Shown one piece after another: positions 1-60,169 of a stretch of 60,169 nt of DNA. A program made the translations under genes and the position numbers. The notes beneath the pieces were generated by a model. It saw only the letters and a program-made list of their open reading frames with translations, did no database searches and had not been told where the DNA came from. Origin of the DNA: an uncultured virus (IMG/VR IMGVR_UViG_3300006919_000039) (Duplodnaviria > Heunggongvirae > Uroviricota > Caudoviricetes); IMG/VR virus record IMGVR_UViG_3300006919_000039; one strand, written 5' to 3'. Each line of letters starts with the position of its first letter. Position 1 is the stretch's first letter.

Positions 1-557
1 TTAGGATCTAGATTTTTATTTAAAGGGTCTACTTCATACCTGGATACCCAACTCCATTCTATTAAGTCAAGTAAATTATTTTCACATAAAAAATTAATAG
101 TCTTAACTCTGTGATGTTTAGGAACACCAGATAAAAAAGTAAAATATTTTTCTTTTAAATTTGTTTTTCCTTTCTCATAATTATCGCTATGATCGTCAGT
201 GTTGTCCATGAGCATACCTAACCAAAGAGGGTGATAATTTACTGATTTAAATTTTTTTATTGGATTATTTCTTTCACACCATTGCTCATATAATTCTGCA
301 CCGTTTGTATTTCCCCACCATAAATTTAATTTATTAGGAGGAAAGTTTACATCTTCACAATGTTTATGTATAAGTGTAAAGAAATCTATATGATTTATAG
401 CACAATAATCTTCCCTCGATCCTCGAGGATATATACCTCCTTCTCCACTGTGTAGTAAATGGGCTTCTCGACCATTACACATAGCAATTCTACCTTTTAG
501 TGTATTTTGGAAATCATAATGCTCTTGAGCATGAATTACACATATATTATCTGACAT
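1..557 (-). CDS. Partial ORF (runs off the left end); hypothetical, possibly glycosyltransferase-like phage protein
   Basis: Manual translation from the ATG at 557 (MSDNICVIHAQEHYDF...KYFTFLSGVPKHHRVKTINFLCENNLLD...) stays open to position 1. It overlaps the end of the upstream gene. Absent from the ORF track because it has no stop in the window. Function inferred from context only. Confidence 0.65.
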   Translation of the reverse strand, partial: MSDNICVIHAQEHYDFQNTLKGRIAMCNGREAHLLHSGEGGIYPRGSREDYCAINHIDFFTLIHKHCEDVNFPPNKLNLWWGNTNGAELYEQWCERNNPIKKFKSVNYHPLWLGMLMDNTDDHSDNYEKGKTNLKEKYFTFLSGVPKHHRVKTINFLCENNLLDLIEWSWVSRYEVDPLNKNLDP

Positions 558-1431
558 AATCCAATAATTCCTTACTTACTCTGTTTATGGCCCATTTGTT
601 CATAACATGTAAATCAATGTCTTTCCATTTTGTTAAAATAAAATCTCCAGGACTTTTAGGCTTTTCCAAATACATTATAATAGTGTTTTTGTCTACAGCA
701 CTATGTATATCGTCAGTATCAAAACTTTTATACAGAGTAGTAGGCAACTGTGGTATTCCTTTATCAGTAAAACCTGACATCATATGAGCGGCAATAGAGA
801 AACTGTAATCGTTTCTGTATAGAGTACCTTGCCACTTGTATAAGTCACGATAATATTGCGGATTATTTTTTACATGTTTGACGAAGTTAAAAAAACTTTC
901 AGCATATTCTGTTTTGCGGAAATAAACCACAGTTGCCCAGTACATTGTTATACCTAAATGGTTTAACCTATTTAATGAGGGGTCTTTCCTTTCAAACATA
1001 ATGTCTTGAAAGTTCCAGTTCATCATTAGCTCGTTATTATGACCCCAACATTGATTTAGTGTATCACTTAATATTAAATAATCAACATCAAGTAATATTG
1101 TTTCATCATAAGGTGAGATATCGTAAGCATCGCACCTGTTTACATTATAAAATGGTAAATTTTTAACACTATGACTAGTGTCTTTGTATAATCTAACATT
1201 TGTATTTTTAAATTTTTTATCTTTTTCGATTATAATTATATTACTAATTGCTTTTTTAAGTAGTCTTTTGCCTAGTGTTTTTTCTGCATGTTTTAAACTG
1301 AACGGATCTGTTACTACTGTAATATCTTTTATGCCTAAATTTTTTTGTATTAGTAAAGCATTTACAACTGCTAATTTTATATAATCTATTTCCTCATTGT
1401 TATGAGCAAACATCAATATACCTCTAGACAT
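547..1431 (-). CDS. Glycosyltransferase-like protein (GT-A fold, GT8-like)
   Basis: 294 aa; SPYDETILLDVDYL contains a DxD motif after a hydrophobic strand; YWATVVYFRK and RNDYSFSIA segments; adjacent to phosphomannomutase. Confidence 0.7.
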   Translation of the reverse strand: MSRGILMFAHNNEEIDYIKLAVVNALLIQKNLGIKDITVVTDPFSLKHAEKTLGKRLLKKAISNIIIIEKDKKFKNTNVRLYKDTSHSVKNLPFYNVNRCDAYDISPYDETILLDVDYLILSDTLNQCWGHNNELMMNWNFQDIMFERKDPSLNRLNHLGITMYWATVVYFRKTEYAESFFNFVKHVKNNPQYYRDLYKWQGTLYRNDYSFSIAAHMMSGFTDKGIPQLPTTLYKSFDTDDIHSAVDKNTIIMYLEKPKSPGDFILTKWKDIDLHVMNKWAINRVSKELLDYVR

Positions 1432-2122
1432 TTTTTAATAACTCCCAACAATGTTTCCAATCTTTAATATGAAATACCTGATGTGGCTCTAAAAGATTTG
1501 CTACAGGATAATCATTACCTGCTTCATCACATCGGTCACCAAAAAATCTTATACTGGAAATATCATAATCATGTACTACTTGGCTTTTATCACAACCTTT
1601 GGCAAAAATATCTATTCCTGTTTCACCACCTACTTTGGCTGAAAGATCTGGAAATGTTTCATTAAATTGTTTGGCTATATCAATTCTTTCATTAACAATT
1701 TTATCCCATTCATGATATACTTTTCTTTGCTCTGTGTTTGCGTTTCTGCCAACCACACTAAAATTTATCATGCCTATCCTGTGTTCAATGTGTAAGCCTG
1801 TTCTAGTAGTAAATTTACTGTTTGTTAATTTTTCTGTTAAAAACTTTTCCGCTTCTGCTGGTAGTTTCCAATCGTTAAACTTAATTTGATTTTCTTTTTC
1901 GTATACATCATTACCACTACAATTATAAACACGTCTACATTTGTTGTATAATGTGGTGCCTATTTGTTCTATTGTTTTAGGTCTGTCACTGCCTGTAACT
2001 AATACTATATTATGTTTTAAGGAAAAATTTATAAGCCACTTTTTGAAATCGTCATCTATTACACCTCTGCTGGGTGTAAGAGTGCCGTCTACATCAAATA
2101 GATAATTAAGTTCCGTCTTCAT
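1424..2122 (-). CDS. Eukaryote-type phosphomannomutase (HAD-IIB)
   Basis: HAD motif I FDVDGTLT, motif II VTGSD, cap IEHRIGMINFSVVGRN, GGETGIDIFAKGCDK and motif IV FFGDRCDEAGNDYP all parallel PMM/Sec53-family motifs. Confidence 0.85.
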   Translation of the reverse strand: MKTELNYLFDVDGTLTPSRGVIDDDFKKWLINFSLKHNIVLVTGSDRPKTIEQIGTTLYNKCRRVYNCSGNDVYEKENQIKFNDWKLPAEAEKFLTEKLTNSKFTTRTGLHIEHRIGMINFSVVGRNANTEQRKVYHEWDKIVNERIDIAKQFNETFPDLSAKVGGETGIDIFAKGCDKSQVVHDYDISSIRFFGDRCDEAGNDYPVANLLEPHQVFHIKDWKHCWELLKNV

Positions 2123-2465
2123 TTAGGTCTAATACTTTGTGTACTTTCCTTGATTTTCGCAATTTTTCATATTCAGCATAATAATCATTTGTTACTTCAA
2201 AATATCTACTTTGTATTTCTTCGTAAAAACTTTCTATTTCAATCTGAATGGGATTGTTGTATATATCCAAGAGTACAACCTGTTTTTGACCTTCATCTAA
2301 CAGTTGTTTACAGAATGTTATTAATGGAATATCAATGGTAAATGTTCCGCCATTAATACTGTAACTCAAAAGACTTTGAGTTTTTGCTTTTAATTGAGCC
2401 TGCTGATTATTTAACGTGGTACGATAATTAGCAAATTCCAATGCTTTTGTCAAACGTGTACTCAT
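2106..2465 (-). CDS. Hypothetical phage protein (possible fibre assembly factor)
   Basis: 119-aa ORF, first gene after a late-promoter box; overlaps the PMM start. Confidence 0.6.
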   Translation of the reverse strand: MSTRLTKALEFANYRTTLNNQQAQLKAKTQSLLSYSINGGTFTIDIPLITFCKQLLDEGQKQVVLLDIYNNPIQIEIESFYEEIQSRYFEVTNDYYAEYEKLRKSRKVHKVLDLNEDGT

Positions 2466-2470
2466 ATCAA

Positions 2471-2478
2471 TATTTATG
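2471..2478 (-). promoter_or_regulatory. T4-type late promoter (CATAAATA), 5 nt before the ATG at 2465
   Basis: Variant of TATAAATA placed directly after a terminator; same 5-nt spacing to ATG as three other genes. Confidence 0.65.
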
Positions 2479-2484
2479 AGCCAT

Positions 2485-2514
2485 AAAAAAGCCAGTTACT
2501 GTGAACTGGCTTTT
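2485..2514 (-). terminator. Intrinsic terminator, potentially bidirectional
   Basis: GCCAGTT-actgtg-AACTGGC hairpin with an A6 run on the left (U-tract on the minus strand) and T4 on the right, just after the stop of 2531..3577. Confidence 0.85.
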
Positions 2515-2530
2515 AAAAATGTTATTTTTA

Positions 2531-3577
2531 TTATGATCCGCTTATAGCACCTGAACTTGTAGTTGGATTTGTAAAACTAAATCCTGAACCAGATGCATTT
2601 GGTATATGACGTCTTCCATTAATTGTTAATGTTCCGTCAATACTATCTGTATATCCTGCCGCATCATCACCAGTACTTGGCACACCGTCAGGACCAACGG
2701 CACCATCTGCCGCCGCGGCCGCGGCCGCTGTATAAGGATCACTTAATTCTGCTTTAAGTGTAATAACTGTAGGGTTAGAAGTTGAATTTACTTTACCATA
2801 CATTTTAAAATAGTTTGAAGCATAAGCACCTGAACCTAATTTAGTCCAAATTAATCGGTAACCTGTACCTAATTCATAAGCACCTATACCAGCATTTGTT
2901 CCTGAACTACCACCTGCTGTTTGATAATCAATATAAACATCACCCATTGCACTTAATAAGTTTGTCCAGTCAGTGTTCTGTGTAGTTGAACTACCACCAG
3001 ATCTACTAGCACTCATGCCAATTCTTCCACCACCATTAAAGAAAGCTCTTAACAAGCCTTCGTTAGCCCATGTAAATGTTGTTTCTTCAACTAAACTTGT
3101 TGTCCATGCTGATGTTCTTGAAGCACTATCGCCTGTTGAACTTGTTCTACCTGCTGGAGACCATCTGTTGTCCCAGCAATCTTTAATATTAAGCATGAGG
3201 TTAGACCAAGTTGTGTCATCAATAACTGTTGATGTTCCTACGTCTGATCCAACGTTTGTTCTAACTGATTGTCCTAAAAATGCACAAAGGGCCTGTACAT
3301 CGTCTTGTAATCTTTTAAATCCGCCTGTGGCATTATCGGCATATACTAAACCACCTGCTGAAGCGGCATTTACACCTGCTCCGCCCTGGCCGTAACCGTA
3401 AATACCTGTTGTGGCAGGCATTGTGCCATTTCCAAATGTTACATCTGCGGCTGTGCCTAATAGAGTGTTTACGTTTGTTCTAGCATTATTGAAATCCAAG
3501 TCATCAATAATATCTCCTGCTACAACTTGTGTCATATTAGTACCACCACTAATTGTTACTGTTGAACCTGATGCCAT
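2531..3577 (-). CDS. Virion structural / fibre-associated protein
   Basis: 348 aa, rich in G/S/T; AGGAGA SD; GATAAATA box upstream; lies in the fibre/baseplate cluster. Confidence 0.65.
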   Translation of the reverse strand: MASGSTVTISGGTNMTQVVAGDIIDDLDFNNARTNVNTLLGTAADVTFGNGTMPATTGIYGYGQGGAGVNAASAGGLVYADNATGGFKRLQDDVQALCAFLGQSVRTNVGSDVGTSTVIDDTTWSNLMLNIKDCWDNRWSPAGRTSSTGDSASRTSAWTTSLVEETTFTWANEGLLRAFFNGGGRIGMSASRSGGSSTTQNTDWTNLLSAMGDVYIDYQTAGGSSGTNAGIGAYELGTGYRLIWTKLGSGAYASNYFKMYGKVNSTSNPTVITLKAELSDPYTAAAAAAADGAVGPDGVPSTGDDAAGYTDSIDGTLTINGRRHIPNASGSGFSFTNPTTSSGAISGS

Positions 3578-3608
3578 TATGTTCTCCTAAATAAGTATTC
3601 TATACCTG

Positions 3609-3616
3609 TATTTATC
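3609..3616 (-). promoter_or_regulatory. Late promoter GATAAATA
   Basis: Intergenic, upstream of 3577; the motif recurs before structural genes. Confidence 0.65.
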
Positions 3617-3632
3617 TTTTTGCAGTATTATA

Positions 3633-5483
3633 TTAAACTAATACTTCAATTACACCTGCGTCTGGTGTTGATTTATCTTCTAATGATTTACCCACAATAC
3701 ATGCCGCTGGTGCCTGATAGCCTCTAAATGGTGCCGCTTTGGCATGTCCTTCTGTTGAACTCTGAATAAGAACATCACCTTTTCTCACAACACCTACCAC
3801 TTTACAAGGAACACGTCCTCTAAGTGCCACTGCTACTACGTTATCACCTTCCAAGCCTTCATTCATTAAATGTGCTGGTGCTGTACTAACAATACCTGCT
3901 ATGCTTGGATCATTTTCTTTATTTGAAACTGTTACTTCAGCACTACCACCAATAACAACAACTGTGCCTGGTTCGTAACTGGCGTCTGCTAAATATTTCT
4001 CAGCCAAGTCAGCATATTGAGCCGCTGTTGCTGTACCAACAAAATAATTCGCCGCCACGTTACCAGCACCATCTCTGGCAACCAGTTTGTTTGCTGTTGA
4101 GGCCGTTGTTGCGTCTGCTTCTATACTGTCAGCATTTACAATTATATAACTACCTGCTCCAACGTTAAATGTTCTATCACTAGCAAGGGTACCACCACCT
4201 GTCAAACCATTACCTGCTGTGAGTGTGGTTGTACTTAATGCAACATTGGCAAACCTTACAGAACCTGATCCGTCTGTGATAAGTGCCTGGTCGGTACTAC
4301 CGTCTGTGATTGGTAATGAGTATGCTGTACCACTTGTACCTAATGTTAAACTGGATGTAATACTTGCGTTTGCACTAAAGAAGTTTTCAACTGGTGCTCC
4401 ACTTGTTCCTAAGTTTTGTGTACCAGCACCAAATGTTACGTTACCACTTACATCTATATTTGTAAAGTAACCGTTTGCAAATCTTGTTCCTGACTCACCT
4501 AAATCCACACTACCATTCGCACTTATTAATCCTGTTGAACCATCACCTATTGTTATAGTTCCAGTATATGTTTCTGCAAATTTTAAACTTGCACTACCCA
4601 ATGTAAATGCATCATCAGTTGTTGGTATATAACTTCCTAGTGTTGTTATAATAGAACCAGCATCAATGTTTGATCCTGGTGAACCTATATTACCTAAATT
4701 AATTTTATATGCTGTATCGGCCTTGTATGCTCTTTCTGCCAATGCAACTGCTGTTGCGGCATACTCGTCTCTAAGATTCATACCTGGTTTAATAGTTGTT
4801 CCTATGCCTCCAGTTGAACTTAATTCTGTGAAGTAATTTATATTTTGACCGTCTGATTTACTGTCTGTACTTCCAGCAACAAATTCTGGATGGTCACTGA
4901 ACACAGCCATCAATGTTTCTTTACCGTCAGTTGTAGTTGTTGCACCACCATTAACTGTACCATCACTAACGTAAACTAAACCTAAAACAGGCTTAGGATT
5001 ACCACCTGAGTCTGTTAAATAAATATTTCTTAATTTTGTACCGTAATTACTAGGAGACCCTACACTTGAATCATTCGAGTATTCATTTGTAACTTCACCT
5101 GAGTATGCGGCTGGTTTATATGTTGTACCATTATAAATGTATAACTTTTGGTTACCGGTATCAAACCATGCATCACCTGTATTGGAAGTACTTGGAGCAC
5201 TAGAGTTTACAATTATATTTGTAGCTCTTTTCCATGTAGATCCATTCCAGTATTTTAAGATACTTTCACTTTTATCATACCAAAGTTGCCCAGTTAATTT
5301 CTCACCCGATGGTGATGTGGTACTAGCGAAGTTTTCAAGATGTCTTACTGTATTTTCTACAAAATACTGGCCATATCCTGATACGTTTCTTCCGATTAAC
5401 TTTAAGGCATAGGTGGTATCGACAGTAGTATCTTGGACTGTTATTGTCCTACTATTATCTGAATTTGTTATTGTATATGCCAT
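3633..5483 (-). CDS. Tail fibre/spike-like protein with C-terminal autoproteolytic chaperone (Peptidase_G2-like) domain
   Basis: N-terminal LIGRNVSGYG...HLENFA...GQLWYD baseplate-fibre module; beta-rich body; C-terminal AQYADLAEKY...ALRGRVPCKV...GDVL domain. Confidence 0.75.
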   Translation of the reverse strand: MAYTITNSDNSRTITVQDTTVDTTYALKLIGRNVSGYGQYFVENTVRHLENFASTTSPSGEKLTGQLWYDKSESILKYWNGSTWKRATNIIVNSSAPSTSNTGDAWFDTGNQKLYIYNGTTYKPAAYSGEVTNEYSNDSSVGSPSNYGTKLRNIYLTDSGGNPKPVLGLVYVSDGTVNGGATTTTDGKETLMAVFSDHPEFVAGSTDSKSDGQNINYFTELSSTGGIGTTIKPGMNLRDEYAATAVALAERAYKADTAYKINLGNIGSPGSNIDAGSIITTLGSYIPTTDDAFTLGSASLKFAETYTGTITIGDGSTGLISANGSVDLGESGTRFANGYFTNIDVSGNVTFGAGTQNLGTSGAPVENFFSANASITSSLTLGTSGTAYSLPITDGSTDQALITDGSGSVRFANVALSTTTLTAGNGLTGGGTLASDRTFNVGAGSYIIVNADSIEADATTASTANKLVARDGAGNVAANYFVGTATAAQYADLAEKYLADASYEPGTVVVIGGSAEVTVSNKENDPSIAGIVSTAPAHLMNEGLEGDNVVAVALRGRVPCKVVGVVRKGDVLIQSSTEGHAKAAPFRGYQAPAACIVGKSLEDKSTPDAGVIEVLV

Positions 5484-5493
5484 CTTTTATCCT

Positions 5494-6138
5494 CTAACTT
5501 AACTGAACTCTTACAGTATAAACTATTTCAATTTTTCTGTTTTGACTTTTTTGTACAGGGTGAAATACTACATGAGTAAGCATTGTGCTAGTATCTATAC
5601 TACTACCATCTGTTGGGTATGTAAATAAACCTAATTCATCAAATACATAGTCACCTTCGTTGTTTGTTGCTGTATCAAATAAGTCTGCGTCGTTTGGTTC
5701 ATTATACCCTAAAGTACAAGTAACCTTAATATCTGTGTGTGAGGAACCTACAACTGTTGTTATAGACGTATCTGTTGTGCCTGGATTTAATCTTTTATCA
5801 AAAGTTCTACTATATAAACCTGCTGAGTTTTCATAACTTTCTGAAACTCTGGGTGTTTTATATAGAATTTTTCCTGCTGTATCAACACTAGTAGCACCAT
5901 TACCAAATGCAATTCTGTCTATAAAGGCATTTTCTGTATTAAAGGCATTTAAGGCCTGTGCTACAATATACGCCATGTTTCCATAGTGTATAGCATTTCT
6001 TTTATTTACAAGCTCTTCACCTGTTTCTAAATCTTTTATCACAATATGACCACTGACGTTTAAACCAAGATTATCAATTGTTTGGCTTTCAGTCATGTCG
6101 TTTTCTTTTTCTGTTTTTTGGTTCATATCATTGCTCAT
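5494..6138 (-). CDS. Baseplate-associated structural protein
   Basis: 214 aa; KRNAIH...IAFGNG...FDELGL...THVVFHPVQKS pattern; lies between the giant baseplate gene and a fibre gene. Confidence 0.6.
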   Translation of the reverse strand: MSNDMNQKTEKENDMTESQTIDNLGLNVSGHIVIKDLETGEELVNKRNAIHYGNMAYIVAQALNAFNTENAFIDRIAFGNGATSVDTAGKILYKTPRVSESYENSAGLYSRTFDKRLNPGTTDTSITTVVGSSHTDIKVTCTLGYNEPNDADLFDTATNNEGDYVFDELGLFTYPTDGSSIDTSTMLTHVVFHPVQKSQNRKIEIVYTVRVQLS

Positions 6139-6143
6139 CTAAC

Positions 6144-6151
6144 TATTTATC
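6144..6151 (-). promoter_or_regulatory. Late promoter GATAAATA, 5 nt before the ATG at 6138
   Basis: Exact motif in a short intergenic gap; no SD before the ATG. Confidence 0.7.
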
Positions 6152-6174
6152 ACTTTTGCAAATAACTAGTTTTA

Positions 6175-9100
6175 TTATTTGTCATGTAAAAACTTCATTA
6201 TGCTTGTTACACTACTTGCATTAGCACTATCGTAATCTGCTAAACTTACTGCACCTGTGTCTAAGAATGTATTAGACTCTGGAGCACCTACCAAGTCTGT
6301 AAATTCTTGGTCTCTGGAACCATCATATACATTTAATATAACATTTGCTCCTGCTTCATCAGTTACATACCAGTTTTCAGCAGTAGTACCTTTTGTTCCT
6401 CTTGTAATACCACTTATAATATTATTAACAGTATCTCTTTCTTTATATGTAATTCTTTCTGACTCGATCCACATAACACCAGGTGTTCCTAATGTTGGTC
6501 TTGGTAGCACACTAGCATTTGCTACTGTAATACTTCTGTCGCTTAATAACAGATTAGCACTTAATGTAGTACTTGATCGTACTCTAAGGAAGTGACTTTC
6601 GCCATCCATTGCTCTATGTACTCTATAAGTAACAGGCAGTGCATTTGCTACCACAATATTACTACTTGAATCAGCATTAGCATAAGGGCTTGTTGTAACA
6701 GTAAGTACAAAGTTTTCTTGTGGATCTATTTGTATTAATTCTTCTGGTCTATCTTCTCCATATAACATTCTGCTAAATGATACACCATCGAAACCTTCAT
6801 AAGTGATATCGTTTCTTCTGAAGTTTACTAATGAACTATCAAATGTACCTGAATAGTTAATTACTTCTATACTTATATCACTTGCTGTGGTATCAAATGC
6901 TTCTGAATCATATCCGAAGAATTCCTGATAATCCAGTGACGGATCATATCCTTCAACAACTTTACTAAACACATTTGCGTCTAAAATATCACCTATAAAG
7001 TTTCCACCAACTTTATTTCTAGCACTATTTAAAGTACCGTCTAATGATCCTGCCTCAATGGCATTTAGCAATATTGTAGCATTACTTATTAAAGTAGTAT
7101 TTGCACTAGAACCTGCAACATATCCTTGCCCTGTTAGATAAATTTCCATTTCATTTGTAAATTTAGTATTAACATCAGTATCAAATTTTATAATCCTGTC
7201 TATAGATCTTACATTAGCATTACCACTTACATCTGAATTACTTGCTGATTTAATCCATGCTATATTTGTTGCTATACTACTGTTAGCACTTTCTGAACTT
7301 GGGTTCCACTGGAATTGTGTTGGTTGCCAGTTTGTTCTATCAAATACAAGGCTTGTTTTTGTTTGCCTAATAGGTGATAGACTTTTGTTTGATATGCTAT
7401 GATACTTAACATATTCGGCTGTATTTGCCATAAACTGGCTATCAGATTCTACATTTTCATCAAGTATTCTAATAGTACCTTGTGCAAAATCGGCATAAGG
7501 TGGTTTATCAAAATCACTTATCATTTGATCTTTAATGTATTCAAATGGTGGTTGCTTACCATCTTTATACTCTCTAATTTTACTTGAATAAGGTTTAAAT
7601 TCGTTCATGTATTCTAAAACTTTATCAAAATTGTCTGGTTTAAATCCAGCAAATTTAATAAGATCTGTTTCTTCTTTTTCCACAAATACATAACTTGTTT
7701 TAAATGCCCAACTAAGTCCGCTTTGTTCTGCATAAGCATATTCTAATAATGTAAAGAAGAATATATTCCAGTAAGATGCATTATTAAATTTATTATCTTT
7801 AATTGTGTTTAAAATACTTCTTAATTCTCTGTCTAACATTGTGTTAGTGTTATCGGAATAAAATGTTTCGTTTAATTGAATTATCTCATTTTCTATACTG
7901 ATAAGATTATATTTTCTTAAATTTCCATCGTATTGATACAGTTGACTTCTATCTGAGTCACTGCCTTTAATCTGTACTACAACACCGTCTCTAATATTTT
8001 TAAGTGAATTTAATTCGGTAAAACTATTGACTCTATAAACAGGTTTGTATGAATCATCATAATAGTTAATTAATTTAGTTACATTATCTACAGATTTAAC
8101 ACCATACCAATTTTCTGTTTTAAAATAAGTTCTTGAGGTTACTAAATCACTATCCCAATCTTCGAATTCAGTGTTCATTTTTAATGATTTAAATAAAGTG
8201 TTTATAAAATCATATGCAACTTTTCTAGCACCTTTTACATCTTTAAAGAATGTTTGTCTTGGCCTAAATGCTGAACCAAATTTTTGTACTTCACTAAGAT
8301 TTTTATCAGGTACTTCTTTTCCTGTTTTATCATAACCACATAAACTATCTATAAGTTTTTGTGATAAGTCTTCAGGTATATTACTATTATTATCACCTTT
8401 TCTGGCTAGTAACCATGAGTCATGTTTTTTACCATTTGGATTTTGATTTCTACTAAAATTAATTTGTAAATTATCATTGTCATCGCTTAAAATATTTGCA
8501 ATATTACTCATTACAAAAGATTTATTATCTATAAAACTTATTAAGTTTAATCCATATCCAATAGGATTTGCTAGATATTTTGCTATGTCAAATGTACTTA
8601 ACTCTCTTCCGTGTTGCTGTACAGCAAAAGGAATTAATGCTTTTGTATTCCTTACCCAGAAGTAATAATAATCCTGTAATTTATTTGAAACTGGATTAAG
8701 CTCTGATTTTACTATGTATTGAGATCTTGGTGTTCCTGTTAATGCCCATGAAGTAGGTGGCTGATTAGAGCGTACCCATTCATAAACTGATATATTACTT
8801 CCTGGGAATGTGCTACCCCAATTTAGCCATCTTTCTCTAGATGTTCCTTGTTCGTACCAGTTATATCTTACTGTACTAGTATCCCACCAAACTTTACCAA
8901 CCATTTTAGGATCACAAAAATTACTTCTTGCACTATCATAAACTACAGGATCGTTTTCACCTATAAAATGTATTTCATTTTCTATAAATCCAGGTAAAAT
9001 ACCTTTGAATGGATCATAAAGATGGATATCGTTTTGTTTTATACCGGTTTCATTATTATATGTAATAATTTTGTTAATAAATCTGGTGTCAGTTAAATCT

Positions 9101-12100
9101 TGTTGTTCTCTTATAACGTCACCGTTTTCTAAATATGCCCATTTACCAGTATCATTATAATTGTCGATCCATATATTTGCATAGGAATTAATATTTCCAG
9201 AAATTTCAGGATAATTTGTATTAGCAGAACTTATTTGTGTGTTACCACTATATCTTTGACTTTCTAAATAAAGTATATCTGCTTCTTGTGAAACACCAGA
9301 ACTTAATAGTGTTACAGGGTCTCCTGTAATGCTTCTTAATTCATACTGATATAAATCTCTTAAAAACTCTACCTTTCCGTCACCAAATATACTAATACCG
9401 TCTTGTCCATTATCGTCATCATCATCACCAATAGTGTCTACACAAAGTAATTTTATAACATCTATTGGGCCTGAGGTATCTAAACCTAGGCCTAAATTAT
9501 CAACTAGTTGATTCATTTTATTTGCAACAACTGGATTTTCATCTTTTAATTTTGTTTCTACTATTGCATGTACACAAAGCGAAGCAATATTATAATCGCC
9601 TGGTGGTAACCCTAAGGAATCCAATACACCAGGTGTAGTTTCACCAATTTCTAATCCATCAAATATTGGACTAGATATATCTATTTGAGAAATTAAATCG
9701 TTGATAGGTGTAATATCAATGTTAAAGTCGTCTGGACCGTACCCTGCATCACCTATAGCACCCTGTATTGCTGAACCTAAATCTGCCACTGCGTCTATAT
9801 CAGCAATAACATCAGGTAAACCTAATGCTCTTTTGGCACTACCTGGTTGTGAGCAATCTGGTATTTCACTTGCTGTAAGGAATATTTTGGCACCTGCACC
9901 ACCTAGTAATTTGTTGTTAATTGGGTCATACCCACCTGGTGAGCCTAAATTATCCAGTGTTACAGGATCAAATTGTCCTAAACCTGAACCGCCAACATAT
10001 TCTGTACCTGCGTTATTCCAACCTGCCTCATCTCCAAGTAATACATGATCATATTCTAAAGGTAAACCGTTTGTTAAATCACTTGGGAATACTTTATAAA
10101 TTCCCCTATCTAAAATTTTAACACTTGTAATTGTGCCGTAATAGTCAATACTTGTAACCTCAAATTTAGCAACTCTAGGCACCCTGCCTCCAGGTTTGTT
10201 ATCCAATACTGCTTCTAATTCTGCTTGTTGAGGTTGTAGGAATCCGCTCTTGAATGTCAATATTCCTTCTCTTAATGCATCACCTAAGGTGTCTACTCCT
10301 GCGGCATTTTTATTAAGTTGAGCATACCTTAGTAATAATGGATTTACATTACCTACCTGGAATGTTAAAGGACTATCACTAAACGTACCGCCTAATACAT
10401 CAGGTCTTACACTAAATGTTTGTCCTACTTGCCAATGTCTTCCACCTTTTCTTACTTCTACTGTGGCGGACTTGACACCTGCATCATTTTCTGTTACAAT
10501 AACTTTAAGTCTGGCGTTTATACCATCTATCTTATTGGCATTATCAGTAACAGTTACACCTTCTTGATTTATGTCTATTATAGTATTTCCTACCGGAATA
10601 CTGTTTGCTACAGATCCTACTGAGTCGATAGCACTAATTTCAAAAATCATATATTTTACAAAATCACCTCTAACAAGAGCATTTGAATAGTCTGATGGTT
10701 GAGGTATGGAACCCGTGTCTGTTATTGTAACTCTTGGTGGTCTATTAACATCAAATTCTTCACCACCTGAGTATAGATTTACTTTTTTAATACCGTTATT
10801 TGCATCAAACACTACATTTTTAACTAATGCATTTCTTCCTGGAGTAGAACCGTCTCCTATTGTAACAACAATATTTTCTGGTAAACTGTATCCAGCACCT
10901 GGATTTTTAATACAAATTTCTTTAACACCAGTAAATGGATCTTTAATTGGCGTACCACCAACTACTCTCAATCTGTCTCCAATAGAGTAGCCACTACCAC
11001 CAGTTTGTACAACATTACTTGATGTCACAAAACCTTGGCTAGCACTTACATTTGAGTAACCATTTACTCCACCAGTTACATCTAAGTGAGCATAACTTAC
11101 AGCAGTATCTACCAATGAACCAGATGAATCTAATATGTTTGTGGTTGCGGATACTGTAGATGTGTTACTGACTTCCTGTGCCACAAAAGCTCTGTTAATA
11201 TGGAAATCTAATACTTCTTTATATAATCCACCTGAACAGCCTTCTTTTACTGTCAGAGGAACATTACTACAACTGCTTATTCTAATTAAATCACCGCTTA
11301 ATGGTTTTGCTTCAAATCCTGTTGCATCAACACAATTTATCGCTTTTAGTATTGCTTCTGGGCTAGTACCTTTAAATGGTCCTATTGTTCTGCCATTAAT
11401 GTTTATTGTGTCTTCTGGATTTAATCCTGACAAATTGCTTGTATCAATAGTGTGACCTGGTACTGGTTTATACAATGGTATAACAATTTTAGGACCTGCA
11501 GATGCACCTCTAAATTTAGGTTGAAATGTAATCTGAAAATTTGGATTCCAATTTACATCATCGTCCTCTAATACAACTGGGCCTTCTGCTAATTCTTCTG
11601 GTGGGGATACTGGCATAGTATCTACCGGATCATCTCCACCTATACTTGCACCGTTATATGGGTCACTATAGTATAGTAAATTCCCTAATCCTAATCCTAC
11701 ATCTGCACCGGTTAAAGTAGCACCAGTTATATCTAAGAAAGTACCATCATCTAATTTAATATCTCCTCTGATCTTTTTAGGATTCCAATTATAGAACATA
11801 CCACCTTGTTCAAATGCTGATTTATTAGCATCTAATACATTGTAGTAAGGCAATTCTGCCGCATCTAAATTTCTTAAAGGTCTTGCTTTTAGTGGAATAT
11901 TTTTTGTTAATCTTTGTGCTAATGGTACCACAAACCCACCACTAATTTTTTGTACTTGATTGTTTACATATCTACCACTACCTAAAGATATTGGAGATCC
12001 GTATCCTGTGTTAGCAACCATTTTGACAGATTTTCTGTAAATGCTAGGTATAAAACTTAACCCTGTCATTGGTGCCCTATAGAAGCCAGATGTTTGAGCT

Positions 12101-13233
12101 ATATTAATGTAAGGCCATTTAGGCGTAGGTAAACTTCCTTTATTTGTAACTATCTGATGATATTTGGCTACTGCCGCCTTTACTGCATTTCCGTAATTTG
12201 TGGTGTATTGGTAAGACCCAGCATTACCTGAACCTATAGACTTGGTGTTGTTTGTTCCACCTGAACTGCTATTTGTTCCTGATCCTCCGCCAGTACTTGC
12301 ATTTCGATTCGTGTTATTAGTACTGCCGGAACCACCAGGATTAGTTCCTGATGTAGAAGATCCAGTGTTGTTATTACTTGAACTTGAACCTGTTCCTGAT
12401 GTATTTGCACCTGGGCCTGAACTTGCACTTCCGCCACTGCTGGAATTATTACCTGTAGGCATTTGTGTTTGTTGTCCACAAGGCACAGTTGGATTGGGAT
12501 CAGTTGCAGGATTATTAGGTGGAGGAGTAGCATTTGGTAATTTTAAAATATGGTCAAAGATATAACTTGCCTTTGGAATTATTACTTTAATATATCTATA
12601 ATCGCCACCTGCAGGTATGTTAAAGTCCATTGCACCTGCATCGGTTACACCAATTAACTGATTAGATAAATTGGATTTGGGTGAACTATTGTTAGAGCGA
12701 TGATCATCGAAATTCCTATTTGCGTAATTGGAGTTTGAAGCACCTGTACTTGATACAACATATTTGTTTCTTAATTCTTGTCTTTCATTATTTGTTAGTC
12801 TTCTTATATTACCCCAAGTAGACTCTGCAAGTAAATTAATTTCATTTCCTTTTTGTGGGCCTGCTAACACTTGTATTCCGTCTGAACCACTGTAATTGTT
12901 AAACAATATTGTAGCGGTGCCAGATCCTGGTGATTCGAAATGGAACTCTTCTGTTTTGTTTGCTCCTTGCTTGTCACTATAATCAAATATTACATATTCA
13001 CCATTTCCACTTTGAGCACCTGTTTGTCCTCCTGTATTAGTTTGTGTATTTTTTACAATTCTTTCACTTGTTCGGTTAAGAGCAGATTTAGATCCTGACA
13101 CATGCATTTCACAACAATGCCAATGATTACTTCCACCTTTACATGTACCTGTAATTAAAATTTCTGAATCGGCCTGCATATCTACTTGTATAACTGCACC
13201 TGCACCATTTGGTGAAGTGTATCCCGGTCCCAT
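6175..13233 (-). CDS. Giant baseplate wedge-like protein, C-terminal part (probably continuous with 13290..24911)
   Basis: 2352-aa ORF with GKVWWDTS, SVYEWV, YYYFWV and EFKPYSSKIR segments typical of large-phage wedge proteins. Its frame is open upstream to 13350, overlapping the previous ORF, and there is no SD before the ATG. Confidence 0.75.
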   Translation of the reverse strand: MGPGYTSPNGAGAVIQVDMQADSEILITGTCKGGSNHWHCCEMHVSGSKSALNRTSERIVKNTQTNTGGQTGAQSGNGEYVIFDYSDKQGANKTEEFHFESPGSGTATILFNNYSGSDGIQVLAGPQKGNEINLLAESTWGNIRRLTNNERQELRNKYVVSSTGASNSNYANRNFDDHRSNNSSPKSNLSNQLIGVTDAGAMDFNIPAGGDYRYIKVIIPKASYIFDHILKLPNATPPPNNPATDPNPTVPCGQQTQMPTGNNSSSGGSASSGPGANTSGTGSSSSNNNTGSSTSGTNPGGSGSTNNTNRNASTGGGSGTNSSSGGTNNTKSIGSGNAGSYQYTTNYGNAVKAAVAKYHQIVTNKGSLPTPKWPYINIAQTSGFYRAPMTGLSFIPSIYRKSVKMVANTGYGSPISLGSGRYVNNQVQKISGGFVVPLAQRLTKNIPLKARPLRNLDAAELPYYNVLDANKSAFEQGGMFYNWNPKKIRGDIKLDDGTFLDITGATLTGADVGLGLGNLLYYSDPYNGASIGGDDPVDTMPVSPPEELAEGPVVLEDDDVNWNPNFQITFQPKFRGASAGPKIVIPLYKPVPGHTIDTSNLSGLNPEDTININGRTIGPFKGTSPEAILKAINCVDATGFEAKPLSGDLIRISSCSNVPLTVKEGCSGGLYKEVLDFHINRAFVAQEVSNTSTVSATTNILDSSGSLVDTAVSYAHLDVTGGVNGYSNVSASQGFVTSSNVVQTGGSGYSIGDRLRVVGGTPIKDPFTGVKEICIKNPGAGYSLPENIVVTIGDGSTPGRNALVKNVVFDANNGIKKVNLYSGGEEFDVNRPPRVTITDTGSIPQPSDYSNALVRGDFVKYMIFEISAIDSVGSVANSIPVGNTIIDINQEGVTVTDNANKIDGINARLKVIVTENDAGVKSATVEVRKGGRHWQVGQTFSVRPDVLGGTFSDSPLTFQVGNVNPLLLRYAQLNKNAAGVDTLGDALREGILTFKSGFLQPQQAELEAVLDNKPGGRVPRVAKFEVTSIDYYGTITSVKILDRGIYKVFPSDLTNGLPLEYDHVLLGDEAGWNNAGTEYVGGSGLGQFDPVTLDNLGSPGGYDPINNKLLGGAGAKIFLTASEIPDCSQPGSAKRALGLPDVIADIDAVADLGSAIQGAIGDAGYGPDDFNIDITPINDLISQIDISSPIFDGLEIGETTPGVLDSLGLPPGDYNIASLCVHAIVETKLKDENPVVANKMNQLVDNLGLGLDTSGPIDVIKLLCVDTIGDDDDDNGQDGISIFGDGKVEFLRDLYQYELRSITGDPVTLLSSGVSQEADILYLESQRYSGNTQISSANTNYPEISGNINSYANIWIDNYNDTGKWAYLENGDVIREQQDLTDTRFINKIITYNNETGIKQNDIHLYDPFKGILPGFIENEIHFIGENDPVVYDSARSNFCDPKMVGKVWWDTSTVRYNWYEQGTSRERWLNWGSTFPGSNISVYEWVRSNQPPTSWALTGTPRSQYIVKSELNPVSNKLQDYYYFWVRNTKALIPFAVQQHGRELSTFDIAKYLANPIGYGLNLISFIDNKSFVMSNIANILSDDNDNLQINFSRNQNPNGKKHDSWLLARKGDNNSNIPEDLSQKLIDSLCGYDKTGKEVPDKNLSEVQKFGSAFRPRQTFFKDVKGARKVAYDFINTLFKSLKMNTEFEDWDSDLVTSRTYFKTENWYGVKSVDNVTKLINYYDDSYKPVYRVNSFTELNSLKNIRDGVVVQIKGSDSDRSQLYQYDGNLRKYNLISIENEIIQLNETFYSDNTNTMLDRELRSILNTIKDNKFNNASYWNIFFFTLLEYAYAEQSGLSWAFKTSYVFVEKEETDLIKFAGFKPDNFDKVLEYMNEFKPYSSKIREYKDGKQPPFEYIKDQMISDFDKPPYADFAQGTIRILDENVESDSQFMANTAEYVKYHSISNKSLSPIRQTKTSLVFDRTNWQPTQFQWNPSSESANSSIATNIAWIKSASNSDVSGNANVRSIDRIIKFDTDVNTKFTNEMEIYLTGQGYVAGSSANTTLISNATILLNAIEAGSLDGTLNSARNKVGGNFIGDILDANVFSKVVEGYDPSLDYQEFFGYDSEAFDTTASDISIEVINYSGTFDSSLVNFRRNDITYEGFDGVSFSRMLYGEDRPEELIQIDPQENFVLTVTTSPYANADSSSNIVVANALPVTYRVHRAMDGESHFLRVRSSTTLSANLLLSDRSITVANASVLPRPTLGTPGVMWIESERITYKERDTVNNIISGITRGTKGTTAENWYVTDEAGANVILNVYDGSRDQEFTDLVGAPESNTFLDTGAVSLADYDSANASSVTSIMKFLHDK

Positions 13234-13289
13234 ATACTTACATTTTATAGTACTTGCACCTACTATGGTTGCATTACCTGATACTACAC

Positions 13290-16200
13290 TTACTGATATT
13301 GTGGTTGTGTCTCTACCTGATTTACAGATTGGTATCCGTGTACATAAATTTTACCACTTTGAGTTACCTTAAATGGAACTCTAAAGGACTGGGTACTACC
13401 ATTATCTGACCATGTTACAGCACCTGCGGCCGCTCTCTTCTTAAAGTCTATAGCACCACCACCTGTTTGTCCTGTTGGACTGTAATATCCTGAATAGTCG
13501 CCGCCCCACTTTCTTTTTCCATGTCCTGTACCTGATACCGTTCCCGATACTGTAATAGTGCCTGTACTTTCTATAGCACAATTTTGTGAGTTCCAGGTTA
13601 AAGGGCCATTTCCTCTAATAATACTATGAGGTATTCCTCTACCTGCTCTATTTGTTGAAGCACATGCGTCTGGGCCACAACGTTTTTCTGGAGCACCTTG
13701 TAAGGCCTGTCCTGTGAATACAGGAGCACCAGGTCCAATATCGTTAAGTGAGCTGTTTTGATTAATTTTAGGTGTCCACACAGGTACGTCAACAACACCA
13801 TTGCTTATTGGTCCTTGGTCAGCATAAGTGTTTCCTACATTAACATCAGGGCCTCCTGTAATACTTCCTCCTGTACCAAAGTATTGTGGAGTTGCCAAAT
13901 AATTGTTGTATGGTGTTTTCACTCCTGAACCATATGCACCGCTTAATGGTGAGTTAGGATCTATATAACTTTGAACAGGGTTTTTATTAAACGGCTTGTA
14001 TCCTGCATTTGCTGGGTTTTTAAATTTAATATGACCCATTTTATCCATACCAGCAGACAAGTTTTCATCTAATTCTTCATTTCTTACATAAGGAGATTTA
14101 CCTGCGTATGCTCTGTATGGAGTACCATCTGGCAAGTATGGTTTTTTCAACATTGGAATACCTAGACCAAATGTATTTCCTTTTTTGTTTATTAATCCTG
14201 CTTTTATGGCCTGAGTATTGTTAAATGACTCTACTATACCCTGTGGAGTAGTTGTATCATCTATTCTAAAACTTGTATTATTTAATTTAATTACATCATG
14301 ATCTAATGTTGTAAGCACACATTCTTTTTCAAAAGTAAGTGGTACACCGTCTGCTACTGAAACTTTTTTGTCTAATTTTATTACACCAGTAACATTCATT
14401 TTACTGATGTCGGTAACTCTAACTCTTTCTGTGATTCCTGAGCCTGTTACTATAAATTTTCTACCTATTTCAATTGGTGGGCTTGATAATTTTATACTGT
14501 TAGAATTTACAACTGAACCGTCTACTACTGCATTAAAAGAAGGCGACACATCGTCTTCTGTAGCATTCCAGGCAAACACATCTTCAATAATAATTTCTGT
14601 ATTGCTTTTTACATAACCTACATTATAAGTTTGGTTGTAGTAAGGGTTTTGTGCCTGGTGAACCATAACACGTTTTCCATTATAGCCTACAGGTAAATTG
14701 TGTGGCTCTGATGTTTTTATATGTAACCCTCTGGTTAAAACTTGTCCTGTGACATCTAAATTTGCATGATAAGGAGCATTAATAACAAAACTGTTTTGTG
14801 TTGCTGATTCTACCTGATAATACCCTCTTATATTATTTGATAAAACTTTTACTATCTCACCAATATATAGACCGTGATCTGGAACTGTAAGTTCACATTT
14901 TGTTAGCAGTCTACCCACCATGTTACTAGCATTTGCAGTAACATTACTCTGATTAAATGTAAAAGTACCATTATTTAAATTTACATTACTTGCTGTAACT
15001 GTTTGTAAATGAACGTTACTATGTTCATGTACAGTAAATTGTACACTTGTTAAAGAATTAGTAACACTTGTAATGGTTGTGTTCGCCACGTTACCAAAAT
15101 AAGATTGGAATGTGGAATCATCTGTGTGTATATCAAATGTACCTGCTACATAATCTACATTACTTGCTGTATATCTTAAACTGGTTACTTCACTTGGAGT
15201 AAAGTCACCTACATTACTTCCTGAGAAAGTCAAATCAATCATTGTGATGTTACCCACGATGTTAGTTACATTTGCTGGATTACTTGCTGTAATAGTAATT
15301 TTACTATCATAAATTGCATTAGCACTACCACTAGTAGCATTTGCTGTATCTGAATGTAATAAACTAGTTGCAGAGTGAGTCACTAGAGTATGTGCTGGGT
15401 CTATAAGGAAAATTTGATCACCGTTTTGTATTGTGCTACCACCATTTGCAGTCATAATTACGGTGCCATTTGCATCTGCTTGTACAACATCACCTACAAT
15501 TTTAGATCTTTGTGCTGGAGAAATATTACTAAAGTCATGATAGAAGGTTGAAGATGCTCCAACTCCAATAGTATCTATGTTCGCTTGTAACATTGTTATA
15601 GCACCAAAGTCTCTTATAAGTGCTGATTTTTTATCAACAACTTCTTGGTTGGTCCATAATACTACATCTTGTGAAGTTCTAGCACGTTTTATAACAAGTG
15701 TGTAATCTAAAAATCTAGATAAATCATTTTGTTGTAATTGATTACTATCTACATAGTCAAATAAATCAGCAGTAGTATATAAATATGCTCCAGGTGTACC
15801 ATCTTGTTCTATAAAAGTTACACCTAAATCTTCAGGCTCTCTGAGTTTGTAAACATTCCAGTCATTATTTTCACTTTTTGCTATATGAATTAATTCATTT
15901 TTACTAGGCTTATAAACTCTGTCAGCACCAAATAGGTCTGGCATATCAATAACACCGAAACTCTGATAGTTTACATGTTTTCTGTCAACATAACCCGCAT
16001 TAGGTATTTGAGTAAACTCAATATCTTTAACACCTGTATAATCTACATTTGAAACAAGTGGCCAAATTTCGTTTGTTCTTATTCCATTTGGCTTTTTAAG
16101 GAACCTGTTTTTGTCATCTATATCTAAAGTTATAATTTCATCATTCTTAATATCAGGAGTAATGTCAAAAATTCTTTTACTTGCAATTTGTACACTAAAT

Positions 16201-19200
16201 CCTTCGTTACTCTGAACTTTTATACTTAAATTGCTTGTAGGAATATCTCCCTGATAGTCATCAGTAAAGTCTATAGTTGCTTTTTCTACTATGTAAATGT
16301 TTGAATTAGGAGCAATATTACCTTCTGGTAAATTAGTTACATCTAAAATTCTTACAGTAGTGTTATTAGGAACTGAATATTGACTTTGATCAACTGTGTT
16401 TTCTAATTTTGTACCATTTACATAAACATCTACATAAGAATAAATCCCTTCTACAAGAGCTGTGTTTTCGTTTGCAATAATACTGCTAGAATTTATCATT
16501 CCAGTTAGTGATGCTATGTTTACATCATATGGTCCACTTGTCGTCAATGTGGAAGTTGTTGTTTGGAATCTATCTCCAGCATCGTATTCCCAATAAGTTA
16601 CATTTCCATCAATTCTTGGTACCAATGTATCGTCTACTGACACAATAATATTGTCTACAGTTGTGTTATTAGCAATAGTAAACCCAAATCTCTGTCTAGG
16701 TTGATATCTTTGTGCTGTTAAATTTAAATTTGCTAATCCTGAGCCACCTAATGTAAAATCTGATCCTGTAATCTGTAATACAAAACTACTGGAGTTTGCA
16801 TTTGAATCAAAAGTTTCTATTGCTGTGGCAACAATATTTGCATTTGTTACACTATCAGTATTAATTGCTGTCACAACATTTGCTACCTCTGTTACACTAC
16901 TTAAATCAATAGTTTGTGCAGATGTATTACTAGCAAAATGGTCTGCTATTGTTATGTTTGCTATACCTGATATGTTAGATTGTGGGAATAAACTTTCACT
17001 TACAGCAGATACATAATTAAATGTATATGTATTACTTGTAACATTAAGGTTAGATGTTAAAACTGTTAGTGTTGTATTTGCTTCTACATACCCTGTTCCA
17101 GGTTCTGTAATGCTTATACTGTTAATAGTACCATCTGAACTTAGTGTTGCTACTGCTGTGGCTTGTTTTTTAGGTGAATTAGTTGGAGCACCTAACTCTA
17201 TTAATGGTGTTTCATAATAACTTGCATTTCTTTCTGTTATTACTATCTCTTTTACTAACCCAGTTATGTCTTCAGGAAATTCCAGTTGGAATAATTGTGG
17301 GTCTTGCACAATATCCTGTTTAGAAAGTTTTAACTCAATACTTTGATTGTTATCTAAATCACCAAATGACCCAGTTTTTAATGCCCATTCATCATATATG
17401 TTTACATTACCCTGGACAATTGAATTACTATTAAGTATTTTACTTATAGAATTTAATGTACCTTTAGATTGTATAGCACCTTTGTAAAATTCTACTTGAT
17501 CATCGTCAGTAATTCCTAATTCTGTTAGATAAGACTTGTTTTCAAATCCTATTAAATTTCTTGATGCATTATATAATTGTTTATCTACAGGAACAAAACC
17601 AATTGTGTGGTAATTTGCCATTGTAGATGTAATATTATCTAAGTTAGGCTGTAATTCCCCTTCGTCAATAATGAACCCTTCAGAACTAAATCTTCCGTCC
17701 CAACCTAATGTTCTTTTACCTTTAAAGTTTAATCTTTTAATTCTTTGGTTTAGTAAATCGTTATAGTAAGTATCATTAAAGTCAGATACATTATCAATGC
17801 TTAAAACATGTTCTAATTGTTTTGTGTATAATGTAATACTATAAATCTGAGAGCCAACTGGTGGTTTAATTTGCAATCTGTTTGCGTCTCTGATTATTTC
17901 ACATTCTTTAGGGTCAATTACAGCACCATTTTGGTCTAATATACTAAATTGATCTCTATATACACGTTTTATTTCAGAAACTGCTTCGTTTTGTTTTAAA
18001 AATTCAATACTACCTGCACCTGGAGAAAGTTCTAATGTATTTCCTACTTCCCAGCCGCCTGTGACCCAGAAAAGAAATTGCTCTGCGGCATAATTCCAAT
18101 TTTTAACATTACCTATACTGTCGTCATACTCTCCAAAGTTAAATCCTATTGATTCTTGATACCTTCCTAAACTTATAAGTAGGTCAAACACTTCTTGTAC
18201 AGAGGTAAACTCTTTATTATAATCTATTCTTTTTATAATACCTGTAGATTCTTTGTAAATTATTCCTTTAGCACCACCTTGTTGAGGAAGTGAAGGTAAT
18301 CTATCCCATTGATCAGAAATAAATGTACTATTTGATGGCACATTCATTCTGGACATGTAATAACTGCCTAAATAGTTTACTATAGTTCCTAATGGATATT
18401 CTTTATTAGATGCCCAATTAATATATGAAACTGGTTTTCCGCCTCTAGTAATTGATTGTGATTCTTTTTGTTTATCACTTTCTAATATGTTAAAATAAGA
18501 TAATGAGGTATCAAAACCTTTTATTTTATAACCATTTATAGTTTTTTCAATAATTACACCAGTGTAATTGTTTCTAGACTTGTTTCCACTGTCGTGTATT
18601 GTGACTTTTCTATTTTCAACCGGTATTATTATACTTGAAGCATTTCCTGTTGTACTATATTGGTCTGTTTTTATTGTTGCAGTATCACTGTCAACAAAAC
18701 CTGCCATTCTATGAGAAATTTTTGTATTTAAAGTTTTTAATTTTTCTTTAAAATTATTAGTTATATCATAATCTTGAAATTTAAGCCAAGATTTTATAAA
18801 TTGTGAGTACCCAATATTAGAAACAAACTGATTTTCGCTATCATATGTTCCATGAATTCTAAAGTCATCATCATTTTTATAATTCCATGTTTTTCTAGTT
18901 GTTTTGCTTACCCTAAATGATTTAGGACCAACAGTAGTTTTTACTAAGGCTATTGGGTCTGCAAAAGCTCTTGCAAATTTTCCAGGTTTTGCTAAAAGTA
19001 AAGAACGAATAACAGCAAAAGGATATGATGAACTATATTTCCATGCATTTTCTACCGGAGCACCATCGCCAATTCTCCATTCTGCATTTTGAGTATTATC
19101 TTGTGTTTGTGTTTCTGTATAAGTACTTCTAATTGCAGTGGTTACACTGGAAGGTGTTGGTGCTATACCTTTTCTATTGTTACTTAGGTCTTGTGGAGTA

Positions 19201-22200
19201 GCAAAAAACTCACTATTATATGTATTATCGGTTTTTGTGCCACCTCCAATAGCATAAGGGAACATAGGAGCACCATCATCATCTATTGTTACCACATAAA
19301 AACGTATAGGTGTGCTTGAAGATTCAGGGGTAACACCATATCTTGTGTTAAATTTACCTGCTGTACCGTTTTGTAAGGCTAAACTTGCACTATATTGATA
19401 ATCTTCAAGGAATAAGCCTGTGTGAGCACCACCTGGGTGGCTACTTCTTGAACCAGGCTTTAATTCAAAACTACTTTTTACATTTGTTATGCTGTTATCG
19501 TCTACAATACCATTTGCATGATAAGAATTGTATCCATATGGGCCATAAATTGGTAATCCATCAAATGCCCAGCCAACAATTCCAGAGTGTGTAGTGCTAT
19601 TACCCCAGACTTCTGTATTACTCATTTCTTCAGTAGGAACATGTGTATGAACAAGCCCGTTATTGTCAGTATGAGCAATTATTCCTTCATCTCTTCCATT
19701 TTTTTCTAAAAATCCTGCATTATATGTCCAGTTACCCTCATCTTCAAATGTTGTTGCATTAGAAGGGTTATAAATAGGCTGTCCATTTACTAAAACACCA
19801 ATTGCACCATCTTGCATACTGGTATTTGACAAAGTTATTGAATTTAAATTTACTTGTGGTATACTGTATGCAGATGTAATTGGTTTTATAGGCTGTTCTC
19901 CAGCAAGTGTTCCAATTTTATCTGTATTATAGTTTGGAATATTTTTACTGCTTACATATACATTAGCATTATCAAAATAAACACTTAATCCGTCAGTCAA
20001 TAAGTAACTGGTAGTTTTGTAATCTAAACTGGTGTTAGAAACTGTTTCATTATATGTTTTTGTTATAGTGGTTGAACCTGTGCTATCTATATCATAAGGA
20101 GATTTTAGATTTCCACTACTATCTACTGGTAAAACATCTTTCAAACCAGGTCTAGCACATGGGTTATTTTCTAAATCTTTGTATTCATTACCACTTAAAT
20201 TTTCTCTAGAGCCCTGTCTAATTAATCCAAGTTCTAAATCTTGCCACATAGGTGTATTATTACTACTGTAATCTGTATATGTAGTTGTGATATATTGGCT
20301 ATCCCACCATGTTGGTTTTTCTGTAAATCCTAACATTTCCCAAGGATGTGTATTAGGTCTTACTGTGTCATAATAGTATTCATACCAGCCTCTCCAGTGT
20401 CCTGGTACAGAAGATGCTCCTCTATAGTTCCAAGTCCACTCGTTATTGCTATCATAAAATTCATTTGTTACAAAATCAGTTTTGTTTTTTAAATTCCATG
20501 TGTTAAAATTGGTACGCATTAAATCATACCATTCATCATTAGAAAAATTAGTATTTCTAAATTTACCTGATCTTACATTAAATACACTTAATTCTGGTAA
20601 ACTATTTGCATCTCTAAATTCTTTTTTAGCACTATTATAAATTCTGATTTCAAATTCTAATAGTATTTGGTCTTCTCTTGTGCCTTTTGTTGGTATTTTA
20701 CTTCCATCATGACCTATAATTACTGAAACTGCTTCTTGGAAACTAGTGTCACTTTCTATTACAGGTTGAGTAAGGGGATATAAACCTAAAACACTTGGTG
20801 TTGGAGGACATTCTGCACTATCACGTTCTTTATCATATATTTTAAATACAAGTTTGTCTGCTAAGGCTAAATCTAAATGAGATGTTGGTGTAAATGTATT
20901 GCTTGTTGTCGTTGATGTTAAGGTATAGTCTTTATCTATTTCTAATAAATCAGTCTGTGTTCCTCTTACTTTGTAAACAAGAATACTATTTTCAATTTTG
21001 CTAAGATCTATATATTTTGCAGGAGTATAACTAGTATCATTTAATGTGTTTATAATTTTTTCTTCAGTAATATAATTATCACCAAACGGTATAGTATATG
21101 TTCTTTGAAAAACATCTTTACCCACACTAAAGGAAATTACATTCCGTAAAACATTGTCTAAAATAAATTCATTGGTGTAATTATCTGCATCTGTAGAGTT
21201 TAAATATTTTTCTATTTCAAAAACAAGTCTATTCTTATAACCAACATATTCTTTATGGCAAAAATTTATAGCATCTACTAAATTGTGCGGTGCTTCGTCT
21301 AATAGGAATGTTCCTAGAATTAAATCCTCATCTGCTTTTACAATATCTTTTGCATCTGAAGGGTTGGCTTTTAAATCTTTAAAATTATTATTACCTAAAG
21401 CATCACCCGTAATACCCGATGTATTTTTTATTAAATTAGAAAAATGCTCTAAATATTCTGGTTTAGATATATTTGTTATATCTAGTTTTTGTATGTTTCT
21501 ATCCCATGTTATTGGTACATCATATTTACTAATACTTCGTTCTGAAATTAACCCGTTTTTAGTGTGAGCTATTATTTCAATCACATCTTTATCGTTAAAA
21601 TCAAAACTATCAAATTTTATTAAACCTTTTTCTGTATAAACATAATTTGTGACAATTTTGTCATTTACTTTAACAACAATATTATAACCACTTGAAAAAT
21701 TTGAATTTTCTTCAGGCTCACAGCCTATAAAATAAACTAGAGACTTATTGTCTAAATCAAATCTATTAATATAATAAAATGTTTTTACTGATTGTTTTGA
21801 TTTGTTATTGCCTTCTTTCCAGGTATTATGAAATTCAGGCACAAGTTTATCTTTTTTATAATAAAAATATCCAGGTATAGAAGTACTTGCATTGTCTTTC
21901 GAATATTTTACCGTATAATTTTCTAAAAAGTTTTCAAATTGTATTTCACTTGACTTATAAAATTGCTTGTATGATAAAGGAAAATTAAGTATAGAATCTT
22001 TAGTACCTGTACCTATCTTATAATTAAATATCTTATTTCCAACAAAATCTGTATTAGGATATATTGAAGTGTCCCCTAAAAATGATCCCTCATCATTATA
22101 GATATTAAACAATGGTGCTTGGTGTAGGTTTAATTTAGATTGTGCCTTTTGTAAAATATTATTCTTCCAGTGCCATTCTGAACCTATATTTTGTTCACCT

Positions 22201-24911
22201 GCTTTAATATTAACTACTGCACCTTCTGTAAACTCTAATGCAACAAAATTTGCATCACCATCTTCTGCACCTGTAGGATTTTCATTTAAATTTGCAACTC
22301 TTGATAATGATATGGTTGCATTTGAATGGCCTACTTTGTAAATGTATTTAGAAATGCTTTCTGATTCATTTGGAAAAATTATAGTTCCGCCAACTGGTAA
22401 AGGTGATCCATCAATTAGTATACTAACTGCCTGTCCTTCTATTTCTGATTTTTTCCTTACTGGTTCAACTACCAAAACCTCACCAATAAAATTTTTGCCA
22501 TGGTTGTATAATTCTATGTCATGGTCAAATTCTATAATTGGTCTTTTTGCTCTATATTCTTTACCGGGTATATCCATACCAGCATCAATGTAGTTTTGTT
22601 TATGATGCCAAAAGTTTACCCTACTCCAAACATTTCTATTAGATGATCCTCTTTTTAAAACATTATAGTCTGGATTTCCCTGTGAAGTTCTACCTCCCCA
22701 AACAGCATCTCCATTTCCATCGCCATCATTGTCTATATCCCAACCATAGTCAGTAGAACTATCAGGAGCACCACCTAAATAAAAGTCTCCAGTGTTTGGG
22801 TCAACTCCACTAAGTGCCATATCTGAAATACCAGTAGTAAATGTACCACTTGCATTGGATGTAAATGAGTACATGTCTGTTCTCACAGTACCCACAAATC
22901 CTGTACCGTTAAAAATTACACTTAAATTTGAACCTTGGTTTAATAATACATCATGAGATATTTTTAAAATATCTCCCTCTCTGGCTACATCAAATGTTAA
23001 ATCTGAACCCCCACCTGAACCTAACTCAGCATCTGTTATTGTGATAGTATCACCTACAGCATGTCCTGTACCACCGTTTAAAAATTCTATAAAACTGTCG
23101 CCTGGCTCGAGAACATTATCTATTGTGAATGTAATTGTGTCTGAGTTTGCACTTCCAAAAAGATTTCCATAAATTGTAAATGTGTCTCCTTCTGAAAAGT
23201 CTATACCTCCATCATTAATATCAATACTAACAGTACCTGAACTTATATTAACGTTAAATATTGCATCATTACCTGAACCTGATGTTGCTATGTTTCCTGC
23301 TGTGGGGACGTCTAACATGTCCACTAAAAATGATGTATCTGAAACTGACACATTACTGAGTGTGATATTTCCTAGTTCAAATATGCCTTGAGGTTTTTCT
23401 ATTTCTAAAACATTAAAAGTTAAATCAGGACCACTTACACCATCTATATCATTACCTGCTATTGTAAGCAGTTCTGCTCTGCGATAGCCACTACCAGCAT
23501 TATTAATAGTAACAGTAACATTTTGGCTTCCGTCATACTCAATATCAAATGTTGCACCAGTACCTGTACCACCTGTGGCACTTAATCCTGTTTTTGTTAT
23601 ATTTGTTCTAGCAGTTGATATTGTAGCATTACCTTGCCATACTGCTTTTTGGTCGTCAATGTTTACAATAGTTTGTATTTCTGTTTCATCAAAAACTGTA
23701 ACTCTAAAGTTTTGATTTATACCACTACCACTAGTGGTACCAGATGTAGTATATATTCCAGGTGTTCTGCTTGTATCAAAACTATTAGAAATATTTTCAA
23801 TAGATACAATAGATGTATTTGTTAAACTTTCAACAGTAGCATTTTCTGTGCCACTTATTAAAACATTTTGACCTATAAAAATATTACTGCTGTCATCAAG
23901 TGCTAATTTATTATAAGAATATTCTCTAGTACTTTTGTCAGCATTATAAAATGACACCATAGTATTTGCAACATTAAGTGTTGTAAAGACTTCTGTACCT
24001 GTAATTGTTAATCCAATAGGCGCACTATAACCTGTTCCATTTGCTGTAACAGTTACGTCAGTAATACTTCCACTTACATTAGAATTTGCTGTTGCTGTTG
24101 CTAATGTTGTATTTGCTCCAGTAAAAGATATAACTGGTTCTAAATAACCTATACCAGGATTATCAATTATTACACCAGTAATATTTCCTGCTGTATGTTT
24201 AACATTAGTATCTAATTCTGTAAATACAGTATTATCCCATGTGTTTAAAACTGCTGTAGAATAACCTGTTGCTACGTTTTGGTTTCTAGGTATAAGTCTT
24301 ATGGAGTCACCAACACCTTCAATATAATAGTCTATTCCTGATCTATTTGATGGTATTACAAATTCACCTGAAAAATTAACAACCATTCCATTTTTAAATG
24401 TTACATTATTTGCGGATGTGAATGATTTTTTACCTATAATATCAGTATCTATATCAATTGGATTAGACAATGAGCCTGTAACTGTAATTGCTCTTAAATC
24501 ATTATTGCTCCAAAAGTATTCCTGATAATTTATAAATTTGTCAATATCTATTGGAGGTAAAAATGATGTATAATTTGTACTAAAAATCCTGTTATGATCT
24601 TTTGTGTCTACACCATAAACTTTTAATTTGTCAACTACCTCATCATAAAAAACAAAGTTCTCACTTTCTCCTGTTTCTAAATTTAAAGTATTCACCGCAG
24701 GAGTTAAAGAATAATGATGTCTGTTTGCTGAAGTTTCTCGTAAAAAACTGCCTAGTACATTAAATTGGTCACTGTCTTGCTTACCAATAAATCCATTTAT
24801 GACTTCTACATTTGCTGGACTAAAAAGTTGTTCTACTGTACTGTCAAAGAAATTCTTTACAGCCGTAGTTTGCAATACGTTGGGTAATTTATTGTAAAGT
24901 TTATCCGCCAT
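13290..24911 (-). CDS. Giant baseplate wedge-like protein, N-terminal part (VrlC-like beta repeats, YHYH-like domain, CBM-like module)
   Basis: 3873-aa ORF coupled to gp6 by a TAATG overlap. Contains DIDKFINYQEYFW, RPNTHPWEMLGF, repeated (N/P)xGxGY motifs and GWAFDGLPIYGPYG. Confidence 0.8.
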   Translation of the reverse strand: MADKLYNKLPNVLQTTAVKNFFDSTVEQLFSPANVEVINGFIGKQDSDQFNVLGSFLRETSANRHHYSLTPAVNTLNLETGESENFVFYDEVVDKLKVYGVDTKDHNRIFSTNYTSFLPPIDIDKFINYQEYFWSNNDLRAITVTGSLSNPIDIDTDIIGKKSFTSANNVTFKNGMVVNFSGEFVIPSNRSGIDYYIEGVGDSIRLIPRNQNVATGYSTAVLNTWDNTVFTELDTNVKHTAGNITGVIIDNPGIGYLEPVISFTGANTTLATATANSNVSGSITDVTVTANGTGYSAPIGLTITGTEVFTTLNVANTMVSFYNADKSTREYSYNKLALDDSSNIFIGQNVLISGTENATVESLTNTSIVSIENISNSFDTSRTPGIYTTSGTTSGSGINQNFRVTVFDETEIQTIVNIDDQKAVWQGNATISTARTNITKTGLSATGGTGTGATFDIEYDGSQNVTVTINNAGSGYRRAELLTIAGNDIDGVSGPDLTFNVLEIEKPQGIFELGNITLSNVSVSDTSFLVDMLDVPTAGNIATSGSGNDAIFNVNISSGTVSIDINDGGIDFSEGDTFTIYGNLFGSANSDTITFTIDNVLEPGDSFIEFLNGGTGHAVGDTITITDAELGSGGGSDLTFDVAREGDILKISHDVLLNQGSNLSVIFNGTGFVGTVRTDMYSFTSNASGTFTTGISDMALSGVDPNTGDFYLGGAPDSSTDYGWDIDNDGDGNGDAVWGGRTSQGNPDYNVLKRGSSNRNVWSRVNFWHHKQNYIDAGMDIPGKEYRAKRPIIEFDHDIELYNHGKNFIGEVLVVEPVRKKSEIEGQAVSILIDGSPLPVGGTIIFPNESESISKYIYKVGHSNATISLSRVANLNENPTGAEDGDANFVALEFTEGAVVNIKAGEQNIGSEWHWKNNILQKAQSKLNLHQAPLFNIYNDEGSFLGDTSIYPNTDFVGNKIFNYKIGTGTKDSILNFPLSYKQFYKSSEIQFENFLENYTVKYSKDNASTSIPGYFYYKKDKLVPEFHNTWKEGNNKSKQSVKTFYYINRFDLDNKSLVYFIGCEPEENSNFSSGYNIVVKVNDKIVTNYVYTEKGLIKFDSFDFNDKDVIEIIAHTKNGLISERSISKYDVPITWDRNIQKLDITNISKPEYLEHFSNLIKNTSGITGDALGNNNFKDLKANPSDAKDIVKADEDLILGTFLLDEAPHNLVDAINFCHKEYVGYKNRLVFEIEKYLNSTDADNYTNEFILDNVLRNVISFSVGKDVFQRTYTIPFGDNYITEEKIINTLNDTSYTPAKYIDLSKIENSILVYKVRGTQTDLLEIDKDYTLTSTTTSNTFTPTSHLDLALADKLVFKIYDKERDSAECPPTPSVLGLYPLTQPVIESDTSFQEAVSVIIGHDGSKIPTKGTREDQILLEFEIRIYNSAKKEFRDANSLPELSVFNVRSGKFRNTNFSNDEWYDLMRTNFNTWNLKNKTDFVTNEFYDSNNEWTWNYRGASSVPGHWRGWYEYYYDTVRPNTHPWEMLGFTEKPTWWDSQYITTTYTDYSSNNTPMWQDLELGLIRQGSRENLSGNEYKDLENNPCARPGLKDVLPVDSSGNLKSPYDIDSTGSTTITKTYNETVSNTSLDYKTTSYLLTDGLSVYFDNANVYVSSKNIPNYNTDKIGTLAGEQPIKPITSAYSIPQVNLNSITLSNTSMQDGAIGVLVNGQPIYNPSNATTFEDEGNWTYNAGFLEKNGRDEGIIAHTDNNGLVHTHVPTEEMSNTEVWGNSTTHSGIVGWAFDGLPIYGPYGYNSYHANGIVDDNSITNVKSSFELKPGSRSSHPGGAHTGLFLEDYQYSASLALQNGTAGKFNTRYGVTPESSSTPIRFYVVTIDDDGAPMFPYAIGGGTKTDNTYNSEFFATPQDLSNNRKGIAPTPSSVTTAIRSTYTETQTQDNTQNAEWRIGDGAPVENAWKYSSSYPFAVIRSLLLAKPGKFARAFADPIALVKTTVGPKSFRVSKTTRKTWNYKNDDDFRIHGTYDSENQFVSNIGYSQFIKSWLKFQDYDITNNFKEKLKTLNTKISHRMAGFVDSDTATIKTDQYSTTGNASSIIIPVENRKVTIHDSGNKSRNNYTGVIIEKTINGYKIKGFDTSLSYFNILESDKQKESQSITRGGKPVSYINWASNKEYPLGTIVNYLGSYYMSRMNVPSNSTFISDQWDRLPSLPQQGGAKGIIYKESTGIIKRIDYNKEFTSVQEVFDLLISLGRYQESIGFNFGEYDDSIGNVKNWNYAAEQFLFWVTGGWEVGNTLELSPGAGSIEFLKQNEAVSEIKRVYRDQFSILDQNGAVIDPKECEIIRDANRLQIKPPVGSQIYSITLYTKQLEHVLSIDNVSDFNDTYYNDLLNQRIKRLNFKGKRTLGWDGRFSSEGFIIDEGELQPNLDNITSTMANYHTIGFVPVDKQLYNASRNLIGFENKSYLTELGITDDDQVEFYKGAIQSKGTLNSISKILNSNSIVQGNVNIYDEWALKTGSFGDLDNNQSIELKLSKQDIVQDPQLFQLEFPEDITGLVKEIVITERNASYYETPLIELGAPTNSPKKQATAVATLSSDGTINSISITEPGTGYVEANTTLTVLTSNLNVTSNTYTFNYVSAVSESLFPQSNISGIANITIADHFASNTSAQTIDLSSVTEVANVVTAINTDSVTNANIVATAIETFDSNANSSSFVLQITGSDFTLGGSGLANLNLTAQRYQPRQRFGFTIANNTTVDNIIVSVDDTLVPRIDGNVTYWEYDAGDRFQTTTSTLTTSGPYDVNIASLTGMINSSSIIANENTALVEGIYSYVDVYVNGTKLENTVDQSQYSVPNNTTVRILDVTNLPEGNIAPNSNIYIVEKATIDFTDDYQGDIPTSNLSIKVQSNEGFSVQIASKRIFDITPDIKNDEIITLDIDDKNRFLKKPNGIRTNEIWPLVSNVDYTGVKDIEFTQIPNAGYVDRKHVNYQSFGVIDMPDLFGADRVYKPSKNELIHIAKSENNDWNVYKLREPEDLGVTFIEQDGTPGAYLYTTADLFDYVDSNQLQQNDLSRFLDYTLVIKRARTSQDVVLWTNQEVVDKKSALIRDFGAITMLQANIDTIGVGASSTFYHDFSNISPAQRSKIVGDVVQADANGTVIMTANGGSTIQNGDQIFLIDPAHTLVTHSATSLLHSDTANATSGSANAIYDSKITITASNPANVTNIVGNITMIDLTFSGSNVGDFTPSEVTSLRYTASNVDYVAGTFDIHTDDSTFQSYFGNVANTTITSVTNSLTSVQFTVHEHSNVHLQTVTASNVNLNNGTFTFNQSNVTANASNMVGRLLTKCELTVPDHGLYIGEIVKVLSNNIRGYYQVESATQNSFVINAPYHANLDVTGQVLTRGLHIKTSEPHNLPVGYNGKRVMVHQAQNPYYNQTYNVGYVKSNTEIIIEDVFAWNATEDDVSPSFNAVVDGSVVNSNSIKLSSPPIEIGRKFIVTGSGITERVRVTDISKMNVTGVIKLDKKVSVADGVPLTFEKECVLTTLDHDVIKLNNTSFRIDDTTTPQGIVESFNNTQAIKAGLINKKGNTFGLGIPMLKKPYLPDGTPYRAYAGKSPYVRNEELDENLSAGMDKMGHIKFKNPANAGYKPFNKNPVQSYIDPNSPLSGAYGSGVKTPYNNYLATPQYFGTGGSITGGPDVNVGNTYADQGPISNGVVDVPVWTPKINQNSSLNDIGPGAPVFTGQALQGAPEKRCGPDACASTNRAGRGIPHSIIRGNGPLTWNSQNCAIESTGTITVSGTVSGTGHGKRKWGGDYSGYYSPTGQTGGGAIDFKKRAAAGAVTWSDNGSTQSFRVPFKVTQSGKIYVHGYQSVNQVETQPQYQ

Positions 24912-27900
24912 TAATATCCACCACTAGAACTTGAACCAGTTGAACCTGAATTTGATGAACTGCTGTCATTACCTATTGTTCCTGTGTAATTACCATGGAA
25001 CATTGTTTTGTTCATAACTAGGCCATTAGGCATGTAAAATACTTGTCCATAAAATCTGTGTATATGACTAGTGCCGTCGCCAGCCGCATTTGCAAGAACT
25101 TCGTCTGCATATAAAGGATAATATCCGTTAATTGCATAAGGCCCTGCGGATTCTATTGCATCATTGGCTATAACAACATTAGAAGCATTATCTATATTAA
25201 TTGTTGATCTTGTTAATTTACTAATTATTTCTATATCTGATACTTTTGCTGTACTTAAAAATAATTCATTTGATTCTGGTTTTACACTAAATAAATCTCC
25301 AAATTTACTGTTTCCCTGTTTAGGCAAGATCACAATACTACCAACCATTCCTTTTAATTGTTGATGAACGTATGTGCTTAATTCTGTGAAGTAAAAAGTT
25401 TCTCCGAAATCCCAATTTGAAGGGTCAAAATAAGTGTTAAATGCTGAAATAATTTTAGATTTAATTTCGTTATCGCTCACATTTTCTGAAAGTTTTACCA
25501 CTCTAAATTTTGCTTGTAATTCTGGATCAGCGTCTGCACCAAATAATTTTTTAAATTTTGCACTTTTAAATATTAAACTGTCACTTGCACTTTTAAACTC
25601 GTTGAGTTCACTAAACTGTACACTTAATTCATATGCTGAAGGGGGTGTAGGATATGGAGTACCTGGAACATTTAAATATTTGTTAATTTCTGTATTATAT
25701 GTTTTTGTTAAAACAGTCATTTCTATAACATTGCTAATACTTGGGTCTATTCTGACATCTTTATCAGCCACATGATTCCATTTAAATACCATTGGTGTTT
25801 GTTCAGTTAAAAGTGTATTCTGTGATTCACCTCTGCCTTGTTTTACAGAATATTTGTCAGTTAGTACTGGCCTAATTTGGCTTACATTTGTGCTATTAGG
25901 CGTCATTATATATACTTTGTTTTCATTAACAACATATACCTTAACACCTGATAATTTTGTTGTATTATTTTGCAGGTAAGAGGTAACCATATCATAATTG
26001 TCAACTACTATCCAGGATGTATTTGTAAATGATTGAGGATTATCGTATGTATCTGGGCTTAAAGTATTATTATTATCTTCTCTAATTAAAACAGTTTCTC
26101 CTCTGTAGTCTAATATTTCACCTTTAGAAGATCTTTCGTAAGTATAGCCATCAAAATCATCGTATTTTTCAAAAAATACTAAATCGTTAGAGTCTACGAA
26201 TTCAGAAAATTGTAACGGTCTATCTGGTACTAAGTCGTTATCAGTATCGTATGGTGCTACAAGTACCTTTGAATTGTCAGTAAACCCGTCTGGTTCTTTA
26301 TATGTACCTATAATATGCCAATCAATATTTCTATCTAATCTGTCTTTATAATTTTCATAACTTACTACTATTTTATCTACAAAAGTTTTTCCGCTACTGT
26401 CTGTAGCATTTAGATAATTTTGATTTTGTAGTTCGGTATATACTAAATTACCTGATTGTGTATTAACATCCACGTTTGCTAAAATTAATCTTCCAAGTGA
26501 ACTTGCATTATGACTTGCTCCGCCTACTCCAAAACTGTGTGTAACACCACTGCTGTTGGCATGGAAAATTTCTACTGTTGCTGTACCCGTATTGTATTGT
26601 TTATACATTACGTTACCTTCACTGTTAATAATATTATAACCAAATGTTGTATTTGTAAATGGTATCGTAATATTGCCAGGTATTTTAGATACTGTACCTA
26701 TGTTATTTGCAATGGTTACATTAGTTGTAAGGGCGGCCGCAGTACCATCATCATAATATGTGTTTAGTGTAATTTTAGTATCGTTTACAAAAGTATCTAA
26801 GTTTATAATATCTGTTGGAGTATTGTTTGTTGGTACTCTCATTATACCAAAATTACTTTCCCATTGGAATCCAACATCAAACCATTTGGTATCTCTAGAC
26901 CTTAATGGTAGTCCTATGTTATATGAACTAGCAGTTGGTGTTGTAAATGCTCCAGTTTCTTCACTATACCAAGAATCATTCAAACTATCAAAACTAGGAT
27001 TACTATTATACCACCTAAATCTTTCAGTACTTCCTGGTTTATTATTAAGTGTTGTGATACTAATTTTATCCATATTGGATTTATTATTTGTATCAACAAC
27101 TTTTACATTATTAATATTGTAAAATTTTATATCGCTATTACTTTGAAGAATATAATTTTCACCTCTTAGGGTTATTTCATATTTGTAAGAACTTTCATTA
27201 ATAGGCACAAATGTAAATAATAATAACCAACTACTGTCAATAGGATTACCTGTGGTTTTTCCTGTATCAACTGCATCATAGTCTGATGTTTTATCTAAAT
27301 TTTCGTTTTCTATTATATACCAAGTATCTGCAGATAAATTAGTATCTACATAAGCAGGAGAATATCCTAATCCAAATGTTTTCTTGTTTTCTATTTGTGA
27401 TTGAACACTTATAATTTCAGTTCCCTGAAGTTCTTTTCTTAATGACACAATTACTTCATGTGCTTTCCATCCTGCAGGAATACTTGCACTTAAGGTCCAT
27501 GGGCCTACCGCTGTACTTAAACCACTTGTAAGTAATCCAGCATTTTCTTCTCTGGTAATTCTTACCCATTTATAGTCAGCAACATTGTCTGGATTTACCC
27601 ATTTAATAAAGTTGTTTTCCTGAATTTGTTTAAATGTTAGATAGTTATTTGTTAAAACAGACTCTGAACCAGACGATGTTACACTGGTTGTTTCAGTCAT
27701 ATAACCTGTGGCACCTTCATTAGTTACTGGTAGCGGCCTCCATGTAATATCCAAACTTTCTAAATCAAAGGAATTGTTTTTAAAATCAACCCAATTTTTT
27801 CTAGCAGTTTCATATAAGAAATTATTTAATGCCTGATTTTTAAGCAATTCAGGCAGTTTATTTACCACAAAATTATTAGCAGTATTATTAGGGCTTACTA

Positions 27901-29392
27901 CAGTTGTTGAGGAGGTTGTACTATATTCTTTATAAAGATATCCATCGTCTCCATATAATTCAATGTTTTGAACAGTTCCAGTAGGGTCATTGATGTCAAT
28001 GTATCTGCTATGACCTGCATGTGTTTTATTAACTGCTTTTAACTTTTGAATGTTACTACTTTTACTAAATGGAAAAACATTATAGTCCTGAGCACTAACC
28101 ATTCTGTTTTGTGTATAATAGATTTGCGAAGCATTTCTTTTTATGTTTCCTACAGTTTCAGTAGGAAGTCCATTGTTTACAGTTGATTGTAAACTAAATG
28201 TGACTGTTAAATTGTAAATTTTTCCTTCTTTGTTTTCATAAGGAATTGTTACAGTTCTTCTATCCATGTCTGCTGGTCTAATAGCATAGTTTTCACCGTC
28301 GCTAGTTCTGTACCATACTCTATAAACACCTGTGGGTATTTTACCAAAATTACCGTCAGTAAATTTTAACCTAACATCATCGTTAGGTAATGTTTCTGCC
28401 GCATATAAATTTCTAGTGTTTTGCTGTTGAGCATTAAAATTTATTGTTTGTCCTACTGTATTTTGAATTCTAGACCATTTGTTTATAATAGAACCTGATG
28501 TTCTTATTTCTTGCACCCATAAATCTGTTTGGTTGATGCCAACTACACCTACATCCTGACTTCTGTTTGGTAATGGTGCTGTAAAATTAAAGTCTTTGGA
28601 TTTAAGTTGACCCTGTTTAAACATCATAAAAAATCCAGAATTTATACTGTTTTGACCTTTACCATCGTTTCTGTAAATTAATCCAAAACTGTTTATGGGG
28701 TCAGGATGCCTTTCATAAAAGTATTGGTTATCGTAAAAATCAGCATCTACAATTTCAAAATTTCTGCTTGAACCTGCTACTTGTGAAGTAAAGCCAAATG
28801 CTAAAGGACTGTTTAAACTTTTTAATATCCTATATACTTCAGTTTTAATACCACCAACTGTGCCTTCTTTTGCAGGTGAAGTAAATCTATTAGAAGTAGA
28901 CAAAGCACTATTTAATACTGTAATAAATTGCTCATAAGCATCAGCATTATTGGCGTCTGCCCAAAAAATAGGTTTACCTGCCAAATTATTGCCTAGGCTA
29001 TCTGTAATAGGTTCTGATGTACTAATGGCAACTATTTTTGCGAGTCCAGACGCTGGTATTCTTCTTCTTGGTGAATACCCTAACATCCTTGCTAGTTTAA
29101 ATACTGAATCTCTTCTTTCAGCAGTTTCTAAAAAGTTTTCTCTACTGTTAAGGTCCATTCTAAATGCTAATGATTGAGCCACAAAAGCCAACAATTCTAT
29201 AATTGCAATAAACTCTGAACTTTCTATATAGTCATTAAAATTTTCTGGATAATTTTGTTTGATATAACTTACCATTGACAGGCGTAAAGTATTAAAATCA
29301 TATGAAGTAAAATCTATATTAGAGAATACTTTATATGCAACTTTCCAATCTTCCGCGGCAAATAAATTATTTTGTCTTTCTGAATATGCCAT
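24911..29392 (-). CDS. gp6: Baseplate wedge subunit, T4 gp6-like
   Basis: DFTSYDF..., ENFLETAERRDSVFKLARMLGY, FTDGNFGKIP and QNRMVSAQDY motifs; directly follows the gp25-like gene. Confidence 0.85.
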   Translation of the reverse strand: MAYSERQNNLFAAEDWKVAYKVFSNIDFTSYDFNTLRLSMVSYIKQNYPENFNDYIESSEFIAIIELLAFVAQSLAFRMDLNSRENFLETAERRDSVFKLARMLGYSPRRRIPASGLAKIVAISTSEPITDSLGNNLAGKPIFWADANNADAYEQFITVLNSALSTSNRFTSPAKEGTVGGIKTEVYRILKSLNSPLAFGFTSQVAGSSRNFEIVDADFYDNQYFYERHPDPINSFGLIYRNDGKGQNSINSGFFMMFKQGQLKSKDFNFTAPLPNRSQDVGVVGINQTDLWVQEIRTSGSIINKWSRIQNTVGQTINFNAQQQNTRNLYAAETLPNDDVRLKFTDGNFGKIPTGVYRVWYRTSDGENYAIRPADMDRRTVTIPYENKEGKIYNLTVTFSLQSTVNNGLPTETVGNIKRNASQIYYTQNRMVSAQDYNVFPFSKSSNIQKLKAVNKTHAGHSRYIDINDPTGTVQNIELYGDDGYLYKEYSTTSSTTVVSPNNTANNFVVNKLPELLKNQALNNFLYETARKNWVDFKNNSFDLESLDITWRPLPVTNEGATGYMTETTSVTSSGSESVLTNNYLTFKQIQENNFIKWVNPDNVADYKWVRITREENAGLLTSGLSTAVGPWTLSASIPAGWKAHEVIVSLRKELQGTEIISVQSQIENKKTFGLGYSPAYVDTNLSADTWYIIENENLDKTSDYDAVDTGKTTGNPIDSSWLLLFTFVPINESSYKYEITLRGENYILQSNSDIKFYNINNVKVVDTNNKSNMDKISITTLNNKPGSTERFRWYNSNPSFDSLNDSWYSEETGAFTTPTASSYNIGLPLRSRDTKWFDVGFQWESNFGIMRVPTNNTPTDIINLDTFVNDTKITLNTYYDDGTAAALTTNVTIANNIGTVSKIPGNITIPFTNTTFGYNIINSEGNVMYKQYNTGTATVEIFHANSSGVTHSFGVGGASHNASSLGRLILANVDVNTQSGNLVYTELQNQNYLNATDSSGKTFVDKIVVSYENYKDRLDRNIDWHIIGTYKEPDGFTDNSKVLVAPYDTDNDLVPDRPLQFSEFVDSNDLVFFEKYDDFDGYTYERSSKGEILDYRGETVLIREDNNNTLSPDTYDNPQSFTNTSWIVVDNYDMVTSYLQNNTTKLSGVKVYVVNENKVYIMTPNSTNVSQIRPVLTDKYSVKQGRGESQNTLLTEQTPMVFKWNHVADKDVRIDPSISNVIEMTVLTKTYNTEINKYLNVPGTPYPTPPSAYELSVQFSELNEFKSASDSLIFKSAKFKKLFGADADPELQAKFRVVKLSENVSDNEIKSKIISAFNTYFDPSNWDFGETFYFTELSTYVHQQLKGMVGSIVILPKQGNSKFGDLFSVKPESNELFLSTAKVSDIEIISKLTRSTINIDNASNVVIANDAIESAGPYAINGYYPLYADEVLANAAGDGTSHIHRFYGQVFYMPNGLVMNKTMFHGNYTGTIGNDSSSSNSGSTGSSSSGGY

Positions 29393-29394
29393 TT

Positions 29395-29766
29395 TTACTC
29401 GATACCACTATTATTTACAAACTCTAAAAACAACATGTCGTCTGTATTAGTTTGCACATAGTTTAAAATTACTTCTGCCCTTATTGTATGGTCTGAAATA
29501 TATAATACTGTGCTTTTTAACTCCACTCTAGGATCCTTTGCAACTATTCTTTCAATGTCTGCTTTGATGTCTTCTTCAGTTGCTTCGTCTTCGGGCTCCA
29601 TTAAAAGGTCCCATATAATGCTACCAAAGTTTGGTCTCATTAATCTTTCTCCCTGCCTAGTATAAAACTCATTAAGGAGATCCCTCTTAACTAACTCAAC
29701 ATCATACAATGAGTAAGGTGCTCTAATATTGTCTACAGTATTAAATCCTCTGAATGTTGTCGCCAT
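29395..29766 (-). CDS. gp25: Baseplate wedge subunit, T4 gp25-like
   Basis: LLNEFYTRQGERLMRPNFGSIIWDLLMEP...DPRV signature. Start moved from the ORF track's 29787 to the ATG at 29766 because the late promoter box lies inside the longer version. Confidence 0.9.
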   Translation of the reverse strand: MATTFRGFNTVDNIRAPYSLYDVELVKRDLLNEFYTRQGERLMRPNFGSIIWDLLMEPEDEATEEDIKADIERIVAKDPRVELKSTVLYISDHTIRAEVILNYVQTNTDDMLFLEFVNNSGIE

Positions 29767-29771
29767 ACCTT

Positions 29772-29779
29772 TATTTATC
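29772..29779 (-). promoter_or_regulatory. Late promoter GATAAATA, 5 nt before the gp25 ATG
   Basis: Exact motif heading the gp25-gp6-giant wedge operon. Confidence 0.75.
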
Positions 29780-29806
29780 ATATTCATTAAAACAAGTTAT
29801 AATGGC

Positions 29807-29835
29807 TTGACAAAGAAAAAAATGTAGTATATAAT
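29807..29835 (+). promoter_or_regulatory. Consensus sigma70 promoter
   Basis: TTGACA (29807-29812), 17-nt spacer, TATAAT (29830-29835); the ATG follows at 29842. Confidence 0.9.
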
Positions 29836-29841
29836 GGCAAT

Positions 29842-30450
29842 ATGAAAAACGTGATTTACATACATGGTGCTAATGCTTGTGCTGATAATTTTAATTATTA
29901 CACACTAAAATTACCAGAACATAGGATTTTAACACCAGAATACAGTATGGAAGATGATCCCTTCGATGTAGTAGAAATGATCAGGCTACAAAAAGAACGT
30001 GAATTCGGCAAAGAACCAGTGTATTTTGTAGGGCATAGTTTTGGAGGGTTACTGGCGGCCTGGTATGTTAGTGTATATCCAAACAAAATTAAGCATTTAA
30101 TTACAATAGCAACTCCCTGGATGGGCACTCCTGTAGCAAGAATTTTTGGATATTTTTGGAGAAACTCCAAAATGTTTCAGAATACCAGACCTGGTGCAGA
30201 AGTTTTAGCACTCTTACAGGAAAAAAGGTATGCAGGAGCCCATACTAATATAGTATGTACAAAAGGTGCCAACCCTGTAGCAGGTTTAGGCGGTAAGGCA
30301 AATGACGGTATGATAGATTGTGATAGTCAAAGTGCAACTCCACCTAAATTCAAAATGTCTGAAAATACGTTTATAGAAGCAGGACATAGTGCTGTTTTGT
30401 TAAATAACAACGTAACAAACTTATTACAAAAAATAATATTTGAGGAATAA
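29842..30450 (+). CDS. Alpha/beta-hydrolase (lipase/esterase-like)
   Basis: IYIHGA oxyanion strand, GHSFGG nucleophile elbow, IATPWMGT, NDGMI (Asp) and AGHS (His) give a complete triad. Confidence 0.9.
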   Translation: MKNVIYIHGANACADNFNYYTLKLPEHRILTPEYSMEDDPFDVVEMIRLQKEREFGKEPVYFVGHSFGGLLAAWYVSVYPNKIKHLITIATPWMGTPVARIFGYFWRNSKMFQNTRPGAEVLALLQEKRYAGAHTNIVCTKGANPVAGLGGKANDGMIDCDSQSATPPKFKMSENTFIEAGHSAVLLNNNVTNLLQKIIFEE

Positions 30451-30451
30451 T

Positions 30452-30643
30452 ATGGAAGTAGTACATAGTTTAAATAACACACTAGAAGAAGAACTAAGAG
30501 TTATGCTAGTTAATAAAAATAATGAATGTGCCTCTCTAAGAGCTCATATTGAATTATTGGAAAAAGCAGTTGCTGAAGAACAAGAACAAAAGTACAGATT
30601 ACTTGTTGAAAATGCTGATCTTAAAAAATTTATAAAAGATTAA
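30452..30643 (+). CDS. Small coiled-coil protein
   Basis: GAGGA SD then ATG at 30452 (the ORF track starts at an upstream TTG at 30440); heptad-like L/E/K pattern. Confidence 0.65.
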   Translation: MEVVHSLNNTLEEELRVMLVNKNNECASLRAHIELLEKAVAEEQEQKYRLLVENADLKKFIKD

Positions 30644-31305
30644 TTATCAGTGTCTTGACTTTTACCTGTTAGGTCTGAAGGGCCATTGTTTATAAGTTTT
30701 GACAAGTCACCAAACTCCAAATAATTTCCTTTAACCTGGCCTTCTAATAAAACACCCATTGCTTCTCGTTTTCTCTTTTTTAACCTGGCAGTAAGTTGTT
30801 TCCATGTTGCTTTGTTTTCACCTTCTATGTTAAAATCTATTTTTACAATATCTGGTGTTGTAAACAGTTCTGATTCGAACTCTCTTCTGTGTTGAAAATC
30901 CAGTCTTACTTCTGCTGGTTCGTTAGGATTTGCAGAGCCCACTCTCCATCGTAGTAATGCTTCTGGTACTAACACATAATTTTTATTATTAAGTTGACGC
31001 AAAACACCACTTCTACCAAAATTTTCGCCACCTATATGACTGCAAAAACTTGTTATTGCTAACATTTGATTATCACTTAGCGGTACTCTAACTAATGCCT
31101 TCACAACACTTGATGCTTCTTCTAATTTGGTCATCATTGTTAAATCGGAACCTATAGGTCCCAAACCATTTGTGAAATCTACTAGTTTATTTCCTGATTT
31201 GTCTATTAATATAATGCTAGGACCATCAAACACAGGAGTTATTCCTTTTTCTACAAATTTTGTAATTATTTTTTCTAATATTTCTAATTTTCCAGGACCG
31301 CTCAT
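30640..31305 (-). CDS. Lysozyme (GH24)-like protein lacking a recognisable catalytic N-terminus
   Basis: VRVPLSDNQMLAITSF..HIG.ENFGRSGVLRQLN...LLRW...RREFESELF matches the C-terminal lobe of phage lysozymes; coupled to the gp5-like gene by a TAATG overlap. Confidence 0.7.
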   Translation of the reverse strand: MSGPGKLEILEKIITKFVEKGITPVFDGPSIILIDKSGNKLVDFTNGLGPIGSDLTMMTKLEEASSVVKALVRVPLSDNQMLAITSFCSHIGGENFGRSGVLRQLNNKNYVLVPEALLRWRVGSANPNEPAEVRLDFQHRREFESELFTTPDIVKIDFNIEGENKATWKQLTARLKKRKREAMGVLLEGQVKGNYLEFGDLSKLINNGPSDLTGKSQDTDN

Positions 31306-33629
31306 TAGCCACCACCTCCCTCATTTTCGTTTGCACCTTTGGTTATGCTATTTGCAATATCACTAACCTTTTGATTTAATTGGCCGGTTGTTAATCCTGT
31401 TTGTTTCATAACATTACTTGCTAGGCCACTCACATCACCTATACTGTTCATATTATCTAATCCTAATTCACCAGAAACTTCTCCTATTGCTTGGTTGGCC
31501 ATATTACCTAAAGCGGCGGCTGGATTTTGCATGTATTTTTGCAATTCGGTCAGTCTATTCTGTACATCTAAAATCATTGCTTTTGTTTCAGCCATCCAAT
31601 CTGGTAATTGTAATGCATAACCAAATTTTCCTGCTAGTAAATCTGATAATGTGGGTATATCAAAACTAAAACTTGGCATAATTAAACCTTTGAGATATTC
31701 TTCGTAATTTAATAATGCATTTAAATTTCCTTTAAGTCCTGCAACATTAAAATTACTCATTATTTCATTTGCTTTATCACCTGCCTGTTCTTTAAGTGCC
31801 TCAAGACCAGGTATAGGAAATGGAAAACTACCTAAAAGATCATCAAGTTTTTTCTGATCATCCTGAACACGTTTTTGCACAACTTCGTTCATGATCTGTT
31901 TTACTTCTGCTTTATAGCCTGCAAATGGGTCGTTGCTGTCTCCTGGAGGCTGTGCATTTGGGTCTGTGTCTGCAGACGAGTCTTCACTCATTCCGTACTG
32001 ATTAGCATCTGCGGCCGCATCGGACTTATAATGACCTGCGTATGGTTCTGCTGTAAGCATTTCTCCTACAATAGTGCTAATAGTTGCACCGTCCTCTCTG
32101 ATACCACCACCTGGCAAAATATTTTCACCGTCACGATCATATTCAGGTGGTGTACTGGATAAATCTGTTAAATCCTGCATGTTTAATGGTTTAAGAGACG
32201 GACCTGGTGTTCCTTTAAGTGGAGGTATACCTGCAACACCTGGTGGAGAGTTTAATAATATAGGCACACCTGCTAGTCCTATACCTGCTGTACCAACCAG
32301 GTTTAAACCAGTAGTTCCTAATAATCCTAATGGACCACCCAATGCTTCTATTGTTACACCGCCAAAGACATCTGGGTCTCCTACAGGAGCAGGTCTAACT
32401 GTAGATACTATATTAATTTTTCTAGCATCTAGATTTATTTTATTTGCACCTTTAACACTGGCATCACCGTTTTTAGCATTTAAAACTGTGTTTGTTCCTG
32501 CTAAAACAGATGTTGCTCCAACAGACTCTAATCTTATATCACCACCAACACCAGCAGGACCTTTATGAATTCCAGAGGCATAACCTTCTGGCATGCCTAC
32601 ATATTCACCTTCTTTCATATCACCTGCGGCTTTAAGTCTAATATTTTTTCCTGCTTCTATGTTTACATTTTTGTCTGCTCTTAAATTGAAGTTTCCTTTG
32701 GATCTTAAACTTATATCGGCTTCTCCAAAAATACTTATACCGCCATTTTTAGAAAGCTCTACCCATGCAGTTCCAGGTTTGTTAATAATATAAACTATAC
32801 CCTCATTGTCATCTAATAATATCTGATTGCCACCTGCACTTCTTAATCTTATATGTCTACTATCACGACTGTCGTCCATTACAAATGTATGTCCGCCCAT
32901 TCTGTGTTTTGGGTTTCCTTTTCCTTCTTCTTCAGAATTTACTAATGGGCCTGGTGTTAAAATTCCGTATGTTGTTGATGTATCTGACGACCTAACTCCA
33001 CGTCTTGCAGTACCTCTGACTTTGTCAGTAATTAAACCCTGTTTTACTAATGCTTCTGCTAAGTCATGATGAACAGGTCTAGGTGTATCTGTACCCTCCT
33101 GGCCTGTTACTGGGTCTATGGTGGATTTTTCTGCTACAGGTAAATTGATACCTGCACCACCTTTGCCGTAATTTAGTAAACTCCCTGGTATAGAAGGCAT
33201 CATATGTCCTTGCCATTCTGTACCGCCTATGCAGGATAAAATATAAGCATCATCTGGATTATGGTTTACAAATGCAACCAGAACCAGCACACCTCTATCT
33301 GGTGGTGCCATCCACATGCCGTATGATTTAGATGTTTGCTCATATGATCTATGATCTAGATCTGATCCACCTACTTCTTCTGTTTTTCCTAAAAATGGTG
33401 AGGACCATTTTGCCATTACTTCACCAGGACCTAGTGTGCTTGATGAATCTGCTTTGGAAGTCATTTCTGCACCCAAGGCTGATACAAAAACTTTGAGCTT
33501 TCCTTGTCTGTGATAGTCAGCAGTATCTCTGATTACACCTGAATATATGCCGGAAAATTCTAAATCTTTAACAGTTTCAGCAAGTTTATAATCTCCTGCT
33601 CCTCCACTATCTTCATATGAATTTCCCAT
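31305..33629 (-). CDS. Baseplate central spike, gp5/VgrG-like
   Basis: OB-fold (GKLKVFV...SYGMWMAPPDRGVLVLVAF), then GGHTFVMDD...IRLRSAGGNQILLDD...AWVEL beta-helix repeats; GGAGG SD. Confidence 0.8.
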   Translation of the reverse strand: MGNSYEDSGGAGDYKLAETVKDLEFSGIYSGVIRDTADYHRQGKLKVFVSALGAEMTSKADSSSTLGPGEVMAKWSSPFLGKTEEVGGSDLDHRSYEQTSKSYGMWMAPPDRGVLVLVAFVNHNPDDAYILSCIGGTEWQGHMMPSIPGSLLNYGKGGAGINLPVAEKSTIDPVTGQEGTDTPRPVHHDLAEALVKQGLITDKVRGTARRGVRSSDTSTTYGILTPGPLVNSEEEGKGNPKHRMGGHTFVMDDSRDSRHIRLRSAGGNQILLDDNEGIVYIINKPGTAWVELSKNGGISIFGEADISLRSKGNFNLRADKNVNIEAGKNIRLKAAGDMKEGEYVGMPEGYASGIHKGPAGVGGDIRLESVGATSVLAGTNTVLNAKNGDASVKGANKINLDARKINIVSTVRPAPVGDPDVFGGVTIEALGGPLGLLGTTGLNLVGTAGIGLAGVPILLNSPPGVAGIPPLKGTPGPSLKPLNMQDLTDLSSTPPEYDRDGENILPGGGIREDGATISTIVGEMLTAEPYAGHYKSDAAADANQYGMSEDSSADTDPNAQPPGDSNDPFAGYKAEVKQIMNEVVQKRVQDDQKKLDDLLGSFPFPIPGLEALKEQAGDKANEIMSNFNVAGLKGNLNALLNYEEYLKGLIMPSFSFDIPTLSDLLAGKFGYALQLPDWMAETKAMILDVQNRLTELQKYMQNPAAALGNMANQAIGEVSGELGLDNMNSIGDVSGLASNVMKQTGLTTGQLNQKVSDIANSITKGANENEGGGG

Positions 33630-33661
33630 TTATTTTCCTCCATGCGTATTTACACACATGT

Positions 33662-36600
33662 TTAATATTTTCTTCCTGTGATTGGACTATAAATCAATCC
33701 TTTTTGTAATCCTGATCTGTTATCTACTGGTATGGCTTGTACTTGTACATCTGCAAAAGGGTTAAAATCAGGATTCAGTAAATCACTTCCTGTTGGCATA
33801 TCAACACCTTCAATACCTGAAGAGTTTAAAACACCAGACAAAGTTCCAGGTGCTCCACCGTCTGTATTTTGAATAGTATCTGCCCATTCATCTATTCTGG
33901 CCTGAACCAAAGTGCTAACTTGTTCTATTTTAGATACATCATACTCTTGAGCTTTAACCAAACTCAATGTCTGATAAAATTCACCGTTAGCCAATGTTGA
34001 TTCACATCGTGTACAACGATACACACCGCTCATAGTGTAATTTAAGTGACCAAAATTATATAGTCCAGTATTTGCGTCTTCGTCATCTACATTAAAGTCT
34101 AATTTCCTTGGAGATTCTATCATTAATAAAATTACAGGTCCACCACTGTCTGCATAGGCGCCTTCTAGATCTGAAATATATTCGTTGCTGTCTGCTGTTT
34201 TATCTAGATCATAAAAATTTTTCTTACCCCACCACCAAGGATCACCCCTTATTTCCATAACCAATTGCATACTGCTACTAGCACCAGCATGTTGAGACAT
34301 TAAATGTGAGAATGCCATAGCTCTAATAGAACCACGTTCAACTGCCTGAGAGTAACTTTTTTGATTTGTTGATGTAGTATCAACATTAATTGTTGATGTG
34401 GCTCCTGAAACTAAAGCTCTAGAGTCAAATACTTCTTGAGCGTTCATAAAAGATGCAAATCTTTCTGCGATTCTGGAGTCGTCACCTGGACCTTCTAGAC
34501 CCGGTACCAATTGTGAAGAAAATACAGGTATATTAATATCTCTTTCGTCTTCTTCTTGCGTACTTTCCTGTGTATCACTTTCTGTGGGAGTTCCAGTTTG
34601 TGAAGCAATTCTGTTTCTGACCAGTTCCTGATTTATTGCTTCTCTAAATACCTCATCAGCCGCAATGGCTTCGACCAACGCATCTTCGTTTGCCGCATTT
34701 TGTCCGCTTAATGCACTTTCCACAAACTCCCTTGTAAAACCACTTCCAGTAGAACCATCTACTACATTACCTATAGCAGTTTGTAGGATATTTTTTCCAC
34801 TATCTATTTGTGATTTTACATCATTTAAAAAATCTATTATTGTGGCTTTTTGAGCTTCTGCTTTTTGTTTTTCATTAGGACTTGTTAAAAGCGGATTTTC
34901 TTTTTCTGCTTCATCTAATGTTTTGCTGTTAGCATGAGCATAAGCCAATTGAGCTACAGGATTTCTTAATCCATAATATGGTACTCTTAATGCAAAGGCC
35001 TCATCAAATTTAAGATCTAAACTTTTTATTTGGTCATTTAAGCCTGTAAACATATAAAGATATTCTTTTTGAATTTTTAATTCGGTAATTCTGTCTGTTA
35101 CAATTTCTAAATTTGTAAGTGGTGCCATACAACTAGAAGTCAATCCTATGTCTGTCCTGGGAGATTGAACTCGTAAAAGACTATATTCAACTCTGGCTTT
35201 ATATTGTCTTTTTTTAGGATCAAATTTGCTATAGTCAAAATTTATAGAATTGCCTATAGTAAACCAACCTACAAAAGTTTTCTTCATGTCAACACCCTTT
35301 TCGGGGTTTTCTAAATCCTTTAGTCTGGTGGCATTTTGCATAAAATCGTAACTCAGACCCATAATTGTTATCAAGGCATCTTGAACATTATTACCTTTAG
35401 GAAACCTTAAGGAAACTGAAGATTTATCAGACAAGATTGTTCTAACTCTATCCATATTTCTTTCATCTAATTGGCTTATGTCTGTATTAGCAATTTGGTC
35501 ACCGCTTAATGGATCATCTAAAAATATGTCACCACCGGCCAAACCATCTGGTGGAGTATAAGAACCGAAAGTAGAACTATCTTGTGGTTTTGTTGGCGCA
35601 TCCTGGCCACCAAATCTGTCTGCAAATTTTGTTTGATAGGATTCTGGTGCGTCTGCAAAATTTATAGGTGTAACTCTGTCTGGATCTATATAGATTCTGT
35701 CTAAATATCTTCCTGTAGTAGTTCTTTGATCTTGAGCATTATCAGGATTATCTCCTTCTCCGGCTTTAAAATCTTTTTTATAAAACATATCCTCATAGTT
35801 TATAATATATTCAGTTTTTGCTTTGGACAGAGTATCATCAGTTGTATTTCCAGAATTATCTGTGTTTGTAGATCCTGATGTTCCTTCAGTATTATTTTCT
35901 GTAGTTAATTGGCTATTTAATGATCTCTGTAGGGCTTCTAACAGTTCCGTAATACTACTTCCAGAAATTACTATTTCTGTTTGAAATGTATGATATTTTT
36001 TAAATTGTGCAACATTGTCCATGATGTGAGCAGAGCAATGATACGTGGAACCTTCTGGAGTTATTTCCATATCGAATTTCAAATATCCTAATTCATACAC
36101 GAATGGACGACCTATCATATGCGGATCACTAGGTTTATTATTAGGTGCATCATCAATTGTCTCATCAGGATAACCTTTAAATGTGATCTCTAAATAGAAA
36201 GGTATATTACTTGATACTGCTTGTGAAGGATCAGTTGAACCAGAAAGACCAAGTGATTGGCCTTCTGCTGTGTCTACTATAGTTTCTGTATACCCACAAT
36301 AAACTTTTGCGGCCGCAAGTCTGTCTAAAAATGATACAGACCCTGGCTCTGTTATGTCAAATGTTACCGTTGTTGCAACACTTCTGTTTTTATTAACATC
36401 ATATTCTGTGCCATCATTGTTGAAATGCTCTAGATTTAAATTATCAATAGTTAAATCAGTAACACCTGTTTGTGCTATAACTACTTCATTACTAGGGTCT
36501 TGAAGGGCAATGTCGAAGCCAATAGTATTTTTTGGATCGTCATTAGGTGTGTTGTGCATTTCGATAACTTTTTGTTTATCTATCATGAATAATCTGATAT

Positions 36601-37006
36601 GATAATTTGGTGTATGATACTTGTCTAAAATATTACCGGAAACTCTGTTAGGCAAATATTGTCCTTGCTGGGCGGCCGCCAAATACTCAGATTCATTATT
36701 TTGTGGATCAAGCTCGTCTAAACTATTCCTTAATTCTAAATCTTCAAGTGCTGATTGTGTAAAATCTGATGTTTTACTTTTAAATATCTTCTGTATTTCA
36801 GCAATATCATCGTTTCCTAAAACGTTAAATAATTCCGAATTATTTTTTAAAAAGTCTTGTGCGTCAGATAAACTTCGCAAATTATCCACATTATTAAATA
36901 CAGTTTCTCTAGCAGATTGATAGGAATCTCTTAATCCACTTACCGTTTCTTGATAACTTTGTTGGGCGGATAAAAGTTCTGATTGTGTAGGTCTAAATGT
37001 AGGCAT
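33662..37006 (-). CDS. Baseplate hub protein, gp27-like
   Basis: ITEPGSVSFLDRL, PFYLEITFKGY, YLYMFTGLNDQI, MEIRGDPWW and SGVYRC...GEFYQTLSL pattern; positioned between the gp53-like and gp5-like genes. Confidence 0.65.
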   Translation of the reverse strand: MPTFRPTQSELLSAQQSYQETVSGLRDSYQSARETVFNNVDNLRSLSDAQDFLKNNSELFNVLGNDDIAEIQKIFKSKTSDFTQSALEDLELRNSLDELDPQNNESEYLAAAQQGQYLPNRVSGNILDKYHTPNYHIRLFMIDKQKVIEMHNTPNDDPKNTIGFDIALQDPSNEVVIAQTGVTDLTIDNLNLEHFNNDGTEYDVNKNRSVATTVTFDITEPGSVSFLDRLAAAKVYCGYTETIVDTAEGQSLGLSGSTDPSQAVSSNIPFYLEITFKGYPDETIDDAPNNKPSDPHMIGRPFVYELGYLKFDMEITPEGSTYHCSAHIMDNVAQFKKYHTFQTEIVISGSSITELLEALQRSLNSQLTTENNTEGTSGSTNTDNSGNTTDDTLSKAKTEYIINYEDMFYKKDFKAGEGDNPDNAQDQRTTTGRYLDRIYIDPDRVTPINFADAPESYQTKFADRFGGQDAPTKPQDSSTFGSYTPPDGLAGGDIFLDDPLSGDQIANTDISQLDERNMDRVRTILSDKSSVSLRFPKGNNVQDALITIMGLSYDFMQNATRLKDLENPEKGVDMKKTFVGWFTIGNSINFDYSKFDPKKRQYKARVEYSLLRVQSPRTDIGLTSSCMAPLTNLEIVTDRITELKIQKEYLYMFTGLNDQIKSLDLKFDEAFALRVPYYGLRNPVAQLAYAHANSKTLDEAEKENPLLTSPNEKQKAEAQKATIIDFLNDVKSQIDSGKNILQTAIGNVVDGSTGSGFTREFVESALSGQNAANEDALVEAIAADEVFREAINQELVRNRIASQTGTPTESDTQESTQEEDERDINIPVFSSQLVPGLEGPGDDSRIAERFASFMNAQEVFDSRALVSGATSTINVDTTSTNQKSYSQAVERGSIRAMAFSHLMSQHAGASSSMQLVMEIRGDPWWWGKKNFYDLDKTADSNEYISDLEGAYADSGGPVILLMIESPRKLDFNVDDEDANTGLYNFGHLNYTMSGVYRCTRCESTLANGEFYQTLSLVKAQEYDVSKIEQVSTLVQARIDEWADTIQNTDGGAPGTLSGVLNSSGIEGVDMPTGSDLLNPDFNPFADVQVQAIPVDNRSGLQKGLIYSPITGRKY

Positions 37007-37011
37007 AATCT

Positions 37012-37308
37012 TTAAAGTCTTTTCATAACAGATTCTTCTGATGGTAAAACAATATCTGTACCTGCTTTAAAATCTCTTATTGGATCGTATAATACATCAG
37101 TATTTCTTACGGCAAATACCCACCATAATTCTGAACTGCCATACAATTTAAATGCCAATAAATCAGGACGTTCATCATAATCTGGTTCTATGGTGTAGAC
37201 ACTATCATTTACTGAAGGTGTTATTTTTGGAATGGTATTAATATCCAAAAATTGTTTATCACTAATTCTAGGATTTTGTATAAATGAATTTCTGCTATAT
37301 TTTGCCAT
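37012..37308 (-). CDS. Baseplate wedge protein, gp53/LysM-like
   Basis: ERPDLLAFKLYGSSELWWVFAVRN...DPIRDFKAG signature. Confidence 0.85.
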   Translation of the reverse strand: MAKYSRNSFIQNPRISDKQFLDINTIPKITPSVNDSVYTIEPDYDERPDLLAFKLYGSSELWWVFAVRNTDVLYDPIRDFKAGTDIVLPSEESVMKRL

Positions 37309-38189
37309 TAGATAAATCCATCCTTATAAAGTTTTCCATTTCTAAATGCTTCAACATCAAATTTCTGTCTAACCTTTTTAGGTGTATATGCTGGTGTTAA
37401 GTTTATTTGTAAATTAAATCTTACTGGCACATACGTTGTTTGTTCTCCTTCACCACCTGCTGTTTTAGATTTTACAGGTATATAGTCAACGTCATTTGGT
37501 AATTGCAGGTTGTAGTCTCTAACAACTACTGGTACTTTATTAAAACCATGGTCTCCCATATATTCAAATATTAAAACTGGCGGTGGTGTACCATATCCAC
37601 CATCATTAATTGCCGCTTCACCAAAATATGCTTTGGTCACTGCTCTACAAAAATGTATAACTGCTAATAGATATTGTGCTTCATACACATCATTAGCAAA
37701 AAAATCAGCAGTAACTGGTAGCATAGGAGGTCTACTATGGTTATATGTTACTACAGGATAATTCATTCCATGCATTAGATGTTCATTATATTCGTTTAAC
37801 CCTGCTAAGAAAATTAGAGGTGTTTCTTGCCAAACCAGACCACCTGTTTTCTTAAGAGGACCTAACAAACCATTTGTATCAGTTTGGTAAATTTTATCCC
37901 TACCTGCATCTTTAGGTCTAAGTCTTGCTCTCCAATCGACATTACCTGGCTTGGAGCCTTCGGGAGACACAACTTTTATATTACCAGCATTATTAACAGA
38001 CTGATTTAGTTCATTAGCTCTATTAGTCATTAAGCTCATAAAGGAATTATCCTGATAGTTTTCTATTCCACCACCTAAACCAGGAAAAAAGGCACCCACA
38101 ATGGATTGAAGTCTGGGATCAAGTTTCCCCATCTCCTTGCCGATTTTGTTATTAATTTTACTGTTTACTGCTTTAAAAAAGTCTGCCAT
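37308..38189 (-). CDS. Tail tube initiator, gp48/gp54-like
   Basis: GTPPPVLIFEYMG..FNKVPVVV.DYNLQLPNDVDY motif of tube-fold baseplate proteins; AGGAG SD. Confidence 0.7.
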   Translation of the reverse strand: MADFFKAVNSKINNKIGKEMGKLDPRLQSIVGAFFPGLGGGIENYQDNSFMSLMTNRANELNQSVNNAGNIKVVSPEGSKPGNVDWRARLRPKDAGRDKIYQTDTNGLLGPLKKTGGLVWQETPLIFLAGLNEYNEHLMHGMNYPVVTYNHSRPPMLPVTADFFANDVYEAQYLLAVIHFCRAVTKAYFGEAAINDGGYGTPPPVLIFEYMGDHGFNKVPVVVRDYNLQLPNDVDYIPVKSKTAGGEGEQTTYVPVRFNLQINLTPAYTPKKVRQKFDVEAFRNGKLYKDGFI

Positions 38190-38207
38190 ACAAATCTCCT
38201 GTGTTAG

Positions 38208-38215
38208 TATTTATC
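38208..38215 (-). promoter_or_regulatory. Late promoter GATAAATA
   Basis: Exact motif heading the 38189-to-30640 baseplate operon. Confidence 0.75.
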
Positions 38216-38262
38216 TGTTTCATTAAAACATATTTTAATTGGCCACTTTTACTAAATATTAA

Positions 38263-38290
38263 TTGACAATACACAGGTAATGTGTATAAT
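38263..38290 (+). promoter_or_regulatory. Sigma70-type promoter for the gp55-47-46 operon
   Basis: TTGACA (38263-38268), 16-nt spacer, TATAAT (38285-38290); GAGGAG SD downstream. Confidence 0.8.
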
Positions 38291-38331
38291 AACACAATAT
38301 AAATGAACGATAATTTTGAGGAGAGTTATTA

Positions 38332-39192
38332 ATGGCACAGCCTAAAAAAGTAAACTATCTTAATAATAAAGATATTCTAAAAGAAATTCACAAAAGCAAA
38401 ATGAGTTACTGCTGGTTAGCAGATGACAAATATGCAGATTTTGATATCATACTGCAAGATGTTAAAAAAATTAACAGAAACAGTATAAAATCCGCAAGAG
38501 AAAACAAAGCCGCAAAAATGCAATCAGAGGCTTATCAGGCCGCAATGGCAGTTCATGATCCTAAGGATTATAAGAACAAACCCAAGCAGAAAGAATTTGC
38601 TGTAGACCCAAAAAGTATTCCTGTAGAGGATTTGGTATTCCGTGTTATGACCATGGAACATATCCCAGAAGAACCTGGCAGGAAGAAAAATCCCAAAACA
38701 GAAGCAGAATTCTTAGCAAAGGTAAATTTTCCTCCTTTTAAACATTATGCCTATGTGTCAGATGAAGTCAAAGAAGTTGCTAGAAGTCATTGGGAAGGTG
38801 GCTTGAGTAATGGTCAATTTAATTGTAAGCATGGTAAAATCACTAACAAGTTAGGCCATATGTTCTTAAAACTTGTGGAAAGATATAGTCACAGAGCTAA
38901 CTGGAGAGGTTATACCTATATTGATGAAATGAGAGGCCAGGCATTAGTGCAATTAAGTTATATTGGATTACAATTTAATGAGATGAAATCAGATAATCCA
39001 TTTGCATATTATACTGCCGCAGTTAATAATAGTTTTACAAGAATACTTAACCTGGAAAAAAGGAACCAGACTATCAGAGATGATATATTGATTGAGCAAG
39101 GTCATTTACCAAGTTATGGTAGACAAATACAGCATGAGAACGAAATGAAAATCATGCGTGAACAAGCAGATCAAACAGATATCAACACTTAA
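38332..39192 (+). CDS. gp55: Late-transcription sigma factor, T4 gp55-like
   Basis: NYLNNKD..., NWRGYTYIDEM, F.EMKSDNPFAYYT.AVNNSF.RIL.LEK motifs; T4-like order 55-47-46. Confidence 0.85.
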   Translation: MAQPKKVNYLNNKDILKEIHKSKMSYCWLADDKYADFDIILQDVKKINRNSIKSARENKAAKMQSEAYQAAMAVHDPKDYKNKPKQKEFAVDPKSIPVEDLVFRVMTMEHIPEEPGRKKNPKTEAEFLAKVNFPPFKHYAYVSDEVKEVARSHWEGGLSNGQFNCKHGKITNKLGHMFLKLVERYSHRANWRGYTYIDEMRGQALVQLSYIGLQFNEMKSDNPFAYYTAAVNNSFTRILNLEKRNQTIRDDILIEQGHLPSYGRQIQHENEMKIMREQADQTDINT

Positions 39193-39198
39193 TTAAAT

Positions 39199-40215
39199 AT
39201 GTCCCAACTGTTTAAAACAGCGGCATGTTTCACTGATATTCATTATGGATTAAAGCAAAACAGCCGTTTACATTTAGAAGATTGTCACAGATATGTGGAT
39301 TGGTTTATTGCTGAAGCAAAAGCCAGAAATGCAGAAACTTGTATATTTCTTGGTGACTGGCATCATCACAGAGCAAGTGTCAATGTTGCTACAATGAATG
39401 CAACCATCAGAGATCTTAAAAAAATAAATGAAGCATTTGAAACTGTTTACTTTATAACAGGTAACCATGATTTATATTACAGAGAAAAACGTGATTTAAA
39501 CAGTATTGAATATGCAAGAGACCTATCTAACTTTGTTATGGTAGATGAACATTTTGTACAAGATGATGTTGCTATTATACCTTGGCTAGTGGGAGATGAA
39601 CACAAACAAGTAGCAAAGATGGATGTCAAATATATGTTTGGGCATTTTGAATTACCTTATTTTAAAATGAATGCAATGGTAGAGATGCCAGACCACGGCG
39701 GTATAAACGACAAAATGTTGAGTGGTCCTGAATATGTGTTTAGTGGTCATTTCCATAAACGTCAATATAAAAATAATATACATTATATAGGAAATGCTTT
39801 CCCACATAATTACGCAGATGTGGACGATGACCAACGTGGTGCAATGTTCCTAACATGGGGAGAAGAACCTCAATATGTAAACTGGACTGAGTGCCCTAAG
39901 TACAGAGTTTTTACACTAAAACAGTTATTGGACGATCACCAAAATTTATTAGACGAATATACTTATGCTAGAGTTAAATTGGACATCAGCATTAGTTATG
40001 AAGAAGCAAATTTTATTAGAGAAAAGTTTGCAGAACAATATAAAGTCCGTGAACTTCAATTATTACCTGTAAAGGAAGAAGAAGAATTTGAAGGCGGAGA
40101 AATAAGTTTTGAAAGTGTTGATCAAATAGTTATACAGCAATTAGAAACTATAGAAAGTAAAACAGTTGAAAAAGAAAAATTAATAAACATTTACAATAGC
40201 ATAGAGATCGAATAG
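39199..40215 (+). CDS. gp47: Recombination endonuclease subunit (Mre11/SbcD-like)
   Basis: Metallophosphoesterase motifs DIH, LGDWHH, GNHD, GHFE and SGHFH. Confidence 0.93.
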   Translation: MSQLFKTAACFTDIHYGLKQNSRLHLEDCHRYVDWFIAEAKARNAETCIFLGDWHHHRASVNVATMNATIRDLKKINEAFETVYFITGNHDLYYREKRDLNSIEYARDLSNFVMVDEHFVQDDVAIIPWLVGDEHKQVAKMDVKYMFGHFELPYFKMNAMVEMPDHGGINDKMLSGPEYVFSGHFHKRQYKNNIHYIGNAFPHNYADVDDDQRGAMFLTWGEEPQYVNWTECPKYRVFTLKQLLDDHQNLLDEYTYARVKLDISISYEEANFIREKFAEQYKVRELQLLPVKEEEEFEGGEISFESVDQIVIQQLETIESKTVEKEKLINIYNSIEIE

Positions 40216-41981
40216 TGTTAAAAATTAAAAACGTATCAGCAAAGAATTTTATGAGTGTTGGCAACAACACACAGGCAGTCAATTTTGACAACTGTCAACT
40301 TACTCTTGTGCTAGGACATAACCTGGATATGGGAGGAGATGGTAGCAGGAATGGTACAGGTAAAACTACTATAATAAATGCTCTCAGTTATGCTCTTTAT
40401 GGAGATGCCTTAACAAATATTCGCAAAGACAACCTAATAAACAAAACAAACGGTAAAGGCATGATTGTTACTGTGGAGTTTGAAATTAAAGGAAAACAAT
40501 ACAGAATAGAACGTGGCAGACGTCCTAATATACTTAAATTTTCTATAGATGGCCAAGATGCATTAGATAATGAACAACAAGGCGACAGCAGAGAAACACA
40601 GAAAGAAATAGAAAAAATTATTGGTTTTCCTCATAATATGTTTAAGCATCTGATTGCACTAAACACTTATACCGAGCCTTTCCTGAGCATGAAAAACAAT
40701 GATCAAAGGGACATGATAGAGCAATTACTGGGTATAACTGAGTTATCACGTAAAGCAGAAGTGTTAAAAGAAAGACAAAAAAACACTAAAGAATCAATTA
40801 AAGAGGAAGAAATACGCATAAATGCTGTGGAAGAAAGCAATAAACGTATAGAAAAAAATATCAAAGAGATAGAAAGTCGCAGTAAGGCTTGGGAAGCCAA
40901 TAAAAATACCAAAATACAAGAACTTGGCAATGCTATTGTAAAACTAGAAACTATTAATATTGATGATGAATTAGACAATCACAAAATAAAATCTACCCTC
41001 AAAGATCAACTTCAACTGAAATCCACCACAGAATCTGAATTAAGCAGAACATCGGTTTCACTAAAGAGAAGTATGGAAAAAATTGATGAACTTAAAAGCA
41101 ATTTAGAAAGTGCCAAAGAGGGTGTTTGTCCTGCTTGTGGGCAAGATACAGCACATCTGGAAACACACGAAGATTATACAGAAGAATTAAAAGACAAAAT
41201 AGACACTGAGCAAACATACTATGATGAACTGTATACCAGAGTGCAAGAACTGGAAGGTAAATTATCTGAGTTTGGTGAATTACCGCAAGAACCAGATACT
41301 GCTTATAGCAATCTGGCAGATGCTTTACAACACAAACACAATCTGGAATCCATGATGTCCCAACTGGAAGAAAAGGCTCAGGAAGATAATCCTTATATTG
41401 AACAAATTGAAGGTTTACAAACTACAGGTATTCAGGAAATCAGTTTTGAGACCATGAATGAGCTCACATATCTGCAAGAGCATCAGGACTTTTTATACAA
41501 ATTGCTCACAAGCAAAGACAGTTTTATCAGAAAGAAAATTATTGATCAAAACATAGCCTATTTAAATCACAGACTAGCATATTATCTGGAAAAATTAGGC
41601 TTACCACATGATGTTAAATTTAGCAGTGATCTAAGTGTAGAGATTACAGAGTATGGCAGAGATTTAGACTTTGATAATTTGAGTAGAGGTGAACGTAACA
41701 GACTTATACTTGGTTTAAGTTGGGCATTCAGAGACATGTATGAAAGTTTAAACAGGCCCATGAACTTGCTCTGCATTGATGAACTTGTGGATTCCGGAAT
41801 GGATACCATGGGTGTGGAAAATGCTTTGGCGATACTGAAAAAAATGCATCGTGAACAAGGTAAAAACATCATGCTGATATCACACAAAGAGGAATTAGTT
41901 GGTCGTGTAAACAACGTATTAACAGTTGTTAAAGAAGGAGGCTTTACGGCTTATAACACAGACACAGACTATGTCAACTGA
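40215..41981 (+). CDS. gp46: Recombination ATPase subunit (Rad50/SbcC-like)
   Basis: KNFMSVG, Walker A NGTGKTT, coiled coil with CPACG zinc hook, signature LSRGE, Walker B LLCIDE, ISH; GTG start. Confidence 0.95.
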   Translation: MLKIKNVSAKNFMSVGNNTQAVNFDNCQLTLVLGHNLDMGGDGSRNGTGKTTIINALSYALYGDALTNIRKDNLINKTNGKGMIVTVEFEIKGKQYRIERGRRPNILKFSIDGQDALDNEQQGDSRETQKEIEKIIGFPHNMFKHLIALNTYTEPFLSMKNNDQRDMIEQLLGITELSRKAEVLKERQKNTKESIKEEEIRINAVEESNKRIEKNIKEIESRSKAWEANKNTKIQELGNAIVKLETINIDDELDNHKIKSTLKDQLQLKSTTESELSRTSVSLKRSMEKIDELKSNLESAKEGVCPACGQDTAHLETHEDYTEELKDKIDTEQTYYDELYTRVQELEGKLSEFGELPQEPDTAYSNLADALQHKHNLESMMSQLEEKAQEDNPYIEQIEGLQTTGIQEISFETMNELTYLQEHQDFLYKLLTSKDSFIRKKIIDQNIAYLNHRLAYYLEKLGLPHDVKFSSDLSVEITEYGRDLDFDNLSRGERNRLILGLSWAFRDMYESLNRPMNLLCIDELVDSGMDTMGVENALAILKKMHREQGKNIMLISHKEELVGRVNNVLTVVKEGGFTAYNTDTDYVN

Positions 41982-42562
41982 TGATTTTAATTCTTACCAC
42001 TCCCAGAACAGGTAGTACCTGGTACTGTGAATATCTAGCAAAACAGCATTCGCTGGAAAATCTGGATGAGTATTTTGGCAAATATGAATATAATTTATTA
42101 GATCAAAATCAAAAGTTAGAATATCTGACAGACAATCCGGATGTAGTGTTTAAATGTTTTCCCTGGCACATTAAAAATATCCGTAATAATTTTATCAGAG
42201 CAGGATTTTTAGAACACAATTTATTTAAACTGGCTGATGAAATCCATATTTTGACCCGCAACGATTTTCACAGTCAAATTAAAAGTTTTTATATAGCACA
42301 GGAAACTGGTGTCTGGGATGGTTCACCACAAAAGCCGGAAACACTAACACTTGACCAGAATAAATTTGACTATTGGACATGGCATCTGAAAGATGGTTAT
42401 ATGCATTTGTCAGAATACTTTAAAAAGTTTGAGTGTAAATTAATAGATTTTTCTGAATTACCTTTTCATACCGATACTAACGAAAAGTATATAAGACCTA
42501 TTAAATGGTCTAGCGAACCAATTATTCAAGATTTTAATATTACTGAATTGTTTAAAACTTAA
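41981..42562 (+). CDS. Sulfotransferase-like protein (Stf0-like)
   Basis: PAPS-binding loop TTPRTGST near the N-terminus; LTRNDFHSQIKSFYIAQETGVW resembles the 3'-phosphate-binding segment. Confidence 0.7.
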   Translation: MILILTTPRTGSTWYCEYLAKQHSLENLDEYFGKYEYNLLDQNQKLEYLTDNPDVVFKCFPWHIKNIRNNFIRAGFLEHNLFKLADEIHILTRNDFHSQIKSFYIAQETGVWDGSPQKPETLTLDQNKFDYWTWHLKDGYMHLSEYFKKFECKLIDFSELPFHTDTNEKYIRPIKWSSEPIIQDFNITELFKT

Positions 42563-42563
42563 C

Positions 42564-43056
42564 AGACACTTCGTGTCTTTACAAACTACATTCAATCGTT
42601 TCGTTTCACTCAACTCTTTCATTTGTTTGTAATTTTTTTAAAAGCCGTTATCATGTAAGTTGGAGTCATAATTCACCTGTTACAGGTGAACAATGATGTC
42701 ATCATGTGAAGTCTTCATCATCTCAATCTCGGGTGCTGTTAAGAAGCGGTGGGCCTTTACTCCTCATACACTACCGTCACTGGTGTCCCACGGAAACCTG
42801 TATAACCTAGATGAGTTTAGTTATACTGATTCTCAGGTTGCTTATTCTCAGAGCCTGAATCGTTTAATACTGTTTGTCGTGTTTGTATCTCATTTGCCGC
42901 TATACATCTCCAGTATCTCGCACCGGGTGTTGCCATTGCCGGATTGTCAAGGAGCCAGATTTAATTTGCCTCTGTTGGGGCCGGTGTATAGTCCTATGTA
43001 ATGCCTGTGTTTGTGCCTTGATGTGAATTGTGTTCTAACTTTCGTCTTAACACACC
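42564..43056 (-). ncRNA. Candidate large structured non-coding RNA (~500 nt), family unassigned
   Basis: By far the longest intergenic gap in the window, visibly GC-richer than its flanks, with many helices: 42564-42578, 42579-42586/42625-42632, 42672-42690, 42800-42806/42820-42826, 42900-42906/42985-42991, and a GAAA-tetraloop hairpin at 43030-43053. Strand inferred from GNRA loops, G-U pairs and the upstream operon. Confidence 0.65.
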
Positions 43057-43059
43057 TAC

Positions 43060-43482
43060 TTAGTAGTCTTTTAAGGTCTCTTTAAGGATTTTAGAACCAC
43101 CAACCCTTACGTTGATAATTCCATTATAATAATCATCTGTTTCAAGTACTCGCCTTTCGAATTGCTCTCTGGCTTCCAAGTAACTTGCAACTCCTCTTGT
43201 AGGACAAAAATATAATATTTCTCTACGGAAATTTTCTTCTCCTAATTCTATTACATCGTTGTTTAAATGATCGCTACTCCCCCAATAAGTACGCCAGTCG
43301 CTTTCTTTTGTGCCACGTCTTTTATTTTTTCTGCCTTTTAATGGAGGTTTGGTTGTTTTGAATTTTGCTAATTTTTTTCCAACATATTTCATGTCGTTTG
43401 TAAGGTTTGTAATTAAATATACAAACGCCTCACAATCATCTGGAAGTTCTGATATTTCTTTGTCTTTATAATACCAACTCAT
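43060..43482 (-). CDS. Compact GIY-YIG family nuclease
   Basis: FVYLITN...KYVGKK (GIY-YIG strands), YWGSS, FRREIL, conserved Glu in LEAREQF, and YYN; 140 aa with no C-terminal DNA-binding module. Confidence 0.8.
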   Translation of the reverse strand: MSWYYKDKEISELPDDCEAFVYLITNLTNDMKYVGKKLAKFKTTKPPLKGRKNKRRGTKESDWRTYWGSSDHLNNDVIELGEENFRREILYFCPTRGVASYLEAREQFERRVLETDDYYNGIINVRVGGSKILKETLKDY

Positions 43483-43679
43483 TACATATCTTCTGATACT
43501 GGTTTACCTGCTTTTGCTTTAAAATAATTATTGATAGTTTTTGCTACTAATTGCCTTTGAGGTAAACTCATAGTCCAAACGTCTGCAAAACTCAGACTAC
43601 CTTGTGCATAGATAACCATTTCGGTTACTTCTTTGTTAATGGCATCTGAATCTTCATTGAGCTTCCTAAGGTATGCCAC
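43482..43679 (-). CDS. gp51-like / tail chaperone C-terminal extension, probably made via -1 frameshift
   Basis: LSFADVWTMSLPQRQLV resembles gp51/gpT-type domains. Its frame is open back through the slippery site of the upstream gene; the GGAGG is only 2 nt from the GTG. Confidence 0.7.
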   Translation of the reverse strand: MAYLRKLNEDSDAINKEVTEMVIYAQGSLSFADVWTMSLPQRQLVAKTINNYFKAKAGKPVSEDM

Positions 43680-43702
43680 TACCTCCTCAGGCTCTGCACG
43701 AG

Positions 43703-44584
43703 CTAGGAAGCCGTGAAAAAATTTACTGTATTAAAGTTTACAATACTTTCAAATGTAAACTCTTCTCCTTCTGGTAATTTTTCACTACAGGGCTCACATG
43801 TCATTTGCATTGTTTTTTGCACACCTTTATTACCCATTTCTGTAATAAATTTTTCCAACTCTTTTCCAATACTTGCATCACAGTTTTCTAAAAATTCTTT
43901 TATGTGTGCATATTCAGTAACAACAATAGCCTCGCTTTCTTTGGTTGCTGGTATAATAATAGAACTTATGGAATCAACAAGTATATCAAAATTAAGATTT
44001 GCAAGTTCTATAAAATTACTATTAAAAGCTCTTAACTTTTCTACCTCATCTGAGATTTCTGCAATGCTCTGCAAACTTCTTTCACTTCTAAAATTTGCCA
44101 CACCGGCTTTTACAGAAGTTTCATAACTAAAAGGTCTCATAGTAATTAAAAGACCATTTTCTGTGCTGAATTCATATTTACTGTCTATAGGTTCCATATT
44201 TGAAAGAACAACTTCAACACTGATAATAGCACTTGCTTGTTCTCCACACTGAGTACATGATGCATTAACATCTAACTCGTCTCCAAAAGTTGCACCTTGG
44301 ATAGCAACTAAAAGTGCATCTACATCATTAGCAATTAATTTTCTGGGTTGCTTGACATTGGGTACACAACTTTGAATAACTTGTGCAACTGCTTCTCCAT
44401 TTAACAATGCATCAGGATTTTTCATCATGATTTCATCTTTTGCAGTCATTGGATATATAGGTAGTTCATTGGTTGAAGGCATATCTATAATGCTTTCGTC
44501 ATAAAATACTCCGTTTGAAGGTAAACTAGAATATATTTTTGGTGTCCTAAAGTGACCTACTAGAGGGTTATTTGTATTGGACAT
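43703..44584 (-). CDS. Baseplate hub assembly / tail assembly chaperone, T4 gp26-like
   Basis: LPSNG.FY...IYPMTAKDEIMMKNPDALLNG...SCVP...DVDALLVAI..ATFG, two CxxC pairs and a terminal NFF; AGGAG SD; divergent from the tape measure gene. Confidence 0.8.
   Translation of the reverse strand: MSNTNNPLVGHFRTPKIYSSLPSNGVFYDESIIDMPSTNELPIYPMTAKDEIMMKNPDALLNGEAVAQVIQSCVPNVKQPRKLIANDVDALLVAIQGATFGDELDVNASCTQCGEQASAIISVEVVLSNMEPIDSKYEFSTENGLLITMRPFSYETSVKAGVANFRSERSLQSIAEISDEVEKLRAFNSNFIELANLNFDILVDSISSIIIPATKESEAIVVTEYAHIKEFLENCDASIGKELEKFITEMGNKGVQKTMQMTCEPCSEKLPEGEEFTFESIVNFNTVNFFTAS
43715..43724 (-). other. Programmed -1 ribosomal frameshift site (A AAU UUU UUC)
   Basis: Two overlapping in-phase X XXY YYZ heptamers, with a downstream stem GCUUCCUA/UAGGAAGC; the -1 frame runs directly into 43482..43679. 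Confidence 0.8.
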
Positions 44585-44608
44585 ATTAAAACTCCTGTTA
44601 ATTAAAAT

Positions 44609-44648
44609 GATAAATATGTTATAAGTGATTTATCAGATAATATTTATC
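44609..44648. promoter_or_regulatory. Face-to-face late promoters: GATAAATA (+, 44609-44616) and GATAAATA (-, 44641-44648)
   Basis: Exact motifs in the gap between the divergent chaperone and tape measure genes. Confidence 0.7.
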
Positions 44649-44680
44649 ACCATAAAATACGCACTTAATGGAGAAACCGG

Positions 44681-47383
44681 TTGGCTGACAAAGATAAAAG
44701 AATAGAATTTGAACTTCCTGAGGACGGTAGTGGAAGAGGTTCAGTTTTTATACCACCTCTGGCAATGGATAGCACTCTGCAGGATCTATTAAAAAACAAT
44801 CAGGCATTAAAAACAAACCTAGACAAATATCTTGTAGCAGTTGCTAAAAAAATGGACGATGGTGACTTATCTGATGCAGTTAAAGACTTAATATCAACTA
44901 TTGAAGACAGCAAGGATACAACTGAGACCAAAACCAAAGAGGTAAATGAAGAATTAGAAACTTTTGGAGAGGCAACAAAAGGTGCAACAGAAAAACTGGG
45001 CCAATCCCAAGAAAACCTAGATGATTTAAACAAACGTATAGCACAAGAAAAAAATGCATTAGGCAGAATGACAGCTCAGTTTAGTAAAGACATGATCTTT
45101 ACACTAAATGCATTTGACTTTGTGTTTAAATCGTTAGTGTCATTTGGTACTATTACTGGTGGCTATCTTGTAGCCAGTGTTGGTAACACAGGAGAGGCTC
45201 TAAAAAGTTTAACAGACGTAGGTCAGGCATTTGGTGATACAACTGGAAAAAGTAATCAAACAACTCTGCAAACTATTCAGGCATTTACCAGAATGGGTAT
45301 AACAGTTGATCAGGCCACAACTACATTGTCAACTTTTAGTAGAACAGCATCAGTATTAGGACAAAAAGGTCTTACTGATTTAAACAAACAGTTTTTAGAA
45401 TTAACAAATTACGGGCAAGATCTTGGTGTAACATTGGATGATGCTACTCAATTGTTCCAGGAAGATCTGGATTTTAGAGCCAGGACATTAACTCGTAACC
45501 AATTTAATGAAGCCAGAAATGCAGACCTGTCTTTTAGATCTATTCAAAATTTAAGGTTATTCTCTACAGCATTGGGTATTAGTACGGATGAACTAAGACA
45601 GAGTTCAAGAAATCTGCTTGAAGGCAATGCAGGTATTACTAGTTTGATCAGAAATTTTGGCGCCAGAGGATCAGAAGTTCAAGCGGCAATTGAAAATTTA
45701 GTTGGCGGCCTACAAGCGGCAGAAGTAGATGATAATTTTATACAGGGAATTTTAGAAGTAGCAACTGTAGGCGCCTCTGGTGCTAGTAATTTCTTAAATC
45801 AACTAGGCACCATAGACAGTGGATTAAGAGAAGAATTTGTTAATATTGCTATGAGGTTAAGAGACGGGGCATTTTCTCTAGATGAGGTTCCGTCTATATT
45901 AAACGATATATTAAGCGAGTTCAGTACATCTGATCCAGCCAAATTTTTAAGTTTATTAGCCAGTGATGTAGGTGGAGATTTACAAAACATGGCACAGGCT
46001 TATATTAATTCATCACAAAGTGCCATTAATGCTCAGCAAAACATACAACAACAAATGCAAACTTTGGGATTAGATACCAAGGACAGATATGATGATGTTC
46101 AAAAGGCATTAACTGGTGTTCAAAATATAATTAAAAAATTGTCAGCAACAGCAGGAACACTTCAGTTAGGTATCGTAACAGGACTTTCTAAATCATTTAC
46201 TGACTTTTTTAAGAATCAGGGTCAAGTAAACAACCTTCTTGAAAGATTTGGTGGAGTTATACAAAAAATAGGAATGGATATTGGTAATACATTAGGTGAA
46301 TTTCTAGAAAAACTCGGTGGCGGCAATTTTGAAGAAGGACTGACTAAAGTTATTGACAGCATTGCTACGTTTGGAAAAAACTTTAACACATATTTAGAAA
46401 ATATACTAAACGGATTTTTAGACAAAGATAATCAATTACAAATTGGAAAGGGCATTATAAATTATGCGGCCGATACTATTGCCTTTGTGGGAGTCCAAGC
46501 TCTAAAAATTATAGGGATAGCACTGGCAAAAGGTTTAGGTATGTTGTTTTCGGAATCTACTGGTGTTTTAGCCATTTCCATAATAGGATTATTTGCCGCT
46601 AAGGCAGTAGTAAGTGCATTAATAACCAGTGCGTCAGGAATGATACTGTCTTTCTTTGGCCGAATGATCCCTACAGCGTCTATGGCCTTAAGTGCTGGAA
46701 TGACCACCTGGTGGACAGGGTTTTCAACCTGGATGACTACGTCATGGGCCGGCCTTATGGCAAGGCTGGGCATGATGACTACTGGTGCAGGAGGAGTACC
46801 ATTTGTGGGTCCTCCAAGTCCTGGAGCACCAAAAGGTGCCAGTAAATTTCTTAATCCTACAAATTTAGTTAGAGGCGGTGCAGTATTGTCAGGTGTTATG
46901 GTTGCCAAAGATGGTTATGATGTAGTTGCTGGTACAGACGGTGGAGCAACAGGCAGTAACATTGGCGGACTAGTTGGTGGAGGCCTCGGAGCATTAGGAT
47001 TTTTCTTAGGACCATTAGGTGGTGCTATAGGTATGGCCGCAGGTAATGTGATTGGTAGTGCAATAGGTGGCATGTTTGATAAACCTAATAAATCCAAAGT
47101 TGACACTCCTTCAGCAGATGTAACTGCAATGGAGAATGAAGATGGCAGTATATCTTACGTTAGTGGTGGAACCATAAACAATTCCTCAAACAGAATAACT
47201 TACAAGGCATTAGATGCCATAACTGACAGAGCTGGTAGAAATGAAAATGGTGACTTTATTGTTGGTGACCAACCTTTAATTAACAGAATGTCAGACGAAT
47301 CAAAAATCCTCACAGGTGTTTTAGGCGAACTAAAACATCACAGAACTATACTAAATGAAATGAAAGGTAAAATCATTAATTAG
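44681..47383 (+). CDS. Tail tape measure protein
   Basis: 900 aa, helical and rich in A/L/Q/S, with hydrophobic and glycine-zipper segments (GGLVGGGLGALG...) near the C-terminus; TTG start after GGAGA; next to the frameshifting chaperone. Confidence 0.7.
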   Translation: MADKDKRIEFELPEDGSGRGSVFIPPLAMDSTLQDLLKNNQALKTNLDKYLVAVAKKMDDGDLSDAVKDLISTIEDSKDTTETKTKEVNEELETFGEATKGATEKLGQSQENLDDLNKRIAQEKNALGRMTAQFSKDMIFTLNAFDFVFKSLVSFGTITGGYLVASVGNTGEALKSLTDVGQAFGDTTGKSNQTTLQTIQAFTRMGITVDQATTTLSTFSRTASVLGQKGLTDLNKQFLELTNYGQDLGVTLDDATQLFQEDLDFRARTLTRNQFNEARNADLSFRSIQNLRLFSTALGISTDELRQSSRNLLEGNAGITSLIRNFGARGSEVQAAIENLVGGLQAAEVDDNFIQGILEVATVGASGASNFLNQLGTIDSGLREEFVNIAMRLRDGAFSLDEVPSILNDILSEFSTSDPAKFLSLLASDVGGDLQNMAQAYINSSQSAINAQQNIQQQMQTLGLDTKDRYDDVQKALTGVQNIIKKLSATAGTLQLGIVTGLSKSFTDFFKNQGQVNNLLERFGGVIQKIGMDIGNTLGEFLEKLGGGNFEEGLTKVIDSIATFGKNFNTYLENILNGFLDKDNQLQIGKGIINYAADTIAFVGVQALKIIGIALAKGLGMLFSESTGVLAISIIGLFAAKAVVSALITSASGMILSFFGRMIPTASMALSAGMTTWWTGFSTWMTTSWAGLMARLGMMTTGAGGVPFVGPPSPGAPKGASKFLNPTNLVRGGAVLSGVMVAKDGYDVVAGTDGGATGSNIGGLVGGGLGALGFFLGPLGGAIGMAAGNVIGSAIGGMFDKPNKSKVDTPSADVTAMENEDGSISYVSGGTINNSSNRITYKALDAITDRAGRNENGDFIVGDQPLINRMSDESKILTGVLGELKHHRTILNEMKGKIIN

Positions 47384-47419
47384 TATTCATATTATTTTTC
47401 ATCATAATATTTTTACAAC

Positions 47420-47448
47420 TTGACATTTTGGGATAAATAGTGTAATAT
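47420..47448 (+). promoter_or_regulatory. Late promoter GATAAATA (47432-47439) nested in a sigma70-like promoter
   Basis: TTGACA (47420-47425), 17 nt, TAATAT (47443-47448); upstream of the portal gene. Confidence 0.55.
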
Positions 47449-47469
47449 AATACAACATTAGGACTATAT

Positions 47470-49179
47470 ATGAGTTGGAGAAAGTATTTTACATCAGTAG
47501 ACAATAGCGGTCTACCATTAAACGTAACAGGCAATCGCAATAACGAAGGCGGCCCTGGTGCGGCTACTAGTAGATATGCCAGTTGGCTACCAGAAGTTTA
47601 TGCTGGTTCTCCCAACAGACTAATGCGATATATTCAGTATGATCAAATGGATACTGACCTGGAAATTAATAGTGCATTAGATACTATTGCTGAATTTGGT
47701 ACACAGGAAGATGAATATACAGGATTACCATTAGAGGTAAACTGGAATACAGATCCTTCAGATACTGAAAACAAAATTATTACCAAAACGCTCACTCAGT
47801 GGTGCAGACTTAATGAAATGCACAAAAGAGCATTCAGACTTTTCCGTAGTACACTAAAATACGGAGATCAATTTTTTATCAGAGATCCAGAAACATTTAA
47901 GTTGTTTTGGATAGATCCTGCAAACATTGAAAAAGTTATTGTAAATGAAAGTGATGGTAAGAAAATTACAACATACTTTATTAAAAACTTACAGCCTAAT
48001 TTTGAAGAACTAACAGCAACAGACGTTGCACCATTACACAGCAGACCTTATGGATCAGGTGGTGGATTGACAAGTGGCTTTAGTACTGTTAATAGTAAAT
48101 CAAACAATTACATGACAGGAGCCATGGACGGTGTGGATCAGGGAACACCTGTAGATGCAAAACATATTGTACACATCAGTTTAACAGAAGGCATGGATCA
48201 TAGTTGGCCTTTTGGTGTTAGTGTTTTAGAACCAGTATTTAAAGTATTCAAACAAAAAGAATTATTAGAAGATTCAATTATTATATACAGGGTACACAGA
48301 GCACCTGAAAGACGTGTGTTCTTTATTGATGTAGGTAACATGCCTCCTCACAAAGCAAGACAGTATTTAGAGCAAGTAAAATACGAAGTACAGCAAAAAC
48401 GTGTACCAAACAAAAAAGGCGACGGTTCTAGTGTTGCCGATAGTGCCTATAACCCAATGAGTATGTTGGAAGATTACTTCTTTGCCACAACAGCAGAAGG
48501 CAGAGGCAGTAAAGTTGATACATTACCAGGTGGTGAAAACTTAGGACAAATAGACGATTTAAGGTACTTTAATAATAAACTGTTAAGAGGTTTAAGAGTA
48601 CCAAGTAGTTACTTGCCTACTGGACCAGAAGATGGAAGTAGTGTTTATAACGACGGTAAAGTGGGTATTGCATATATTCAGGAATACAGATTTGCTAGAT
48701 ATGTGGAAAGACTGCAAAAGCAAATACAGGAAGATATAGATAACGAGTTTAAAATGTTCCTCAAACACCGTGGTATTGAAATGGATAACGGTGATTTTTA
48801 CGTTACACTAAACAAACCAATGAACTTCAGTAGTTACAGAGATTTACAATTAGATTCAGAAAGAGCTAACCTGTTTAATACATTGGCGGCTACACCATAT
48901 CTAAGTAATCAGTTTAAACTTAGAAAATACTTAGGTCTTACAGAAGACGAAATCAAAGACAACGAATCCTTATGGCGTAAAGAAAATGGTTATGAGAAAT
49001 TTGTTGATGACAGCAAATCACTGGATCTTAAAAATGTGGGTGTCAGAGCAGAGCCTGACATGAATGTAGATCCTAATGCTCCTTTAGATATGGATATAGC
49101 ACCAGAAGATACACCGGAGATAAATACCGATGTAGCACCTGAGGGTGGTACTAATTTAGATGCTGGAGAGCCACTATAA
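47470..49179 (+). CDS. gp20: Portal protein
   Basis: LLEDSIIIYRVHRAPERRVFFIDVGNMP, MSMLEDYFF..GRGSKVDTLPGGENLG.IDD..YF and LRVPSS are T4 gp20 signatures. Confidence 0.97.
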   Translation: MSWRKYFTSVDNSGLPLNVTGNRNNEGGPGAATSRYASWLPEVYAGSPNRLMRYIQYDQMDTDLEINSALDTIAEFGTQEDEYTGLPLEVNWNTDPSDTENKIITKTLTQWCRLNEMHKRAFRLFRSTLKYGDQFFIRDPETFKLFWIDPANIEKVIVNESDGKKITTYFIKNLQPNFEELTATDVAPLHSRPYGSGGGLTSGFSTVNSKSNNYMTGAMDGVDQGTPVDAKHIVHISLTEGMDHSWPFGVSVLEPVFKVFKQKELLEDSIIIYRVHRAPERRVFFIDVGNMPPHKARQYLEQVKYEVQQKRVPNKKGDGSSVADSAYNPMSMLEDYFFATTAEGRGSKVDTLPGGENLGQIDDLRYFNNKLLRGLRVPSSYLPTGPEDGSSVYNDGKVGIAYIQEYRFARYVERLQKQIQEDIDNEFKMFLKHRGIEMDNGDFYVTLNKPMNFSSYRDLQLDSERANLFNTLAATPYLSNQFKLRKYLGLTEDEIKDNESLWRKENGYEKFVDDSKSLDLKNVGVRAEPDMNVDPNAPLDMDIAPEDTPEINTDVAPEGGTNLDAGEPL

Positions 49180-49385
49180 TGAAATTAGTAGAGTTTTACA
49201 ATCCTGAGTTTGATGAGTTTCAGAAGCGAAATGCCTCTGATAATAGAACTCCTAAAATGACATTGGAAACTCTTAGCAAACTTAGAAAGGCTAGGGAAAT
49301 AAAGAAAGCAGAAGAATTAGAACACGCAAAATTTCAGAAAGTTATGTATGCCGCACCAACACAGGACACTGGCGGTATGATGTAA
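49179..49385 (+). CDS. Small head-module protein
   Basis: 68 aa, coupled to the portal gene by a TAATG overlap; a GATAAATA lies upstream at 49119-49126 inside the portal gene. Confidence 0.7.
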   Translation: MKLVEFYNPEFDEFQKRNASDNRTPKMTLETLSKLRKAREIKKAEELEHAKFQKVMYAAPTQDTGGMM

Positions 49386-49414
49386 TAACTGTTTATTACA
49401 CTATAAAAAAACAG

Positions 49415-49422
49415 TATAAATA
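49415..49422 (+). promoter_or_regulatory. Late promoter TATAAATA
   Basis: Exact T4 late consensus in the gap before the core/protease/scaffold/capsid genes. Confidence 0.7.
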
Positions 49423-49563
49423 CATATTAGTCACAGAAAATAAGTCAAATCACTCAGAATCACACCTTTTCGCACAGAAAAACACTTGTTTTTATAAGTA
49501 AATAACAAGCCGTACTACGAGTATGAATATTCTAGTCGGTAATTTAATATTAAGGAGACCACA

Positions 49564-50349
49564 ATGTCAGAATCAAGAAGTAAATTAGAAGAAATTCTTG
49601 AACTTCTCCTTGCTGAAGAAAACGAAAAAGCGGAAGAAATGCTTCATGAATATGTTGTTGCTAAAGCAAGAACAGAATATGAAAAAGTTCTAGACGAAGA
49701 CGTTTCTGAAGAAGAAGAAATTGAAGAAGCAGAAGAATCAGAAGAAGAAGCAGTTGAAGAATCAGAGGAATCTGAAGAAGAGGCTGTTGAAGAGTCAGAA
49801 GTTGATGAGGTTATTGACCAAAGCAACGATCTAGAAGACGATATCCTAACAGATGAAGACGAAATCGAAGCCGATGAAACCGGAATGGAAGAAATGGGTG
49901 ACGAGGAAGGCGAAGAAGGTGAAGAAGATCTAGAAGATAAAGTTGACCATTTAGAGGATGAGTTAGAAGACCTTAAAGCAGAATTTGAAAAACTATTAGC
50001 AGACGACGATGAAGGCGACGACATGGACGATGCTGAAGAAGTTGAAGACGAAATGGCAGACGAACTTGATCTTGAGTCAGTTGAATATGACCTAGATGAA
50101 GAAATTGCTGAAGAGTCAGACGAAGTTGTTGAAGAAGCAACAAAACTACAAGATAAAGTAGCAGACCCAAAAGGTGGTGAGTCAGATAATAATGAATCAC
50201 CAATGACTAAAGCACCAGCAAAAACTAAAGTTGAAGGTGCGGGTGAACCTGTTAAGGCTAAAGACGGTAGCGACGGTAACAGTGGTGATAACTCACCTAA
50301 AGATACTGGCGGCAGTTCAAATCTTAACGTAGAACCTAAAAAGGTTTAA
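49564..50349 (+). CDS. Highly acidic prohead core protein
   Basis: E/D-rich 261-aa protein between portal and protease; AAGGAG SD; many (L/V/I)xE sites typical of gp21 substrates. Confidence 0.7.
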   Translation: MSESRSKLEEILELLLAEENEKAEEMLHEYVVAKARTEYEKVLDEDVSEEEEIEEAEESEEEAVEESEESEEEAVEESEVDEVIDQSNDLEDDILTDEDEIEADETGMEEMGDEEGEEGEEDLEDKVDHLEDELEDLKAEFEKLLADDDEGDDMDDAEEVEDEMADELDLESVEYDLDEEIAEESDEVVEEATKLQDKVADPKGGESDNNESPMTKAPAKTKVEGAGEPVKAKDGSDGNSGDNSPKDTGGSSNLNVEPKKV

Positions 50350-50381
50350 TAAGGTTCAGGTAAGTTTTACAGGAGTTTTCG

Positions 50382-51005
50382 ATGGCTAATAAACTATATG
50401 AATACATGAGTCCAGCACAATCAGGTCTGATTGTGGAGTCTAACGACGGAAAAGACCTATGTATGAAAGGTTTATTTATTCAGGGTGACGTTAAAAACCA
50501 GAATGGTAGAGTATATCCAAAAGATGAAATACAAAAAGCAGTCGAAAGTGTAAAACAAAGATTAGGTAAAGGTGAAACTGTGATGGGCGAATTAGACCAT
50601 CCAGAAGAACTACAAATTAATCTAGACCGCGTAAGTCATATCATTACAGACATGTATTGTGAAGAAGCAAACGGTTTAGGGAAATTAAAAATCATAGATA
50701 CACCAATGGGGAATATTGCAAGAGCATTATTAACGGCAGGAGCACAACTTGGTGTTAGTAGTAGAGGTTCAGGAAACGTTAATGAAAGTGGTAAAGTTTC
50801 CGACTTCGACATAGTAACAGTGGACATTGTGGCACAACCAAGTGCACCAGATGCCTACCCTAAAACAATCTATGAAAGTTTATTTAATATGCGAGGCGGA
50901 GCATCATTATTTGATACCGCCAAAGCAGTAACACACGATAAAAGAGCAGAAAAACACTTGATGAAGGCTATCACTGGCTTCATCGATGAACTTAAAATTA
51001 AGTAG
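50382..51005 (+). CDS. gp21: Prohead core protease
   Basis: GLFIQGDVKNQNGRVYP, GELDHP, RVSH, LGVSSRGSG and DIVAQPSAPDAY signatures. Confidence 0.96.
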   Translation: MANKLYEYMSPAQSGLIVESNDGKDLCMKGLFIQGDVKNQNGRVYPKDEIQKAVESVKQRLGKGETVMGELDHPEELQINLDRVSHIITDMYCEEANGLGKLKIIDTPMGNIARALLTAGAQLGVSSRGSGNVNESGKVSDFDIVTVDIVAQPSAPDAYPKTIYESLFNMRGGASLFDTAKAVTHDKRAEKHLMKAITGFIDELKIK

Positions 51006-51014
51006 GAGACTACG

Positions 51015-52127
51015 ATGGCAGTGAATTTTACAGATCTACTTGAAAATGCAGAATTAACATCTGATGTTAAGGAAGCTCTTCAAGAAGCATGGGATTCCAG
51101 AATCTCAGAAGCAAGAGAGGAAATTACTGCGGAACTTAGAGAAGAGTTTGCACAAAGATACGATCATGACAAGGGTCAAATTGTTGAAGCAATGGACAAA
51201 TTCATCTCAGAAAAAGTTTCAGCAGAAATAGCCGAAATTGCAGTTGAGAAAGGAGCTCTTGCAAACGATCGAGTTAAGTATCATAAAGCCATTAGTGAGC
51301 ACGCCAAAGTTTTAGACAAATTTGTAACTCAAGCAGTTGCTAATGAAGTCAAAGAACTTAGAGCAGACAGATCCAGAGTTAGTGAGCATGTAACTAAATT
51401 AGATAATTTTGTTGCAGAACAACTTGCTGGTGAACTAGCAGAATTTCACGAAGACAAAAAAGGTCTTGTGGAACAGAAAGTCAAAATGGTACGTGAAGGC
51501 AAAAAACAACTTGCTGAAGCGAAAAAAGATTTCATTAAGAAAGCCGCTGATAAAGTGGAAAGTATCATCAATAAAACGATGGTTAATGAAGTTAAATCAT
51601 TCCGTAATGACATCACTAGGGCTCGTGAGAACGATTTTGGTCGTAGAATTTTTGAAGCATTTGCGAATGAGTATGGCGTAAGTTATCTCAACGAAGCAAA
51701 AGAAATCAAGAAAGTACAAAAACAAATCGCTGAAATGGAAGCCAAACTTAACGAAGCACAGGAAACTATTGCTTCAAAAGAAGAAGCAGGGAAACTTGTA
51801 GAATCTAAGTTAAGAGTTGCAGAAGATCGATTCGAAAGAAAAGAGAAACTCAATGAATTAATGGCGCCACTAGGCAAAGAGAAGAAAGAAATTATGTCAG
51901 ATTTACTTGAAAGTGTTAAAACTGAAAAACTGGAAGAGTCCTTTAACAAGTACTTGCCTTCAGTTTTAGATGGCGAAACACCAAGAGCAAAGAAGACATT
52001 GTCAGAATCAGTTACTAGTGAACATACTGGTAATAAGGCGACTGTAATAACAGAAGCCGATGACAAAAGTGCGAATGATATCGTAGAATTAGATATGATT
52101 CGTAAATTAGCCGGACTTTCAAAATAA
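51015..52127 (+). CDS. gp22: Prohead scaffolding protein, gp22-like
   Basis: Long coiled coil between protease and capsid genes; GRRIFEAF motif; AGGAG SD. Confidence 0.85.
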   Translation: MAVNFTDLLENAELTSDVKEALQEAWDSRISEAREEITAELREEFAQRYDHDKGQIVEAMDKFISEKVSAEIAEIAVEKGALANDRVKYHKAISEHAKVLDKFVTQAVANEVKELRADRSRVSEHVTKLDNFVAEQLAGELAEFHEDKKGLVEQKVKMVREGKKQLAEAKKDFIKKAADKVESIINKTMVNEVKSFRNDITRARENDFGRRIFEAFANEYGVSYLNEAKEIKKVQKQIAEMEAKLNEAQETIASKEEAGKLVESKLRVAEDRFERKEKLNELMAPLGKEKKEIMSDLLESVKTEKLEESFNKYLPSVLDGETPRAKKTLSESVTSEHTGNKATVITEADDKSANDIVELDMIRKLAGLSK

Positions 52128-52141
52128 AATAGGAGTTAGAA

Positions 52142-53281
52142 ATGGCAGATTTATTTGAAAGCAACTGGTCCGCAACTAAGGAAGCCTTGCTTGAAGGACT
52201 TTCTGGAAACAGAAAATCCTCATTAGATGTGGTCCTCGAAAATACAAAGAGACATTTGTCAGAGGCCGCAACAGCAGGTTCCACAGGAGCAGGTTCAGTC
52301 GCAACTTTAAACAAAGTAATGTTACCGTTAATTAGAAGGGTTATGCCTTCTGTTATCGCTAACGAGCTTGTTGGTGTACAACCAATGAGTGGTCCAGTGG
52401 GCCAAATCCATACATTAAGAGTACGTTATGCGGAATCTGGTGGTGGAGCAACAGCAGGTGACGAGGCTTTAAGTCCTTTTAAACTTGCTAATACTTATGC
52501 TGGTTCTCCAGACGCTACAGCGGCGGCTGAGGGACAAGCAGGAAGAAAAATGTCAATCCAAATCTTAAAAGAAACTGTCGAAGCAAAGACAAGACGTTTA
52601 AGTGCTAGATGGACATTCGAAGCGGCTCAAGATGCAGAAGCAATGCACGGCGTAGACGTCGAAGCAGAAATTATGCAGGCTTTAGCACAAGAGATTGTAG
52701 TTGAAATCGACCAAGAAATTATCGGTTCACTAAGAACTCTTGCAGGTGCTGGAACAACTTTAGACTTTGGTTCATTAAGTGGACAAAGTGTATACGTTGG
52801 TGACAGACATGCGGCTTTGGCAATCGAGATTAACAGAAGTGCTAACAGAATCGCGGCTAGAACAAGACGTGGTGCTGGTAACTACATTGTTGTATCTCCA
52901 GAAGCATTGACAATCCTACAAAGTGCGTCAACTTCTACTTTCGCTAGAACAACTGAAGGTTCTTTTGAAGCACCAGTAAACACTAAGTTTGTTGGAACTT
53001 TAAACGGAACAATCAGAGTATTTGCTGATAACTATGCGGCTGACGGAACTAAAGTTCTTGTTGGTTACAAAGGATCAAGCGAAACTGATGCTCCAGCATT
53101 CTACTGTCCTTACATTCCATTAATGAGCACAGGCCCAGTAATGGATCCAAGCACATTTGAACCAGTAGTAAGTTTCATGACTAGATATGGTTATAAAGAA
53201 CTTACAAATACTGCTTCATCTCTTGGTAATGCGGCAGACTACGTTGATGCTATTACTTTAGCAAACGTGGCATTCCAGTAA
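52142..53281 (+). CDS. gp23: Major capsid protein
   Basis: LIRRVMPSVIANELVGVQPMSGPVGQI, VEAKTRRLSARWTFEAAQD, GYKG and FYCPYIPL...FMTRYG signatures. Confidence 0.97.
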   Translation: MADLFESNWSATKEALLEGLSGNRKSSLDVVLENTKRHLSEAATAGSTGAGSVATLNKVMLPLIRRVMPSVIANELVGVQPMSGPVGQIHTLRVRYAESGGGATAGDEALSPFKLANTYAGSPDATAAAEGQAGRKMSIQILKETVEAKTRRLSARWTFEAAQDAEAMHGVDVEAEIMQALAQEIVVEIDQEIIGSLRTLAGAGTTLDFGSLSGQSVYVGDRHAALAIEINRSANRIAARTRRGAGNYIVVSPEALTILQSASTSTFARTTEGSFEAPVNTKFVGTLNGTIRVFADNYAADGTKVLVGYKGSSETDAPAFYCPYIPLMSTGPVMDPSTFEPVVSFMTRYGYKELTNTASSLGNAADYVDAITLANVAFQ

Positions 53282-53304
53282 ACCGAAACGTTTCAGGAAG
53301 AATT

Positions 53305-53331
53305 AAGAGGCTCTTAGGAGCCTCTTTTTTT
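53305..53331 (+). terminator. Intrinsic terminator after the capsid gene
   Basis: AAGAGGCTC-ttag-GAGCCTCTT followed by a T run. Confidence 0.92.
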
Positions 53332-53358
53332 GACTTGAATTTCAAATTTATAAAATCA

Positions 53359-53366
53359 GATAAATA
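53359..53366 (+). promoter_or_regulatory. Late promoter GATAAATA
   Basis: Located between the terminator and the start at 53391. Confidence 0.75.
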
Positions 53367-53390
53367 GTTCTATAATATAGGATTTTCTAA

Positions 53391-56300
53391 ATGGCAATAA
53401 AAAAGACATACATTAATGCAGATGAAGAATTAGTCATTCAGGGTAGACTTACCATTGAAGGTAATGTTACCCAAGTAGAGACTACTCAAAATGTAAACAA
53501 TGTCCAATCAGATGAATTGGTAATAAATTCAGATGGTGAAAACACCACAGCAAAAATAACTTTAAACAGTAATACAAATGTATCAAATTTAAGTTACACT
53601 GATGGTGGTAATATTGTTGCTGAACCAGGATTACAAGGTAATTTATTTGTAGCAAACGGCCAATCTATAATTATAGATGGTGGCGGTAGTATAGGTGGTA
53701 CAGGGTTTACAGGAAATCTAACAGGTACAGCCAGTAATGCCAATGCATTAACAAGTGCAATAACATTAAATTTAAGTGGTGATGCAACAGGTACAACAAC
53801 TTTTATAAATGCTGGTGACAATTCAACAATCGCTACAACTTTAGCAAATACAACAGTTACTCCAGGTAGTTATGGTAATGCAAATACAGTAGGTCAATTT
53901 ACAGTAGATTCTAAAGGTAGAATTACAAGTGCAAGTGATGTTGCTATAAATCATGATGTATTACAAAATTTTGTTGCAAACGAACACATAGATCATACTG
54001 CTGTAAGTATATTACAAGGTTCAGGATTAAGCGGATCTAATGGTGATATTACAGCAAATAGAACTATTACAGTAGGCCAGGGAGATGGTATTACTGTAAA
54101 CTCTAGTAATATACAAGTAAATGTTGCTTACATAAGAAATCAATTTAGTGCAACAGACACTGGTGGCGACGGAAGTTTTGCATACAATAGTTCAAGTGGT
54201 GTATTTACTTACACAGGTCCAAGTGCTAGTGAAGTAAGAGCACATTTTAGTGGTGGTTATGGTATCACATTAAGCAGTGGAGATATATCCTTAACAAATT
54301 CAGAAGTACAAGCACAGGCAAATATTGCTATTGGAAATAACTCAAATATAGTATTAACAGATAATACTCAAAGTATAAGTGGTTCTAAAACATTTACAAG
54401 TGATGTAGAAATTCAAGGTAACTTGAATGTAACAGCAAATATAAACTCTGCTACACAGGTAGATTTATTTGTTGAAGACACTAATATTACACTAAGATCA
54501 GGTGCTGTAAGCGACGGTGATGCACATATCAACGTTGTACGTTCAAGTGGTACAAGATATTTGAAATGGAACGATACAGCAGATAGATGGCAATTTAATA
54601 ATTCAGGCACAGATGCAAATATATTATTATTTTCAGATTTTAGTGCAACATCTCCAATTACATTTTCAAGTGGTGTTATAGCAATAAACAATCCAATTAC
54701 GGAAGATTTTGTTTTTGCAGGAAACTTGGAAGTACAAGGCAGTTTAATTGTAGGCCCAGATGCCATTGAAGATGTACATGAAAGTTTCAATATCAATACC
54801 AACGGTGCATTAACATATACACATAATGCATCAGGAGCCTATTATGCGGTAGCAAAAGGTGACGGTATTGTATTAACTGCTAACACAGTGGCAGTTGGTG
54901 CAGGTGACGGTATTACAGTTAATACCAATGATGTACAAGTTGACAGCACAGTTATAAGAACAACAGGTGACCAAAGTTTAGCAGGTGAAAAAACATTTAC
55001 AGGCAACTTATTAATACCTACAACTGATGTTACAGTTGAAAATGCAATCTTTACAGATAGCAATGAAGCCTGGGTATATGTAAATGGCAGTAAAAAACAA
55101 ATCACACCAACCAGCAGTATTGGTTCTGCAGAAGAGGCCAACAGTAGTTTATCATATACTAATTTAGGAACAACTGGAACCAGCACATATGAACTATATG
55201 CTGGACAAAGAACAGTTGTAGCAGATACATTCCATGCTATAAAAGGTTTAGAAGCAGGTAGCAATGTATTAATAACAGATAGTGCAACAGCATTAACAAT
55301 AGATGCCAACGTACCAGAAATTCACACATCATTTGTTGCAAATCAGAGTGGTGACGGTACTTTAACATATGATAATGCAGGAACATTTACATATACAGGC
55401 CCTAATAATACAAATTACAGATCAGCAATAAGTGGTTCTGGATTGATTGGATATGATAGTGGCACAGGTGTTATTAGTACAACAGCAGATAATTATTCTA
55501 ACTGGCAGTTTACAACAGATAGTGCTGGTAATCAGTCTATAACAAGTGGTGGTTTATTAACATTCACAGCAGGTTCAGGTATAGATATTACACACAGTGG
55601 TAGCACAATTACTATTGCAACAGACAGTGACGCAGACATTTCAGCCGTTACAGCCGGAGATGGTTTAACAGGCGGTGGTGTAAGTGGAGCAGTTACTCTA
55701 AATGTTGCTGGTGGTTATGGTGTTACTGTTAATGCTAATGACATAGAAGTTGCTAATAGTGATATTAGAGGATTATTTAGTGCTAGTGGTGATTTAAGTT
55801 ACGATAGTTCAACTGGTACATTTAGTTTCACTAATGATGCAGGTGATATCGAAAGTGTTGGTGCTGGAAATGGTCTTACAGGTGGCGGCACTTCAGGTGC
55901 AGTTACATTAAACGTTGTAGGCGGATATGGAATCACAGCAAATGCTGATGATATAGAAGTAAGTAATGCAGATATCAGAGCATTGTTTAGTGCTAGTGGT
56001 GATTTAAGTTATAATTCAGGTACTGGCGCATTTAGTTACACTATGCCATCATTAACAGTTAGTGATTTTTCTGGAGCGGCTATACAGACTGGCTCAGAAT
56101 CGTTTAGTGATTCAGATACTGTATTAATGACAGCCGCGGCTGTACAAGATAAAATTTTAAGTTATGGATATACCACTAACGTTGGTGACATAACAGGTGT
56201 TACTGCTGGTAACGGTTTAACAGATGGTGGCACATCAGGAACAGTTACACTAAATGTTGGTGCAGGTTCTTATATTACTGTAGCCGCAGATACAGTTGCC

Positions 56301-56774
56301 GTAGACGCCACTACAGCCGCAACTGCAAATAAAGTTGTAGCCAGAGACGGTGCTGGTAATGTTGCCGCAAATTATTTTGTAGGTACTGCAACACAGGCTC
56401 AATATGCTGACTTGGCTGAAAAGTATTCAGCAGATGCTGACTATGAACCAGGAACTGTTTTGGTAATTGGTGGAGATAAAGAAGTTACTGTAACAGACGA
56501 ACCTGGAAGTTTTGCTGTTATAGGTGTTGTGAGTACAGATCCAGCATACTTAATGAATTCAGAGGCAGATGGTGTAGCAATAGCACTTAGAGGTAGAATA
56601 CCATGTAAAGTTGCAGGTACATGTAAAAAAGGTGATGTGTTAATAACAAGTGATACACCAGGACATGCCATGGTAGCAGGTGATCATAAATCATTAAGTC
56701 CACTACAAATTATTGGTAGAGCATTAGAAAACAAAACTTCAGCCGCACCAGGTGTTGTTGAAATCATAGTTTAA
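53391..56774 (+). CDS. Fibre-like virion protein with internal repeats and a C-terminal Peptidase_G2-like chaperone domain
   Basis: 1127 aa, G/S/T-rich; TVDSKGRITSAS, repeated AGxGLTGGG and LSY.S.TG.FS motifs; C-terminal AQYADLAEKY...ALRGRIPCKV. Confidence 0.8.
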   Translation: MAIKKTYINADEELVIQGRLTIEGNVTQVETTQNVNNVQSDELVINSDGENTTAKITLNSNTNVSNLSYTDGGNIVAEPGLQGNLFVANGQSIIIDGGGSIGGTGFTGNLTGTASNANALTSAITLNLSGDATGTTTFINAGDNSTIATTLANTTVTPGSYGNANTVGQFTVDSKGRITSASDVAINHDVLQNFVANEHIDHTAVSILQGSGLSGSNGDITANRTITVGQGDGITVNSSNIQVNVAYIRNQFSATDTGGDGSFAYNSSSGVFTYTGPSASEVRAHFSGGYGITLSSGDISLTNSEVQAQANIAIGNNSNIVLTDNTQSISGSKTFTSDVEIQGNLNVTANINSATQVDLFVEDTNITLRSGAVSDGDAHINVVRSSGTRYLKWNDTADRWQFNNSGTDANILLFSDFSATSPITFSSGVIAINNPITEDFVFAGNLEVQGSLIVGPDAIEDVHESFNINTNGALTYTHNASGAYYAVAKGDGIVLTANTVAVGAGDGITVNTNDVQVDSTVIRTTGDQSLAGEKTFTGNLLIPTTDVTVENAIFTDSNEAWVYVNGSKKQITPTSSIGSAEEANSSLSYTNLGTTGTSTYELYAGQRTVVADTFHAIKGLEAGSNVLITDSATALTIDANVPEIHTSFVANQSGDGTLTYDNAGTFTYTGPNNTNYRSAISGSGLIGYDSGTGVISTTADNYSNWQFTTDSAGNQSITSGGLLTFTAGSGIDITHSGSTITIATDSDADISAVTAGDGLTGGGVSGAVTLNVAGGYGVTVNANDIEVANSDIRGLFSASGDLSYDSSTGTFSFTNDAGDIESVGAGNGLTGGGTSGAVTLNVVGGYGITANADDIEVSNADIRALFSASGDLSYNSGTGAFSYTMPSLTVSDFSGAAIQTGSESFSDSDTVLMTAAAVQDKILSYGYTTNVGDITGVTAGNGLTDGGTSGTVTLNVGAGSYITVAADTVAVDATTAATANKVVARDGAGNVAANYFVGTATQAQYADLAEKYSADADYEPGTVLVIGGDKEVTVTDEPGSFAVIGVVSTDPAYLMNSEADGVAIALRGRIPCKVAGTCKKGDVLITSDTPGHAMVAGDHKSLSPLQIIGRALENKTSAAPGVVEIIV
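55635..56042 (+). repeat. Two tandem 210-nt (70-aa) intragenic repeats
   Basis: Units start at 55635 and 55845; the identical 26-mer TTTAGTGCTAGTGGTGATTTAAGTTA occurs at 55776 and 55986. Confidence 0.85.
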
Positions 56775-56778
56775 AAAT

Positions 56779-56786
56779 AATAAATA
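56779..56786 (+). promoter_or_regulatory. Late promoter variant AATAAATA, 5 nt before the ATG at 56792
   Basis: Fills most of a 17-nt gap that has no SD; spacing matches the other leaderless cases. Confidence 0.55.
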
Positions 56787-56791
56787 AAATA

Positions 56792-57868
56792 ATGAAGATA
56801 GTTAAAGGACAAACTCCTCGCGACATCGTATTACACGATGGAGACTACCTTGCAGACCTAGATCCTACAGACGTTGTAGAAATATTTCAAACTCCTCTCA
56901 CAGGTGCCTATAATTGGGATTACACAGTTCAGGACAATCGTGTTAAGAAACTTTACGAATTAGGCAAACAATTAAACTGGAATGTAGAAGTAGATGTTGA
57001 TTGGTCGCCTGAGTTTAATGAAATAACAGACGAAGAATTTGAATTTGAAAATAATCAGTGGAGAGAACATCCTGAGTATGCTAAATGGGACAATGACAAA
57101 CGCAAAGAGTTTATCAAAGATTTAAATGCTTGGAGTATCAGTCAATTCTTACATGGCGAACAAGGTGCATTATTAGTAGCAAGTCAGTTGGCCAGTTGTG
57201 CTCCTACATTTAATGCTAAACTGTATGCGGCTTCACAAACATTTGATGAAGCAAGACATGTAGAAGCATTCAACAAATATTTACAAACTAGAATACAAAA
57301 AACTTGGCCTATAGGCAGAGCCTTAAAAGGATTGCTGGATAAAATACTTACTGATCCACGTTGGGATTTAAAGTTTATAGGTATGCAAATTGTTATAGAA
57401 GGATTAGCACTTGCGGCCTTCCAAGCAAGTAAAGATGCCAGTAGCGATCCTGTATACAAAGAAATGGTAGGATACATTATCAGAGACGAAGCAAGGCACG
57501 TTACGTTTGGTGTAAACTATTTAGAAGAGTATGTAAAAACACTTACAGAGGAAGAACGTAACGACAGAGCACAATTTGCCTTAGAGGCCTGTACTGTTAG
57601 CAGAAACAGATTGAGAGCATATGATGTTTGGGAAAAATATGGTATGGACTTAGAGTTTACAGAAGAGTACAATAAATCAAATGTGTTTCAAACACAATTC
57701 CAAGATGTATTATTCAGCAGAATAATGCCCAACCTTAAAAGAATAGGACTACTAACTGACAAACTTATACCTGAATATGAAAAGTTAGGTGTAATGGGAT
57801 ATGCAGATGGCGACTCAGATTATGAAACCAGTTGGGAAGAACTATCTAAACCACTTAAAACTAGTTAA
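56792..57868 (+). CDS. Ferritin-like di-iron protein (AurF/N-oxygenase-like), auxiliary metabolic gene
   Basis: HGEQGAL...DEARH...IEGLA...DEARH provides the full E/ExxH/E/ExxH di-iron ligand set. Confidence 0.85.
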   Translation: MKIVKGQTPRDIVLHDGDYLADLDPTDVVEIFQTPLTGAYNWDYTVQDNRVKKLYELGKQLNWNVEVDVDWSPEFNEITDEEFEFENNQWREHPEYAKWDNDKRKEFIKDLNAWSISQFLHGEQGALLVASQLASCAPTFNAKLYAASQTFDEARHVEAFNKYLQTRIQKTWPIGRALKGLLDKILTDPRWDLKFIGMQIVIEGLALAAFQASKDASSDPVYKEMVGYIIRDEARHVTFGVNYLEEYVKTLTEEERNDRAQFALEACTVSRNRLRAYDVWEKYGMDLEFTEEYNKSNVFQTQFQDVLFSRIMPNLKRIGLLTDKLIPEYEKLGVMGYADGDSDYETSWEELSKPLKTS

Positions 57869-57871
57869 AAA

Positions 57872-57879
57872 GATAAATA
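57872..57879 (+). promoter_or_regulatory. Late promoter GATAAATA
   Basis: Directly after the di-iron gene stop; precedes a structured leader. Confidence 0.7.
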
Positions 57880-57975
57880 CTTATTGACGGGAAGACTGTG
57901 TCGTCTTTAGACACAGACATAAGTTCGTAAGGCATGGTGTCCTTATTACAACTTATGAACTGAACGAGAAAAAAT

Positions 57976-59958
57976 ATGGCAATTTTTGGAAATTTTAAAG
58001 GTACAACGCAATCTGAGTTTAAGATCGGTAAGAGTACGGGTAATAAATTAAGTACCGGTACAGAACCGTCAAGCGACCAATCTGCGGGTGATCTCTTTCT
58101 AGATAGTTCTAATTCAACTGTTAAAGTCTATACTGGTAGTGCTTGGCAAAATATCGGTAGTACCCTTCCAGAATTAAATGTCGATAGTGGAACACTATTT
58201 GTGGATTCTTCTAATGACACAGTCTCCGTCGGTTCAACATCTAGTAATGAAAAATTATTTGTAAATGGTAATTTAAGACTAGGAACCAACCCAAGTTTAC
58301 AATTTGCTGGTGCATATTTAGATGTACAGCACTCTAATGGATCAGCCACACAATTAAGACTGAGAGATAACAGCAGTGGCAGTGATCCTATATTTAAAAT
58401 ATATAATGCAAACAATACTTCAGAAGTATTTAAAGTACAAGGTTCTACTATTAGACTTAATGATGCATACAATATGCCCACAGCAGATGGTACTGCTGGA
58501 CAGTTTTTACAAACTGATGGAAGTGGTGGCGTAACATTCTCAAGTGAATTTACAGATTTAAGCATCACAGGAACAGCAACATACAATACTGTTGAGTTCC
58601 AAAATTCAAACATAATGAAGTTTAACCAGAGATACACTGGTGCTTCAACTGGTAGTTACTTTAGTAACGGTGAATATCAAAAAGTAGTAACAATTATTCC
58701 AGACGCCGCCAGCCAAAACTATCAAGTGGTTGGTCGTATGACGGCTCAAAATGCTGGTGAAACTCACACAGTTTATTTTAATGCCGCATTGAGAAGTAAC
58801 ACGTTACCAGATCTCAACTGGACTATAACCTATGATGAAGAATACAATGGTGCTAGATATATAGATCCTCAACTGTGGACCAAAGAAACAACCACAGCAG
58901 GATTTATTTTTGCATTCAAAACATTAGGCACAATTTATGGGTCTGTTACAATTGATATGGAAGTTATTCCAAGAGCCAGTTCACAAAAAGACAATGTAAC
59001 TGTGAACACAGTTGTAAACAGTGAGCAATCCAGTGTTGATACAGGATATACTGCTAATGACATGGTATTGGTTACAAGAAAACAAGGAACCACATTAAGT
59101 GTAAAAGATGTAAGCATAACAGGTAATATTGTTCCCACAGCAAATGTCACATACGATTTAGGAACAGATTCAAACAGGTTTAAGGATTTATACCTAAGTG
59201 GTAATACCATAAATTTAGGCACAACAGCAATTAGTGTGACATCAGATAATGAAATAGATTTCTCAGATAGTGCAAACACCAGTGTAAAAAGAAAACTGGT
59301 TGTAGATGAGATTGAATTAGGAACAGGTAACGACAAAGTTGTTTTGAGAAAAGGTTCAGACGGTAAACTTAAATCTGTTAGTAAAAACAGAAGCACAAAA
59401 GCAGAAACTTCTAACAAAGTTGATTTAGATGACAATGATACAGACGATTTATCAGAAGGTTCAACTAATCTTTACTACACTGATGCTAGAGTTAATACTG
59501 TATTAGCAACAAAAGATTCAGACGATACAAAAGAAGGTTCAACCAATTTATATTATACAGATGCCAGAGCAAATAGTGCCATAGATGCAAAACTCACTGG
59601 AGATTTAACATTTGGAAATGCCACAGTAAGTGGTACAACTTCTAGTGGTGTTGTTGAGGGAGTGGTTTTCCAACCCATTACAGATTATGGACTTATTACG
59701 GCTAACGCCACAATTACTATTGACTATGGTGCAGTAAATGAAGCAGGAACAGTTCCTGCTATTGGAGATTTTGAATATCTAAATGATATTTATGGGCCTA
59801 CTGGTGATAGTTTTACAGTAGCCACAGTACCAAGTGCTACTCAGCCTGGACAAATGATTTATATAACAGACGAAACTGGTGGAGCCACAATGGCATTCAG
59901 TGATGGTAGTAATTGGAGAAGAATTCAAGACCGAGCAATTATTAGCACAGGTGGTTAA
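57976..59958 (+). CDS. Fibre-like virion structural protein
   Basis: 660 aa; TLFVDSSND.V.VG, PTADGTAGQFLQTDGSG, YDLGTDSNRFKDLYLSG, two copies of DD..EGSTNLYYTDAR, and C-terminal AFSDGSNWRR. Confidence 0.75.
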   Translation: MAIFGNFKGTTQSEFKIGKSTGNKLSTGTEPSSDQSAGDLFLDSSNSTVKVYTGSAWQNIGSTLPELNVDSGTLFVDSSNDTVSVGSTSSNEKLFVNGNLRLGTNPSLQFAGAYLDVQHSNGSATQLRLRDNSSGSDPIFKIYNANNTSEVFKVQGSTIRLNDAYNMPTADGTAGQFLQTDGSGGVTFSSEFTDLSITGTATYNTVEFQNSNIMKFNQRYTGASTGSYFSNGEYQKVVTIIPDAASQNYQVVGRMTAQNAGETHTVYFNAALRSNTLPDLNWTITYDEEYNGARYIDPQLWTKETTTAGFIFAFKTLGTIYGSVTIDMEVIPRASSQKDNVTVNTVVNSEQSSVDTGYTANDMVLVTRKQGTTLSVKDVSITGNIVPTANVTYDLGTDSNRFKDLYLSGNTINLGTTAISVTSDNEIDFSDSANTSVKRKLVVDEIELGTGNDKVVLRKGSDGKLKSVSKNRSTKAETSNKVDLDDNDTDDLSEGSTNLYYTDARVNTVLATKDSDDTKEGSTNLYYTDARANSAIDAKLTGDLTFGNATVSGTTSSGVVEGVVFQPITDYGLITANATITIDYGAVNEAGTVPAIGDFEYLNDIYGPTGDSFTVATVPSATQPGQMIYITDETGGATMAFSDGSNWRRIQDRAIISTGG

Positions 59959-59960
59959 AA

Positions 59961-60169
59961 ATGCCAAGAGCAAAAAAGACACAGACAACAAAAAAGAAAG
60001 AACCCACATTAAAGCAACAGATTAAACAAGAGGTTCAAAAACAACTGGAAGAAGCTCTACTAAACATAGAAATAGAAGCACCAGAATCAGAAGTAGATTT
60101 AGGTAGCATAAAAAAAGAATTAAATGATAATTTACAGAAAGTTATCAAAGAATTAAAAAGTAAAGTTGG
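59961..60169 (+). CDS. Partial hypothetical protein (runs off the right end)
   Basis: ATG 2 nt after the previous stop; MPRAKKTQTTKKKEPTLKQQIKQEVQ... stays open to the window end. Confidence 0.65.
   Translation, partial: MPRAKKTQTTKKKEPTLKQQIKQEVQKQLEEALLNIEIEAPESEVDLGSIKKELNDNLQKVIKELKSKV

What the first reader, a model, noticed from the sequence alone, without database searches (positions are those of the whole stretch)
42564..43482. Compact GIY-YIG nuclease followed directly by a ~500-nt ornate RNA: candidate nuclease-RNA system
Seen: other intergenic gaps here are under ~180 nt, but 42563-43059 has no credible gene and is packed with helices. On the minus strand these are GUGUU-aa-GAC[GAAA]GUU-ag-AACAC a few nt after the nuclease stop; CUAUACA+CCGG pairing with CUGG+UGUAUAG around a multibranch core; GAUU-CAGG...CCUG-ag-AAUC enclosing GCU[CUGAGAAUA]AGC; GUAUAAC/GUUAUAC; CCGU/ACGG; GAGGAG/CUUCUU; UUCACCUG[UAA]CAGGUGAA; UUACAAAC/GUUUGUAA; and AGACAC[GAA]GUGUCU. 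The upstream 140-aa GIY-YIG protein has no NUMOD/HTH targeting domain but carries a K/R-rich insert (KFKTTKPPLKGRKNKRRGTKE). No terminator separates the two, so both would lie on the late transcript from 44641. Known: HEARO/OMEGA loci pair compact nucleases with large RNAs, and phages carry large ornate RNAs (GOLLD, ROOL). Inference: this RNA is a scaffold, guide or substrate of the nuclease, or an independent phage RNA machine. I cannot assign it to a family.
Basis: partly seen in the sequence, partly recalled or inferred. Interest (0 to 1): 0.85.

Follow-up and report, generated by a model that had tools for sequence, protein, structure and literature searches.

The report
New large folded RNA of marine phages
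The gap after this small nuclease gene encodes a real, uncatalogued, roughly 440-base intricately folded RNA shared by hundreds of uncultured marine T4-like phages; it always sits next to a nuclease gene but does not appear to be that nuclease's guide.

Summary
Window 42564-43000 (minus strand) is a conserved, ORF-free, about 440-nt RNA with at least 16 helices and a pseudoknot. On 19 homologues, 97.6% of cells pair, 46 of 96 pairs show compensatory changes, and slid controls give 8-13. G-U outnumbers A-C 886 to 59, which fixes the folded strand. Rfam 15, ARAGORN and six literature searches found no known family.

Three divergent clades exist in IMG/VR. In scans that started from RNA motifs, 227 of 229 judgeable loci have the SegE-type GIY-YIG gene just upstream on the same strand. 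The other two have an unrelated PD-(D/E)XK nuclease in that slot.

The nuclease-RNA pair has flipped orientation at least three times between gp46 and the baseplate-hub genes. No empty site was found (75 of 75).

Four results argue against a guide or cofactor role:
- The nuclease is about 75% identical in phages without the RNA.
- Metabolic genes, some on the opposite strand, are inserted between the two in 8 loci.
- The nuclease can be replaced by another family.
- The RNA's variable positions do not track nuclease residues.

One feature is unexplained. Two direct repeats flanking a hairpin change in concert by identity (16 variants, 80 of 85 identical) and have no complementary partner.

Verdict: a new phage RNA family, most likely autonomous, function unknown.

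The parts
43060..43482 (-). 140-aa stand-alone SegE-type GIY-YIG nuclease gene, catalytic domain only
   Evidence: Pfam PF19835 E 5e-33 covering residues 3-123. phrog_447 E 4.8e-36. AlphaFold model pLDDT 86.2. Best structural matches are all GIY-YIG: I-TevI catalytic domain Z 7.5, PD-T4-3 Z 7.2, UvrC N-domain Z 5.6, T4 EndoII Z 4.7.
43001..43059 (-). Variable A/C-rich leader between the nuclease stop codon and the conserved core. In the window it holds a subclade-specific hairpin (43030-43053) and CAAGGCA-type short repeats.
   Evidence: Alignments. There are 1-4 copies of the NA(N)GGC[AT] unit in 53 distinct leaders, composition A 0.42 and C 0.24. The block is kept next to the RNA in loci where other genes are inserted.
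42564..43000 (-). Conserved core of the structured RNA (about 437 nt)
   Evidence: nhmmer profile positions 5-441 match window 43000-42564, E 1.4e-131. 96 pairs, 97.6% of cells paired, 46 pairs with compensatory changes. Median identity 0.77 against 0.54 at third codon positions of the neighbouring gene.
42900..42991 (-). 5' domain: helix 2 (42985-42991 with 42900-42906) enclosing helices 3 and 4
   Evidence: Helix 3 has 4 of 4 pairs with compensatory changes.
42794..42858 (-). Central hairpins: helices 6/7 (42833-42858, invariant UGAGAAnAAGCAACC loop region) and helix 8 (42794-42832)
   Evidence: Helix 6 has 3 of 5 and helix 8 has 7 of 12 pairs with compensatory changes.
42811..42815 (-). Pseudoknot 5' strand: loop of helix 8 (CUCAU), pairing with 42722-42727
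   Evidence: Found by the G-test scan (ranks 4, 11, 14, 90). 5 of 5 pairs have compensatory changes and 100% are paired (helix 9).
42722..42727 (-). Pseudoknot 3' strand (A-U-UGAG, one bulged U)
42730..42776 (-). Helices 12/13 with the most conserved sequence blocks (GACGGUAGUGUAUG ... AGCACCCGAG) and an internal loop that resembles a tetraloop-receptor motif (resemblance recalled, not tested)
   Evidence: This block was used as the motif for the RNA-first scan.
42698..42722 (-). Repeat R1 (GAUGAUGAAGACUUCACAUGAUGAC)
   Evidence: Changes in concert, by identity, with R2.
42672..42690 (-). Helix 14, hairpin between the repeats, loop of GNRA type in many homologues
   Evidence: 4 of 8 pairs with compensatory changes.
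42647..42670 (-). Repeat R2 (UAUGACUCCAACUUACAUGAUAAC)
   Evidence: The six-position signature is identical to R1 in 80 of 85 distinct RNAs, with 16 signatures and 9-11 changes per position on the tree.
42579..42632 (-). 3' domain, helices 15 and 16
   Evidence: 6 of 8 and 3 of 4 pairs with compensatory changes.
42564..42578 (-). Terminal hairpin AGACAC-GAA-GUGUCU followed by GUUAAGUUUU: likely 3' end or terminator
   Evidence: Terminator-like hit. 4 of 6 pairs have compensatory changes (helix 17).
41981..42562 (+). Convergent neighbour: 193-aa Stf0-sulfotransferase-like gene. It is not part of the element and is present in only 3 of the 80 related loci.
   Evidence: Pfam PF09037 E 1.5e-5. (L103, L141, L161).
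43482..44584 (-). Upstream operon in this arrangement: baseplate hub gene (43703-44584) and a 65-aa ORF (43482-43679) whose stop overlaps the nuclease start
   Evidence: Pfam PF12322, phrog_150. Sequence.

Best explanation
Window 42564-43000, read on the minus strand, is the gene of a previously uncatalogued, about 440-nt, multi-domain, pseudoknotted RNA. It is a fixed feature of a large lineage of uncultured marine T4-like phages.

How it is made (inferred): it is transcribed in the same direction as the 140-aa GIY-YIG gene. Transcription runs either on from that gene's mRNA or from a start in the conserved block that begins at the nuclease stop codon. It ends at its own terminal hairpin.

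How it relates to the nuclease: my reading is that it is an autonomous RNA, not a guide or cofactor of the GIY-YIG protein. The nuclease gene and the RNA gene form a two-gene cassette that is kept together and turned over as a unit. The most likely reason is that the RNA's 5' control region overlaps the end of the nuclease gene. The RNA's activity does not depend on which nuclease, if any, is made.

Where it acts (inferred): the working surface most likely includes the two short repeats R1 and R2 on either side of hairpin 14. These present the same fast-changing sequence twice and so probably contact two copies of one variable partner.

Shown: the RNA, its fold, its strand, its distribution, its linkage and the concerted repeats. 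Inferred: transcription, autonomy and the role of the repeats.
For: Fold:
- RNAalifold on 19 homologues gives 91 pairs, 41 with compensatory changes.
- With the pseudoknot added there are 96 pairs. 97.6% of cells pair against 87.1% in shuffles (0 of 500 reach it). 46 pairs have two-sided changes against 8-13 when partners are slid. The covariation score is 0.365 against 0.045-0.072.

Strand and selection:
- 886 G-U against 59 A-C cells over 105 pairs in 85 distinct RNAs.
- RNA identity to the window is 0.77 against 0.54 at third codon positions next door.
- The alifold energy is -131.3 on this strand and -111.8 on the reverse complement.
- No conserved ORF.

Not a known family: Rfam gathering gives 0 hits in the whole window. 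E-value mode gives only chance snoRNA rows with E at or above 1.7. ARAGORN gives 0.

Distribution:
- The nuclease has at least 598 relatives in IMG/VR.
- RNA-motif-first scans each hit 101 to at least 120 stretches for three clades.
- There is no true copy in 185,579 species genomes.

Linkage:
- The nuclease lies upstream on the same strand in 76 of 76, 76 of 78 and 75 of 75 judgeable loci.
- A gp46-first scan gave 75 of 75 with both.
- Orientation relative to gp46 and the hub genes is 22 against 52 loci, with 4 switches on the cassette tree (at least 3 forced by well-supported branches).

Autonomy:
- Melnitz phages have the nuclease at 75.6% identity, and the whole 141,548-bp genome gives no RNA match.
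- Cyanophages have the nuclease with no gap after it.
- 8 loci carry insertions of 0.6-1.5 kb between nuclease and RNA. Seven hold an ORF on the opposite strand. Two of four tested are 2OG-Fe(II) oxygenases and one is an IMPDH/GMP reductase. The block from GATAACTA onward stays with the RNA.
- L437 and L469 carry a PF24608 PD-(D/E)XK nuclease in the slot (E 1.4e-22), and the 204,100-bp record holds no GIY-YIG homologue.
- There is no excess association between R1/R2 columns and nuclease residues: best 0.30-0.40 against a mean best of 0.41 for all RNA columns.

Repeats.
Against: - That an RNA is made, and where it starts and ends, is inferred.
- Covariation with G-T tolerance would also fit a fold of the single DNA strand.
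- Single-sequence folding energy is not significant.
- The near-perfect linkage with a nuclease gene (227 of 229, the other two with another nuclease) and its survival through at least 3 inversions is what a functional pair would also show. 'Some nuclease is always there' can be read as dependence on a nuclease activity.
- The loci are not independent samples. Many are near-copies, and the three scans overlap in contigs.
- The record without a GIY-YIG gene is estimated to be only 56% complete.
- The promoter reading of the GATAACTA block is weak. TATAAATA occurs 3 times in the window against 10.7 expected, and the window's own version (TACTAAGTA) is a poorer match.
- No partner for R1/R2 was found, so their role is a guess.
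Confidence: 0.6

Rival explanations
1. Nuclease-RNA particle. The RNA binds the GIY-YIG protein and guides, scaffolds or regulates it, in the manner of the omega RNAs of IscB and TnpB. R1/R2 would serve as the programmable part.
For: - Strict co-orientation and adjacency in 227 of 229 loci, and survival of the pair through at least 3 inversions.
- The nuclease has no DNA-binding domain of its own and carries a basic hairpin.
- R1/R2 are a variable segment inside a conserved scaffold.
Against: - The same protein, 73-76% identical and with the basic segment, serves phages without the RNA.
- Opposite-strand genes are inserted between the two.
- It is replaced by an unrelated nuclease fold.
- R1/R2 columns do not track nuclease residues.
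- No complement of R1/R2 was found in the window, in 3 kb either side in 85 loci, or in three 80-92-kb contigs.
- No RNA-guided GIY-YIG enzyme is known to me (recalled). The one compact site-specific family I read about, Ssn, does not bind RNA (passages of PMC11893778).
Confidence: 0.08
2. The locus is a replication or recombination start site. The folded transcript would act on its own DNA (an R-loop or primer RNA, as ColE1 RNA II does). R1/R2 would be iteron-like sites for one phage protein whose specificity drifts. The neighbouring structure-specific nuclease would process the hybrid.
For: - Direct repeats that change in concert are what iterons do (recalled).
- An A-run and an A+T-rich 3' domain follow R2.
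- The slot holds nucleases of two folds whose relatives cut branched DNA (SLX1-type GIY-YIG, Hjc-type PD-(D/E)XK; recalled).
- The position is next to the recombination genes gp46/47.
That note is a lead, not evidence.
Against: - Nothing here tests replication.
- The element's many tertiary-looking features (pseudoknot, GNRA-type loops) and its terminal hairpin fit a free RNA.
- The fixed differences between R1 and R2 (one extra C, G against A) are kept in all three clades. That argues for an asymmetric structural role rather than two equal protein sites.
- GC skew only follows gene direction.
Confidence: 0.14
3. Homing cassette. The nuclease is a free-standing homing endonuclease whose cleavage site lies in the conserved RNA gene of competing phages. 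The RNA is simply the conserved target it rides beside, and R1/R2 vary to escape cutting.
For: - The family is named after T4 SegE, and the best structural match is I-TevI.
- The nuclease gene sits in other places in related phages, for instance after nrdB in Melnitz.
- A nuclease of another family occupies the same slot in 2 loci.
- The cassette flips.
- R1/R2 evolve fast.
Against: - No empty site: 75 of 75 gp46-first loci have both genes. No RNA gene lacks an upstream nuclease.
- The protein is as conserved as core genes (73-100% against 61-100% for gp46).
- It lacks the DNA-binding half of Seg proteins.
- Escape from cutting does not explain why R1 and R2 must stay identical to each other.
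Confidence: 0.12
4. Cis-acting tail of the operon. The structure would be a long 3' untranslated region that stabilises the nuclease mRNA, or insulates the convergent early and late transcription units. It would have no role as a free RNA.
For: - It lies at a convergent junction.
- No terminator separates it from the nuclease gene, and a terminator-like hairpin ends it.
Against: - About 440 nt with 16 covarying helices and a pseudoknot is far more than stabilisers or terminators need.
- It is kept when an opposite-strand gene separates it from the nuclease gene.
- It serves in both an early-type and a late-type operon context.
Confidence: 0.05
5. Decayed or unrecognised protein-coding sequence, for instance the lost DNA-binding half of a longer Seg-type nuclease.
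For: - T4 SegE is longer than 140 aa (recalled).
- The window has a 102-aa ORF on the plus strand.
Against: - No ORF is conserved in any frame across 22 homologues.
- Indels are not in threes.
- Compensatory base-pair changes occur throughout.
- Homologues of about 140-148 aa are the norm of the family; the phrog_447 profile is 148 long.
Confidence: 0.01

Closest known systems
HEARO / omega RNAs of IscB and TnpB (OMEGA systems)
   Same: A large structured RNA is encoded directly beside a compact nuclease gene and is inherited with it. A variable segment sits inside a conserved scaffold.
   Different: - No match to any Rfam model, HEARO included.
- The nuclease is GIY-YIG, not RuvC/HNH.
- No transposon ends were seen.
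- The nuclease works without the RNA in related phages, can be separated from it or replaced, and no target complementary to the variable part was found.
GOLLD and ROOL, large ornate RNAs of phages and prophages
   Same: These are big, intricately folded, phage-borne RNAs of unknown function. They were found by comparative analysis and have no protein partner established (recalled; abstract of 10.1101/2024.12.08.627333 seen in the listing).
   Different: - No sequence or structure match to their Rfam models.
- Smaller, at about 440 nt.
- No tRNA genes nearby.
- Fixed position beside a nuclease gene.
- Whether it forms multimers is untested.
MobA plus the 50-nt translational bypass element of T4 gene 60 (a homing nuclease and an odd RNA element moving as one cassette)
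   Same: A small phage nuclease gene and an unusual RNA-level element are inherited as one unit. Two identical short sequences about 50 nt apart flank a hairpin, as the take-off and landing codons do (recalled, no paper read).
   Different: Here nothing is translated across the element: there is no conserved ORF, and the spacing of 46-72 nt is not in threes. The RNA is ten times larger, and the cassette is fixed rather than sporadic.
3'-UTR-derived bacterial small RNAs
   Same: The RNA starts at or just after the stop codon of the upstream gene and ends at the operon's terminator. It may be made by read-through or from an internal promoter.
   Different: It is far larger and far more structured. 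It is also kept when the upstream gene is moved 0.6-1.5 kb away.
ColE1 RNA II and iteron-type origins
   Same: A folded transcript that might act on its own DNA, and direct repeats that evolve in concert.
   Different: There is no evidence of replication function here. The repeats are only two, differ from each other at fixed positions, and lie inside the folded RNA.

Membership tests
Any Rfam 15 family (4227 models, including HEARO, GOLLD, ROOL, group I/II introns, tmRNA, RNase P, IMES, 6S) | Score at or above the family's gathering threshold | tested here: not met
   0 matches in the whole window. With E up to 10 on 42300-43700 there are only five C/D snoRNA rows at E 1.7-7.9, far below their thresholds.
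tmRNA (including two-piece forms carried by related phages) | tRNA-like domain and tag reading frame recognised by ARAGORN or Rfam | tested here: not met
   ARAGORN finds 0 genes in the window. It does find the Melnitz two-piece tmRNA, which has no nhmmer similarity to this RNA.
Group I intron | Interrupts a gene, with exons on both sides; conserved catalytic core | tested here: not met
   The RNA is followed at once by the 3' end of a convergent gene in both arrangements, so there is no downstream exon. There is no Rfam match, though Rfam's intron model may miss some subgroups.
OMEGA / HEARO-type guide RNA | Partner nuclease depends on the RNA; guide segment complementary to a target | tested here: not met
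   The nuclease is kept at about 75% identity without the RNA. No complement of the variable repeats was found. Biochemical dependence is not testable here.
GIY-YIG nuclease superfamily, SegE-type domain (PF19835) | Profile match above the curated cut-off | tested here: met
   114.4 bits against a cut-off of 25, profile 1-123 of 123.
GIY-YIG nuclease superfamily, SegE-type domain (PF19835) | GIY-YIG fold | tested here: met
   The top four structural matches are GIY-YIG domains: I-TevI Z 7.5 (rmsd 2.6, 80 aligned), PD-T4-3 Z 7.2, UvrC Z 5.6, T4 EndoII Z 4.7. Foldseek alone gave nothing at E 0.001 or better.
GIY-YIG nuclease superfamily, SegE-type domain (PF19835) | Conserved catalytic residues (the two Tyr, Arg, Glu, Asn) | tested here: inconclusive
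   Y22, Y33, G35, R87, N124 are invariant and E88 nearly so in 28 homologues. Their equivalence to the I-TevI catalytic residues is recalled, not aligned residue by residue.
Free-standing homing endonuclease (T4 Seg/Mob type) | Sporadic presence: related genomes with an empty site | tested here: not met
   75 of 75 judgeable gp46-first loci carry the gene at the junction.
Free-standing homing endonuclease (T4 Seg/Mob type) | Separate DNA-binding domain behind the catalytic domain | tested here: not met
   140 aa, with only the catalytic-domain match. The model shows one domain plus a short terminal helix.
Free-standing homing endonuclease (T4 Seg/Mob type) | Cuts a site near its own gene in genomes that lack it | not testable with these tools
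   Needs cleavage assays.
Type III toxin-antitoxin (ToxIN-like) | Tandem RNA repeats upstream of an endoribonuclease gene | tested here: not met
   The RNA is downstream. Only two short repeats lie inside a large unique fold. The PADLOC library was not searched.
Ssn-type single-strand-specific GIY-YIG nucleases | Membership of the Ssn family and a repeated genomic target motif | not tested
   Only passages of PMC11893778 were read. No Ssn sequence was compared.

The most novel reading that the evidence does not exclude
The RNA is a self-specifying recognition device. Its twin loops R1 and R2 carry the same fast-evolving 'address' and pair with, or are read together with, a matching sequence present twice. 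One example would be the homologous locus of a co-infecting phage genome, or the RNA's own DNA. This would mark 'same allele' against 'foreign allele'. The structure-specific nuclease encoded next door (GIY-YIG, or PD-(D/E)XK where it has been swapped) would cut the resulting hybrid. That would be a new kind of RNA-directed, allele-specific nuclease system used in competition or recombination between phages.
Probability: 0.07. Interest if true: 0.95.

Novelty: new variant of a known kind. Interest (0 to 1): 0.74.

Why it matters
Large, intricately folded non-coding RNAs are rare, and each one found so far has opened new biology (ribozymes, guide RNAs, RNA cages). This one is abundant: hundreds of contigs in three divergent clades of ocean phages, some over 200 kb. 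It is under clear selection and is absent from Rfam and from the papers I could search.

It also shows something I know from no other RNA. Two direct repeats change together by identity, not by complementarity. That points to a partner read twice, or to a kind of RNA contact not yet described.

Its constant pairing with a small nuclease gene, through inversions and even a swap of nuclease family, gives a concrete, testable question about how phage nucleases and RNAs cooperate. If the RNA proves autonomous, it is a new candidate 'ornate' RNA for structural study. If it proves to direct the nuclease, it would be a new class of RNA-linked nuclease.

Tried and rejected
1. Known RNA families: Rfam gathering and E-value modes and ARAGORN gave nothing.

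2. tmRNA idea, raised because Melnitz phages carry a 453-nt two-piece tmRNA: rejected. ARAGORN recognises that one but nothing here, and there is no nhmmer similarity.

3. Cellular copies: the RNA motif hit 57 stretches in 185,579 species genomes. The 43-nt hits are the coding sequence of rubredoxin-like proteins (CSVCGY...AAPE). The four hits with other spacings that I looked at (L217, L229, L239, L260) have no similarity beyond the pattern. No Rfam family lies under the match in the 14 loci scanned.

4. Partner for R1/R2:
- No complement in the window at up to 2 mismatches.
- None within 3 kb either side in 85 loci at 12 of 14 or better.
- No positional enrichment of 8-mers.
- No excess of 6-bp helices inside the transcript over permuted controls: best 31 against 16 of 85.
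- Only the self match at up to 1 mismatch in three 80-92-kb contigs, with counts like the reversed-pattern control.

5. Hidden repeated ORF or ribosome hop between R1 and R2: the spacing of 46-72 nt is not in threes, and there is no ORF.

6. Kissing of R1 with R2 through a palindromic core: this fits CAUG and CGUG but not CUUG (16 of 85), and does not explain the other concerted positions.

7. Co-evolution of R1/R2 with the nuclease: none above background.

8. Duplication of the nuclease gene's tail next to the RNA in insertion loci (lead from e1-5736986): clear in 1 of 8 (L111) and weak or absent in 7.

9. T4-type late promoter at the stop codon: TATAAATA is under-represented in the window, at 3 against 10.7 expected, so this is left as a weak suggestion.

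10. Foldseek against the PDB gave no match at E 0.001 or better. The wider aligner was needed. A sequence search of the PDB gave 0.

11. blastn against 50,697 phage records found only a 110-nt match inside the nuclease gene, so no cultured phage in that collection shows the RNA at that sensitivity.

13. Literature: six searches found no description. The supplementary tables of PMC10690425 (over 10,000 candidate viral RNAs from IMG/VR) were not opened and may list it.
Full report
**What is at the coordinates**

The finding covers a 140-aa ORF on the minus strand (43482-43060) and the 497 nt that follow it (43059-42563).
- The ORF is a complete SegE-type GIY-YIG domain and nothing else: Pfam PF19835, E 5e-33, profile 1-123 of 123; phrog_447.
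- An AlphaFold model built on 28 homologues (pLDDT 86.2) finds GIY-YIG domains as its four best structural matches: I-TevI catalytic domain Z 7.5, PD-T4-3 Z 7.2, UvrC N-domain Z 5.6, T4 EndoII Z 4.7.
- Foldseek alone and a sequence search of the PDB gave nothing significant.
- The gap lies between convergent genes. On the other side is a sulfotransferase-like ORF on the plus strand that ends at 42562.
- The neighbourhood is that of a T4-like phage: an SbcC-like gp46, a baseplate hub protein and a 900-aa tail protein.
- G+C in the gap rises to 0.41-0.435 from about 0.33.
- Folding the window's sequence alone is not better than shuffles (z -1.0 and -0.68).

**Comparative evidence makes it real**

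- The nuclease has at least 598 relatives in IMG/VR.
- In 38 of the 80 loci kept, blastn finds the 497-nt gap right after the gene at 70-84% identity. A profile search raises this to 42 of 80.
- No reading frame is conserved. The longest ORF per frame changes from locus to locus, and the window's 102-aa plus-strand ORF is not kept.
- On 19 homologues RNAalifold predicts 91 pairs, 41 of them with compensatory changes.
- I then added a pseudoknot that I had found with a structure-blind G-test scan of 85 distinct sequences. The counting tool gave 96 pairs in 17 helices. 97.6% of cells are paired against 87.1% in shuffles (0 of 500 as high). 46 pairs have changes on both sides against 8-13 when the partners are slid by 1-3 columns. 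The covariation score is 0.365 against 0.045-0.072.
- The pseudoknot joins the loop of helix 8 to a strand 85 nt downstream. It has compensatory changes in 5 of 5 pairs.
- Over 105 pairs and 85 sequences there are 886 G-U cells and 59 A-C cells. The folded strand is therefore the window's minus strand, the sense of the nuclease gene.
- The region is 77% identical to the window at the median. Third codon positions of the adjacent nuclease gene are 54% identical. It is therefore under purifying selection as a non-coding sequence.
- A terminator-like hairpin (42578-42564) closes it, and no such site lies between it and the nuclease gene.
- The conserved core is 43000-42564. The 59 nt between the stop codon and the core are a variable A/C-rich leader with short CAAGGCA-type repeats.
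GAUU/AAUC and CCGU/ACGG are not. The first hairpin is confined to the window's subclade.

**It is not a known RNA**

- Rfam 15 gives no match at gathering thresholds in the whole window, and only chance snoRNA rows at E 1.7 or worse in the region.
- ARAGORN finds nothing.
- The closest cultured phages, the Methylophilales phages Melnitz, carry a two-piece tmRNA of similar size. ARAGORN recognises that one, and it shares nothing with this RNA.
- A scan of one genome for each of 185,579 prokaryote species with the RNA's most conserved motif returned 57 stretches. The 43-nt hits are the coding sequence of a rubredoxin-like protein motif, and the few of other lengths that I inspected look like chance.
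- Six full-text searches found no description. I read passages of PMC10690425 and of a 2026 preprint and found no mention. The supplementary tables of PMC10690425 were not opened.
- Two earlier notes of this scan (e1-5735907, e1-5736986) describe what is evidently the same family in another genome. They are unpublished machine notes, and I treated them as leads.

**Distribution and linkage**

The family has three clades. Clade I includes the window. Clades II and III keep the architecture and several sequence blocks but align only in part.

I searched IMG/VR with an RNA motif of each clade, without reference to the nuclease. Each scan hit between 101 and at least 120 stretches.

| Clade | Judgeable loci with the GIY-YIG gene upstream, same strand |
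|---|---|
| I | 76 of 76 |
| II | 76 of 78 |
| III | 75 of 75 |

- In clade I, 4 further loci end fewer than 250 nt upstream and cannot be judged.
- The two exceptions, L437 and L469, are near-identical. They carry a PF24608 PD-(D/E)XK endonuclease gene in the same slot (E 1.4e-22). Their 204,100-bp record holds no GIY-YIG homologue, although it is rated only 56% complete.
- Starting from gp46 instead, 75 of 75 judgeable loci have both nuclease and RNA. There is no 'empty site'.
- The pair always lies between gp46 and the baseplate-hub operon, but in either orientation. It lies downstream of the hub operon, as in the window, in 22 loci. It lies downstream of gp46 in 52.
- On a tree of the cassette itself the orientation changes 4 times, with at least 3 changes forced by well-supported branches.
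- Nuclease and RNA thus stay together, in the same order and sense, through repeated inversion.
- These loci are not independent samples. Many are close copies, and the scans overlap.

**Why I do not think the RNA serves this nuclease**

   - In Melnitz it follows nrdB with small ORFs after it, and the whole 141,548-bp genome gives no match to the RNA.
   - Cyanophages P-HM1 and S-SRM01 have it with no gap.
2. In 8 of the 76 clade-I loci, 0.6-1.5 kb are inserted between nuclease and RNA.
   - Seven hold a 159-169-aa ORF on the opposite strand. Two of the three of these that I tested are 2OG-Fe(II) oxygenases.
   - One holds an IMPDH/GMP-reductase gene.
   - In these loci the RNA keeps its upstream block from the motif GATAACTA onward. 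That suggests a start of its own.
   - That this block is a promoter is weakly founded, since the T4 late motif is rare in this window.
   - A duplicated tail of the nuclease gene, as reported in e1-5736986, is clear in only 1 of the 8.
3. An unrelated nuclease can take the slot.
4. The fast-varying RNA positions show no association with any nuclease residue beyond the phylogenetic background.
5. The pair sits in an early-type operon in one orientation and a late-type operon in the other. The timing of nuclease expression is therefore not conserved.

Against my reading: a nuclease gene of some kind is always there. That is also what a functional dependence on nuclease activity would produce.

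**The unexplained feature**

Two segments of about 25 nt, R1 (42722-42698) and R2 (42670-42647), flank hairpin 14. They are direct repeats of each other with two fixed differences: R1 has one extra C and a G where R2 has an A.
- At six to eight other positions they vary among phages, and they vary together by identity (for example UU/AA/CC at one pair of columns and AA/UU/GG at another). These are the top-scoring column pairs of the whole alignment.
- The six-position signature is the same in R1 and R2 in 80 of 85 distinct RNAs. There are 16 signatures.
- On a tree built without these columns each position changes 9-11 times.
- The same coupling is seen in clades II and III.
- No column in the RNA covaries with them by complementarity.
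- I found no complementary sequence in the window, in 3 kb on either side in 85 loci, inside the transcript above permuted controls, or in three contigs of 80-92 kb.
- The spacing (46-72 nt, not in threes) and the lack of an ORF exclude a translational hop or a hidden repeated ORF.
- Gene conversion would erase the fixed differences, so identity itself seems to be selected.

The simplest reading is that both repeats meet the same variable partner. That partner could be a nucleic acid outside the sequences I could see, or a protein whose specificity drifts. A parallel contact between the two strands is a more exotic alternative.

**Mechanism, with odds**

I put about 0.9 on 'a real, selected, folded nucleic acid on the minus strand, new to the catalogues'.

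For how it works, my estimates are:

| Reading | Estimate |
|---|---|
| Autonomous RNA, transcribed with or just behind the nuclease gene, whose twin repeats are its specificity surface | 0.6 |
| Origin- or R-loop-type element acting on its own DNA | about 0.14 |
| Homing cassette in which the RNA gene is the target | 0.12 |
| Nuclease-RNA particle | 0.08 |
| Mere 3' untranslated region or insulator | 0.05 |
| Coding remnant | 0.01 |

The 0.6 for autonomy includes a much lower confidence in the stated role of the repeats. None of these readings can be settled without transcript and biochemical data.

**Comparison and novelty**

In layout the element resembles nuclease-associated RNAs (HEARO, omega RNAs). 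In size and ornateness it resembles GOLLD and ROOL. It fails the membership tests for all of them. It belongs to the known broad kind 'large structured phage RNA of unknown function', but as a new family with two unusual traits: obligatory company of a small nuclease gene, and identity-coupled twin repeats.

Noticed in passing
L437:2256-2768 (minus strand of the stored locus) and L469, same place: In two near-identical clade-II contigs the slot upstream of the RNA holds a PF24608 PD-(D/E)XK phage endonuclease instead of the GIY-YIG gene. It is preceded by an Hc1 histone-H1-like 69-aa ORF (PF07432, E 1.6e-14). The 204-kb record has no GIY-YIG homologue.
   Followed up: partly
L116:2898-3392, L111:1037-1519, L090:1405-1905, L089:748-1776: Auxiliary metabolic genes are inserted between nuclease and RNA in 8 loci: 2OG-Fe(II) oxygenase-like ORFs on the opposite strand (Pfam hit in 2 of 3 tested) and, in L089, an IMPDH/GMP-reductase gene (E 2.4e-72).
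   Followed up: partly
window 43001-43059 and the homologous leaders: The leader before the RNA core is A/C-rich. It is built of 1-4 short tandem units (CAAGGCAC-like, or AGAC-N3-5-GUC mini-hairpins) whose number and type differ between phages. The last unit merges into the first conserved helix (ACAUAGGAC). In L437 the units are UUUUAACAGCAC, three times. Function unknown.
   Followed up: partly
window 41981-42562 (+): A 193-aa Stf0-sulfotransferase-like gene (PF09037, N-terminal 33 residues only, E 1.5e-5) sits between gp46 and the RNA in the window. It is present in only 3 of 80 related loci, so it looks like a recent cargo gene.
   Followed up: no
window, whole: The T4 late-promoter octamer TATAAATA occurs 3 times against 10.7 expected from shuffles. 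Upstream of the hub gene the sequence GATAAATA (about 44641-44648, minus strand) may be the local late-promoter form.
   Followed up: no
virus records G001, G003-G005: Contigs of 48-92 kb carrying the cassette are rated only 13-26% complete, and clade II/III contigs reach 186-268 kb. These phages may therefore have genomes far larger than the 141-kb Melnitz phages.
   Followed up: no
window 42690-42672 and homologues: The loop of hairpin 14 is GNRA-like in many homologues (GUAA, GCAA, GAGA). The internal loop of helices 12/13 (UAUGG ... CCUAAU) resembles an 11-nt tetraloop receptor, so a tertiary contact is possible (motif recalled, not tested).
   Followed up: no
alignment columns 234, 328 and 341 of the 85-sequence alignment: One unpaired position upstream (in the GUGAGAUUC region) covaries with a base pair of hairpin 14. 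It is identical to the 3' base and complementary to the 5' base, as a base triple or an alternative pairing would be.
   Followed up: no
L205-L261 (genome contigs): The RNA motif pattern matches by chance the coding sequence of a rubredoxin-like motif (KFVCSVCGYVYEG..AAPE..CPVC) in many Lachnospiraceae and Gastranaerophilales genomes. This is a warning for motif-only scans.
   Followed up: yes
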